Source: Klebsormidium nitens (lineage: Eukaryota > Plantae > Klebsormidiophyceae). Taken from it: a stretch of 64,000 nt of DNA. Each line of letters begins with the position of its first letter. Within the stretch, counting starts at the first letter, position 1. The stretch lies in assembly GCA_000708835.1 (NCBI GenBank), contig DF237339.1:1-64000 (forward strand), written 5' to 3'. A program made the position numbers and the translations under genes. Under the pieces are notes generated by a model. That model was not told the origin of the DNA. It worked only from the letters and a program-made list of their open reading frames with translations, and searched no databases. Below, one piece after another: positions 1 through 64,000 of the stretch.

Positions 1-910
1 TCAAAGCTAGAGTCCTTCAATGAACATATGCATAAGCGACACGTCACTACCATGCGTATACGTTCAATGTCCGACTCGATTCCTACGGCATGTTAGTTAA
101 CTCCCGAAACTGGCTATAGGCCTCTTCAGTTACACTACGAGTGGCTTAAATTTGCCCTTTATTTATGACCAACTACAACGATTCTACTCCTTGGCATTTT
201 TACCATCGATCAAAGATTCTTTATGCATGGGTAAAATAAGGTACCTTACCAACCGTCGCGCGTAGGCGGCCTGCCGTTCATGTGCATGCAGCCCCGGGTA
301 CTGTATGCATATGGAGATGGGCAGCTAGCTCCTGGGCCATTTGCTTATAGATGAAATTTCCGATGACACCGACGCGCATGCTGAGGTCGTTCATGCAAAT
401 GTATGGTTGTTAATTATACTTGATAATAATTGTAGAGAGGAGTTCACATGTGCATGTTGCATATACAGTTTGGACGGTTGATCGATCTGATCTAAAGAGC
501 TGCCGCGTATGAGACTGCCATGCGTACATGGCAGCAGATAGTGCCGCGGCACATGGTCGGATATGCAGGCGATGCAAATGTAAATCTCGAATCAAGAGCC
601 ACTGTCATCATGGGGCATACACTCCTCAATATCAACCCTGCCCGTGAACCCTTAAACGGCCTGTTTTAGTTTGGAGCCTTGCCAAGAAAGGACGATCGCA
701 CTCCCTGTCAAGTACATGGCGGGCAGCTCAGGCCCAGCTTGATCAGAATATACAAGCACCGTCCCAATATACAGTCGTAGTGCTACCAAACCATGGAGTG
801 AAAAGTGCATCCAGCTATATGGTGGACACTTGTCCAGCGCCGATTCAATGGATGAGGCAGCAAACTCTTGATAGAAACAGACGGACATCACGAAAGCTAC
901 ACAGAAAACA

Positions 911-3278
911 TTATCGCGTCCATTTCCAGACCACTACTACAACAATGATCGTGACGAGCATACCAACATATGAGACCCACTTGTCGGTCAGTTGCCTCCT
1001 GTCAATTCTCCTCAGTACAGTCCCAGAGAGTCCCAGTGTGTTGATGACGTCAAGAGCTTTTCGTTGTGCATTCTGAAAAGGAGCGAAAAAGTAGTTGTGT
1101 CAGAAATGAAACACTCCTGCATTTACAGACCGTGTGCAGTACTAAAACCCAACACAAAGAAAACCGACTTGCGAGAGAGCAAGAATGCATCATCGAGGGG
1201 ACTGAAGTCTACTGCTGTTGACAGGGTTCCAACGGATGCGTACTCAAATGTCTGCTCACCTTAAGTCGATCTCGTTGCATTGCATAGCTTTCGAGGACCC
1301 CCGTGGCCGCAGAGAACATATCCTCGAGTACTTTATTTGAGGTATTTACAGACGCCATGGCTTGAGCCTCGGCATCAAAGTCAGACATAACACGTTTCCC
1401 ATCCTGAGCTGCCTGCAAGCAATGCACGAAACTTCTTCAAAGATGTTGAAGACAAGAACCGAGCACATGTTCTCCAGTATCAGCGATGTCATAGAACACA
1501 AGCGAAACCGCCCAGACTCTGGAAACGCATCCAACAAGTTCGCACGCGACTGGCTGAGGTCGAGAATGTACGTCAAGAGGGCAAGAAAGGTCGTGCGGCG
1601 AAAGGCCATGCTAGTTGAACCAAGGATATGTCAGAGCATACTGACACTCTTGACTCATGACAAGGAACCGCCATCTGGGGGCTTCAACTGACCGTTTCGG
1701 CAGCCGTATTTCAGGAAAGCCTACTTGACGAACTGTCAGAGTACGTTGGCTTACAAAACGACTCAGAAGGCGAATATTCATCCCCAATACTGTACCAATC
1801 AAGAATCCTCTGAAACATTTTGAGCGGACCAGAGCAGGTGGGGGAATCAGAGAATCTTTTTTACGAGCGGACGACCATTTGACAGTGAGCCTAGTAGACG
1901 GCCAGCTAGAGACAAAGATCAGATCACACCATCCGTTGCCTTGCTTTCGGATACCCAATCGAACCTAAATTACTTCAAGCAAGGAGACATAGCAACCAAA
2001 CTCTCATGTAATTCTCCCCATTCTCGCCGACTCTGCTTTTCCTTACAGGGAAGAATCGAAGCAGCGCAGTCAACGCAACTTGGAGCATGATGTATACAAG
2101 GCAGGAGCTCACCCCCCGCTTCAATAGCTCTGCCCTGTCCTTTGCTTCTGCTTGCCTTCTATGTTCCCGGCCCAAATACTTGTCTAAGGCACCCCGTAAC
2201 GAGTCTGTTTCTTCTGCAATCCCCTCAACTTTCCTGAGACCAAAGAAGGAGACAGGAAGGAGAGCTTAGACTCAAGTTGAGGAAGGGCGGAGGTCTCCGG
2301 AGATGGTGAACTCCTCAGAGCAGCTCCTCCCCTACTCATCATTTGTTAGGACTAGTTCCGCTGGGCTTTGATTTGATTGCCATTCGCTAGCTAAGTTGAG
2401 AAATTTGCAGATCCCCCTCTTGCAAATCTCTGGGAGATGCTAAACAGAGATCTTGAAAACGTTCACAGCTTAAGGACACTCTATTTCAACTTCGTGATAG
2501 ACAGGAGTAACAGCCCTGTCTGAAACACCACCAAGTACCACCACCAACTAGAGGCTCCCTTTACAGGCTGCGTATTCACCTTTTCCAAATGTCCTTGTCC
2601 TTCCTTTGAGCAATCTGCGCTCTCCACATATGCTCCATGTCGACGTTGATCCGCTGCAACTCTGTCAGCTTGACGCGCAGCTGTGATGTCATGTCAGGGG
2701 AAGATCCTGGTTTCTGCATGTATGGGTCCTGCAAATGGGGGATGTGGCGGTTGATCCCTGTGCTTGATAAGGCAGCTGAATCCTTTAAGGTATGTCACAG
2801 TCTTCTGAAGGGGGAAGCAAACTTTGGGTGGCTGAGCCCCTCTTCCTCACAGCTCTGTACTCACTTGATGGCACGAGGTTTCTAAGGAAGGTCCTGAGGC
2901 TGCTGATAAGAAGGAAGAAATAGGAGAAAGCAGGTCCAGCGACTTCAAAACTTACAGAAATGATGCTGGAAATGTAGCGACACACAAAAATGTTCGCTCA
3001 TTTGAGAGATTCAAAACAAAACCTGATTGGCTTCCGTGGCAAGCTGTCAAAAGGTACAGAACAAGAAAAGATTGGGGATGCTAGGACATGAGAAACTGGT
3101 TTCTCATGTTTCAAAGCACACCAAGACTGTTTTCCTCGACCAAGTACAATGCAAAAAGTTTCTGAGGAAAACTTACGGTTGGTGAAGCTGCCTCCAGCCG
3201 CTCGATGCGCTCCAAACCTTCGCGCAACTCCAGGATGATGCGCCTCGCAGCTGCATATAGATCTGAAAGTGTCCCCAT
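911..3278 (-). CDS. MEMB11: Membrin / Golgi Qb-SNARE (GOSR2/Bos1 family), 5 coding exons, about 228 aa
   Basis: Exons 3177-3278, 2580-2728, 2113-2233, 1260-1412, 911-1072 join in frame across GT-AG introns: MGTLSDLYAAARRIILELREGLERIERLE...FDAEAQAMASVNTSNKVLEDMF...QRDRLKNAQRKALDVINTLGLS...KWVSYVGMLVTIIVVVVVWKWTR*. Matches recalled plant membrin, with a C-terminal TM anchor. Confidence 0.93.
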
Positions 3279-3507
3279 GGCCAATTGTGCAGACGACTCA
3301 GGCCAGACGTTTAGAAACTTTGGCTTACAAACTTGAAACGTATGTACTGCTGAGGATCGCCCAGGAAGTTTAGGTATATTAAATGACAAGGCGCTGTGCT
3401 GTGATTGGCTGTGATCTCGTCTGTTCAAATGAGTAGCTCAAGCTTCAGCTGCTTCAGCTGCTGGCCAGCTGCTGGTATACTGTACCGCGCGCCGTTCACA
3501 GACTCAG

Positions 3508-4901
3508 GGGCGATTCGCACCCGCCGACTTTTGCCTTTCCGATAAGCTTCTTATCGGAAAGGTAAAGTTTAACTTTCCGATAACTCCTTATCGGCCCTTT
3601 GCTTATCGGAAAGTCACGCCGATCCGATAAGGAATTTTGGCCCTTATCGGAAAGTTATTACTTTACCTTTCCGATAACCTTATCGGATCGGCGCAAAACT
3701 CGGGCAACTTTCCGATAACTCCTTATCGGTACTTTGCTTATCGGAAAGTCACGCCGATCCGATAAGAATCCTATAAGCTTCCCTATCGGGGTTTCGACAA
3801 TAAACTTTCGAAAATCTCCACGCACCGTCGGCAATTCCTGATCGGTCGATTATAAATCTAAAAGTGGAGGTCTTATCGGCGCCGGTGCGAATGCAATGCC
3901 GATTGCTTATCGGTAATCGGTATTTATGTGCGAACGTCGCGCAGATAAGAAATCCTTATCGGCCCGCGGGTGCGAACACTGCGCCGATTACTTATCGGTG
4001 TCCCGGGTGTCCCGCGCGGTGGTGCGAACGCATCACCTTTCCGATAAGCTTTTTGAAGCTTATCGGAATTTATGTGCGAACGCGTCCCCCGGACTTTACG
4101 CGAAAGTTATCGGAAAGTTGGCCTTAAGGTGGTAGGACGGTAATTCAGGTTGGATTGACCCTGGTTTACGTTCTGGTTCATAGAATGTTCAAAACTAAAC
4201 CAAATCAGGTTTCGTCTTCTCCAATGGCTTCGAGACACCCTCGGGGTCCTCTCGAAGCTCCTCTAACCACCTCGAAGTAGTTTGGGTCAGTCTGAGAAAC
4301 CCTGCCAACTCCAAACAACCTGGTTCAAAGGGGTATTTCCATTGGATTTTCTGCCTGTCAACTGCCACGATAAATTTCCTTCGAACAAGAGGAAATCACC
4401 TTCGGGGCAAGCTGGGATGTCAAAAACATTTTTCCAAAAAAAATCTGACGGAAATGTGCACCGCCAGGGGGGAACATACCTGGTCAACAACCTGAGAAAA
4501 AACCATTTTGAGCATATAAGCTGGGAGTTTTGACCATTAACGGTGCACATTTTCGTCAATATTGTGATTTAACCGTTCGATAGACATCCCAGCTTGCCCC
4601 GATTCAGTTTTAGGGGGGTCAATGAGAATTCTATCATTTCGTTTTTCTGACGGCCAAGGGTTCATGTAGGGGGGTAAATGTTCAAACTTCCTCAACTTCA
4701 GACTTTCCTCGACAAGTCGTCAGTGAGTTCGAGGTGGTCCCAGAGTGCTCGAGGGGGCCTCCTTGGTCCCCCCCGAAAGATGCAAAAGACGGGACTCGAT
4801 TTGACCACGTTATGACCAAGTTACGCCCCTTCAAACCCTAGAAACCCTCTTTTCTGGCTGAATTACCGTCCTACCACCTTAAAGTTGGTGGGTGCGAATC
4901 G
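3508..4901. mobile_element. Outer non-autonomous DNA transposon (MITE; MULE- or hAT-like) with about 20 CCGATAA/TTATCGG subterminal motifs
   Basis: Left end gggcgattcgcacccgccgacttt (3508-3531) is the inverse of aaagttggtgggtgcgaatcg (4881-4901) apart from two mismatches. Direct repeat cagactcag on both flanks (3499-3507, 4902-4910). Internal ~60-bp direct repeat (3571-3631 vs 3706-3766). No credible transposase ORF. Confidence 0.75.
4128..4878. mobile_element. Inner TTAA-flanked non-autonomous DNA transposon, Kolobok-like (GG...CC termini), 751 bp
   Basis: Perfect 21-bp TIRs GGTGGTAGGACGGTAATTCAG (4128-4148) and its inverse (4858-4878). TTAA on both sides (4124-4127, 4879-4882). Internal inverted repeats 4403-4421/4583-4601 (19/19) and 4447-4463/4541-4557 (16/17). 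Confidence 0.85.
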
Positions 4902-5462
4902 CAGACTCAGAGAACAGCAGCTAGTCTGGCCCCTTGTATGAATCCCATAGCCCTCAAGGGTAAGAACTAACCCAAAACTTTGTATGGCTGCTGCACGGCT
5001 CCTGAATAAACTGAACCTTGCGTGGGTTTCGGTGCCGGGTTAGGAGTATTGTGGGTGGATCAACGCTGACAGAGTAGGCGTAGCTCTGCCAGTGCTGGAG
5101 TCTGGACCCTTCGTCGAAGTGGCGATCCAGAGAGTCATGCATGAGCCAACTGCTCTCTTGGCATTGCCTGCAACAGCTCAGACGTTGGGAGCTGCTATGG
5201 GAAACGTCTGGGGGCGACTTTTATCTCGAGGGTTTTTTTTTGGCCTTGGTGCAGGGAGGCAAGCATAGGGTGTTTGGTGTCTTAGCGTTGTCAGGCGCTA
5301 TGATTGAAACGTTAGGGTTTTGCATGCCTTTGCAATGATGCTGCCGGAAGCGAATCAAGAGTGAGTTGGTGGCGGGGATAGGCCCTTGTGACGTCAACCC
5401 TGCATGTAAACCACACTAAAACAGAAAAAGCTCAAGAGAGGATCAGTTTTGGGTGACCTCCG

Positions 5463-8400
5463 ATGGAAGCAGGCTCGCGAAAACCTCAAGGCGTTCAAGC
5501 GCTTTTCGCATCTTCAGAAGTACTTACCCGCCGCATCGTCTTTCTCCCTGCCACAAAAGCGGACGCACATTCTTCGGTACCCCCAGGGTTGGTTCCCTTG
5601 AATTCGCCTTTAGTTGTAAGGCCATCAATGCCGGGAAAGGCATTGGGCAAGGGTAATGGTCGCCCAGATGGAAATGGTGGCTCTAGAGCGGAGGCTCGTG
5701 ACACTTTACCAGACCAAGATCTGGTGCTCGCATGGTCGGGGCCAAGGAAAGTGGTGCGTCCAACTTTTGATTTTGACTTTGCTTTGCTCACTTTTCATGT
5801 GCTGCTAGATCTGAGGAATGCTTATTCATGGGTTTCGAAGAAGTTTCTCAGCTTTTTCCGTGTGGATTTCTGCTGGACGGCACCCCTGTCAAACTAGATT
5901 TTGTGAATTTGTCAAAGATTGCCGACACTCTGTCATGAGATCGTCTCACCCCGATCTAGCATCTGCACAAACCTGCAACCCTGTCAGTCACGTGTTTCTG
6001 TGCTCGTGAAACCCCATGAAGACTCAAACTTCCTCCTTTTCAGTGGTGGAGTCAGGGGTAAAGTTAGAAACATTTGCAGCTATGACAGTACCAGAGCAGA
6101 AAAGGTGATTGGCGCAGAGCTTTCACTGTTCCCGACAGTGGTTTTCATTATTCTCCGCAGGGTGCAGGACTTTCGAACCTTGGCAACACCTGCTTCTTGA
6201 ACAGTGTGCTGCAGTCCCTAACGTACACCCCTCCCTTGGCCGCCTTTCTCGAGAGCGGACAACATCGTGCATCATGTGAGTCTACAAGTTGAAAAGTGCG
6301 CCATGACTTTCCTCCCTGACAATCAGCCCCTCTAATTTTCTGTTGATGCCCTGTCAACTCTCATTGACTTTTGAGTTTTAATTATTGGTTGATGTCTTGT
6401 CGATTCTTGTTAATACGTACCCTTCGGTCCTCCGGTCTTTGTTTTGTGACTCTACTTTTTTAAGTAGATGTCGAGTGGGGGCTCAATGTCCTCGGTAGAT
6501 CAACATCGGAAGTTGTCGAAGAAGGCCTCATGTCCTCGAGGGTTCTTCAGCAGCCCCTGGCTCGCACCGATGCCATCAGGGCTACTTCAAGAGCTTTTGT
6601 CATTGTAGGAGTCAGTTTAGATGATGGTTCCCCTCCTTGTCCGTTCTTGGTACCATGCTTTTGTGCACGTTTTGAAGTCTCTCCAGTTCTGCCAGCCGTA
6701 ACGGAAACCCCCTCAAACCCCGCAGGCCGCGTCTCGGGCTTCTGCGCTCTGTGCGCTCTTGAAGGTCACGTCCGGCAGGCGCTCAAGTCTTCCGGGGGGA
6801 CAATCGCCCCCAGCCAACTGGTCAAGAATCTCCGCACCTTCTCCAAGCAGTTCCGTGTGGGACGGCAGGAGGACGCGCACGAGTTCATGCGCTATCTTCT
6901 GGAGGCCCTGCACAAGAGCTGCCTGCCACCTGGCGCAGCCAAGCTGCCCCCGGAGAAGCAGCACAGCTTCATCAACAGGGCCTTTGCGGGGCGGTTGAGG
7001 AGCCAGGTGCGCTTGGGAGGTTGACCTAGTTTGTGTTCTCACAATTTAGTCGGGGGATGGGAAGCCGGTCCAAGCTTGCACAGGGAGAGTGGGATGCTAT
7101 GCTTAGGGCTTCCGGAGTCGTGCGCTTGTGGCCTGCCGCTATATCATAGTGGTGAGCTGGGGATAAAACATTGAGGTTGTGACAAGTCAGGGCATACAAC
7201 GGTTTGCAAGTATGGTTCGACCATCGCAGTTAAGAGAAATTCGATGTCTCCGATTCTTGCATCAGCCAGATATCCTTTTTCAACCCTCTCCTGACCGATT
7301 AAGTCAGGAGGTTAGTCGGTTACTATTGTAAAAGTGTCACTCGCTTCGGTTTACCCCAAGCGCTCGAAGGCACATAGAAGCGCCAGCAAATGCCAGGTTC
7401 GGACGGAACTAGAGCCGGCGCTTTTTTCTGCCGGCAGGTCAAGTGCAGCAGCTGCGGGTTCACGTCAGACACGTACGACCCGTTCCTGGACCTGAGCCTC
7501 GAGATCAACCGGGCAGACTCGCTAGAAAGGGCGCTGAAACGCTTTACCACGGTGGAGGTACTTGACGGAGACAATCGGTACAAGTGCAGCAAGTGAGCTT
7601 TTCTCTACACTAACTTTCACTGCTTTTATTGTAACATTGTAGGGGACAGTAGGCATCGGGGCAGTTTTTGGCGCTTCTCGCTTTTTCTCTCCACCTTAAT
7701 AGAACCTTCACCTGCAAACGTTCACAGTTGTGTTGCTTTTTGTCGTGGAAGCTTGCTTGAGCTTCTGACTGCTCACCGGTTGGTCCGTCAGGGACACACC
7801 GCCTAAAACGTTCCTTGTTTGGTACTTAGTCCTCGAAGTCTGACCAGCCGCCTTGCCCGCCTGCCAGATGTCGCAAGAAGGTGCTCGCCTTCAAGCAGTT
7901 CACCATCGCGCGCGCGCCTGCGGTCCTCACCATCCAATTCAAGCGGTTTGACGGCGGGTTCGGCGGCAAGATCGACAAGAAAGTCGCGTTTCCGACCACA
8001 CTCGACCTGGCGCCGTTCCTGAGCCCCGAGACGCGCCCCGGGGGATCCCCCCAGGCGGTGTACCACCTGTACTCCGTGCTGGTACATTCTGGCCGGTCGA
8101 CGCACTCCGGGCACTACTACTCGTTCATCAAGGCGCCCACCGGCATGTGGCACGTCATGGATGATAGCCGGGTGAGGGCCTCGAACTTGATCTCAAAATG
8201 GTCGGGTCTGTAACTGGTGGCGTTGATGATTCCTGATTGATTTCGTTGGCTCGTGTCTGTCTGACTCCGCGAGGTTTCTTGATTCCAGGTTCGCAGCCTT
8301 CTGGGCTGTTGGTTCGTTGCTTTTCCTGTTTCTGGGTGCGTGGTTTGATTGCGGTTATATTGAAATGTGACGCGTCTACTTTGGATTGTCTGCGACTTGT

Positions 8401-11400
8401 CCTTCCAACTTTCTACCCCCTATTACTCGCTTGTTTGCAAGGTAACTCTTCTTCATGAGTATGAGCTGCTCTTCCCCTTCTGTTGTGCTCGAGGTCAGAA
8501 GTCAGAAACTCGCTGAAACTAAGCTTGTATGTCGGCAACTATGCGCTTGGCTGGTCATGGTCGCCGGGGAGACGGCAAGCGTCGGTCCTCTGTTCCCCGC
8601 GACTCTACTTGTGTTGTTTTATCAAAGTCTGCGAATCTGAAAGCAGTTATTCGAATGATTCCGATCAAGTGTGACGGGCCGCTGCCAGTGATGTAATTTG
8701 TCATGCACCACTCTTATCAACCGTGCTGATCGACACTACTACCAAGATCTGAGGCACGGCGGCCCCTTGACCATTCGAAGTTTCTGACGGAATGTGAATG
8801 CTTTCCGCATCTCGACTTTTCATGCGTCTTACTTTCTTATATCCGTGCATGTTGAGAGGATGTTAGGGTTCCTTGGAACGTTTCTCTACTCAACCCTTAA
8901 ACATCGTTTCTGTATTTTTGCTATTGGAAACTCACAGTTGTCTGTTAAATATTGAGGATATTTGTCCACCCTTTCGCGTATTCACAACCGCGAAGTTATT
9001 TTCCAAACATTCCTAGCGAGTGCTTGACCAAAGTTTGCCAGCGTGATGAGTCATCCGATGGCCAGAAGCTCGAACAGGAACTTTTAGAATATGCTCGATG
9101 GTGGATTCGATGCGAATGACCTACGTAGGCGAAGGGCACCTACGTAGACTCAAAACAGACGCATGCTTTTCCTACCTCAGTTCACGTTGTCAATATACCG
9201 AACTGACAGGTTGGGGGAACTGAGTTGAGGGAGAAAAACTCCACGATGGTCGTCAAAGCGCCCGTTCTGCTTTCAGCAACTTCTTTGGTTACAGGAGAGC
9301 CAGTGAATCAGAAGTTGGGGAGGTGATTATTCACATGGATTTTCATGGACCTTATTAGACGCGGTTTCTCCTTTGCTGCCCAGGTCCAGCAAGTGAGCGA
9401 GAAGACGGTCCTCGACCAGCGCGCGTACATCATCTTCTACGTCCGTAAACCGTCCGCCAAGCCCGTGGGGACGCCCGAGCCGCTCGCGCCGTCCAAACCG
9501 GTCGGCGTCGAAACGAAGCCTGCGCCTGCAATCATTACTTCTTCGAAAGAAAAGAGTGTCACCGTTACTGGTGAAAGTGCAAAGGGACCGGCAGTAAGGG
9601 GAGAGCCGTTGTCTAGGAGTGTTCCAACCGAGACGACGTCGGTTGATGGGAACGGCAAAGTTGGCGGTGCGAGTACGGGTCAGAATGCAGAGGGGGCTAG
9701 TGTGAAAACGGGCGCAGGTGGTGAAGATTCACATGCGGAGGGGGGAAAGGGCGCTGGGGCGGGCAGGGGTGAGAAGGACCCCCCTGCTGAGGATGTTGGT
9801 GTGCCTGTGAGCCGGGATGAAGGGCGGCCGGGGGAGGAAGAAACTAGGGATAGCGGGAAGGAAGGCAGCACCAGCGTGGCGTTGGACGAGGACTACTGGG
9901 ACCGGTATTACAGCCAGCACTGGTAAGTCGTATTTCCCTTGTGACTCGTTGCTTTTCCACCGTTTTTTCCTCACTTTACATTCCTCGACCTCGTGCCTCC
10001 GTGAACGGTTATTGCACCTATCATGTCGCTTCTTATCCAAGGTCGGAGAGGAGTATTACCGCTCGGTGACCGCCCAACTAGCGAGGGCATCCGCTTCTAG
10101 ATGACTAGCTTCTGGATCTGACCATCCGACGAAGGACGCACGTTGTTCCTGAGAAAATTACAACACCGTCGAAAACGTTTCATTTGCGTGCTATTGCAAA
10201 GGACACGGTCTTCAGGTTGGACAAGGGCATTCCGCTGGACATCTTGTGTCTCGTTGAACTTTTCTTTTCTCTGTTCCTTGAACTTTGTACGCCCTTTCTC
10301 GTCTGCAAAACCAGACTCGTTTTTCCAGTCGAAGACACGTCCTAGTCAAGTGAATGCCGAGATCTCTTGGGTATTTTGGCAAGAGCCGTTTCGGCTCGGG
10401 TTTTTTTATTGCCTTTGTTGTGCTTTCCCCACAGGACGTACGTGCCTCCGCAGTACTGCCACCTGCCTATCCAAGTGAAGTCCGAGATCTCTTAGCTCTT
10501 TCGAAACAAGCCGTTTGAGCTCGGGTCTAAATATCTGCTCTCGTTGTGCCACAGGACGTACGTGCCCCCGCAGTACTACCACCTGCCTATCCAAGTGAAA
10601 TCTGCTATCTGTCAGCTCTTTCGAAACAAGCCGTTTGAGCTCGTGTTTAATTCGTTGTGCCACAGGACGTACGTGCCCCCGCAGTACTACCACCTGCTCC
10701 GCGTCATGCCGAGCACGCGGCACTACTACCTGGCCAAGGAGATGGCCGCGCGCAGGCGGGCCGAGTGGGGCCGGAAGCTGTACGAGGAGGCGCTGGCGAA
10801 CAAACTAGAGCGGGAGCTTTCCGAGGACGAGAGCGCGTCGGGGGATGAGTCGGAGGACGAGGATACGGTTGGTAAGGATGAGCGGCAAAAGGGGGGTGTG
10901 GAGAAAAGTGAAGAGCGGGGGCTAGAGCGGAGGCGGGGTGCTTTTGAGGAAGCAGGGGAGGGGGAAAAGTTTAAGGGAAAGGCTAAGAAGGGGAAAGGTG
11001 GGGGGATGTTGGCGGGTACGGAAGAGGAGAGAGGTGGGGAGGGCAGTGAAGCCGCGGTTGAGAATGGCAAGAGCCAGCGGGTTGAGAAAGGGGCAGAAAG
11101 GAAACGGGAGGAGAAACGGAGACGGGAAGAGGCACAAGGGGCGGGGGCAGCCGAGAGTGGTGCGGTAGAAGCGAAGGAAAATGGGAAGAGAGGGACCACT
11201 GCTTTGAGAGAGAAGGAGAAGAGGGGGGTACCAGAACAGCAGCAGGAAGGGGGGTCCGCGGAAACAACGGGGGCAGTGACCGAGGGTGTGGGGGGAAAGG
11301 CTGAGACTGGGAGGAAGGAGAAGAAGCGAAGGAAAGAAGGGGAAGGAGTCAAGGTGAAAGCGGCGGAGGGGAACAAGGAAACAGACCAGAAGCGACTGCT

Positions 11401-12924
11401 GATCCAGTCGATGCTGGCTGACTTGGAAACAGAGGCGGGGAAGGATGGAGAGTTCGTCCGGATAGCTTCGGACAGGGGCCAGGCTCCGGACGCTGCTCAG
11501 CGTCCGAACGGAGTTACAAAAGCGAAAGCGGGAACGGCGTCCGTAGAGAAGAAGCGGGCGCCCGCGCCGAACGGCGTGCCCGAACGGCCGGCTGTCCGTG
11601 CTGACGTCAGCGAAGAGCCGCGTGCCAACGGGCTAACGGATATAAAGCTCGCAGGGAAGACGAACGGCATCGGCGGTGGGAGTACCCCCCGAGTCGGAGC
11701 CGGATTGGGTGCGAAGGCGGGGGTGACGACAGTCCACGTCAGCATGGACTCCGATAGCGACAGCGAGAGGGGGCCGGGTTCGGGCTCAGATGCGGAGTCC
11801 GATCGAGAGTCCGAACGGGCAGAAGCGTCCGAAACGGAATCTGCTAGTGAGGAGGAGGAAGAGGAGGTTCGGCCGGGGATGAAAAGGGAAGCTGGAGAGC
11901 GAGGGCAAGCTAACGGGGTAATATCGGTTCCTGCTAGCGGGGGGAGCCGACAGCCGTTTAGTCCGGGCAAGGGGCTTGGGCAGTACGGGTTTGAAGGTGG
12001 GTTTTAGGCCGCGAACCTCTTGTCATCTGATTCTGCGGAACCTGAAAGTTGGCAGTAATTTGGATCGAAGCCTGGTTTTCCCTGCTGTAGATTCGTGCGG
12101 TCATTGAGCAGAGAGCAGGTTCACAATATCTACAGTTAGTAGCTCGTCCTTCAGATCTTTGCCTCCAGATGTAAATGAAGCAGAGGCATTGTGCATCTGT
12201 TTCATCTATCATGCCTTTTTACTGATTAAAGCGTATAGCTTCTCGATCTGGGAAAGCTCGGGGTGTAAGTGTGCGACATCCCAAATGTCGAGCCATTCGA
12301 CGAATCTCTGAAAGACAATGTGGTCCCTGTCTGCAGTCCCGTCCTGGGACAACGTGGAGGCCCTGGGCAACGGTCCTGCTGGCCCCAGCGACGTCACGCA
12401 TCCGAAGCGGAGATACGATGAGTGGTAAGTCAGTGGTCGCAATTCAAGATGTTGAGCCCGTTTTGTGATATCCACATTATTGGCACTCGGCCCTTGGAAG
12501 CCGAGACAGTTGAACAACAAGTCATCCTGCCTGGTGACATCAGTAGTCACGGATGTTTGAGAAGCGTGCAAGCCTCTCCGTAAGCCAAAATGTTTTTGTA
12601 TACAAGGAGTTCCTTCCGAGAAGAAACCCGAACATTTGAACGGAATCAGGAAGTTGCCACTTTTGGCAAGATTTTGGGGCTACTGGGGTGATTGCAATTC
12701 TTGTCGCCTTTTGCAGGGACCAATATTACGACCAAGGTAAAACGAAGAAAGTGAAGACCAAGGGCCTGGCAGACGGCGACTACGCCTCCTTCTTGGCTTC
12801 CGAAGGTCGACACGTGGCAGGCGCCCCCAACGGCTCGGCGGTCAGCAACCCCTTCCAGTCGTTTGCGAGCGAAGCTTCAGCTGGCAAGAAGGGGAAAGGT
12901 AGAAAACCGCACAGAGTCAAGTGA
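5463..12924 (+). CDS. UBP23: Ubiquitin-specific protease, UBP23/USP36-USP42 type (peptidase C19), 9 exons
   Basis: Exons 5463-5753, 6161-6275, 6726-7006, 7438-7592, 7868-8171, 9384-9922, 10666-11996, 12337-12424, 12717-12924 are all phase-compatible. Cys box [33 protein letters not shown], His box [19 protein letters not shown], and the family C-terminal motif [17 protein letters not shown]. Confidence 0.92.
8676..8765 (+). ncRNA. Intronic double-guide box C/D snoRNA (intron 5 of the UBP23-like gene)
   Basis: Box C GTGATGT 8688-8694, D' CTTA 8713-8716, C' GTGCTGA 8723-8729, D CTGA 8749-8752. Closing stem gggccgc-tgcc / ggca-cg-gcggccc. Guide 8700-8711 pairs (12 bp, one G-U) with recalled SSU rRNA GUGGUGCAUGGC. 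Guide 8735-8748 pairs (14 bp, one G-U) with recalled LSU rRNA AUCUUGGUGGUAGU. Confidence 0.88.
10340..10700 (+). repeat. Tandem triplication (spacing 120 and 111 bp) spanning the 3' splice site of UBP23 intron 6 and the first ~34 nt of exon 7
   Basis: cacag|GACGTACGTGCC(T/C)CCGCAGTACT(G/A)CCACCTG occurs three times, with AG at 10433-34, 10553-54 and 10664-65. A degenerate partial unit lies at about 10340-10430. Confidence 0.95.
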
Positions 12925-14309
12925 AGGGAATGAGCTAGACGGGGATCTGTTCTGTTTGCTTGCTTGTGTGCATTCAGATTTGAGGTTTGCCCTCTCGAGG
13001 TGAGCATGTTAAATAACGGCTTTTCAGTAGGGTTTGACACGCATTATTCTTCAAGCGCTTTGCAAGGTGTACGTAGCGACAAGGTTAGGACGCATCGCTG
13101 TGACGGCTGCATGCCAGTCCAATCGTTAATTTTTGAAAGAGTTTTCTGGGTCCCATCACTCTTCGTCCAACTTGAAGCGACGGCTGCAAGATGCGAAGCT
13201 TGTTGTCGCCGTCCTTAAACTGTGGCCATGCAGGTATGGTTATCATTGAATATGGTCGTCCTGGTGGTGCAAGTCGCTGTACTCAGTTTAGTAGAGCCAA
13301 ATGTGTGGGTCAATCTGCAAATTAAACGAAATTGACCCCGACTCGTGTGCACATCATGCCAAGTTTTGCAGTGCACGTACAAGTCCGACAAATTCATGCT
13401 GCGGCTGCGCCTGTATTGTGCTTGTATTTACATCCTTCACAACATGATCATTCTGGTCACGCATGCCACCGCGTACCTCAAACTGCAGATCTCGATGCAA
13501 GCGTGCTTTCGCGCTTCAACTAATTCAATGGCGCGGCCAGCTCGCGCAATCTAGCTATATAGGCCGGCATGTTATATGGCATCGTTAAAATTCAATGATA
13601 TCTGACATTCTGTATAGTTGGACATGGTACACGTACGTGTCCATAGCGTGTACGTGTCCATGTCCACGTCCATGTACACGTGTACATGATCGGACGGCGC
13701 ATGATCTCTGGCGGCCTCATCAATTAGGCACTGCATGTCGGCCGGGTAACAGTTATCAACTTAGATTTTGTGGATCGTAATTAAGTTCGACTATTACTGG
13801 TGGTTCGCCAGGAGCACCTGCGTCCATCCCAATCAGGTACTCTTTCAACTATCGCAGATGTATCGTATAGGATTTCAATGTTCGGCTGCTTTTGATTCCA
13901 TTACAATGGCTTGCTTTTTGTACGACTCCGTCTCTGACTCGGATCACCTTTCGCGGCCAGTCCTTGATGAGCACCGTGTGTGCCCTGTCACAGCACAGTT
14001 GACGACCGGATGCCCAACAACACCCTCTCATTACCCTCGTTCAACTTAACAGAGGGGCACGTGTAACATTTTCTGTGAAGCCCTTCGATAGGGCCCCACT
14101 TCGCCTGTGCTGGTGTGGGCCCGGTGTTCTTTCTCAAATCACCACCAATACGGCGACAAGATGCTCACGGTCTATATTCGTGGACGTCCTGTTCTTTTGC
14201 ATGAACATCGCCTGTTTCAAGACCAGTCTTGAAAGCAGATGCCCACTAGGCATCCCAATTGAAGGATGGGGCAGGATAGATAGAATGGCGAAGAGCCGTC
14301 AGACGTTCA

Positions 14310-15480
14310 TCAGCCTTCAGGAGGGTGAGCAATGTGTTGCAGAGCTTCCGCCATGGTTTCGACCTCCCAGCTAATGGTCTTTGTCCAGTTTTCGAAGTCC
14401 CCAATCTCCTGGAACCAGCAGGTAAGAGTCTGGTCAAAAAGAGCACCATGCCCACCCACAATCAATCTCCTCTGGCACCAACGTGCGCGAAAATGGCTCA
14501 ACAATGCAGGTGCGCTTTGACTTTACTCGATGCTACAGTTGCAGGAACCTGTGAAAGCTTCATTTTACATTTTGTGCAAAAGAAGTGCTCCAAGGAGGGA
14601 GCAAGGCATCACAGGTGGAGTTTATCATCACTGCTTGCATGGATAAGCACGTCACCTCAGCCTCGGAATTGATGGTACAGGATTCAAACCAATCATTGCA
14701 GAAGAACTTGTCTTACCTTCAACGCATCATCAAAGCTGCTCAGTGTGCGCACCCACTGCTGCGTCTGTTTGGTATACTGCCCGACTGAGTTAACCAACGC
14801 TCTTGTTTCCACCTCAATCCTTTTCTGGTTCACAAAGATTTCTTGCACGTTCTTGTTCACGCTGTCCACAAGCAAATCCATCAGCTCAGACACTGACGCC
14901 AGAGCAACCTGCTTCTGCCGGGCTGCAGAACAGAAAGAATTTCAAATGAGTTATGCTTGGTGGTGGCATCACTTAGCACCAAAAGTAGATCCTCACAACA
15001 GGGAACCACAAAAGCTTCTTCGGACTTACACTTAAGTTGGTGGTGGCAATTACAAAGCGTGGTGGCATTATTTAACACCAAAAGTAGACGCTTGCATCGC
15101 ATCCGCACGACAGAGAATCACACAAGCTTCTTTGGAGTTACATTTTAGTTGATGGTGGCACTTTGAAGTCACTTGAGAAGATTCGGAGCTATGCCTCCAA
15201 ATGCACAGTGACTTGTAATGGTCTGCAGCAGCAGAAAAGCTAAATGCACCTTCGATCGCCCGTACTAAACTCCCAATTTCCAGTAGTTGTTCCCTCTCTT
15301 CTTTCCAAAGCGATCACCCACTTCCACCAAGTGAGAGTTGCCTATCCTTTGTAAATGCCTTCATCTTGAACCAGCATTCTGAAATGTGCTTCATCCCCTT
15401 GTCGGCTCACCTGTGCTTTCTTTGAGAGTGAGCTGCTTCTTTGCATGCTCGGTCAAAATTTCGTCAAAGATGGAAGCCAT
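14310..15480 (-). CDS. BLOS1: BLOC-1 complex subunit 1 (GCN5L1 family), 3 exons, 124 aa
   Basis: Exons 15411-15480, 14717-14922, 14310-14408: MASIFDEILTEHAKKQLTLKEST...LLVDSVNKNVQEIFVNQKRIEVETRAL...KQTQQW...ALKEIGDFENWTKTI. Matches recalled BLOC1S1. Confidence 0.92.
14958..15160. repeat. Degenerate ~100-bp tandem duplication in BLOS1 intron 1
   Basis: ggtggca..t.a.caccaaaagtaga and aagcttctt.gga.ttaca.tt.agttg.tggtggca each occur twice. Confidence 0.65.
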
Positions 15481-16136
15481 TTTGCCACAGCAATCTGTCA
15501 GCATTCTGTGTCTTCCACCAAGCGCTGTACCCTTGTTGACCCTCGAAGCTCTCTTCCCCACTTGCCTTGGGCTGGGGCCAGGAATTGGACCAGGAAGAAA
15601 CGCCCCTTTCTTGTTGAACCAGCTGATCTTTGAAGAAACTTGAAGCAAAATCTGCTTTTCAAGTTTCAGTTTCACGTCCTGTGACCTGTCAATGGTGAGA
15701 CTCAGAGAAAGTGAGCGTATAAATTCCCTGAATTTCTTCAATAAGCCAGTATTATTTTACCGTTAGGTATTCTGGAGGATTGTTTCCATACACGGTACTT
15801 GTTGAGTTGGAACTTGGGCCGGAACTGCCGTAGAGATGAGCACTTTAGAGCTATATATATTACTTGTGTATCACAATATAAGCCCAATAGAAACGTCGGA
15901 TTTGCTAGAAATAGATGGGGGCTAGGCCTGAGACACCTCAGGTCAGGGGCCAGGGCAAAGCCGCAGCTTGATCAGCATGACACTTGCTCCGCCTTGAGGC
16001 CATGGTCCTAGAAAGTGGCCATGGCGCATGAAATGGGAAGCAGGAAGAAGAGGATACAACAGTGGAGGCCAATTGAAGGCTAGGTGGGGAATTAGTTACC
16101 TCATTCCATCAGCCACGCAGTTCTACAGCAAAAGCC

Positions 16137-19100
16137 ATGGGCAATCAACTTGCCCGGACGACGCAAGTCTCCCCGTCTGACTACTATCTCCATGACCTCC
16201 CCAACAATGTCGTGTACAAGGCGACGTTGGGAGGGGGAAGGTTTCTCAAGACTGTGCAGTGCGTTCATGATGAGGGGCTCGTTGTGGCGAAAGTCTACTT
16301 TAAACGAGGAGACACACCGACGCTGAAGGTGTGAAGAACACCTCCAGCTTCAGTTCTTTGCTGTGCAATTACAACAACCTGCTCAAAGGCTTGTTCAGTT
16401 TCTCATTGCGAGGGGGCCTTTAATGATCCCTGTGCTGGGTATGATGCGTTCGTTTGAACATGTTTAAGTTTTCGGACATTGTTTGCTTGGAGAATGCTGT
16501 TTGATCCTAACTGAAAGAGTCAGCTAGAGGGGACTTGCAACGAACAATGTGTACAAAGGTCGCTCCAAAACTGAACTTGTATCTGATTGGCCTTCAACAT
16601 AGTCGGAGGTTCTCAATGTCAGATACTGTGTGCCCCATCCCTTAGTTCTGGATTCTCAACAGAGTATCTCACTTGGTTGCTGAGAAAGGTTGCTGTCATG
16701 ACAGGATCATGCTATGTGGTGGCACCAGAGTTCATTTGCACGTTGCTATCAGCTGAGACTAGTGCAGGCACTTGACAGTATTTTCTAATTGATCAGGTGC
16801 AATGAATAACACCACCAATAAATTGGTGGTCTGGGCACGTACTTAGGCCCTCCATTCTAACTCTGCTTCTGACGTATGTAGCTCACCCGTTGCTTGAGCT
16901 TCTCTTCTTTCGTATCAGAATCTGGAAAATGATGAATTTCCGATTTTAAACTGCGTGTTGAAAAGTAGGACGTGCTCCCATCACCGCCGGTTACACACCG
17001 GTGACACAACCTGCCTGGGACGCAACGCCCCCCACACTGTCAAAGTGCAAACGACCATGACGCTTCAGTGGATAATTTGGAGTACAAGCTGGGACAAGAG
17101 TCTTGTGTTGCTACATACTCAAGGCTTGTCGAATCACTTTGCACATCTATCTTAGGAATTGAGATGTCAAGAAACGATTCTATCTCAGGTTTACGAGCGC
17201 CGCCTGGCGGAGATCCGGCAGAAGCTCGCCGACGTCCCACTGTCGCACGTGTGGCCGTTCCAGCGGTGGGTGGACACCGACAAAGCTGCGTACCTTGTGC
17301 GCCAGTACTTCTACAGCAACCTCTACGACCGCATCAGCACGCGGCCCTTCCTGACGGCCATCGAGAAGAAGTGGCTCGCCTTTCAGCTGCTCCATGCGGT
17401 GAGTCCGTTCAGCATTGGGCTGACTTCTCAGATGCGGTTGGGGTGCTAAGAGGACCTGGTTGTCATCACAGTCCAAACTTCGCACACTAAAGGTGGTGCC
17501 AGTTTGATTGATTTGCAGAGGTGTTTCATTGTTGCCCGCTGCCGGAATGGGTGTAAATGTCTCGATACCTCTTCATGATCGCACAAGGTGGTGTTCCACC
17601 ATTATGAGGGCACCTGACAAGTCCTGGGCAAATCAATAGAGAACGAGGTGGATTGGCGTTTGTTTCTAGGCTCCTAAGTTCCTCGTGGCACTTTTGTGAC
17701 ATAGACGCTTTATGACACAACTCACCAAGTCTCAAGCCGCCACAGCTTGACCACCCCCCCTGGTGTCAAACCTGCAGCTCGCGCAGAGCCACGATAGAGG
17801 CGTCTGTCATGGCGACATCAAGTGCGAGAACGTTCTGGTCACAAGTTGGGGCTGGGTTTACTTGGCGGACTTCGCATCTTTCAAACCGACGCACCTGCCG
17901 GCCGACAATCCTGCCGACTTTTCCTTCTTCTTCGACACTGGGGGGCGGCGGCGCTGCTATATTGCACCTGAGGTAGGAGGTTGAAGGATTTCCGTACTTT
18001 TCCTGGTCACTGAAAGTACGGCGGCCTTGGGGTGAGACCTTGTCATAGGAGAGCAGAAACAATCGACGAAGACCCCGTGGAATTTGGAACATGCTCGCTC
18101 AACCGGATCCATCTGTCTCCGGCCGTTTCTCTCAGAAAAAATCATATACAATTCATACAGAAGTTGACCTTGTTGAGCTGGATTTCTTTCCAAGCTTCAT
18201 AAAATCCTCGTTCTCTGACCTACATCTTGAGAATCTCATCCTTGTTCTGGCTGTAAGGTTTCGCGTCGAGCAATTTGGGTGAGCGCTCATCTCCGTTCCT
18301 CTGGAGCAATGAGGGCGCTTCGATCGATCCCGTGGTATTCAAGGTACTTACCGGGTACGGGATGTTTCTAGAGAGGACAGTCTACAAAGCTGGACGCGGA
18401 CCGGAGATGCGAAGTTAGTGAGCCTAGCAGGTTTCGGTCGATGCGGACTCTATCAGCAGGGCTCCGGTTTGCTCAGAAAGTCGTTTCGCCTGCTTATTCC
18501 TTATTGTCCTTTTATGCAGCGCTTCTTCGAGTCCTCCAAGCCACCCCCCGACGGCGACGCGCCCCTCGCGCCGGCGATGGACATCTTCTCGCTGGGCTGC
18601 ATCATCGCGGAGCTCTTCCTGGAGGGCCAGCCGCTCTTCACGCTCTCGCACCTCCTGCAGTACCGTAACGGCCTATATGACCCTGCTGCCGCTGTCAATA
18701 AGGTACGCTATGGCCGAAATTGACGGCGACTTCTTCTCGGGACGTTTGTGGGTCCTCTGTTTTGCCCTTGTCCTGAACTGGAAGTCTACCTTTTGTGGCC
18801 TTCATATGGTGCTCGAAGCAGCAGCAAGGTTACCCGAACCGCTCTGGATCCGGCTGCTGATATAGCCTCGACAAGACGGAATCCAAAATGCAATTGTCTC
18901 ATATGTGCGTGTTGTGATCCCTCTATCCGGTTGGATGTTGTAGAGATCTTCTGCGACCTTCGATTGGGTGCGCCTTTGAGTTCGTCAAAATGGACAGTCA
19001 AGTAACATTGGCGGCACTCTGCGGCCATCCTCGATAAATGCAAGGACGGCCCATCTGCGTCTAGGGTCTCTTCAAGCTGCTCTTAGGCCGACGTTGCAAC

Positions 19101-22100
19101 TTTAGCTTGACGCGTTGCGTTCTGTGGCTTACCCCGCTGATGGATAATTCCTCCGGTTTTCTCTCGCTTTTCCGTACAGCAAATGAAGCCTTTGAAGCCA
19201 GCTTGACGCTTCTTGAACGTTCATACCATTCCCAATTGCTCCATTATACCTAATGCGTGGAGGGCTCACGTGTTTAGTTCTACGTGAAGCTTCTATTCGC
19301 TCTCAAGTCCTCGCTTCTTGACACCTTGCGTGGACTCTGCTTGACCTCGTTCCTTCTCGATTTGTAGATCCAAGACCCCGGCATCCGCTCCCTTATCTTG
19401 CACATGATCCAGCTCGACCCGTCCGCGCGCCTCTCCGCGCGCGAGTACCTCTCCCGCTGCGCCGCGAACACCCTCCCTAGTTACTTCTCTTACCTCCACG
19501 ACTTTTTCGGACGCCTCGTTCCGCTGGACGCGGATACTCGCGTTTCCGTTACCCAGGAAAGCTTCCCGGAACTTTGCCGGAAGATCCTCTCGGAGACGCC
19601 CGGAAAGGCGGGGGTTCAGGCTGATTCGCTGCGGATTGAGGGGGCCGTAACGCCCCCGGAAAGTGCCCCCGAGAGCGATGTGAATAAGGTTCCCGAGTTC
19701 TCGCGGTCCAAGTCGCTTCCCGCCGAGCCCCGCCCGCACTCAGCCGCTGTCACGATTGACACCGGCCAGCTCATTGCTGACATCAGCAACATTCTGGGCT
19801 CGCCGAATAAGGCGCCGGGGGTAAGCCCGGGCTCACCAGGGGCCCCCCCGAAAGAAAGATCAAACGGTGCCGACCCTGGGAAAGGGAGCCCTCGGCAACT
19901 GTGGCCCCGGAGCGTGTCGTTAGGGGGGGCACAGGGCGGACGAAACTTACAGAATGGGGGGTCAGGACCAGCGGGGCAGAGGAGGGGGGTGACGGGGCCT
20001 GCTGCGTCGATCATGGGGAGAGACGGGGCGTTTATAGTGGATGAGCGTCCGGAGGGGGGGAGTTCTGGAGGGAATACCGAAGGGGGGGATCTGGCGGCGA
20101 GCAGGCTGAAGGTGACTGCTGCGGACGCGCAGAGAGCGGCGGCGCTGGCGATTGGTGAAGTAGTCACGGAAGAGGTGAGGAATCAGCTCCGGTACATTCC
20201 TTTCGCCTTGTCTAGTCTTGATGCGTGCTATCTTTCACTGTTGGTCACAGATTCGAGGATTGGGCCAAACAAGTCTGCAATGTTTGACAGTAGGACCTGT
20301 AGTATGTCGACTTGTGGTTCTAAAGGCTGGTATACGTGGACGATCGGTTCACAAATCTTGATGAACCACTTTGAGCGCATTCCTTGTCGCGATACTTTCT
20401 GATAACGCTTCTCTTCAACAAGCGAAGTCTTTCGTAAGACTCCGCAAGGGACGGTTACTCGTTTGAAGGATTCTAAACCTAAGCTCTCAAAGGTGGTCGT
20501 CTTTATGCAGACAACTTCTTCCCCACCTCTCATCTTCTATCATACGCCACCCATTCATCTTTGTTCATGCCCGCCTTCGTTTCCTCAGGTCCTCGAAACC
20601 CAGGTTCGCGACGGCCCTGACGGCTCTTTCGCTGAGCGGCCGATCTTCGCCGGCGGAGTCGCGTGCGGTCGCCGGAAGGAAGAGATCACCCTGCCAAAAG
20701 AAGGCAACTGGACTTGGGAAGGCGACTGGGCGGTCGATGTCGGGGGCGCGGTCGACGGCGAAGGCTGGCAATACCGGTCCGACAACCGGAGCGGAAACGG
20801 AAAGGAGGCCCGATCGTCGCCCCTGGGAAGACGATCGAGCGGCGCAGACGAGGTTTCGGAACGGAATCCGCCAGGGGAAACGGAGAGTAACGGAGCGGGC
20901 CTGGTCCGGGCCCCGAGCGGCGACCAAGAGAAGCGGCGCCAGTCTGCTTGGTCGCCACTCTGCACCTCGGACGCGCTCAGGCGGCGGCGGCGGTGGGTCC
21001 GAAAGCGCCGGAGGCGGCCCTCGTTTCCGGTACTTCTGGAAGACACCCCGCTAGTTGTCGAATGCCCCCCCATGGACCCCCCCGAAACGGTAACGATCTC
21101 CGAGGGCATGGTTCTGATCGCCGCCCTGCTCTGCGCATGCGTCCGATCCGTGAAACTGGCGCAGGGCCGCCGGACCGCGCTCTCGCTCTTGAAAGACACC
21201 GCGATGCACTGTGACGACGACGCGAGACTCCAGAGGATCGTTCCCGTCGTCGCCGGTCTAGTTCACGACCCAAGCGCGGCCGTCCGGTGCGCGGCGGTGT
21301 ACGCCCTCTCGGACGTCCTCTCCGTGGTCCGAAGCTTCCCGCTCTCGGACGGTCAGATCTTCCCGGAGTACATCTTCCCCAGCCTATCGATGCTCCCACG
21401 CGACCAGGAGGAAAGCGTACGGATCGCGTATGCGGACAGCATCGCCAAACTCGCGTCCGCAGCCCAGCGCTTCCTCGCGTGCTCCCAGCACATGACCAAC
21501 GAGGTTACCGCCGCGGTTACCCCGAGACCCGCCTCCAAAACCCCGCGCCCCCCCCGTCCAAATGCAGCGAAACCCACCCCCCCGGGGCACGCTCTCCATT
21601 TCGAAACCGAGCTGACCAACCTCCGGGAAGCCGTGGCACGCGTGATCCAAGAACTCGTCACCGGGCCGAAAAGCACGTCGGCCGTCCGCGCCGCGATCTT
21701 GCGCCACGTGTCCCCCCTCTGCACGTTCTTCGGCCGACGCGGCAGCCACGACTTCCTCCTCCCGCTCCTCATCACCTTCCTAAACGACCGTGACGATCGG
21801 TTACGGGCCGCGTTCTTCGAGCAAGCCGCGTCGTCCGGCGCACGCACGTGGGGGGGCGACGCGCACCTGGTCAATAAGCCGTCCCCCGTGGCGAGCGCTT
21901 ACATGCTCGAGGACCGGGGGCTGGGCCGTGCGAGTTTGGAGGCGTTTCTGCTGCCGTGCATCGAGCAGGCTCTGAACGATACCGAGGAAACGGTGCTCGC
22001 GGCGGCGCTGGGCTGTCTTACCGCGCTGACGGTGCGCGGGCTCCTGCGGAAGAAAGTGATGCTGGAGGCGACCGAGTGGACCGCGCCGCTGCTGTGCCAC

Positions 22101-25100
22101 CCGGCGAGATGGGTATGTTCTATTGCCGGCGTCGGCTTGCTGATCTTGTTTCTGGCTTTGAGCATTCGACCGTTGGACCTTTCTTCATTTGGATCATCTC
22201 CCGCTACAGTTGCATGGAGGCACCTTGAGTCGTTGATAAAATCTGCGTACAACATCCGTAACATCAAGCAGTTCTGATAAGCTTAAAGACGTATTTCGTT
22301 CTGTACTCGGTCACTTCTCGACGGGCGGGAGTCACTCATAGGCGAGAGCCAACGATTGGTTTAGCGCATGCTTGATCAACAGAAAACCTTAACCTGCATT
22401 GTATTGTAAAGATGGAAAGGATGTTCTTCAAGATGCGACTCTGTCCCTCGTGGGGACGTTCCTCGAAACGCAAGCCGTCATCAAACGCGCATGCTTTCAG
22501 ATCCCGCCTCAAACTAGGGACCCTACATGTCTTCTCAGGTGCAACGTGCGGCGGTCGCCTTCATCGCCACGGTTGCCGCCAGCCTGCCCCCCGCCGATGT
22601 CCACGCATTCCTGGCACCGACAATTGCGCCGTCCCTCAAGAAGGAGCCCCTCAGTCTCTCCAGCGAACCCGCCCTTCTGGCCGCCCTCAAAACGCCCTTG
22701 CCCCGGGCACTTTTCGACATGGCCCTTAGTAACGCCATGCTGTCTGCGTCCCAAGCCTTTGGAACCACCCGGGGGATCTCCCCGGGAGGTGGACGCAGGC
22801 CGGACGCCCGGTTTCCGGCCGCTCGGGAGAGTGGTCCGGCCAGGCGGAACCCGCCGAGGCCGGAATATCCCACCGGCGGAATGCGTAGGAATCCTGGAAA
22901 GGCCCTGTCGGACGACAGGTTGCAGTCTGGCGCGGAGGCGCCAACGTCCGGAAGAGGGCCTTCTGATGGAAAAGCGGGCGGAGGGGATTCGAGCAGCGCC
23001 CACGTGATCGAGCAGTGGCAGGCCGTGCGGAACCAGGAAGGGGGGGGTCCGGAGCCGGGCGTTTCCGGGGGGGGGATCGACGAAGATAACCAGAAGCTGC
23101 GGTTCATGGAAGGGTACATTAAGAACTCGTCGAGCATCATGCAGCAGCGAATGAGAAACTGGGAGAGCGAGAATCAGGAGAAATTGCAAGGGGGCGAGGG
23201 GCGCGGAGGTGGCGGGGAAAGCGAGGGCGGGTTTGGGGCTGCAAACGGGGGCCTGGAGGCGCAAGCGGGGATTCCGGTGTACAGCGTTCCGCTCCTCGAC
23301 CGGCGGCCGGGGTCTCGGTCGAGCTCGCCCCCTCCGGCCGACCCGCAGGTCAGTGCTGCTCTGCCCTAACGGTCATCATCCGAGTGTCTTCTTCATATCT
23401 AGCCCGTTCTATGTTGTTGCCTTCTACTTGACTTGTTGGAACATACCTGGCTTTCTTGGGACCAGGATCAAGTTTTACCTTTTGAAGATTTGCCGCTCAG
23501 GATACGGATGCGGCAATAGTTGGGGCATACGGTCATAGTAACGAGCTCTGCTGGTTAGCATTTCCGACCGGTTCTTTTCTGTCAGCAACCCTTTCAAGCT
23601 TCGGTTTAGATCGTTTCTATGCATTTTCAAGTTCTACTTCTCGTCTCCTAGGAGCCCCGCACATTTCCTTTGCCATCAGTCTCTGGCTGCCTTTGACAGC
23701 CCCTGCTTGCTCCCCAAGAAACCGCAAAGCCCTAAAACAACCCCTTAAGCTCTAAAAGAAGCCCTTAAACAAGTCGTAAACCCGCCCTCTCGCACTTTCC
23801 CCAGGGTCCTCGCACCGTCCCCGTGAACGCCGACTGGGGCCTCGTCTTTGGCGTCCGGGGCAGTTCCCCGACCGCCTCCATCGCACACTACCACAAAAAC
23901 CCGCAGACCCCGAACTTTCCCCCAAACAGCGATGCTAGCTGGGCTTCGATGGCGACCGCGCACTCGTCGATGCGCGCCTCGCAACACCTGCAGCGGTCAG
24001 CGATCGTGGCGGGACAGGCGCCGCCGTTTGGGGGTGTGCCGCATCCAGGGTACGGAGAGGGGGGGTAAGCGCTCTGCTCTTTCTTTGGGAGTCTTCTTCG
24101 TCAGTAGTGGATTCGTTGCGGTCCGTCCAGAAATGCTGCTTATTCGATGAGCAGATGCTCTTGATTTTGTTTGCAGAAATTCGCTTTGTAGACGTTGAAG
24201 AGTCTGCATGACGTTCCTAGGATCCCTTATAATTCGCTGCTATGGCACTCTTTTGCAAGGGACCGTTAGGTGCTTTTAGAGCCTCCCCTCTCTTTTACTT
24301 CGCGCAATTGTTACTTGTGATGGTCCCTTCTTAAGATTCGAAGCACAATGTAATCTTGAAGCTTATGCAGGGTGAACCCTCACCGACGTCCTGGTATGTA
24401 GAGGCGTATAGAGAAAAGGGAAGTAGAAAAGAACAGAAGAGGTAGGAAAGAGGGTCTACAACTGATTAGTTTGAGGAGCGCGTTCAATTCTCTGACGACC
24501 TAGCCATTGCTCCGCCTTCAAGTTTACTATGTCAATTCCAAGCCCTAGACCGAAACACAGACTTCGAACCCCATGCCTGACACTAAACCTCAACGCTGTT
24601 TCCCTTTTTCCCAGGCCCGTTCAGACCGCCCGCGCTCCACCTTTCCCCTCCCCCGACCAGCCGTCAAAAATTGCCCCCCCGGCCACCAAACCCGACGCTG
24701 ATAGTTCCGACCCGCTGTCTTCCCTCCTCGACTTCTCCCAGCCGTCCGATGGCGCCACGTGGCGCCCCAAGGGCGTCCTGATTTCACATCTGCAGGAGCA
24801 CACAAAGGCGATCAATCAATTGGCGGTCGCCCGAGATAACGTTTTCTTTGCGAGCGGGTCGGATGACGGGACCGTTCGCATCTGGGACTGTCGGAGGCTG
24901 GAGCGTGACGTGTCATTCCGGAGTAAGCTGACGTATGATACGGGTGGGGGGAGAGTTACTGGGGTGGAGATGCTGGACGGGTATGACGTGGCGGCGGCAA
25001 CAAGCGGGGGCAGCATCCACGTGGCAAGGTGAGCCGGTCGGAAGGATTATGACGTCAGTGTCCCGAGCAGAAGGCTTGTCCTCGCAATATTTTGCTTCAA

Positions 25101-27271
25101 AGTTGCTGATGTTGTCGAACATAGAAGTATGAACGATGAAAAGTTTTGCCTTCTTGACGAAGCGAGGCGCAAGCTGGTTAGTTCTCGCCGAATGGGCTAA
25201 TCTCTCGTGCTTAAATATGCAGTGTAATACCCACTTGATAGTCACTACACGAGATGACTTTTGGATAGTCACCTGCGCACTCTATTCATGAAAGCTATTG
25301 CATGTTGCATTTTGAACCCCCATTGTTCGTGTTTCGTACTCACCGTCCAGCTCTCGCTTTCTACCCCAGAGTCGACTACATGCCCAAGCGCCCCGGCACC
25401 GAGCGCGAGCGCGCCACGTACGCAGGCTTCGCGGACGTCCGAAAGGTCTCTCCCGACGAGGGGTCCGTCATCTCACTCCACCGCTTCGACCCAGAAAACG
25501 GAACCGGCGACCCCGCACGTCTAGTTTTCAGCACGCAGCGGGGGGGCATTCACCTGTGGGACTTGCGAGTGGGTAAGGCGGCGTGGGTGATGAGAGGGGA
25601 CGCGAAGCACGGACTGCTCACGGCAACGGCCCTGGACGAGACACGTGGCCAGTGGATGGTCAGCGCGACAGCCCGCGGAGTGCTCACGGTGAGTTGCCGC
25701 GACTTGGGTGAGACTTAGCAAAGCAGTCGCTTTCAATGCTTTCGTTTGACCCAGGTTTTGCGATGACGCTGGTTGACACCTCGCAAGAGGCGAAGGTGTG
25801 CCCCTTCATCCTTCATCCTGCCCGTGACAATATACTTGTTCTTGCGTGACGTTTTCGCGTACAAAATTCGACTCTCCTTTCAGTGGCGGAAGACGCACTT
25901 TTGCTATCCCTGTTTCCACTTCTAAGCTTCTCAAAATTCCATCCCAACATCACAGCGTCGTCATTCGTCTGCTGACGTCATCCCCCTAGCGTCACCTGCT
26001 GACGTCATCCCGTGCGCTTCCCTACAGTTATGGGACCTCCGCTTCCAAATCCCGGTGCACTCGTGGCAGCATCCGCTGGCGTGCCCCATCGAAGCCCTCG
26101 CCCCAGTCCTCCCCGGGTTTGCTCCCCAAATCCTAAACCCCGACGAAACCCAAACCCGCCCAAACCCCTCCGTGCGCCCACTTATATACGTCGCCGCCGG
26201 CCAGAACGAAGTCTCGCTGTGGAACGCGGAGGACAAGTCGTGCTGCCACGTGTTCAGGGTGCCCCAGGAGGGACACGTGTCGGCACCTCCTGCGGCGCTG
26301 GCCGCCCCCCAAGGGAATCTGAAGCTTCCGGGGGGTAACAGGAGGGCAGCCGTGCAGCCCCCCCGGCCGATGAGTGTGGCGTCGCTTTTCTGCGTGGAGG
26401 AGCTACGGGTGCCTCCGCTAAGGTGAGACTTGGAATGTCTTGCGATTTTCAAGGTTGACGTCATGCGTGGGCTTCTGAGAATACGCAATATTGCTCTCGG
26501 GGCTTGGACGGTCCAAGCTCCGGGAGGCTCGTGGACTTGGCGTACAAGCTGGACGCGCTTGCAGGATTCAATGACTTTGCTGATCACATCTTTGATGCAC
26601 AGCCAATCATTCCCAAATTACCGTGGAAGGTTCCGCTACACGAGATACTAAGTCGTACAAACGAGAAACCGTTGCCACTCGGGTTAAGGCCGTATCATCC
26701 ATCAGGCCAGATCTCGAACATCCTCGAGGGGTTGCACGAATGCAGCTACATCCTTGCATCATCTCTGCTCGCAACCTTTTTCCAGAGCAAACCGTCGACT
26801 GTGATTTTCATTCTTACCAAAAACGGGCTTTTCTGATGCAGGTTACCTGGCGCGCGCGCGCTGCTCCCTCTGTTTGGCGGCTCGGCCCTTCTCACTGCCG
26901 GCACCGACTGCCGCATCCGTCACTGGGACCGCATCCACGCCGACGGAAACTTCATCGTTGCGGGACCAACTCTCCGATCGAACGGTCAGCAGCTGCCGCA
27001 GCCCCGGGTCGAGACACGTGTCATCTCAGGCGTCCGAGTCACGCAAGAGCTGCCGCAGCCAGTGGAAGAAAAAAGTGCGGCGGCCGGGTCCCCAGAAGCT
27101 GCGCCCAGCGGTAAAACAAGTGGGCAGAACCCGAACGTTCTGACGGCTGCCGCCGTAGCGGACAGTGCGGGGTGTCATAGGGACGCCATTTTGGCGCTGG
27201 CTGGGGCGCAAACCAGCCAGAAGATTCTTATCTCTGCCAGCAGGGACGGCGTGATCAAGGTATGGAAGTAA
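16137..27271 (+). CDS. VPS15: VPS15/PIK3R4 regulatory subunit of class III PI3K (kinase-like, HEAT, WD40) with an inserted DysF domain; about 12 exons
   Basis: N-myristoylation-type start MGNQLARTT. Kinase-like region with [14 protein letters not shown] and [41 protein letters not shown] repeats ([28 protein letters not shown]). WD40 region ([24 protein letters not shown]) and C-terminus [10 protein letters not shown]. Exons read directly include 16137-16328, 17189-17398 and 17778-17972, plus exons starting at 20589 and 26028. Confidence 0.95.
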
Positions 27272-28727
27272 GCAAGACGGGTGACAGGTTTATTATATGC
27301 ACGGCGATACTTTCACATGTACAAAATATGAACACGAGTCGCTCTGCATTCGTACGTTGACAGGGCAAGAATGTTGTGGCAAGGTTTTGTCTCTTGCCGC
27401 CTTGCTCTTTGTCCTTCGAAGGTCCAAGATTCTCGTGAATGTCGGCTAATCATGTTATTGTAGTTCAAGAAAGCATTTATCGTTGCACGTACGTCATCTA
27501 TAATCTATTTGCTGGCTGCCGGCATGCATGTATAAAACGTGTCCATACAGAATCCTCGAAAGGCTATGAAAGGCGTCTCATGTCTACTGCGGCTCAAGCT
27601 TGATTGCATTCAATGTGTCTGCCTGCATGGTCGACATGCTAATTGAATAACACCAAGCCGCCAGCTATAGCATGACCCCCTCGTGCATGGCGCTCCAGGT
27701 CTTCAGCTCGCCCCCATGTCAAGTTTATTTGCTATATCTAGAGCATCGTCAACTTCTGCGCCGGCAATTTATCATGCGTTCCATGGCGTGTTATACCATG
27801 CCGCCATGGTGCGCTCATGCAGACGGTGCGCCGCATGCAGCCACGCGGCGGGCAGTCCGCCCCTGGGCGGAGATCATGTAAGGCGTGCCAGCACTTGTTA
27901 TATACGGCCGGCGCATGGCCATGCGCGTATGATTCTAATGCACAAGAAAGATGCACTTTCATGTTATATACTACCATATGGATGGCAATGATGCCGGCGA
28001 CCGGACTGCGCCGCAGCTGCATAATCCAATCTAATTAAGTGCCAACATACTTATACCTGCGCTGTACGTATCCATGCATATTGCGGCTGGCCCTGATGGA
28101 AGCTCGCATTGGATGCACTGCATGGCTAGTGGCGAAATTCCATTAAGCATCGTATGGCTTGACTCGAGAATCGAGAACGGGAAGTAACAGTAACAATATC
28201 TCAAACTCAAACGACATCTCATCAGGTATTTGGTTAGCCTACGCAGCACTTTCATCGGTAAATAAAGTGTTCAACTGTAGCCCAAATCTGAGCTCTGCTA
28301 AACTCTACAGACTGCTAGCTCTTGCCTCTAGCTTCCGAGCCCACTAATCGAACCAGCAGTTCCACTATCGTGTAGACCTCCCAGTTGGGACAGGTTCCGT
28401 CCAAATCGACCCCTGTCGTTTCCATCTCTGAGCCTGCCAGATTTAGTGCTGTCTTACTTCCGAAGGCCACGACAGCCCATACTACGAACTGAACCGTGTA
28501 GAGATACCTTGATATCATCTGCTGAAGACACGACCTGTACAGAAACCTCTACTCGATAGCCAAACTATCACCTACAAGTGCCGAGCTTAGCATCTACAAG
28601 AGGCGACCGCTGCTCGCTCCGGAACTATCTACACGTTGTCCACCCTTCCTACTGCCGTCACTCCTAGCTTATTCTTCAGCACCCGGCTAGACTAGCTCTA
28701 CTCATCTTCATCACCATACACTTCCGT

Positions 28728-31700
28728 TTACCGCATACTCGACCCAAAGTGATCATTCACCCGCGCGCTCAACCCCCCGATCTGCGTCCGCAGCCCCTCG
28801 TACCGCGGCTCATTCTTCAGCTCCCGCATAAATGACCGCACTCGCCCGACCTTTGCTCCCGACTGGACGTCCCTCCAGCCCCGGTCTCTCCGCCACCCCT
28901 CGGGGACCATTTCCCGCCCCCTCTCCCGGGCTTTGAACAGCGCCTGGGCCGCAAAACCGACCATGCTCTGCGGAACCTGCTCCGCGCCCAGAAGACTCGC
29001 CGCCAGCGCGCGGCTGCTCGCGCTCTCCTCGTCAAGCGCCGTCCACCCCGCGTACGAGTCCACCGGCTCCTCTGAGCTTCCGTTTCCGTTTCCGCTTCCG
29101 TTTCCATTTCCGGCCCGTTCCGGCACCGCCTTCGCCCGTTTACCAAACACGGTCTCGGCGTCCTCGAACCGGTACACGGGAGGCCCTGTCTCCGCACCGG
29201 AAGCAGCTCTCTCCTGCTGCAGCACCCGCAGTTCCTCCGCGCGCCTGTCCCGCAACAAGGCCTTCTGCAGCTTCACCAGGTTCGTGTCTTCGTCCCAGTC
29301 CACGATATCAACTAGATCGGGGCCAATCGCCTCCAACTCCGAGCGGATCGCAGCGCTCTCGGCAGCCGTTGCTTCCAGCTGTGCTTTCAGCGCAACTAGA
29401 ACGACGCCCACCCGTGCGGCAATTGCATCGTAAAGCTGGGTCTGCGAGGCGCCGGCGTCGGCGGCAGCGGCGATGAGGTCATCAACCGGGATGGGGTCTC
29501 CGACCAGGACCGCAATCTGCAGAGAAAGAGAACGGATGTTTGAGTTCGCTCCCAGCTGTCTACATAACAATTTGAGAAGCTGTGGTGACGAAATTCGATT
29601 CAGACAAGGACAACATCGTACTCTCCTACAAGACCTTGTACCGCCTCGACAAGGACAATTTCGCGCCCTTTCTCCATATCGAGAAGCTACCAGATTGAAG
29701 CACCCCTACACAAGACGTAGATTGACGGAATGAGAAAAGTGAGATAGAACCACCCCTACACAAGACGTAGATTGACGGAATGAGAAAAGTGAGATAGAAC
29801 CACCCCTACACAAGACGCAGATTGACGGAAAAAGAGACAAGGAAGCGAGACAGAAACGCTCCACAACCGTCCTTTTTCCAACACTTACAGGTTGGAAGCA
29901 TACCCCACATTCCTCCACGCTTCAAAAGCTACACGTCCCTCACACATGTAACCAAGCAGAACGGTGACATGCCCTGCAAAAAGATATCCACTCACGTTGT
30001 TGCCTCCCGAGATCATCTTGGCCCCCCGAGGGATCACCCCGGCCATCCCGAGGTGCACAAACGGCAGCACAACCGGGGGCTCCCGGGCCTCTGCTACCAG
30101 CCTCCCCACCCCCCTCTTGATCGGCTGGATGGTCTTCCCCCCATCCCGAGAGCGACTGCCCTCCGGAAAAAGGTGGACCCATTCGCCCCGGTCAAGTTTG
30201 GCGAGGGCGCTCTCCATTCCCTGGATATACAAATTGCTGTCAAATTCCAGCGTTAACTCGAGTTTTAGCTGCCCTATTTCCAAAAATATTGCAACTGTGC
30301 AAAAGTGAATTACCTTGCTACTGAGATGAAGACTGGAATGCAGACGCTCCGCAAGCATACTCGAAGTTCAAGCTAGATAGAATACCAGCGATGTTCAGGG
30401 ACATAGTACAGAATCCACTTTAAAATCCTCTCAAAGCCTCAACACTTTGAACAACTTTACACCTGTGTCAAGGAGTGCAACATCCCGCACTTGCTCACCT
30501 TCTGCTCAAGGCCCGCCCCCCGCTCCACCGGGAGCACCTTCACCGCCCGGAAGAACGCCGACATGGCGGGGTTCTTGAAGCAACGATCGGATGCACACAA
30601 CGTCCATCGCATGGGGTGCGCATCTAGGATGAGGCGCTGCGGAACGACGGCTGCGAGAACTAGAGGGTCGTCCATTGCTGCCACGTGGTTGCAAACAGTG
30701 ACTAGTGCGGTTCCGGGGGGGCGTTCGCGGATGGCCTGTGCCAGCGTCTCTGCGCCGTAGATCTGTGGCGGGAAAGGGTAGAAGAAAATGAGCCGGATTG
30801 TGGGGCAAGCCGGGTCAGGAGAAGCCTTTGAGATCTCATTTGAATCGGAAAGAGTTCAACTCAGGGCCTAGCAATGGCCTAAAGTGCTTCCCTAGGCTGG
30901 GATGCTCACTTCCGAAGTATCTTGACCAGGCAGCAATTTGACAGGCAAATTCTGAAGGCAATGTAGAAGCGGCACCGCATCAGAACTCAAGCTGAGCAAA
31001 GCATCACGTCTTGACATTACGGTGATCGGACTATACATGATCGAGCTGCCAACAGCTGGCACCGCCAGCCTGCACTGTGACATGCCAGCATAGCATAATC
31101 CACTTGTAGGCTCAATTCTGTTTGCATATGCAATCTAAAACATCCCCAGTCTCAACGGTGATGTCACCTCAATTTGATTTCCCAACCTCAAGATGATGTT
31201 GCTTCAACTTCCAAAATGCAACCAAAACCTGTACGCTTGGAACCATCATGAGACTCTGAGCCAAAAAGTGCTAACACCTCCATTGAAGCCCCCATGAAAG
31301 CAAAAAACCTCACCTCTGTGTTGTTGAACCCCAGCATGAACGCCTTGCTCAGAGTCGCCATGGTCGGAAGGACCACAGCCTGCAGGGCCTTCTGAACAAG
31401 CGAGGCATCCCCTTCCAGTTCTTCAATCTTCTGCCGCTTCTCCAAGACGCTACCTGTTGCTACATGCGGCAAGAAGTTGAGGTTGAGGTCACATCTAGGG
31501 CCTGACTAATGTAGAAGGGATATCAAGGTAAAGCCTGCTTTCAAACAGATTGTGTCCTTTGAGATCACTGATACAGACTGGCCACCTTCTTGCTTTTCTA
31601 AAGGACAAGGCTTGCTGGAAAAAGCAATGAGCTTGACAGATTGACATGGACCCATTGATTCTGAGACCTTTGAGAGGCAGCTGCAAATCAAATGACAGCA

Positions 31701-32385
31701 AGAAAGGCAACTCCTTTGATAGCAACTCCTTTGATACTTCTAATGATGCGCTAGTGGCACCATATGAAGCGCCTGAGCTAACAGGAGTCCAGATCCCTAG
31801 GAAGCTGATTCATGACCGACGTCTTAAAAAAGCTTATTCACCAGCTCCTGTACTGTCAAGGATGCAGAACCAAGAAGTACCATTACCTGGTAGCAAGTCT
31901 TTCTTCTCATTATCGTCCGCTTTTCCCTGGACACCACGCCTGATTGCCTCATACACCTCCAATACCTTCCCAGACACAGTCTCATCCACTTGCAGAGCTT
32001 CCGCATGAGCTGGCTCCTGAAGGGCCACACTCCCCCCTGCCGCTGCAACCGCAACTGCTAATGCCTTCCCCGCTTTCCTCCCCCCCTCTGAAGACCCCGC
32101 CGGCGCAGAATACCCCGCTCCAGAAAACTTCAACCAGGTAGACTGGGCCATTCTAGCAATCACGAGGTTGCCCTTGAACACCCGAGCTGCCACCAGCCCC
32201 GTTGCAACTGATGCGGCGTTTTTGGACGCTCTTTTGGGATCTGCTTTTCTCATCGATGCTCGGAAGCGGTCTCTGACACTGGTGCGGAATGTTTCTCTCA
32301 CACGGCCCGTCATCTCATGGAAGCTCTGGGTGTAGCGGTCTTTGGCAGAGCTTAAAGCCGGAAGGCCCCTGTCTTCGGTGCCCAT
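28728..32385 (-). CDS. TAZ: Tafazzin-family phospholipid/glycerol acyltransferase (plant-type, long N- and C-terminal extensions), 5 exons
   Basis: Exons 31887-32385, 31314-31453, 30499-30762, 29996-30220, 28728-29516 in frame. Motifs VTVCNHVAAMDDP (HxxxxD), RWTLCASDRCFKNP, WVHLFPEGSRS, RGVGRL, VLPFVHLGM, VLVGDPI. Confidence 0.92.
29701..29830. repeat. 50-bp tandem repeat, 2.6 copies, in tafazzin intron 4
   Basis: cacccctacacaagacgtagattgacggaatgagaaaagtgagatagaac is exact at 29701 and 29751, with a partial copy at 29801. Confidence 0.95.
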
Positions 32386-33141
32386 GATGACCTCAAACGC
32401 TGATGGCCCTAGTACCTGATTTCACCGCATGCTGATTCCCTTTCTTGTCACCACCCCATCTTACAGCGGTTGACGTGGATACGAGCAAGCTGAAGAGCTG
32501 CCTGGAAAGGGAGAGAGAAGGAAGAAGGCAATGTTGTCAATGTTGTGGAAAGTTCTCTGTTCAGACTCAGACTCGGAGGCTGACTCAAAGAAGTTGAGCA
32601 CTAGGTCCAGGAGTGTTGATCATTGATCAAGTGCGTGGAAGCTGATAACGGTGAAGCAGCTCCAAGGGCGACGCATCTGTACAGCTCCAGACTTGAGTGT
32701 CGCTGGAGTCCACGTGGATTCTGGATCTGACGTGGATCTTGGCGACATTTGTCTGAAGAGCGCCCTGCTGTTGTCGCCTATTGGCAAGCCTTCGAGAAGG
32801 TGTCGTACCATTACCGGGCTGCCAGCCGGCGAGACTTGCTAGGGTTCCGGCTCTGCTTTCGCATTCATGAGCATTGAGCTCCGGTTGTCGATGTGAGCAC
32901 CCTAGTGACAATGACATCAATGTCAGGATGAGCAGCTGAAACTTCTACTAGTTCTAGTATCCTAGTAGAAGTGATAGCCGGCATGCATTCAACTTCTGCC
33001 ACTGGGGAGGTCTCTTCCATTGAAAACGTTTACCCGGTCGCAGAGCAAGAGGCGGTAGGTCCAGGTTGTTTCTTCGCAAGTGCACCATAGAGCTTCGTTG
33101 TGGCTGTCTTATCGCTAGAACGCAATCACCGACGCGCAAAC

Positions 33142-33865
33142 ATGAACCCAACACCCGTGTGGCTCTCGCAAAGCGCGGCAGCAATTTGGGCCTGGTTCGA
33201 GTCCAATGGGTTCTATGTCTTGGCCCTCTTACTCGCAATTGCAATTCTGTACCCGCGATTGAAACGCAGGGTCGAAGTTGCACGGTCAAAAGCAACAGAT
33301 TATGGTGAGTTGAATGTTAACAGGACGTCACTCCTGAATCTTTCTGGCAGGAAAGTGAAGGATACGAGGTCTTTGAAGCAGGTTTGACGATATGATGAAC
33401 TTTCTCTTTTTCATGTCCAGTTTGTTTCTTCTTGAAGTTGAAAGCTGACCTTAGTGTGCTTCAGCAGGGGCCAACATCCACATTCGTGTCATTCCCTGCG
33501 ACTGTCCTTCACATTGGACATTCTTGCTTGTGCTGGAAAATGCCCCCCTTCCGACATATCCAGGGCTACTTTGAGCGGTGTTTTAATCTCGTTGCTCTCC
33601 TTGTCTCGAATCTCCGTCTTGATGTTGCTTTGCTCCTCTGTGTCCAGCCGCAGAGAAGGTCCAAGAATTCGAAGAGCATCGGCGTGCGCGGATCAAGAAG
33701 CAACAAGAAGATCTGGACAGGGCCAAAGCAGAGCACTTACAAAGGAGGAAATTGGAAGCAGAAAGAGAGCGGGAGCAGCGGCTAGCCGAAATTAAGCAGA
33801 AAGCGAGAAGGTTGGGCGTGGATCCATCCTTTCTGGGGAAAGGAGAGCGGCTCGATGGCTCGTGA
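33142..33865 (+). CDS. Selenoprotein S/VIMP-like single-pass membrane protein with coiled coil and C-terminal SHP box, 2 exons, 124 aa
   Basis: Exons 33142-33304 and 33654-33865 (phase 1, gtgagt...ccgcag): MNPTPVWLSQSAAAIWAWFESNGFYVLALLLAIAILYPRLKRR...EKVQEFEEHRRARIKKQQEDLDRAKAEHLQRRKLEAEREREQRLAEIKQKARRLGVDPSFLGKGERLDGS*. TM plus charged-helix layout resembles recalled SELENOS. The gene model is solid; the family call is less so. Confidence 0.65.
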
Positions 33866-35124
33866 CGCACTTCTATGGAGTTTTTCTCTCACATAGACAC
33901 GGGGGTCGGGATTATCACAGCGTATGGGTCATCGGTGGAGGGGTGAGCAGACCACTTCTCCTGTGAGATATGTTTGCCTGTCTTGTTGGGCTGACAAAGA
34001 AGACGCTCGTTTCTCAGAACCATGTTCGTTCCTTTGTTTGCTAACAAGATGCGTCTCGAAGTTGCAGATTTTGGCAGTGTCTTTCATACAACATTTGTGC
34101 ATGGAATTGGAGATTACCTTTTTGAAAGGCACAGCCATCGTTTGACCAACATGACCATTGTTTAGTCATTGTTCGGATCAAAATGCAAAACCTGAAAGTT
34201 AATTTCCTTGTTGCAGGCACAGCTGAGAAAGCGACTGTTTGGGTTGCCAATAAGAGCTTCCGGTGGAAAGTTCTTTCAGTCTTTCCATGCATAAGTATAA
34301 CGTTCTAAGACCCACAAAGAGTTTGTACAACGAGTCAATTAGAATTGAAGACATTTGTCATAAGGTATGTACGAGTCGACTTTGGTATTTAAAAACTAGT
34401 TTGATCTTTCGATGGGCGCGGTGTCGGTGATCATTCCGTACTTCCGCCATGCCCAGCATCAAAGTGTTAACCACTGAGAAGTACTGGTGCACAATGTTTT
34501 GCATGTAAGCACTCATGGTAGAAGCATGTGTGCGGTTGCAGCAAAGATGGGTCTCTAGCCGATACGCATGCATCGTTCTTGAGTCGATTGTTATCTGCTG
34601 TTGCCCTACCATGTAATTTGTCCTATTGACAGTCTCTATATATACTTAGGGTTTTTTGTGGGACCTTCCATCATGTGAAAGGTCATGCATGCATGCAAAA
34701 GCAATTTTGCAATCGCACGCCTCCGCCCGGGCGCAAACTATATAGTGTGGCCACCACGAACCTTATAATGATCGGACAACATGAAAAATATATGTTAAAG
34801 CAAGGTACGTGTGATCGCGTCATATGCCTTCGACAGTTCATGGGTGCACAATCCTTAGAAAGTGTGCATGCAAGCCAGCTAGGTCCGACAGATTGCAGGA
34901 CAACCACAGGGACTGCAAGCATATACAACAATCGTCATACGCTGATATTGGCTGCGTCAGGTCAAGCGACATCGATCAAAGTCACGTGTACATAAGAAAC
35001 ACTCATGGCACTGGTTTCGCCTTTGCAACGGCTCATGACTAAGCAGGCCTCGCACTTCATACAACAATGATATTGTAGTATCAAATCGGTCAGAGTCTTC
35101 TGGAGTCCATGAAAAATGTGAAAA

Positions 35125-37040
35125 TCATCGTCTGTTGGAAAATTTCTCCGCCCTTTTCTGTTGCCGTTCGAGCTTTTCCCGCTTCTTCCTCGTTTTTTCG
35201 TCCTCGACATATTCCTGCGAGAAGTTGTTGTACGTCAACGGCGGTTTTATCTTGGTCTGCCACTGATCATCGGATTACGATTTGCCAAGCAAACGGAAGA
35301 TTACTCCTCGGGAAAAAGTTGAGCCTCATTGAGGAAGGATTGCTGGAAAGCTCAGAATAGATGTTGAGAAGTCCAATCGAGCTCAAGTTCCTCACCGGAC
35401 TTGGCGCCAAGAAGTACGGATAGATTATGCCTGTCCACGCTTTATAGAGGGCAAAGGCCGGAATCTGCATCACACAGGAGAAGACCGAGCTTCTTAACAT
35501 GATTAATAGAAGGGACTCAAGCTTTGCTGTCAACAAGATACAAGACTGGAAATGACAAGATGTGGGGAGATCAGAGCTCAACAATTTGTAGGCAGAGGTA
35601 AAATTCAAGCAGCTCTCCTGGCAAATCACCAGTTAATGTAAGATACCAATAGGTTCCTTAGTGGCGATTCCTGTTAAAGTCAAGCTGTTTTCAGGAGATG
35701 AGGAAGGCGATGGGCCACCAGACGAGGCACCATTTTCCATGATGAAAACGAACAACATCGCTTCGTGAGAAGGGGGTAGATAAGAAACGAGAGCTCACCA
35801 CCAACATGAAGTACCAGAACTTGTCTGAAAGAATAGAGCCAATTTGTACAAAGGCTAAGACGTAAATGATGTCATGGTAGTACCTGCAAAGGAACCGAGT
35901 AGTTATTATCGAACTCTAAAGGCGTAGTAGCCTTGTTTCAAGCTCATCTTTGCACAGATCAAGTGCATCTAGAAATGGTGTAGAAGAACTTGAATCTGTT
36001 CACCAACTAAAAAGTACTACAAAAGCTGCGGTACTTAGAAACACCGCAAAGTCCTAACAGCCATGTCTGATTTAACCAAACGTACTCAAACAAACCGCAG
36101 ATTTGGGAATATTTCATTGAAGCAACATCATAAGTGACTGTGAGATTGAAAACCTGCCTCTCAATAAGGCATCCCTCTCTCTTTCAGGACTTACCCAAGA
36201 AGGCCCCCTATGCTCAGATCCGAACCACCATCCATCAGTTCCCCTCTTTCATCGAAAGTAGGGGCTGCCGCGTAAGCTATTGCCTGATAGCAGTAGTAGT
36301 AAGCGAATGACGAAAGGGCAAAGGCGAGCCAGATTTTCCAGCTGGTGGATGAGTAGAAGGCCACCAGCCGCACCAGGATGAAAGCAACCTGAAAAGGACG
36401 GCAAAGTGAGTGTTTCCAGCTGGGTTTCCAGCTTATAATTCAGCTCTAGTATCAAGTATGCTCTTGCGATATTCTTGACAACAAGGTTTTCCAGACGCTC
36501 CTGAACTTCTGTGAGCACAAAAAAAAGAGACGTCTGAAAAAGAGACGTCTTCAGAATTTCCAAATCATGAATTTTGACCAAAAACAACAGTAATTTGCTT
36601 TGAGGGGAGAGCACTGGGCACGAATGTCCAGCTTCCGTGGAGCAGACTGCCACTTCTAACAAAATTTCGTCTTTGTCAGTGGGTCAGTAGCTGGAAGACA
36701 TCTGCAGAAAAGTTGACCACACCACATTAGGATAGCAGCTTGCTAAAAGGGCCAGGACCTGAAGGTGCTGGTAGTATGCTACAGGAAGTTTGAGTAAGGG
36801 TCACCAGCTATCATTCCCCAAAGACGAGCACACTGTCAAAGTTCTAAAAATGAGTGCCTAGATTCTTCTTTGAGGTGTTTCTAAATGGCGGTCAGAAGCC
36901 AGAATTTCGCCCAAAGTCAAAAGCAAGTACTGCATGCCAAAAGAGAAGCTCCTTACGTTTGCACCACCAATAAGCTGCTGCAACAGCCTTATCCTCCTCT
37001 CGTTCTCCTCCTTCCGCTTCTTTGCCCCCTGATTGGCCAT
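35125..37040 (-). CDS. TMEM208: TMEM208/SND2 (DUF788) ER membrane protein, 5 exons
   Basis: MANQGAKKRKEEN...A(A)PTFDERGELMDGGSDLSIGGLLGYYHDIIYV...SDKFWYFMLVIPAFALYKAW...EYVEDEKTRKKREKLERQQKR. GT-AG junctions are in frame. Confidence 0.93.
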
Positions 37041-37623
37041 CTAGTGCACGGGATTGACACCACCTTTGGTCTAAGATGTACAATCTTCCGCCCAGGGCTC
37101 GACCAGCCAAATCCTGATCACTGAACCGAGCAAGTCCACATTCCTGCAAATACCAAGATCAGCTTTGCAAAGCTCGCAGGAACAAGAGGACAGCAGAATC
37201 AGATGTAAACGCCAATTGCTCGCATGAGCGCCCTCCACTGCTGAACATGATTTAAGTGCTCATGACATTGAATGCACCAGATATAGCATGATGCAAAACT
37301 GGGCTCCTTCAAATTCAAGTTCTAGAGTTTGCAGTTGGAACTTGGGAGTACCGTACCTATCTGATGTATGTCAAAGCGCTTATACGACCAAAAGTACCTA
37401 GGTGATATTCGAATTGCGCTGGTGCCCGCCAATTTCGCTTAATACGTTCACAGATAATGAGAACGGCATGAAACTCATTGGGACTTTTGTGCAATTGGCT
37501 ACAAAATGAATTTCACAAGAGCAGTGAGTTTAGCTTATAGGTATACGCCTAATCCATGCGAATATCTTGAAACCTTGGTGCGCTGGGAGTCTTCATCGTG
37601 ACTTGTGACTCCACTCTTCAGTC

Positions 37624-38950
37624 TTAACTTTTAAGTCTGTCAGTGTCAGCCCTTGGAGAAAATGGCGGCAACCACCCTGCAATGAGGCCTGCAGTCGCTA
37701 TGAGCTGTTTAGGGGTCCATGCACTGGCAGCAAGCAGCTTTTCATGAGACAGACGTCTTAAGCAGGACGAAATGATCCAGCAATCTTCTTGTGGTCGATT
37801 CTTGCATAGCTCTGTATAGGCTGGGAGTTGAGAGCGAGTTGTGGCCGATGGAAGGCGAATCAAAGTGGTAAAACTTGGTGTAAGCTGTCGCTCAGCTCTG
37901 CTACCAACTTTGAGCAGAGACCACACCGTAGTTTGGCTACAGCTAGCTCGGGCCTTGGTGAATGTGGAAACAAGTGCAAATGTAGCAAATTGCCCTTGTC
38001 TCTGGCCAGCTTTTCGAAACCTACTCTATTGAACACGGTGGAGTCAATTACAATCACAAAAGGAGCAGTAGAGCACTTTTTGTCCCTACAAGTGATCCAT
38101 ACCTGGTGAGCAGCCTCTTCCATTTCTCCAGGCGTGCTGTTATTCTGATGTGTATCTTGTCTTGCTTGAATCTGCCTCTTGGGTGACAGTATGAGATCCA
38201 TAATTGTGCCTCGTCGTCTCTCAAAACACTTTGCCATCTTTGGAAACACGTTTGGTATTCGTAGTTCTACGTGCATTCTGTACCACTGCAGCATTAGTGA
38301 GAATATTAGTGTGCAGGTCAGGCCAAAGAGTTAGGGACAATAAGCATGACTACTCAAAACCAGAATGCTTTTGTTGGTCGAGTGCAGACTATCAACACTT
38401 GCCCCATTACATATTTTTGAGTGTTGTCGTGGCCGTTTCTTGACGTCAATAGCTATCGTCCAGATTGCTGGGGCGTAGCTTATGACATCACTTCAATCTT
38501 GAAGCATCTTGAATCCACGTTTTTAGCCCCAAAGGATCAAGTGGTGATCGTGGCCATTTGGTGACCATCAAGGAAGGTCAAACTCTATCTAATTGACTGT
38601 TTCTAAGCAAGGTAGAACGTGTCGCTTAGTATCCTGCATTGAGTTTCTAACGGGAGCTACGAAACGTGCTCGTCGCTGGCGGTATTATCATTTGGCGCTT
38701 GGTTTACATTGATGATGTCATACTGGGGTAGACTCTGAAATGCCATCATTACAATATAGGTGACGCCGCAAGTTCTCCGCCCATTCTGCACCCCAAGCTT
38801 TGATGGCTCCTGAGAGCCCTTGCCCCGAATTGTCTGTCCCCCGCTTCATTGGTCTCCTCACATTATTTGCGCAACCACTTTCTAAAATTACCCTCCGCTG
38901 CATGTAGAGTATCGCTTCATAGACACAAGCTGGAATATGCCGCAAATAAC
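37624..38950 (-). other. Possible exons of an unannotated orphan gene or gene remnant
   Basis: Exon-like segments at about 38893-38950 (YLRHIPACVYEAILYMQRR, flanked by acacag and gtaatt) and about 38102-38286 (WYRMHVELRIPNVFPKMAK...EEAAHQ, flanked by ctaatgctgcag and gtatgg) are phase-compatible. No family recognised. Confidence 0.25.
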
Positions 38951-40009
38951 CTGTGTTTAGTAACTTTCCTGTTCGAATCGAGGGAACCTACTCAGCAGGT
39001 CCCATTCACTGATAGGCAAAGACGGCACAGTCTGCAGAGACCGACAGCTCAAAGAGTCTACTGGAGCTTCTCATACTGGTTGATTATGAAGTGTCGCCTC
39101 GTGTCGGCTGATGGGGGTATATGGCACCGAGGTTGCTGAAGAATTGAGTTGTGCATTAAGCAGGCTGGCTAACATCAAGCGATTGCGAAATCCCTGCATT
39201 GCAAGGGACTCTTTGGCCCCTTCCTTCCTTACGCCCCCAACTTTTGGGATTTGAGCTTCTGCATGCAAAGCGTTTCAACCGCCCCACTCCTTTCCTCTTG
39301 CTTTCCCGGCAACTCAACTGGAAAATATGGACCGAAGCTGACGCAGCTCTCTCTTGTCACAGGGGCAGCAATCGGGGCAGTCCCGACGGCGCACTACTGC
39401 GATAAGCGATGTCAGAGAGAAGAGACGCTGAGTTTGAGAGGGGGACAGGCGCCAGATAGCAGGCGAGGTTCTGGGGGGGCTGGATTTGCAATGGAGCTGA
39501 GAAGCTGCGCCTTTGATGGAAGGCTATAAACGGCTGGGGAGCGTGGGGAAAGAGCACACTAAGCCCTTCTGGCATCGACAATCTGGCGCGATGATGGGAC
39601 TTCACCGAGAGGCCTGGGGAAGGCGGTGCTAGGTGCTGCTGCAGGGGTGAACTCGGGAATTGTGCACCCTCAGGAGGGGGGCACCAGAATAAGGGTGGGC
39701 TGATTGGAGCCTTCGTGGGTGAAAGAACGGCGGACGAAACAAGACGGCAGACAGCGTTTAGCTTCCCCCTCTGCACTCAAAAGACACATTCTTCACCTCT
39801 CTCTACACTTTGGTTCAGAAATAATCCCTTTCCCTCCTGGTTCGTCATAGCGTACAGAGTCTCCGCACCCGCTTTGTGCCTCTCAAGCTTACACAGGTGT
39901 TTCCCCCCTCTCGGGGGGTCCCAACAAGACGGGCCTGCTGCGCCGGCCCCGGCCGGGCGGGAGGCATCGGGTGATCGCCCTGGGGTTTGCATGGCCTGCT
40001 AGCGAGGGG

Positions 40010-41296
40010 ATGGAGGGCCACCCCCCGGCCCCCAGGACGAACCTCGGGGAACTGAAGAAGAAGCTGCTGAGCGTGTTGGGCGCGCAGGTCGAGGGGCAGT
40101 ACTGGGCGCTCCTGCGGGGGTACTTTGCGCTGAAGCTCACGCGGAGCGAGCTCGATGTGCTGGTGCCCAAGACGATCGGGCGCGACAACCTGTGGCTGCA
40201 CAACCGGTTCATCCGCGCGATCTACAACAATGCGGTGTGCCGGGAGGCGCCGCCCGAGGAGCGCAAGGGCAAGCGCGGGAAGAAGCCGCCGCCGGTGGCG
40301 CTGCCGCCGCTGTCGCGGGAGGAGTCCGAGGACGAGGTTAAGGAGGTCAAGGCAAACGGGGTTTTGGGGCATGACCGGGGCAGGGCGGCGAGGGTCGGGA
40401 AACGGAGCAAAGACAGCAAACGGAAGCGGGTGGAAGCGCCCGTATGGGAAGACAAGGCGTCGGTGGTGGAGAGTCGGTTGCACCCGGAGCCGGGCAGGGC
40501 GGCGCCGTCCGGGGAGTTTGGGGGATCCCCCCCGACGCCGATCCTCAAGAAGCGGAGGAAAGACCGGGAGCGGAGACGAGAAACGAAGAGCCCGCTCGGG
40601 GACATGGAACTGCCGACGCCCAAGGTCCCGTTGCAGCAGCCGTTGGCGGAGGATCGAGAGGCGGAAGCAGCTGAGACGCGGGAAGAGGCGGTTGATGACG
40701 TCAGCGACGAGGAGGATGTCGTCATGCTGAGTCGGGAGCCGGTGCGGCCGCCGCTCGGGATCCCGTTCCGGGCGCCGAGCGTCGGGCGGAGTTTGCTGCT
40801 GAGGCTGCCGCAGAAGGGAGCCCCCCGAAACGCGTACAGCGCTTTGGGGGAGTCATACGAGCACTGTTTGGACGGGGGGGAGCTGCCAACACGGCCTGCG
40901 CTGCAGAGACGGATGGGTGCGATCGCGGCGGCCGGCGGGGGGCTGCAGGGTGTCGCGAGAGAGAGCGTCGAGTTGATGGAGCATGCGCTAGACCAGTACC
41001 TGAAGTCGATCCTCGGGACCTGCGTACAGCTGGCGCGGGCTCGGAGGAAACGGGACAAGGACAAGCGGGTAAAAAGCTTGCAGAGTTCAGGCCCTGTTTC
41101 TGGCGGTGTTGTGGGGGCGTTGCCAGGCGCGGGTCCTGCGTCGAGCGAGGCGACAGGGCCCTGTACAGGTGATCCGGTGATGGAAGAGGACGAGCTGGTC
41201 TCGGTCAGAGACCTGATGACCGCGGTAGAGATTAACCCACAATTGCTCGGTGACGAGCTAGCGATCAATCTTGAACGGATAGCCATGCTACTGTAA
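40010..41296 (+). CDS. ADA1: SAGA complex subunit ADA1/HFI1 (SAGA-Tad1 domain), single exon, about 428 aa
   Basis: N-terminus RTNLGELKKKL..LG....QYWALLRGYFALKLTRSELD...TIGRDNLWLHNRFIRAIYNNA. C-terminal histone-fold-like region ELPTRPALQRRM...GLQGVARESVELMEHALDQYLKSILGTC...VSVRDLMTAVEINPQLLGD. Confidence 0.9.
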   Translation: MEGHPPAPRTNLGELKKKLLSVLGAQVEGQYWALLRGYFALKLTRSELDVLVPKTIGRDNLWLHNRFIRAIYNNAVCREAPPEERKGKRGKKPPPVALPPLSREESEDEVKEVKANGVLGHDRGRAARVGKRSKDSKRKRVEAPVWEDKASVVESRLHPEPGRAAPSGEFGGSPPTPILKKRRKDRERRRETKSPLGDMELPTPKVPLQQPLAEDREAEAAETREEAVDDVSDEEDVVMLSREPVRPPLGIPFRAPSVGRSLLLRLPQKGAPRNAYSALGESYEHCLDGGELPTRPALQRRMGAIAAAGGGLQGVARESVELMEHALDQYLKSILGTCVQLARARRKRDKDKRVKSLQSSGPVSGGVVGALPGAGPASSEATGPCTGDPVMEEDELVSVRDLMTAVEINPQLLGDELAINLERIAMLL

Positions 41297-42615
41297 AATA
41301 GAGATATATCGAGAGGCTACCATCCGTGGTCTCATGCAAGGTCAGGTAGAGTCTGCAAGAACGCAGTGCATGGACGGAGGTTCTCTGATCAAGTCGGCCT
41401 CAAGGCCGTACACTCCTGCATCCTCGCCATGCCCACAATGTTCCTCTTATTGCAATGTTTTGGGGGCTGCTAGTAGCGGTGAGCCGAACAGAAAGGTCTG
41501 AATCTATGATATACGCCCCGCGCGTGTTACATCTGCATGATCAGAAAATCTTATTGAATTCTGAATAATATAGCCGCGCATGTGGGCTGCTTGACCATGG
41601 CGGCTGAGTCCACACTTTTTGTACTGGCGGCCGCCTATTTGCAACTTTGGTACGCGTGGACCGTACATGGTCGAAAAGACAGATCTAGCTGCGTTCACCA
41701 TCAGCACGCGTATGCGGGAGCTTAATATAGAGCAATATATAAAACCGTTACGTACAGGGTATAAACCCAATTTCTCACAGTGGACGTCCTCATCGTATAC
41801 ATCACTGAAGCATCGTTCGTGCACGCGGCTAGTGGAGATTGTTGCCCAAAGTTGATCGATGATTGATTGCATGGCGTGCATCCAGGTGATAGCTTGGTGG
41901 GATGTGAGTCCAACCGGGTGTATAAAGTCATGCACCGTCGCGGACAAGAATGCGAGCTATGATGATAATTATGTGACGGCGGCCGCTGGTAGTATAGTAG
42001 GATGCTGTCCAGCATGCAGTGCTTATACAGACGGTGACTTCAGTGTGCCGGCCGCTACTCGTAGCGACCATGCAGGCACCATGGCCGCACCTTTCTAAAT
42101 CCTTTAGTGCATTAACGGATTATAGCAGACTTGATTCGACCAAGTCTTCCACACCACGCTACGGTCATCGAAGCGGCCATCCGAAGTCCAATTTGTTCTA
42201 TTGACTGAGCAATGTGAAAGAGGCGGTCTATCAACGGGCGAAGCTCGTGCATAAAGATCGACAATGATTGACAACAAGAGACAAGAGGCAGAGCGCGTCA
42301 GTGCGGCGGGCGCTGGAATCCTCGAGCGCCGATCAGAGGGGAGGCACAAGCTTTGGCCAGACGGACAAGCTTTCACTTGCATATTCAAGTTAGATAAGCT
42401 GTGCATATGCCTTACTCAACCTTCGTGACTGCCACGGTGTCGTCAAGCTAACTTTCCTTGTCGGCGCCCAAGTTTAGGGCTCCTTGAGTAGACGATGACT
42501 CCTTTCCCTGTCAAGAAAAACGGATCACGTCAGCTCGGCATACCTATCTGGATGACTCGTGCGGGCTGGAAGCCTGCTTCGTGCCCAGTCGACGGGGCCG
42601 TGAAGTCCGACGAAA

Positions 42616-45600
42616 TCATCCCGAACGGGTTTTGTTAACCCAATCCATTATGCGGCCTCTGCTCACCTTCCTGTGGTCCGCTAACCAGCCGTTTATTTTG
42701 GCCCACATCGCCTCTTCCTGGCGCTCCTTCTCCGTTGCCACTTTCGCATCCTCGACCGCTTCGCTCCAGTCGAAAAACGAGCGGCTCAGGAGGGACCTGC
42801 AGATATCGATTCGGATCATGAGTCGGTCATCCTAAGTTGTCGTGGAGCAGTTTGGCTGTCTCCACAGCAGGATTCCGGTGCAAAGACCGTTTTCGATGCG
42901 AGAACTGTCCTTTGACGTGCTAGGGTAATGTAAGAGAGGACCGGCCTTCGTCCATTGGCATGGCTTGCCTGGCAGAGAAAAGGCGATTCTAATTGCGAGA
43001 CGGGAGGAATGTAAGGTATCAATCCTCCGGCTTTGCTAATCAAGCACTCATTGGTGGACAAAAGTCGACGTTCCACGAAGACACGCATCGGGGCAGCCAA
43101 AGAGATTCCGAAAAAAATTCTGCTGCTGCTGTAGGCTTACCGATGCGCGAAGCGGTCCGCCAGAGCGGCGTCCGCCACCTCCTTCAGAAGCCGCACGTCG
43201 CGCCCCTCCTCCGCGCGCGCGCGCCAGCCCCTCCAGGCGCGTGCCTGAAGCGAGCGCGCCCGCCACGCGGCCGCGGCTTCGCACCGTTCGCGGCCGGCCG
43301 CGACAGCCTGCACATTGTCAATTGTGACAAGTCGTTGGTTCAATAATATGATACTTAGAGAGGCAAAGGAACTAGGAGTATGAGAAAGAAGTCGGTGGCA
43401 ATTGGAAGCGATTGTTCAGCGGGTGTGACGCTGAAAAGGACTTTCTAGAGAGTATGAGGTCCAATGGAAGACCACTCAGAAGCTCGTAGCTTTGCGGAAT
43501 GGTTGAGAAACCTGCTGCAAAACCATGTTTCCGGCGGAAGCTTTGGATCCCGAGATGGCTGGGTTAAACTTGGCCGATATTGTAAGGACGAATAAGAAAA
43601 GCTCAGTTATTTGATTCTCAAAGCTCCGTGTTCGAAGCACGTTGTACCTACAGAAAGTGATGTCTCGGGATCGAAAGACCTCAAGCAGAAAGGGAACTCG
43701 ACGTGCGTGCCTGCTGTCCTTAGATAGCCGCAGAGAAAACAGAGCGACCACGGCAAGTGTTTTACAACAGAAGAAAATGGGAATGTAAAGAAGTGGGGAA
43801 AGAACCTTGCCTCCTGCAGGCAGCGCACCGCGCGCGCCATACTACTCCGGTCGCCCTGCTTGCGCGCTGTGCGCACGAGGCGCCACCACGCAAAAGCGCG
43901 CGCGCTCGTGCGCGTACGCCAGTGGTCACGGGCCGTCTCTAATCGCGCGCACTCTTCGCGCTCGCGCTCATCGCGCGCCGCCTCCAAGTGCGCCCGCCAG
44001 GCGTGCCACGTGGCGCGTTGCAGGGAGCGCTGATGGTGGGCGACGGAGGAGAGGAAGCGTGTCCTGAGTTTTGAAAGAGAGACAGACGAGCTCAATCCGA
44101 CCGAAAGCCCAGAGAAAAGCTGCTTAAACGTGAGCAAAGAGACCCAACGAAGTTCAACGCTCGACGAAAGCGAAGCGGCACGCAGGGAAGTCCACGACGA
44201 GGCCCTCGGCAATGAATCATTTCAGGCTCAGTCCATTCGGGTTCTAGACCCTGAATAACACAAGAAAAAAAATGATTTAGCGGGGAATCTAACGGCTCGC
44301 CCGCTACATGGGGTTGCTACATCGAAAAATACCCGTCTGCTGCTCATTTCGCCAGGGCGAGCCGTGAACACTAGCCCGGAGAGGCCAGATAGCAGCCCTC
44401 TTAAAAAGTGTGAAATTATTTGCTCACCACCACCTATTCCCTGGAGTGACTGTGTATCTAAGGAAAACTACTGTGGTTCTTCATCGAGTTTTTTTTTTCT
44501 TAAAATTTGAGGATTTCTTTCTATTTTGGGAAATATACAACTCCGTTCATGGATGATTACATCTCCTCATGAATGATCGAAAATGTAAACCCTGATCTGG
44601 GATTTAATCATCTTTGCTTGGACATCGCTGTGGCTCAATAAGAAAGACTCGCAGTCTCTCGCGTGTGTTATCACTGGACGCTCTAGACTACATACCTGGC
44701 CACGACGATTACTTCCCGCCAAGGCCGCCACCCCAAACGGAGCATCACTTGGCGCTTGCAGTGCAGTTTAGCCAGCACCATTTGCTGAGCCGCCAGTTCT
44801 TTCCTCTTTAGGGCAGCCTCTTCAGCCTCCTTTTTTGCGCGCGCGTCCTCCACCTTGCGCGCGAGCGCGGCCGCCCGCTCGAGCCGCTCGGCCTCGAGGC
44901 GCAGCCGCTCCGCGGCCGCGTGCTCCTCCTGCAGACCGAAGGGTTTTAGGGTCTCAAAAAATGAGACGGCAAGATGCAAGATAGTGATTACAGCAGGTCT
45001 TTTGCGGGATCAGAAAATGCCCTTCGGCATACCTCATGTCAGCGTCATTGGTGACAATCGCAGTGGCCAACACCAACCAGGGGCGCCAAGGGCATGCTGG
45101 AAAAAAGTTTGGCAAACAGATTGCAGCTTTCCGGCCAATCCTGGCGTGCCAGCGCATTGGTGAAGTGCCTTGCATCCGGTTCGAGAATGCCCACGGGTTG
45201 ATACAGGGGGCTTCAGTAGCAGGCTAAGTCCTTGCAGAGTCACCGTTTACTCACCTCTTTTCTCTTCTGCGCCTCTTCGTATTTCCGCTTCAGCTCCTCT
45301 CGCCGCCGCCGACGCGCGGCCGCACGCTCCTCCATCTTTTCCACTGGATCACCGTTCACGTTCACCAAAAGATCATCCCCGTCGCGCGCGTCGGCTCCGC
45401 GTGCGCCGATATCCGAACCTCTCCCTAAACTTTCCGGAGGGGCCTGGGCAGAAATCCACCCCCCCTCGGTAAGTTCCATCCTGTCGTCCTCGTCGGTGTG
45501 GCGATTGCTCGGTGTAGGGGCAGAGAAGGGCTGCCGAGTGTCCGAAGTCTCCTTGTCCTCGGCGCGCACGCGCGCGCGCGCCGGTGCTCTAAGCGAGCTT

Positions 45601-48600
45601 TCAAAGCTGGGGGTATCGCTTCGCGCAGCTTCGGATTCTACAGCCTCAGCCAAAGCCGATTCTGTACCCCTCACTAACCCCGTTTGCACAGCAGGGGCAG
45701 TTTCCGCCGCCCGCATCCCGTTTGCACCGGCCCGGTCGTGCCCTTTCGCACCTAATCCCTTCGCCTCATCCCGTCCGGTGTGAAAAGCCCGCTCGTTCCC
45801 CTCTACGACGTCCGCATACTCCGTCAAGTGCACCGGAAACGGACCTTCGCCCGCGTCCGAACCCTCTCGGTACACCACCACTGACTCGGTAGAGACCACA
45901 CCTGGTCGCAGCAAACCAGTCGGGGCGGCGTATTCACACCGGTCGCTTCCCCCGGTCGCTTCTGTCGGGCGCAATTCCGGCGGAACGGTGCCCGGGGCGT
46001 CGACCTCCCCCGCCCGGTACTTGCGGTCCTTCCACAGAAGAGACAGGCGAAGCGCGTCCTGCTTACTGAGGAGCGCGCGCATCTTGTGACTGCGCGCAGC
46101 GTGCTGGGCTTGGACCTCCTTCTTGAGGCCTGTGAAGAGACGGACAATAACAATCAAGCAAGACAAGTTGGAGACATTTCAGTGAAGTCTCAAGGGATGA
46201 AAAGGTTCCGGAGGCTTGCAATTTACGGGCGCGATGCTTCCAGCTTGCTGAAGTTCGCGCGCGCTTTGTGACTGCGCGCACTTTGCTGGGTTGTGACCTC
46301 CTTCTGAAGGCCTACGAGTTGTCGTCTTTCATTGTTAGTGAGCTTGTCCGACGCTGCAGTCAGGATATTACAAACCTCACCCTCTGATCCGCGAGAATGC
46401 ATACTCAAGACTTGGGCCTTTGGATTGTTCGCCAAAAGCCGGCGACCTAAAGCCGCCCGTTCACTTTATGGACGCTAAATCAGCGCAATGAAAGTCACTA
46501 CAATCAGCCCACCAGTGAGAGGACCGAACGGCAAGCGCCCAAGCAGCAGAGTCTAGTCCGACTAGCCCTCTTTGCTGCCGGCATTTTGCTACAGCGTGCA
46601 GATGCAGTACAAACGATATTTCTAAGATTCAAATCGGATAGTGGATCAACTCACGCTCTTTGCTACCGAAGTCCTGCCAGAGGATGAAGGCCTGCGACAG
46701 CAGTCGGAGCCGCCAGTGGTGGACCGCTCGCTGCCGCTTCGACGCTTCGGCCCGCAGTTCGGCCTCCAGGAGTTCTTTCGCCCTGAGGGAGGGACGTCAG
46801 AATCAGTCAGTGACGTCATGCTAAGGTCAGCAAGTACGGGAGGAGGTAACGTCTTCCGTCAGGAATGAGCAGGTGAACGATCCTCAGAAACATCGGAGAT
46901 TGGTTGGGCCTCTGATCACGTCTTTGGCAAAGCTCGCAGCGAATGGAGACTCAAGAGTTTCTGACAAGCCGGCAGCCGTATCTCCCCACAATCTCTTTTT
47001 ACGTCGTTTGGTTTAGAAGCTAATCGACCTGGTAGACCAGCGTTCGTAGGATCGATGGAAGTACTGCAACGTATTTTCCCCTTATGTCACCTGAATTTCA
47101 GAGACCAGGCCCCCAAAAGTCGCCGGAAAGAACTCCAGGCACAAAAATCTGGAAGCAGGGATGTAAAGTTTACCTGTCGTCCTTTCCCTTTTGAACTTCT
47201 TCCCGCCACGCTCGCCAGAATAGCGTCATCCGCCGCCATTGTAGGACGATCTGCATGACGTCAAATTCGTCAGCGGTCCTCCGAGTATCTCCTCAAAACC
47301 TCCCTTACAAGAAGTCGAATGGAGACCTGGTTGGAGGGGAGCAGGAACTAAAAGAACTTTGCAGAGCGGAGAGACTTCGATCTGATTCTGAACCGCAACA
47401 CAACGACAAAGGACAGGGTGTTTTCTGCGACAGTGGCAATCAAATCAAGGTCTGCCTTGCACGCACAAGGAGGTGTCATTATCCTTCAACCGGAAGGTTC
47501 AAACACAAGTTCTATCCGTCTGTGCGCCGTTCTTGAAGCATATCGAACGTTTCATTAGAGGCGCTTTTGACAACATTTGCGCGCAGCCGACCACGGCACT
47601 CCACTCAGACAAATCTTTATGCCTCTTGCTTTTAAAACGCAGGCCACTCACCATTGCTCTTTGCAGGGGCGCGCGCGCACTCACGGCCACGGCTCGCCAC
47701 GTGGACCACGCCAGGCGCAGCGCGCGCTTGTCTTTGGTCGCGAGCAGCAGCTCCAGAGTGGTTTTGAGCTCTTTGTCGCGGAGGGCCTCCGCCGCCTCTA
47801 GTTGCTGTGCGGCCAGCGCGGTAGCAGCCGCCTCCTCCAAAGCAAGCCTAAACAAGAAGATTCCTTCATGCTTCAAGAATCATACGCGTATAGAACTTCT
47901 GACGAATCCCAAGCGCTGAAAGATCTCAATCAAGCTCAAAGTCCTCGAATCAATGAGACAAGCGTTAAAAGTAGTAAGACGGCCAGCCTAGGAGGGATGG
48001 GGAATATTGAAAAGTTCGCGTGGGTACGTGCGCAGAGCAACTGATCGCTAGGGTGAGAGTGTCAGTGTTGGTTGCGGACTTGCCAGTACCATCCGTAATG
48101 GAGGCGTCTTCAAGACCTCCCACTTGTGAAACAGATGTCGAAGTGCTGCAACGGTTTAGAATGCTGTAAAAGTTCATACTTTCTCAAGGAAAAGAGGTCC
48201 AGCTCCGAGCACCTGGTTTTTGGCGCTTCGGAGGAAACGTTGTAAGCAAGTCTCAAAGACGTCCGCTTCAGTACAGGGGAACCAATGACAAAGATTTGCG
48301 TAGAGCAGCCTGCCGAATACCGACCCGCTCGCACGAGTTTGCAGCAACGTTGAGGCAAGCAATCCTTGCCGAAAGGGTTTAAGGACGAGAAAGCATTGTG
48401 TCTCTTCGCAACCATTTCGCAGCTACCTGCCCTCTCATCCGTTCGCGGTAGAGCGCTCCTAAAGAAGCGCGCCGAAATGACTTTCACGGTCGGCTCATGC
48501 GAAGGAAGAACCAACCCAGCCATAAGCCGTGGCAGAGCCTGCTTGCGTTGTACCGCGGCAGAGTCTTGGTGCGAAGCAACCTCGGGAAGCATCATTACAG

Positions 48601-51600
48601 ACCCTGGCACTCATTACGATAGATCAGCCGTGGTAGACGCGATTCCGTCTGCGCAGGTTTTCTGTAGGTCCAGTGAAAAGACAGAAGAGGCTAGATTGAC
48701 AACGACAAAACCTCTTGCGTAACCTTTCCTACGAACAACAAAAACTAAGGTGTCTAGAAAGCCAATGATTGGGGGGTTACCTCTTGCGCGCCATGCTTTC
48801 CGCCTGCTGAGCGACAACGGACGCCGCTTCCATTGTTTTCATGCTTCCGGCCTCCCTTTCCGCCCTCTCACCGACAGCCGAACTTGCTGGATCGTCCTTT
48901 GCTTGAGCGTCCGCATCGCTTCTACTCGCGCCGGGTTCAGCAGTATATTGGTTGACCGGATTTGAAGGGTCCATCTGCCTATCGTCAGGCAAAACCCCGT
49001 TGCCCTCCAAGGAACGAACTCTAGTCAGAGGATCCGTGGCTTCCGCAGATCCGTTCGCAGTCTCGGGCGGAGCTCCGCGGGTGCCTTCCGAAGAGTTCTC
49101 GCCTGGGAAGCGGCTCAACTGAGCTGGATGTGAATCGGCGGGTGTGCTTTGGACCTCCGTAATAGACGGCGCAGCGTTGCCGGCTTCCTCGCCGCTTTCT
49201 GGAACTGCTAGAGTAGATTCCTGCCCTCGCTGCGTGGAAGATTCTTCGATGGCCGAAAATCTAGCCGCCTGCCCGATTGATCCACCCTCGTCTCTGGTCA
49301 TACCCAAAGAGTCCCCTTCGCTGTCCTCACTGTGCAATTCACGATCCTGCCCCTCACCCGGGGCAGCAAAAGCGGACTGCCTTGTCGGACTCAATTCAAG
49401 CTTCATGTTACTCGACCCGCGACTTCCGCTACTTTTTATCGACCCCCTGTCGCGCCGTTCCGCTCTGTTCCCGGCCGCATTCCGCTCATGTCCACTAGCC
49501 TTAACCCGAAAGCTTTCTCCATTCCCCTCCCCTGTGTCCTGATTCCCCTCCCGTTGCTTCGTTGGGATTCGTCCCGCCGACCGCGGCCGCTGCGGGCCCT
49601 GCTTGTCCTGCCCGTTGCTGTTGCGAATCTCCGTTAAAGCCCCTCGTGCCGCTGCGCTTCTCGAACGACTCCTGCTGACGTCATGGCTCCCGCTGACGTC
49701 ATCCCGCGCAGCCGCAGCGCTTGCGCAGCCCGTACTAGAGTCCAGCTCTGTGCTGGCGGAATCAGCGTTTTCGACTGCGTGCGCGCCGTCCCGCCGGGCC
49801 CTCCGGTGCGCTTCTGCATCGGCGCGGATCTGCTCGCGGAGCCGCTGCACCTCCGCCTCGAGCCGCTGCTGTTCCTCTTGGACCGCTAGCTTCCTGCAAA
49901 GGGCGTTATCGGAGCTCTGATAAGGAATCTATGATATCGATCGGAGTGTCCACGATGATTGCAACCCCGAGCTTTGAATCGCCTCAGAAAGTGGGGATTC
50001 CAGACGGAGATGATTTGCTTGAGACTGTAGACATTCTGCCTGAGAAGGAGTACCTAGTTCTTCCAATAATCTGCTTGGCAGCTTGTCCTAGTCGGATCTC
50101 AAGGGATATCAAATGAGAAGGCCGCCGCGCTTGCACAGGTAGCCTGCAGTTTCCTTGAGGATGAGAGTAATCCTAAGACTGCTGAGTACCCTGACTACTT
50201 TTCGCAGATTTCAGGTCAACAGTATGTTTCGGCCAAAGACTGCGATTGCTTCACCAGCTTCCCCCAGATGTTCAGGTACCTGTCAAGTGGTGATGGCTGG
50301 TGCTTGACAAAAGCTGTCTTCGTCTTTCAAACGGATATCATGCAGAAAGCTGGCTCCAGAACACAAGGATCAACCTGAAAGTACAATGCTGTCATTTGAC
50401 AGAGTTCCCCACAGCTTCGGGTAGTCATAATCCAGCACAAAACACTTCATACCCTCTCAAAAGTACGGGGCTGGAGATCGATTAAGGACAGAAGAGAACA
50501 GAAGTGCCACGAACCGAATGCACTGAGAAGTCTGAGAAGTTCTGTTCGCGGTACTGTCAACGCCTGCACTCGCAAGTGCGCGGACTTCATAACTGGACAT
50601 CCATCTACCCTCAAAGTAGGGGCTGACTCAAAGAACATGTTGTAGGTGTGCGCTCAAGAAAGTCCAGCGAGTGTGTTTGGTTCAGACCCACCTTTTCTGG
50701 TACGCAACAACTCTGTTGTCCTTCCTTTCAGGCTTTGTAGAACCAGGAGTGCCGCTGCTGACAGTGGACTTATGAGGTGCCAACTGCACACCACGGGCCT
50801 CCGCCAAAGCAGCCCGCCCTTGCGCAAGAATATCCACCTTTTGCGGAGCTCGCTTCTTTCTTTTCTCCTCCACCATCTGCGATGACACTTGTGTCTTGTT
50901 GCTAGGCAGTTTAGACAGCAGTCTGTGACGCTTTGAGGCAATAGGGCACTTTCGAGAGAAAGCTGAAGGAGGGCGAGGCTTCCTTCTACAGCTTTGGAGC
51001 ACGAGGGTACTGCAGAGCTGCAGCACGCCAAAGCCATCACCCCCTACGACCAGAGACAAGTTCGGAATCTTACGCAGGGACCAGATGCCAAAGCCTACAC
51101 ACATATTTTGAGAACTTTCATTAGTTCTAAAAGTAGGGATATCCAGCAAGGCACAGGGATGTCTCTTACCTGATGCCTGAGCTCCATAACAAGTCGAGGA
51201 GCATACTCTTTGACGTTATGCCCTGGCTTTGCTTCTTGCGCCCTTGCCTGACCATACTTGGCTACACTCGCTTTGGTTTGTCTCTCAAGGCCCCTAGGTT
51301 GGAGAGTCTCCACATATTGAGCTGGATCGTACCGCTTCGATTTGTGTTCAGGTTCCGTAGACAGTAGCTGTTGGGGGGGCAGCTGGCCCTTGTTGACATA
51401 AGAATTGAGAAGCCTGAAGGATTGAGTCAAGGAGGTACTGAAGATGCAGACATAAAGGAACATTGCGGCACAAGCAAGTCATGATATGCGCGAGAAAGGT
51501 GCAAGGAGACAGCACCCCTAGCAGATGAGACTTTGCATTCTGTTGGAAGGGCAATCAGAGATTCTGGCGAACGTGGATATAGCAAGCTTATCAAACTCCT

Positions 51601-52327
51601 AGTGCTTGATGGGATGGGGGGGCTTAAGGATACTGCCAGCGTGAAGGCGCCCTGTTTTCTGCTTGAGAGCTGTGTTCGCTTCCCAAGGGAGATGCCGGCT
51701 CCTTGTGGTGTTCTTCCTCCAACTCAGACCAAAGATCAGACTTTCTGTTACAGCTAGCTCCACGTCCAATGCTTTCATGCTTCTCGCTGAAGATACTATT
51801 TTTCCAATCGAAAGAGCTACTCAAGGCATCTTTGATGAAGTGTCTCCCTCCTGGATCAACTCCTTTGGGAGACAACGTAAAAGCCGGTGCTTGCCCCAAG
51901 AGACTAAGGCTGTCATCTGCAGCTAACGAGTAGGTCCATGCTGTGTCTTCGAGGTCCAATCTGTACTCCAGGTTGGGAAGAAGAGATGGTTCATTGTCCC
52001 CTTCCCAGTCGCGCAGTACAGCGGAGGCTGCAAGAGAAGAGAATCCAAATATGCTGCGAGATGCAACCTCAAATGTGTGCTGAAAGCTAGGGGAGCTGAA
52101 AGCTGAAAGAGCCGGAAGACAGAAAGCTGAAAGAGCCCATCTTCTGAGAAAGCTAGCAGTTTGCAATGTGCTGGAGGCAACGCATCAGGGTTTGAACAAC
52201 AAGACCTTCGTGCTGGCTCTGACCTTAGTTGCCTCGTCATTCTCCCGTGATATGCACAGACAATCTGCAAAGCAACTGAGCACAGACTGGCCCCAATTTC
52301 TTACTTACCTTTCTCATAGACGTCCAT
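42616..52327 (-). CDS. CCDC191: CCDC191-like (Sfi1-repeat-like, W-rich coiled-coil) centriole/cilium-associated protein, about 13 exons; both ends uncertain
   Basis: Spliced segments APRLVMELRHQ|MVEEKRKKR, QEEQQRLEAEVQRLREQI, IVLQWRRMTLFWRAWREE, HWRLRLLSQAFILWQ, LKKEVQAQHAARSHKMRALL and LLSRSFFDW...EKERQEEAMWAKINGWL align in order with recalled human CCDC191 (DPRLTMEMRHKQVKENR; LKRELALTKEETRKKMDALL). Confidence 0.72.
46223..46311 (-). other. Duplicated, stop-containing copy of a CCDC191 exon start with its own acceptor
   Basis: ctcgtag|GC CTT CAG AAG GAG GTC...(GLQKEVTTQQSARSHKARANFSKLEASRP*) vs the main exon cacag|GC CTC AAG AAG GAG GTC...(GLKKEVQAQHAARSHKMRALL) starting at 46129. Same phase. 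Confidence 0.8.
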
Positions 52328-53033
52328 CTCATCAGATCCGATAATTGCTAAGTGCTCAGTACGTCCATGGGCGCCGCCTCATCTCCGCAGGCGGAAAAGA
52401 TCAGACGGCTATGTGGCAAACCAACACGCTGGACAATTGTTCCTTTGTTCCATTTGCAGCGCCCAATGAACTAACAGTAACTAGATCATTGTGGTGCAGC
52501 TATTGCACGTTGCAGCTGCTCCATGCTGATGCTCCTCAGCTCGGTTGCTGGGCCCTTCGAAAATTAGGGTTGGGATGCGAGTGGGTTCGCCGTCGAACGG
52601 AAAACCTCACAGACGCCTAGGGGCTCGGTTCGATGATGTGCCCCCAATTCAGAGCAGCACACGTCCTGAGCATTCTGAATCTTGCGATTCTTGGATTTGA
52701 AAGCGAGCACTTCTCTGGCCAGGCCGGCTGGCTGCATTTGCATTCCACTACCACTAGCATTGGCAAAGGGCGAATGTATTACGGCGCTTGCTGCACGAAA
52801 TCCACTCTCTCTTTCTCCGCGCACCGCAGACTGCTACAGGTGCTCTGCCACTATTTGTTGATGTCTGCAGAACGTATGTGCCTACTCCTCAGGGCATCCC
52901 CGGCGCTAAGACTGGGCGGAAGGGCCAGGCGTTTGAGTGCTAGCAACATTTGAAAAGTGCTGATTCTTAATGCATTGAGTGCAGCCCTTGAGTGCTTATA
53001 ATCCTGAGCCTTTACCACCACAAGCACGCGTGA

Positions 53034-56000
53034 ATGGATCCGCTCGCTGCTGTGAGGACCTCAACAGCTTGGGTGGTGGATCAAGCAAAACATGTGACCA
53101 TCAATGATGCAGGTAAAGCAGGGACGAACGACCTTCTTGGTTTTCTGACATACACTGGAGGGGAAGCATTGAGATGTGCAAAATGTATGAGCATTGTTGA
53201 GCAAACCTTTAAGCCTGTTTATTGTTCTACTAAGAGGCCAGGAAGAGCTTCGTGATGCAACCACTGTTGCTGGACAGCTGGCTTCAAGCGTGACAGCATG
53301 CCTTTTATCTTTTTACATCCACTTGAGAGCATTGGGAAAGCGTTCCAAACTGAAGCATACTCCCTTTGCCATACCCCGTACAGCAATCAATGCTGCGGCC
53401 AAGCACCTCAGCGCACAGTCAGTACCATCAGTGGTATGGAACAGTGATGACATGCACTACAGCGATGGAGGGCCGCTGACGGTGCAATACTTGTTTCTCC
53501 TTGATGCGCTGAACTTCTGCTTCTGGCCAGGTGAGACGTCCAAAGGCTCACCACATTTGGGAACTGCAGAAAGAAGTCAAAGAGAAATGACTTCCTGATT
53601 GCATGATGATTGGTGACCATCTGCCAAACGTTTGCACTCCTCTTTAACTCGCCTCAGTCCCAGGACTTCCTAATCAAGTGGTCCTTCTTTGAAGTGCAGA
53701 CTCAGAGTTTGACTACGTCCATCTCGCTAAAGGGCTCAAGGCGTCCCTGGAGAAGGACAAGGCCTGCTTGGATGCAGATAAGCTGGCGGCGTGCGATGGT
53801 ACGTTGGACAAAGCCAACCCAAGATAGATAAACACTTTATGTAGTTTAAATCCCCTAATCAAGGCATCTGCAGAATTGGGCAGGTGTCAATGTCAGGCAG
53901 ACATTGGCGACCGTTACAGGTCAACGATTCAGGGAAAAGCCATTGAATTGAACATTTTTTGGACAAATTTTCCGAGATTGTTCAAGTCATCGACGCATGG
54001 CTCATGCTTAAGAGGCCTTTCTATCAGGCCTAATGGATTAGGTGACCCGCGGGCGAACTGCTGATGACTGATCTGGTTCTCACTTTCTCCAGGATTGATG
54101 CTCCGCAAGCTGGTTCAGTGGAAAACCGAACTGCCTGGAGAGGAGGAACGAGCCCGCTTGGTCAGAGAGGTAGGCTCAATCCCAAGCGAGAAACATTCTC
54201 CTGGGTAAATTTGACTTCGGCCTTCGTATGCACGGCTTCAGTATATGAGGTGGCTATGTTTCTGAAACACTAGAATTCGTTGCTATTGTCGGGAAACAGA
54301 GCTGCTGGAGGAGATGCTGCGTCTCAAGGGGCTGTCAACTTTTGCATCAGAAACAGGGGAAACCAACTGAATTCATTCGTTGATTTTGGCCAGGTTGGAA
54401 CGGGTCTCCTCTCCTCTTTCGAAGGTCAAGCAGCAAACCTGGTCAGGGCGGCCAACAACTCTGCAGCGCAGTTGGTGACCTTGGTGACAGCGCATTTCCC
54501 AGGTCAGTTACATCTAACGTTCAGCATAGCAATCAATCTTCGGTTCTGGAGGCGAGTGTAAATCTTCGTCAGACCAATTCGAGAGACGGTTCTGAGTGAT
54601 GCAAAGCCTGGTCCGCGCTCAATAAGGTGCCCATGCTCCACGAGAATTCCTCGAACTCAAGTACCCCATGAGGACTGAGCGCGGTTGGGAGAAAAAGCTT
54701 CTTCTACTACCCCTTCGTAGCAAGCCTTGCAGAAAGTGTCACAGCATAGAGCCAATGAAGATGCAATGGTTGATTGTGTTTCGGCGAAACCACATTAGGC
54801 GATTCTTTGGATCCGCCAAGGCATCCGCATGACAATCTAGGCGAAGCTGCTTGAAGTCACAAGCTTCGAAGGCGAGGAAAAAGTAGCTGACTGTGTCACT
54901 ATTCAGGAGGCGAGTTTCGACGATCCTTCATCCTTCAGACTTCGATACTCTGAAGCTGTGTAAATGGAGGACTTGATGACAAAGCAGACTGCTTGCCTGT
55001 GCAGGCTTTCGTGATCACTGCGTTTACAGAGGAAGGCAAGTGTTCCTCTACAAGCGCGCACAAATTTTCGTTGGGGACGTGTGGGGAGCTTTCGAAGGAA
55101 GAGGCCTGGGATCCTTCAACGACATTGAAGCGCTGACAATGTAAGCTCAACCTCCTTCTTCGCCTTCTGAGCAAACGCGAGTCCGATTGGTTCTAAAAGG
55201 ATAGACGGTGCCTCGTATTGATCTTCTGAAAGTAGGCTGGTTGAGCGAAGCGTCACCTTCAACATGTTCCTGCAATCAAGCCCGCGGTCTTCTGAGAGTT
55301 CTAGAATTGACGTGCCAAACTGTCTAGTTGTTGGTAACAAACCTGCCTCTTTCGAACGTCTCCATACCAGGATCCTTAAGCATATCGTTGGCCGCTTAAA
55401 AGCAATTTGTTTCTCTTACTAGACCTTCTTATGCAGGTTCGCAGACTACCTGGTTCCAGTCGTGCTGAGAGAATGGAAGATCCTCGATTACGACCAAGTG
55501 TTGGCAACGAGGGTAAAGGAAAAGGAAGAGATTGAGCCAGGATCCGCGGAGGAGGTAATTGTGTTAATCGACTTCCATGATTCCACTGTCTGGAAGCATT
55601 TCTCCTCGTTTTTTGGCCCCTGATCGGCGACGATCCAATGTGACATCTCGTGTTGCTGACTTGACAACGTCAACCCGGGTTGCTTCCTGTGGCAGCTTCA
55701 ATTCATTGGCTGTTGTGCAGGTAGAGATCCGAGCAGCGACCATCTTAGCAGTTGAGAGATTGCGGGAAAGTGTAGCAAAGCAAATAAAACAGGAGGTAAG
55801 TTCGTGTTTCAGGTACTCTAGCCCTTGCTTACAGATTGTGTTGGTCTCAGCATAAGCTCATGCCTCTTGCTCGGAACGAGTTCCAGCTTTTCAACTCATG
55901 CACGTTGTGTGCGCATGTGCATCGCGGGAGACCATTCACAAGTGACTTAAATAACGGAAAACAAGTTGACAACAGATCTTGACTGGATGTTTACTGCCGG

Positions 56001-56156
56001 ATCTCATGAGCAATCTTCTCGGCGTGACCTGATCGTGCAACTCTCCTGATTTTGCAGGTCCTCAGTTTACAGATTGACTGGTGGCTGTGGCAATATGGAG
56101 AAGACAATAGGAGCCGATTGGAACCACATCACAGGACAAGAACGATATACTATTAG
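53034..56156 (+). CDS. QNG1: Queuosine 5'-phosphate N-glycosylase/hydrolase (queuine salvage, C9orf64/DUF2419), 9 exons
   Basis: QYLFLLDALNFCFWP, GEEERARLVREVG, HFPGFRDHCVYRGRQVFLYKRAQIFVGDVW, TMFADYLVPVVLR, EVEIRAATI, LQIDWWLWQYG...PHHRTRTIYY*. All nine exons join in frame. Confidence 0.94.
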
Positions 56157-57415
56157 AAGGCCACCGATACGATAGCTTCGTTGAGTGTCTTTGCACGCTG
56201 CCCGTCTTGGTCTTGGCGACATGCTCCTTGGCACGAGTTCGGTGTTCATAGGTCATCTACTTCTCGGCACATGCTCTGGCAGATTAGTCAAGATCAGATC
56301 ACCTTGATTGTTGATCAACGTCGAATGTCCAAAGCAGGTCGTTGAAATGCAAATTGATGTTGTCAGGTTGAGTTGCTAATTTGAAGGTGTTTGTCTAGCT
56401 GCTCATGTAGACGAAAGCATGACTATGACCATTTAGATTGACTTGCTCATAGATCCTTGTAAGATGACGCGGAGCTAGCTCATTGTATTGCCAAGCATTG
56501 AGCAATGGGCGCGCCTCATTGGAATCTGGCCCAAGCTGCCGAGTTTTAGGCATGCGCTCATGGTCAAACAAATCACTTTTCGGTCATGCCAATTGCCCCA
56601 AAGACGCATGACTACGAGACTAGCTCGCTCCGAGATCGAATTGTTTTATTGAGGTCAGAGACTCAAGAGGAGGTCGGAGGGAGTCGATCTGAAGCTCGCC
56701 CCTTCTAATCGTTTTCATTCTAATCAAGACTTCATTGGATGCTAGCCTCTAGGTGTTCCATTATTGAAATACTGTCCTTTTGATTGATAATTTCTAGGGG
56801 TCGACAAAGACCTGTGCATGTGCACGAGGGTCACTCCGTCCCTCTATTGATATAAGAGACTTGCCCGAGACAGACCTAAAGCGCGCGAGGGAAAGTCGAT
56901 TCCTCATGTGCACCCGGGCAACGCCACCAGCGACGATTTCTCGAGCGCAAAACTTGGGCATCCAGACTGTTCGGCAGCATGAATCGAGACCGTTGGATGT
57001 TCCGTTTTGACGGTTCGATTCACATTGCCCGCACAGCAGGGCCATGGCTGCCAAGGTGCCAAGATGGCAGATCTGGTGGCTCACATTTGCTGTTCGCAGA
57101 TCCTACAAGGACAATCCGAGCTAACAATTTGGGGGCCTCTGACCTCGTCCCGAGTGTTATACGGGGTCTGGAAACGCGAACTTTGAAGGCCATTTTGCCG
57201 AAAGTAACAACGATTACTCGATTCAAATCGTCACAGCTGAACTCTCCTCCAAAACAAAAGACATCCTCTTATACGGGCATAAGCGACGCTTAAACATTTG
57301 CTTATAGGTTAGATTCCCTTGTTTTCTGATCGGGTTTATCCAGCGCTTTGCTCATGTCGGAATGAGAATGTTCAGCTTTTGAAGCAACAGAAGAAGTGCA
57401 AAGAGATCCAGCGCA

Positions 57416-60400
57416 ATGGCTTCCTCTGCCGCAGTTGCCAGCGTTGGTGCCTCCTCGAGCCTGGGACTGTCTGCAAGGGGGTCTGTCAGGTCTGCCAGCA
57501 GGGCCAATGTCGCCGTCACTCCGTCGCGGTCATTCAGCAGGAGGGCCAATGCACCTGCCAGGCAGACCGCGGCAGTCGGTGCATTCTCCAGCGAGATGCA
57601 CAGCGCTGCTAGGCAGGTGTCCGAGGGCTTCTTCGGAGTGAATGCTGTTGCCAGAGCCGCTGCTGCTCAGGGGCCTAAGGCCAGCAGGAGACCGATCAGG
57701 GCGCTTGTTGTGTGCAAAGTTGGGGAGAAGACTGTTGTCATCGGACTTGCTGCTGACTCCGGTTGCGGGAAGAGTACCTTCATGAGGAGGCTTACGAGCG
57801 TTTTCGGAGGGGCTGCGTCACCCCCTAAGGGTGGCAACCCCGATTCTAACACACTCATCTCAGACACGACCACTGTGATCTGCCTCGATGATTACCATTC
57901 CTTGGACAGGGGGGGCAGGAAGAGAGAGAAGGTGACGGCCTTGGATCCTAAGGCACAGAACTTTGACCTGATGTATGAGCAGGTCAAGGCACTGAAAGAG
58001 GGCAAGGCAGTTGACAAGCCGATTTACAACCACGTCACTGGTCTCCTGGACCCCCCAGAGAGGATTGAGTCCCCTGATATCCTTGTCATCGAGGGTCTCC
58101 ACCCAATGTGAGTCTCAAATATGCAAAGTGACAACAGTTGGTTGGCTGCATTTCAGAATGCATACTTCCACGTCGACAGCAGCTGCTGCAAAGCAAGCGC
58201 TGCATTAACCAATTCCACAGAACTCTTGCTTGTCATTGTTTGCAGAAGGCAATGCAGCTTGTTTTCTGCCTGGTCATATCACCAACTTTGACAGGACTCG
58301 TCAGAGAAGGTCTCTCGGAAATGAGAAAGGTTGCTGCAGCTCTTACATGCATGCAGATCTTGCTTTCTGTAAGATCAGTGATCTGTTTTACTGGTTCACT
58401 GGTCTTGCAACCTCGCCATAGAGGCCGAGGAAGCTTACTGAGACTGGTTGCTTTCTTCAAATGTCATTCTGTCAGAGTAACTGCTGCAAATGCAATGTGA
58501 CCATCACCTTACATGCTTTGATGGAGCAACTTAAAAGTAGCCGCTTGAAATGTGGTACAGGTTCGATGACCGGGTCCGTGAGTTGCTCGACTTCACCGTA
58601 TATCTGGACATCAGCGATGAGGTCAAGTTTGCCTGGAAGATTCAGGTGAGCCAGATGGCTATAGACGCTTGATGCAGACACCCTCAAGTTTTAGCAATTT
58701 TAGTGACTCAAGAATGGACATTTGGACCGAATTCTACTACGTTTGCCACTCAAATGACACGAGGCACATTTTCCATGCTTGAACATCAGTAGCAGGTGTG
58801 GAAACATTCCAAAGTTTGCACGTTGGCACCAGGCGTGGGCTGACGGTGAAGCCACTCGTTCGAACAATGGAACTTTGCTGATGGCGCTTGTTCTTGTGGT
58901 CAGCGTGACATGGCTGAGCGCGGCCACAGCTTGGAGAGCATCAAGGCCAGCATTGAGTCCAGAAAACCTGACTTCGATGCATTCATTGGTGAGTTCTTAA
59001 TCTTCCAAGATCAGACATCCATCCTCCAGTTCCATCACTCCTCAGTTCCCTCCTGTTCCTCACCAACTATCAATAAACGTGGCGGAAAACATGCATGGTC
59101 AGATGCTCTTCTATCGTTGCTGCAATTGGCCGACTATGATGTAAGCCCTAAATGTAATGGTCGAGTCATCCAATCTTCAGCAGCAACAAAGCACCACTCT
59201 TCTGGTGGAGATGTGCCAGTTAAAGAAGTGCTCCTTTAGCGAAGGGCACAAAGCTGTGATCAATGTCGATGGTGTAAACAAATTCAAAAGGACCAAAGAA
59301 AGCGGAGCTTCTGAGGCTCAGTAGGAAGCAAACACCACAATCTGGCTTCTTCATCTAAGTTGGTGCTGGTACCCAAGTCTTCCTGAGTCTTTCAGCCAAT
59401 CCTGCAGCCATTTTATAAAATGCAAGGACTTGCAGTAACTCTACTGTGTGGAAGCAAGCAAACTCGTAACAGGGAACTTTACCATAGACGCAGATTCTTG
59501 AGTTGCTTCGGTTGCTCCACAAATGCTACAGAAAGTAGGGGTTATATGCAGCAACTTTGCCCGTTATCATGCCTCACTCTCAACTTCAACAATCTGCAAG
59601 CCTGCAAGCCACTAGCATGCTGTTCACTGTATTTAACACAGCGCAATTAGTAGACTTCCAACTTCGTTATACCCGGCGGCAACATCTTAACCCTAGGTTT
59701 TTTGTTGGGCAACTAGATGTAGATCAACTGGGACGCCGATACGCATGAGTTACAGTCTACTTGCTCTACTTGGATTGCAAGATTCTAGCTATGTTCAAAC
59801 ATTGAATTCCTTTCCTTGCAAAGGAAGCAAACCTGCCAATTCCTGCACCGAAGTTTCGTATGCATCAGCTATCTGAGACTCCGGGTTGCCCACAGTTGAT
59901 CCGCTCATCCCAATCCTGAGGCTCCAAAAGGGAGGATATTACTTTTGCAACTTCCAGTCCTTCTGCAAAACCCTAGCTTTTCAAGACATTGAGCTGCTCC
60001 CTCGCGGTGACTTGCTCACCCCCGATAGACCCCCGCAGGATAGTTCAACTCAGTTTGTCGCCCCGAGTCCTAGATTTCCCAGCTGCTGATTCGCTCACCC
60101 CTCGCCCCCGCAGACCCCCAGAAGGAGAAGGCGGACATTGTGATCCAGGTCCTGCCGACCCAGCTCATTCCCGACGACAACGAGGGCAAGGTGCTGCGCG
60201 TGAGGATGATCCAGAAGGAGGGCGTGGAGGGCTTCGACCCCGTGTACCTGTATGACGAGGGGTCGACCATCTCTTGGATTCCTTGCGGCAGGAAGCTCAC
60301 GTGCTCATACCCGGGCATCAAGTTCTTCTACGGGCCCGACACGTACTACGGTAACGAGGTGGGTCACCTGCTCTTAAGAGTCTCTACTTCTGCTGGTCTT

Positions 60401-61423
60401 TTTGTAATTCAGTCACGATGCTTCATGTTGAGAGTGATTTGCAGATCAGCCAGATTGATGTTTGTGTGAAACAATTGCTTATCAGGGGGATTATGCAAGA
60501 GGGAAAAGTGGGAAGCATGCAGCACTCGTTGCATCAGGTTCTTTGCACTTGGACCTTAAGAGTGGTTGTACAGAGTTGCATGACTTCCAATGAAAGTAAA
60601 TGTTGTCCTGCTGCAAGAGCACACGGAGCGCAGACACCCCCCAGTATCTCGAGCACGATGTCAAGAATCACGGAAGTACGGATTTTACCCCAGAATGAGC
60701 AAGTTAAACAAGTGTGCAAGAGATAAAAAGCTGGGTTACATATAGCCTCTACTTTTGTCGCTGAAAGCAAATGCTTCCACGACAACTCAAACACAGCCCT
60801 TAAAAGTCAGAGAACGATCTTAAAAACAACTCCATCGGTCCTCTAGCGCATTCACCAAAGGTTTCGGACCTTGCAGAGGAAGGACTTGGTTTGAGAAAGT
60901 GCCAGTGCGTCTGCCTTTCTCGATGCACAAATTGCAGGCGCCGCACGCTGGGCAGATTTTTAGTTGTTGTGGCGAAACAAGCAGGAGGGCGAACGGCTTC
61001 ATTCAGAAGCATTTTTCTTCACCTGTTACTGACTTTCGATATATCAAAAAAAGAAAGGAATGTTGGAGGTTTCAGAAGCGGGTAGGAGAAAAGCAGGCGT
61101 TCTTAAAGACGTTTGATGTAATCCTTTCGATTGTCTGTTGGATCAAAAGAATCGCTCCGACTAACTCGTATGCCCTTTTCTTGCAGGTGTCCGTCCTGGA
61201 GATGGATGGGCAGTTCGATAAGCTGGAGGAGCTGATCTACGTCGAGAGCCACTTGAGCAACACATCCTCAAAGTTCTACGGGGAGATCACGCAGCAGATG
61301 CTCAGGCATGCGGACTTCCCTGGGTCTAACAACGGCACCGGCCTCTTCCAAACCATCGTTGGGTTGAAGATTAGGGAAGCGTACGAGAAGCTCGCAAAGA
61401 AGGCCGTGGCTGTCACCGTATAA
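57416..61423 (+). CDS. PRK: Chloroplast phosphoribulokinase with transit peptide, 5 exons
   Basis: Exons 57416-58107, 58561-58645, 58904-58988, 60114-60358, 61187-61423. S/A/R-rich transit peptide. VIGLAADSGCGKSTFMRR, VICLDDYH, EGLHP, WIPCGRKLTCSYPG, FPGSNNGTGLFQTIVGLKIR. Confidence 0.98.
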
Positions 61424-62042
61424 GTTCGGTACTTAGTTGTGCTTATAACTCTGAGTTGCCCCGTTGCTGACGGGTTGACGATTTCCACCTTGTGGAGAAG
61501 ATCTGGGTCGATCTGCGTTGATAGTGCAATCACAGCAAGTCTTTCTGACTTCTACCGTAGATTGCATTAGGTCGATTGCAAATGAAGCCGAAGTTTTGCT
61601 CGGCGGCAGACTATTTGTCACGAAACCTTGCGTTTGTATGTTCAGTCCACGCTTGACATGGGAACGTTGTGAGCGGCTACTATGAAGGGGATTTACGACA
61701 AGCTGCATCGAGCCATCATGTGCTCAGTTGTTGCCATCATTATGCTTTGAGTGCTGCTTGTGCCCTTGCTGTCCGACCTAGGGCCTGGTCAACAATGTAC
61801 GCGCATTGGCTGCAGCGTCGCACATATATATGTCATGGACTACATGGCGGTCATACCATGCATGATGCACGTTCATGCATTTATTTGCCCTTCAAGTGGT
61901 CCTACTAGTAAGGTTGTATTTTTTGGCGCGGCCGCGCCCTTTTTTTGCAGTATGCAAGCCTCATTAAGTGCATCAATTGGTGCGCGAGCTAAAATTGGTG
62001 CGCGATCGCTAACAGATCGAGTATAATCGACATGTGATATGT

Positions 62043-62799
62043 CACAAGCTACCTATGGTGGGTACCGGCCGAGTCGATTCCGACTCCGGCCGCCACAAAA
62101 TCGATTTAGCGCGTATCGAATATCGTCAGTGTTACCGGCGGTTCGCGTCACGGCTACTCAGGTTTATGTTACTCGGGCGGTACAAATACTCAGAGAATTT
62201 TGCCGGGCCGTAAGTAAGTGTGAGGAGATTCTTAAACAGTGTCAGGTTTTACACTTTGAGAAGGCATCAAATTGGCACGCAAAGAAGAGCCATATGCAGG
62301 CTTATAAAAACCTCTGACAAGCAGAAAAAAATGTTGGGAGAGCGTCATGAAGGCTCCTTCGAAGCTCCAACATCTTGTTATGTTGAGGACAAATCGGAAG
62401 AAGCACCATCGTGGCTGCAAATGGCCGCCATTGCTTGCTTCTAAAAAGCGCCATTCCCTACACTCCCGTTTCCATCTTCTGCACTCTCCTTTCAAGTTAG
62501 GTACCGCGGTACTCTAGGGTGGTTCGAGTCGGAACTTCCGATCGAAACCATGATTTTCAAATTTCACGTACGGTCAGACTTGATCGGTACCGTACCGCCG
62601 GAAACTCCGGAAATTTCTGACGACCGGATTGTCAGACAGATTCTAATTTATGAACTCGGACCGGATTCTCAAGTACCGGTCTGCACGGTCGTCAGTACCG
62701 CGTACAGTAATTGTCGCGACTCGACACACCGGTGATTCAAATTTGTGACCGGATCGTCGCGCGATCGAGACCGCCGATACCCACCATAGGTTGCTTGTG
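62043..62799. mobile_element. Non-autonomous CAC-terminal DNA transposon (CACTA/CMC-like MITE), 757 bp
   Basis: 27-bp TIRs cacaagctacctatggtgggtaccggc (62043-62069) and gccgatacccaccataggttgcttgtg (62773-62799), 2 mismatches. GT flanks both ends (possible 2-bp TSD). GTACCG/CGGTAC subterminal motifs. Confidence 0.75.
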
Positions 62800-63196
62800 G
62801 TCGGATGATCGGAATATTACTGCAATGCATGTCATGCATGGGCCCCGCGGCGCACTAAGTTGACAGACTAGCTTGCACATGCGCGCTTATATAACATATT
62901 GCTTAAGATCCATGGCATGCGCAGCTAAATCGAGTCACGTGCATGTGGTGATCATCTCTTTGTGTGTAAAACGGAGCCGCAAGCATGCGTGGCTTTCACT
63001 TTCATTACAAAAACCATCCTGCTTCGAACATCGTAGCGGTCTGCAGAAGCTAGCAGCTTTAGAAGAGAGACTACTGTGCAAGGGTCAATTGGTAAACCTG
63101 AGTAGCAGACTTCAACATGTCAGCAAGCTTTGACGCAGTGGCCATGTCACCTCGTAAGTTTAAGATACCTATATTGCCAATCATACGTTTCTAGAG

Positions 63197-64000
63197 TCAA
63201 CGATAAATATCATCCGACGAACCGATGGGCTCACTCCGCTCCGGGCTTTCTTTCAACCGGTCCATGATTCGCGCCTGCAACTTCTGTATCTCGGCGTGCA
63301 AATCCTTTGCGCTGTCGTCACTGTCCGAATGACTTCCAGAACCCCTTCTCTCCCCTCCCAATCCCGCTTCTAACCCGACCTCGGAAGCAGGCCCCTTGAA
63401 AAACTGCGCAATACCATCTTTCGACCTTCCTTCAGCTTCTTGACTTCTCCTCAGAATTGGCTGCGTGAAAGTTCGTTTGGGGGAGATTTCCCTCCGGGCT
63501 GCTTGCGGCGTCCACTGTGCAAAGCCGGCATGCTGTGCACCGGACGCCAGCGCCTGGCGAGTCCGCGGTTCCGGCGACCGGGAAGCGCCGTTTTCCTGCC
63601 TCGCAGTCGCCCAATTCCTGTGAACTGGACTGGTGTCCGGCTCTCCGTCTGACAGCGCACTTCGGACGCGGAGCTCGGGAGACGTGGCGCGCTGCTCTGT
63701 CGGCTGGCCGGTGTGAATGGGCCGCTGGGACGAAAGCCCCCGGTCCCGGGAGGGATCCCTCTCTGGAGACGCTCTCCTCACAAACGCGGGAGATCTATAT
63801 GCACCGGCTTGCGCACTGACCGCCGGCACCTGACGCTTCTCTGGAGTGGGAGACGCAACCCCACCCGCCGCGCCCGGTTGCCTTGGCCCCGAGGCAATCG
63901 GATACGACGCATGAACAGTTCTCTTCTCGGGGGTGACAAACGGCGGCCCGGAACTCTGTACCGGGCCCCGCTCAGGGGAATGATTCGGGGACCGTGCTCT
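63197..64000 (-). CDS. Last exon (partial) of an unknown S/P/R-rich protein ending in a short coiled coil
   Basis: Frame is open from the window edge to the stop at 63197 (over 260 codons), ending DLHAEIQKLQARIMDRLKESPERSEPIGSSDDIYR*. GC-rich, coding-like composition. Confidence 0.65.
   Translation of the reverse strand, partial: RARSPNHSPERGPVQSSGPPFVTPEKRTVHASYPIASGPRQPGAAGGVASPTPEKRQVPAVSAQAGAYRSPAFVRRASPERDPSRDRGLSSQRPIHTGQPTEQRATSPELRVRSALSDGEPDTSPVHRNWATARQENGASRSPEPRTRQALASGAQHAGFAQWTPQAARREISPKRTFTQPILRRSQEAEGRSKDGIAQFFKGPASEVGLEAGLGGERRGSGSHSDSDDSAKDLHAEIQKLQARIMDRLKESPERSEPIGSSDDIYR

Follow-up and report, generated by a model that had tools for sequence, protein, structure and literature searches.

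The locus examined here raises the question of whether VPS15, usually described as a scaffold whose three domains (pseudokinase, HEAT, and WD40) are universally conserved, carries a further folded domain in Klebsormidium nitens and what such a domain might do. A reading made from the DNA letters only had placed a dysferlin (DysF) domain between the kinase-like and HEAT regions of a VPS15 gene in the window, by which is meant the whole stretch of 64,000 nucleotides analyzed. Profile matches, motifs, and a predicted fold support this placement, by which green VPS15 adds a fourth domain to the scaffold.

VPS15 gene model and transcripts

The gene spans positions 16137 to 27271 of the forward (+) strand, as do all features below, from an MGNQLAR start to DGVIKVWK and a stop codon. 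Exons 1 to 7 (16137-16328, 17189-17398, 17778-17972, 18520-18702, 19368-20174, 20589-22112, and 22539-23348) all have GT..AG borders and translate into 1,307 stop-free amino acids, and a full-length orthologue (P0061) matched positions 16137 to 27268 (tblastn). The Gly2 myristoylation signal of VPS15 is present (MGNQLAR at 16137) and opens a pseudokinase block (residues 1 to 319; 16137 to 19544, exons 1 to 5), whose exons were 47 to 83% identical per exon to those of orthologue P0028 (tblastn); residues 1 to 327 of P0028 in turn aligned to residues 1 to 346 of human PIK3R4 (E = 7e-77). A translated G/P/S-rich low-complexity linker in exon 5 (residues 320 to 523; 19545 to 20156) follows and had no Pfam match. 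The HEAT/VPS15 helical domain begins at residue 700 (21099 to 22112), as determined from the matches of exon 6 to Pfam families VPS15-like_hel (PF22956; E = 3.8e-16) and HEAT (E = 2e-13), and the equivalent block of P0028 (residues 588 to 798) aligned to human PIK3R4 residues 371 to 570. WD40 propeller exons were located at 24658 to 27268 by tblastn with P0061 and P0030 (42 to 54% identity), and WD40 was detected by Pfam in orthologues P0048 and P0061. Rfam and repeat scans across the gene found nothing. The exon model, the tblastn matches, and the Pfam helical and HEAT matches identify the gene, as first proposed, as VPS15 (PIK3R4), the regulatory subunit of the class III PI3-kinase (VPS34) complex.

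The myristoylation signal, pseudokinase, HEAT/helical solenoid, and C-terminal WD40 propeller are those of human PIK3R4 and yeast Vps15 (PDB 7BL1 and 5DFZ), and P0028 aligned with human PIK3R4 over human residues 1 to 346 and 371 to 570 (E = 7e-100). The difference lies between these two blocks, where human VPS15 has 24 residues, P0028 has 260, and green proteins generally have approximately 260 to 380, including the folded DysF domain.

The DysF segment comprises residues 524 to 673, within which all DysF signatures are present. The spliced peptide quoted in the sequence-only reading is exactly what the + strand encodes, with exon 5 ending in GEVVTEE at 20174 and exon 6 starting at 20589. The last residues of exon 5, EVVTEE (20157 to 20174), belong to the first DysF strand and align with profile positions matching dysferlin VEEVFENQ; the VVTEE|V boundary is kept in Volvox, Sanguina, and Sphagnum. 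Intron 5 (20175 to 20588; 414 nt, GT..AG, phase 0) interrupts the domain at the same codon position as an intron in the Sphagnum-type locus L003. The remainder of the domain, delimited by PDB and Pfam matches, is encoded by the first 144 residues of exon 6 (residues 530 to 673; 20589 to 21020). It consists of a 28-residue block with the Trp half of the Arg/Trp stack (20691 to 20774), which aligns to a 26-residue dysferlin block; a variable loop predicted to be disordered (20790 to 20939); and a 24-residue block with the tip Trp and the Arg-rich last strand (20949 to 21020), which aligns to a 24-residue dysferlin block. The loop (approximately 50 to 55 amino acids; pLDDT <50 at exon 6 residues 68 to 117) occurs only in the window and close relatives; the Sphagnum-type, P0008, P0004, and Volvox domains lack it.

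Intron 5 was skipped in assembled contigs of public sequencing runs. The joint 20174|20589 was found in contigs of runs X1, X2, and X9, which come from three studies, and these contigs lack both introns, with the library type guessed to be RNA; the loose contig ends of a fourth run, X12, agree with the same joint. The SRA identifiers of the runs were found in no paper. The 3' end of intron 5 remains in just one contig, of low depth (2.4). The junction that had been put forward is thereby borne out, and the DysF-coding region is included in spliced transcript contigs.

Identity and predicted fold of the DysF domain

Sequence comparisons of increasing breadth connected the segment with known DysF domains. 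In Pfam, the window segment matched Pex24p only marginally (E = 0.93), which is insufficient alone, and a phmmer comparison of the window insert with 177,635 distinct PDB sequences returned only myoferlin (E = 0.21) and dysferlin (E = 0.30), each through its inner DysF domain. A profile built from 7 inserts matched dysferlin 4CAH at E = 2e-7, and a profile of 17 VPS15 sequences only (A3) matched dysferlin (4CAH, E = 2e-13; a further dysferlin entry, E = 6e-11), myoferlin (E = 4e-9), and TECPR1 (8P5P, E = 8e-6) over profile positions 7 to 121 of 124, with the next PDB match after the DysF structures at E = 0.93. The Pfam check proposed earlier gave a marginal result for the window segment, and the VPS15 profile gave a clear one against the PDB. 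The DysF domain (SMART DysFN/DysFC) corresponds to the C-terminal part of Pex24p (PF06398), which was the sole Pfam family matched, by five of seven orthologous inserts (best E = 6.7e-5), with all VPS15 inserts under the gathering cutoff (best, 22.5 versus 26.8 bits); Pfam accordingly misses the domain in full-length VPS15 proteins. A TECPR1-like protein was matched at E = 9.7e-4 among 1.84 billion representative proteins, and hhalign against a TECPR1 DysF domain gave a probability of 95.7%. A bacterial CARDB-repeat protein (P0003; E = 2.9e-7) was rejected as a repeat-summed false positive, its score being spread over four weak stretches.

The motifs of the Arg/Trp stack ([YF]ExQxR in the first strand, WxWxxW, GWxY, and RRRRWxRxR) are present and correspond residue for residue to the dysferlin blocks. 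Invariant positions in seven VPS15 inserts were L35, P36, G39, W41, W43, G45, W47, G59, W60, and Y62 and, in the C-terminal block, W121, R132, R134, W136, R138, and R140 to R142; the TECPR1 counterparts of the stack residues have been listed (PMC10476172). All stack residues are invariant from Volvox through Sphagnum, and the DysF core is under purifying selection (dN/dS, 0.11 to 0.19).

The model of the window's own insert, with its 50-amino-acid loop, was weak (pLDDT, 56; the same top matches, with Z scores of only approximately 3), and a compact orthologue was therefore modeled. The AlphaFold2 model of P0028 residues 422 to 554 (pLDDT, 72; pTM, 0.61) has a predicted DysF finger fold, in which a loop wraps a long pair of antiparallel strands. 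In Foldseek, rows 1 to 13 were all DysF domains with a probability of 1.00 (target TM scores of 0.62 for 4CAH and 0.71 for 8P5P), followed by matches with E values of >4. VIA-align, the structural comparison called for earlier, gave Z scores of 10.2 for 4CAH (100 of 109 residues aligned), 9.6 for myoferlin, and 9.3 for TECPR1, with the next unrelated chain at 4.0. The top three clusters of an ESM Atlas structure search were TECPR1 and peroxin (Pex24p) families. On these grounds the kinase-HEAT segment is almost certainly a true DysF domain.

Distribution, origin, and annotation of the insert

The domain had been put down to this lineage, to which it is not peculiar: the insert occurs at the same VPS15 position in Volvox (the carrier being Volvox reticuliferus), Sanguina, Sphagnum fallax, Sphagnum magellanicum, and many green contigs. 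Both Sphagnum proteins (KAH8965439.1 of S. fallax and KAH9566295.1 of S. magellanicum) carry it at residues 424 to 571, and both are labeled "hypothetical protein" in GenBank; further insert-bearing loci were L001 to L009 and L022 to L025. The related view that other VPS15 proteins have only a linker here stands for human PIK3R4, with its 24 residues, and does not hold for all land plants, given the two Sphagnum proteins. None of the VPS15 chains in PDB matched the 7- or 17-sequence DysF profile. The insert is shared by chlorophytes and mosses and is not found in human or yeast VPS15.

Some green lineages depart from this pattern. The domain has apparently been lost or degraded in the L011 to L018 clade, where L015 keeps only a degenerate C-terminal half, and in P0034 and P0038, whose green affiliation is assumed; large disordered or poly-Ala/Gly insertions occur inside some of the DysF domains. 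Because the insert occupies the same position in Volvox, Sanguina, Sphagnum, and green contigs, it was very probably already there in the ancestor shared by Viridiplantae and has since disappeared or decayed in some lineages. Such apparent losses imply that the domain is dispensable in some contexts. A homologue search with the window exon query returned 11 proteins, mostly fragmentary; one with the DysF region of P0028 found only P0028 itself; and an alignment query of P0029 and P0028 gave four matches, swamped by low-complexity words. No named angiosperm VPS15 was among the proteins recovered by these three queries. The representative-protein search yielded only exon-sized fragments, most entries being prokaryote-style ORF calls on eukaryotic contigs.

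Literature on VPS15 together with DysF, Pex24, dysferlin, or Chlamydomonas yielded no discussion of this architecture, in agreement with the initial impression that it was undescribed. The sole printed trace found was an uncommented entry for Volvox carteri, "Pkinase+Pex24p," in a 2012 table, and the VPS15 DysF domain has apparently never been discussed in print. Because the insert is common in orthologues yet unannotated there, only half of what the sequence-only reading had said would remove its novelty, an insert both common and annotated, was found. An annotation gap is exposed, in that the domain is missed by Pfam and the Sphagnum carriers remain "hypothetical."

Comparison with known DysF proteins and possible functions

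The inner DysF domain of dysferlin and myoferlin (4CAH and 2K2O) is the best match to the VPS15 insert in both sequence and structure, sharing the Arg/Trp stack with [YF]ExQxR, WxWxxW, GWxY, and RRRRWxRxRR. In ferlins, DysF is nested in a second DysF domain among C2 domains of a tail-anchored protein, whereas VPS15 has one copy only, within a soluble kinase scaffold, and the copy in the window also has a 50-amino-acid disordered loop. The N-terminal DysF of TECPR1 (8P5P), which senses sphingomyelin on damaged membranes, has the same fold and is likewise hosted by an autophagy-pathway scaffold, but it is inserted in a propeller and that of VPS15 at the kinase-HEAT hinge. Likeness to Pex30/Pex24 (PF06398) was seen in the Pex24p Pfam match and the peroxin Atlas clusters; Pex30 proteins, unlike VPS15, are ER reticulon-like membrane proteins. 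Viridiplantae VPS13M also has a DysF domain inserted in the conserved scaffold of a green membrane-trafficking protein, the host in that case being a lipid transporter with DysF in its VAB domain (PMC10683392). VPS15 is the third autophagy- or lipid-transfer-related DysF host, after TECPR1 and VPS13M.

The insert gives VPS15 a fourth folded module, a DysF beta-finger of approximately 100 structured residues plus the lineage-specific 50-residue disordered loop, located in the hinge that joins the N-myristoylated pseudokinase to the HEAT solenoid. The VPS15 myristate and pseudokinase gate membrane engagement by VPS34 (10.1101/2023.09.28.559894), and structural work makes the myristoylated pseudokinase central to VPS34 activation on membranes; DysF sits at exactly that hinge. 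By analogy with the systems above, the finger would most likely be an additional point of contact with membrane or lipid on the catalytic arm, close to the myristate and to the kinase domain of VPS34, and might bias where or when the complex engages membrane and makes PI3P. An anionic or plant-specific lipid may be what the invariant tip Trp and the strongly basic last strand touch. Phosphatidic acid has the best precedent and is a plausible ligand class here, since the Pex30 DysF domain is reported to bind it (PMC12101078 and PMC12101077). Judged by such analogies, lipid or membrane binding by the VPS15 domain is an evenly balanced prospect. The account as a whole, joining a DysF finger on VPS15, an ancestral insert, and a membrane- or lipid-contacting function, is favored by a small measure.

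A sensor of the TECPR1 kind fits the residues poorly. The N-terminal DysF of TECPR1 binds sphingomyelin via an exposed tip Trp, and the binding residues are R76, W77, L88, L89, I142, D143, K152, K153, W154, and C84/C157 (PMC10476172). In the motif register with dysferlin and with a TECPR1-like protein (P0014), most of these are not conserved in VPS15: W77 (the Trp of ENQRW) is replaced by Arg/Glu (ETQVRD/E), QSAW lacks the Lys-Lys that precedes the tip Trp, and the only residues retained are a W154-like Trp and possibly a Cys. The Trp before the last strand in the DKHW motif of P0014 aligns with the invariant VPS15 Trp and is equated with human TECPR1 W154 on the basis of the motif alone. Green plants and algae are not known to contain sphingomyelin. 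A TECPR1-style sphingomyelin sensor is unlikely, and a damage-sensing role of that kind, which the sequence-only reading had entertained, is improbable.

The finger might instead be a protein-protein or intramolecular regulatory module that docks on the pseudokinase or on the kinase domain of VPS34 or brings in a green-lineage partner, and we regard this as a possibility to be entertained tentatively. Among human DysF domains, only the N-terminal one of TECPR1 binds sphingomyelin and most are not drawn to membranes that have been damaged (PMC10476172), so lipid binding is not family-wide; DysF function has been described as "not clearly established" (PMC10683392); and the hinge lies near autoinhibitory contacts (10.1101/2023.09.28.559894). 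Against such a module, both DysF domains with a defined ligand, TECPR1 and Pex30, bind lipids, and the VPS15 domain has kept a strongly basic last strand and, just before it, an invariant Trp matched to that of dysferlin KHW and TECPR1-like DKHW.

Apparent decay in the L011 to L018 clade, down to the degenerate half domain of L015, and the tolerance of large disordered or poly-Ala/Gly insertions would suit a relic, an old insertion brought into a flexible linker by exon shuffling and now of little function; the stack residues invariant from Volvox to Sphagnum, the low core dN/dS, and the confidently predicted orthologue fold make this highly improbable. The suspicion that the segment is an artifact, whether a low-complexity stretch that happens to be rich in Trp and Arg, an unspliced intron, or an assembly error, draws on the subthreshold Pfam score of the window segment and on the CARDB-repeat protein that also scored. 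It is effectively refuted by the A3 profile match with full domain coverage, the structural Z score of 10.2, well separated from those of unrelated chains, the spliced contigs from several studies, and the independent genomes, including annotated Sphagnum proteins.

Within the favored membrane- or lipid-contacting reading, a more speculative extension is that the ancestral green PI3KC3 had a lipid-reading VPS15 DysF finger that tied PI3P synthesis to a particular lipid or condition of the membrane, for example phosphatidic acid or lipids exposed under stress. Loss of the domain from angiosperms would be secondary, in parallel with VPS13M, whose DysF is taken to be ancestral and has reportedly disappeared from Arabidopsis (PMC10683392), and the finger would represent a level of control over autophagy and endosomal sorting confined to algae and bryophytes. 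With its conservation from Volvox to Sphagnum, the VPS15 DysF domain offers a genetically tractable handle on PI3P targeting in the green lineage.

A DysF domain between the pseudokinase and HEAT regions of VPS15

The VPS15 insert was established as a dysferlin-type (DysF; Pfam Pex24p) domain by profile searches and structure prediction, bearing out the sequence-only reading, which had placed such a domain between the kinase-like and HEAT regions. [quoted passage not shown] A phmmer search of 1.84 billion representatives returned 14 matches, most of them VPS15 fragments with the same insert; among them was a TECPR1-like protein, matched in its second DysF domain (E = 9.7e-4). A profile of seven VPS15 inserts matched only DysF structures in the PDB (dysferlin inner DysF, 4CAH, 2e-7). 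A larger profile built from 17 VPS15-only sequences, with alignments spanning essentially the whole domain, matched 4CAH (E = 2e-13), full-length dysferlin (6e-11), myoferlin (4e-9), and TECPR1 (8P5P; 8e-6), with the next, unrelated match at 0.93. Trp/Arg stack residues were invariant across the VPS15 inserts. In the 1.84-billion-protein search, the window segment also scored against a bacterial-type protein with four CARDB domains (P0003, 1029 aa; E = 2.9e-7); that score came from four weak repeats (residues ~514-996, LPxxGxxWxGDGxYxxxxVD...) and is probably a repeat-summed false positive.

The predicted fold agreed with the ferlin and TECPR1 DysF domains. The AF2 model of the window's own insert was poor because of its loop (pLDDT 56), but its top Foldseek and VIA-align matches were nonetheless all DysF entries. 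The corresponding domain of a compact green orthologue (P0028, residues 422-554) was modeled with a pLDDT of 72 and a pTM of 0.61 and aligned to 4CAH with a Z score of 10.2 (100 residues, 3.2 A), to myoferlin with 9.6, and to the TECPR1 N-terminal DysF with 9.3; the next of 48,161 chains scored 4.0. Foldseek rows 1 to 13 for this model were all DysF, after which E values leapt above 4, and ESM Atlas matches fell in TECPR1 and peroxin (Pex24p) clusters.

Alignment blocks between P0028 and human PIK3R4 (1-327 to 1-346 and 588-798 to 371-570) left ~260 residues between the kinase and HEAT blocks of the green protein, compared to 24 in human VPS15. No VPS15 chain in the PDB was matched by the DysF profiles. 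The corresponding gap in the window is ~380 residues, with the kinase ending near aa 319, DysF at 524-673, and HEAT from 700; the G/P/S-rich linker and the DysF loop together give the hinge this length.

Gene structure, transcripts, and constraint

The VPS15 gene occupies 16137-27271 on the + strand (exon translation and tblastn). Its seven 5' exons, each bounded by GT..AG, translated into 1307 residues without a stop, and a full-length relative (P0061, 1724 aa) covered the gene from MGNQLAR at 16137 through the WD40 end at 27268 (tblastn). The VPS15 peptide and coordinates quoted earlier matched the + strand translation exactly. Exon 5 (19368-20174, +) encodes the end of the pseudokinase, the probably disordered linker of ~200 residues (19545-20156, +; aa 320-523; G-runs in the DNA), which precedes DysF, and then GEVVTEE. 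Exon 6 (20589-22112, +) encodes the remainder of DysF, including a 14-residue start, a 28-residue segment, a loop of ~50 residues, and a 24-residue segment, followed by a short spacer and HEAT repeats (Pfam VPS15-like_hel, 3.8e-16; HEAT, 2e-13).

Contigs from four public sequencing runs of four studies, which were only guessed to be RNA, were compared with 19300-23400. Positions 20174 and 20589 were joined in contigs from runs X1, X2, and X9, skipping a 414-nt GT..AG intron, and loose ends of X12 contigs read over the same joint, in agreement with the junction proposed from sequence. The intron at 22113-22538 was likewise skipped in contigs from all four runs. An unspliced 232-nt X1 contig (20360-20591) ran from the 3' part of intron 5 into exon 6 at a depth of 2.4, versus ~43 for the spliced form; it was taken to be leftover unspliced RNA, a retained intron, or carried-over DNA.

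Between the window and its two close relatives, dN/dS was 0.19 and 0.11 for the structured DysF core and 0.04-0.06 for the HEAT region. Against the more divergent of the two relatives, the loop and spacer showed faster evolution (0.31 and 0.59).

Distribution among green lineages

All carriers shared the insertion site and a conserved boundary (VVTEE-V[YFL]ExQxR). They included P0027 (91% identity) and P0001 (77%), both closely related to the window organism, Volvox reticuliferus (a GenBank partial "hypothetical protein"), Sanguina aurantia (N-terminal half only in the gene model), chlorophyte-like contigs (L001, L022-L025, and P0004), and moss-type contigs (L002-L009). Two annotated full-length Sphagnum proteins of 1732 aa, KAH8965439.1 (S. 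fallax) and KAH9566295.1 (S. magellanicum), have the insert at residues 424-571; both are clearly VPS15 orthologues, named merely "hypothetical protein" in GenBank. Contrary to what the sequence-only reading had suggested, the insert is not peculiar to one lineage, since carriers include Volvox, Sanguina, and both Sphagnum species. A phase-0 intron directly before the DysF strand (VVTEE|V) occupies the same codon position in the window (20174|20589) and in Sphagnum-type L003 (~8466|8611). In the moss-type genes, another intron follows "VDxSW" (L003, ~8784|8946), at the DysF loop that holds a poly-Ala/Gly insertion in Volvox and houses the nested inner DysF of ferlins.

Searches for the insert found none in P0034, in P0038, or in L010, whose kinase and HEAT regions lie 426 nt apart. 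No DysF motif was found in the ~2.1 kb from the last kinase exon to the HEAT start in L011-L014, L016, and L018, a chlorophyte-like clade of JAABU* metagenome contigs with VPS15 exons ~84% identical. Their relative L015 carried only a degenerate C-terminal half (GWSY...WRRRTWIN), and the comparison looks like ongoing domain loss. Most simply, the insert was gained once, before the Chlorophyta/Streptophyta split, and lost later in some lineages. Arabidopsis VPS15 (~1494 aa) is not known to carry it.

Proposed function and earlier records

Membrane-binding elements of VPS34 are first sequestered and later freed by the N-myristate and pseudokinase of VPS15 in human PI3KC3-C1 (10.1101/2023.09.28.559894); a DysF finger directly after the pseudokinase would be expected on the same membrane-proximal arm. 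Both DysF domains with defined ligands are lipid binders: TECPR1 N'DysF binds sphingomyelin via exposed tip tryptophans (PMC10476172), and the Pex30 DysF binds phosphatidic acid (PMC12101078, PMC12101077). In the VPS15 domain, a Trp immediately preceding the final strand is invariant, at the position of dysferlin "KHW" and TECPR1-like "DKHW," but TECPR1 W77 and most sphingomyelin-site residues are missing. Green organisms are not known to contain sphingomyelin. These absences make a TECPR1-like damage sensor unlikely; together with the retained tip Trp and the lipid-binding precedents, they favor a membrane or lipid contact, by analogy perhaps with an anionic or plant-specific lipid, to which we give about an even chance. 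A protein-docking or regulatory module ranks second, as a more doubtful possibility. The VPS15 DysF domain is cleanly testable.

Full-text literature searches found no paper linking VPS15 and DysF. Current Pfam missed the domain in the full-length Sphagnum and P0061 proteins, and PF06398 was absent from the precomputed Pfam lists for matched proteins. A 2012 survey listed Volvox carteri XP_002959907.1 among VPS15 candidates as "Pkinase+Pex24p" without comment (Table 3; PMC3407069); therefore, an older Pfam release once flagged the domain, and nobody commented on it. A related precedent is VPS13M of Viridiplantae, which has an inserted DysF reported as lost in Arabidopsis (PMC10683392).
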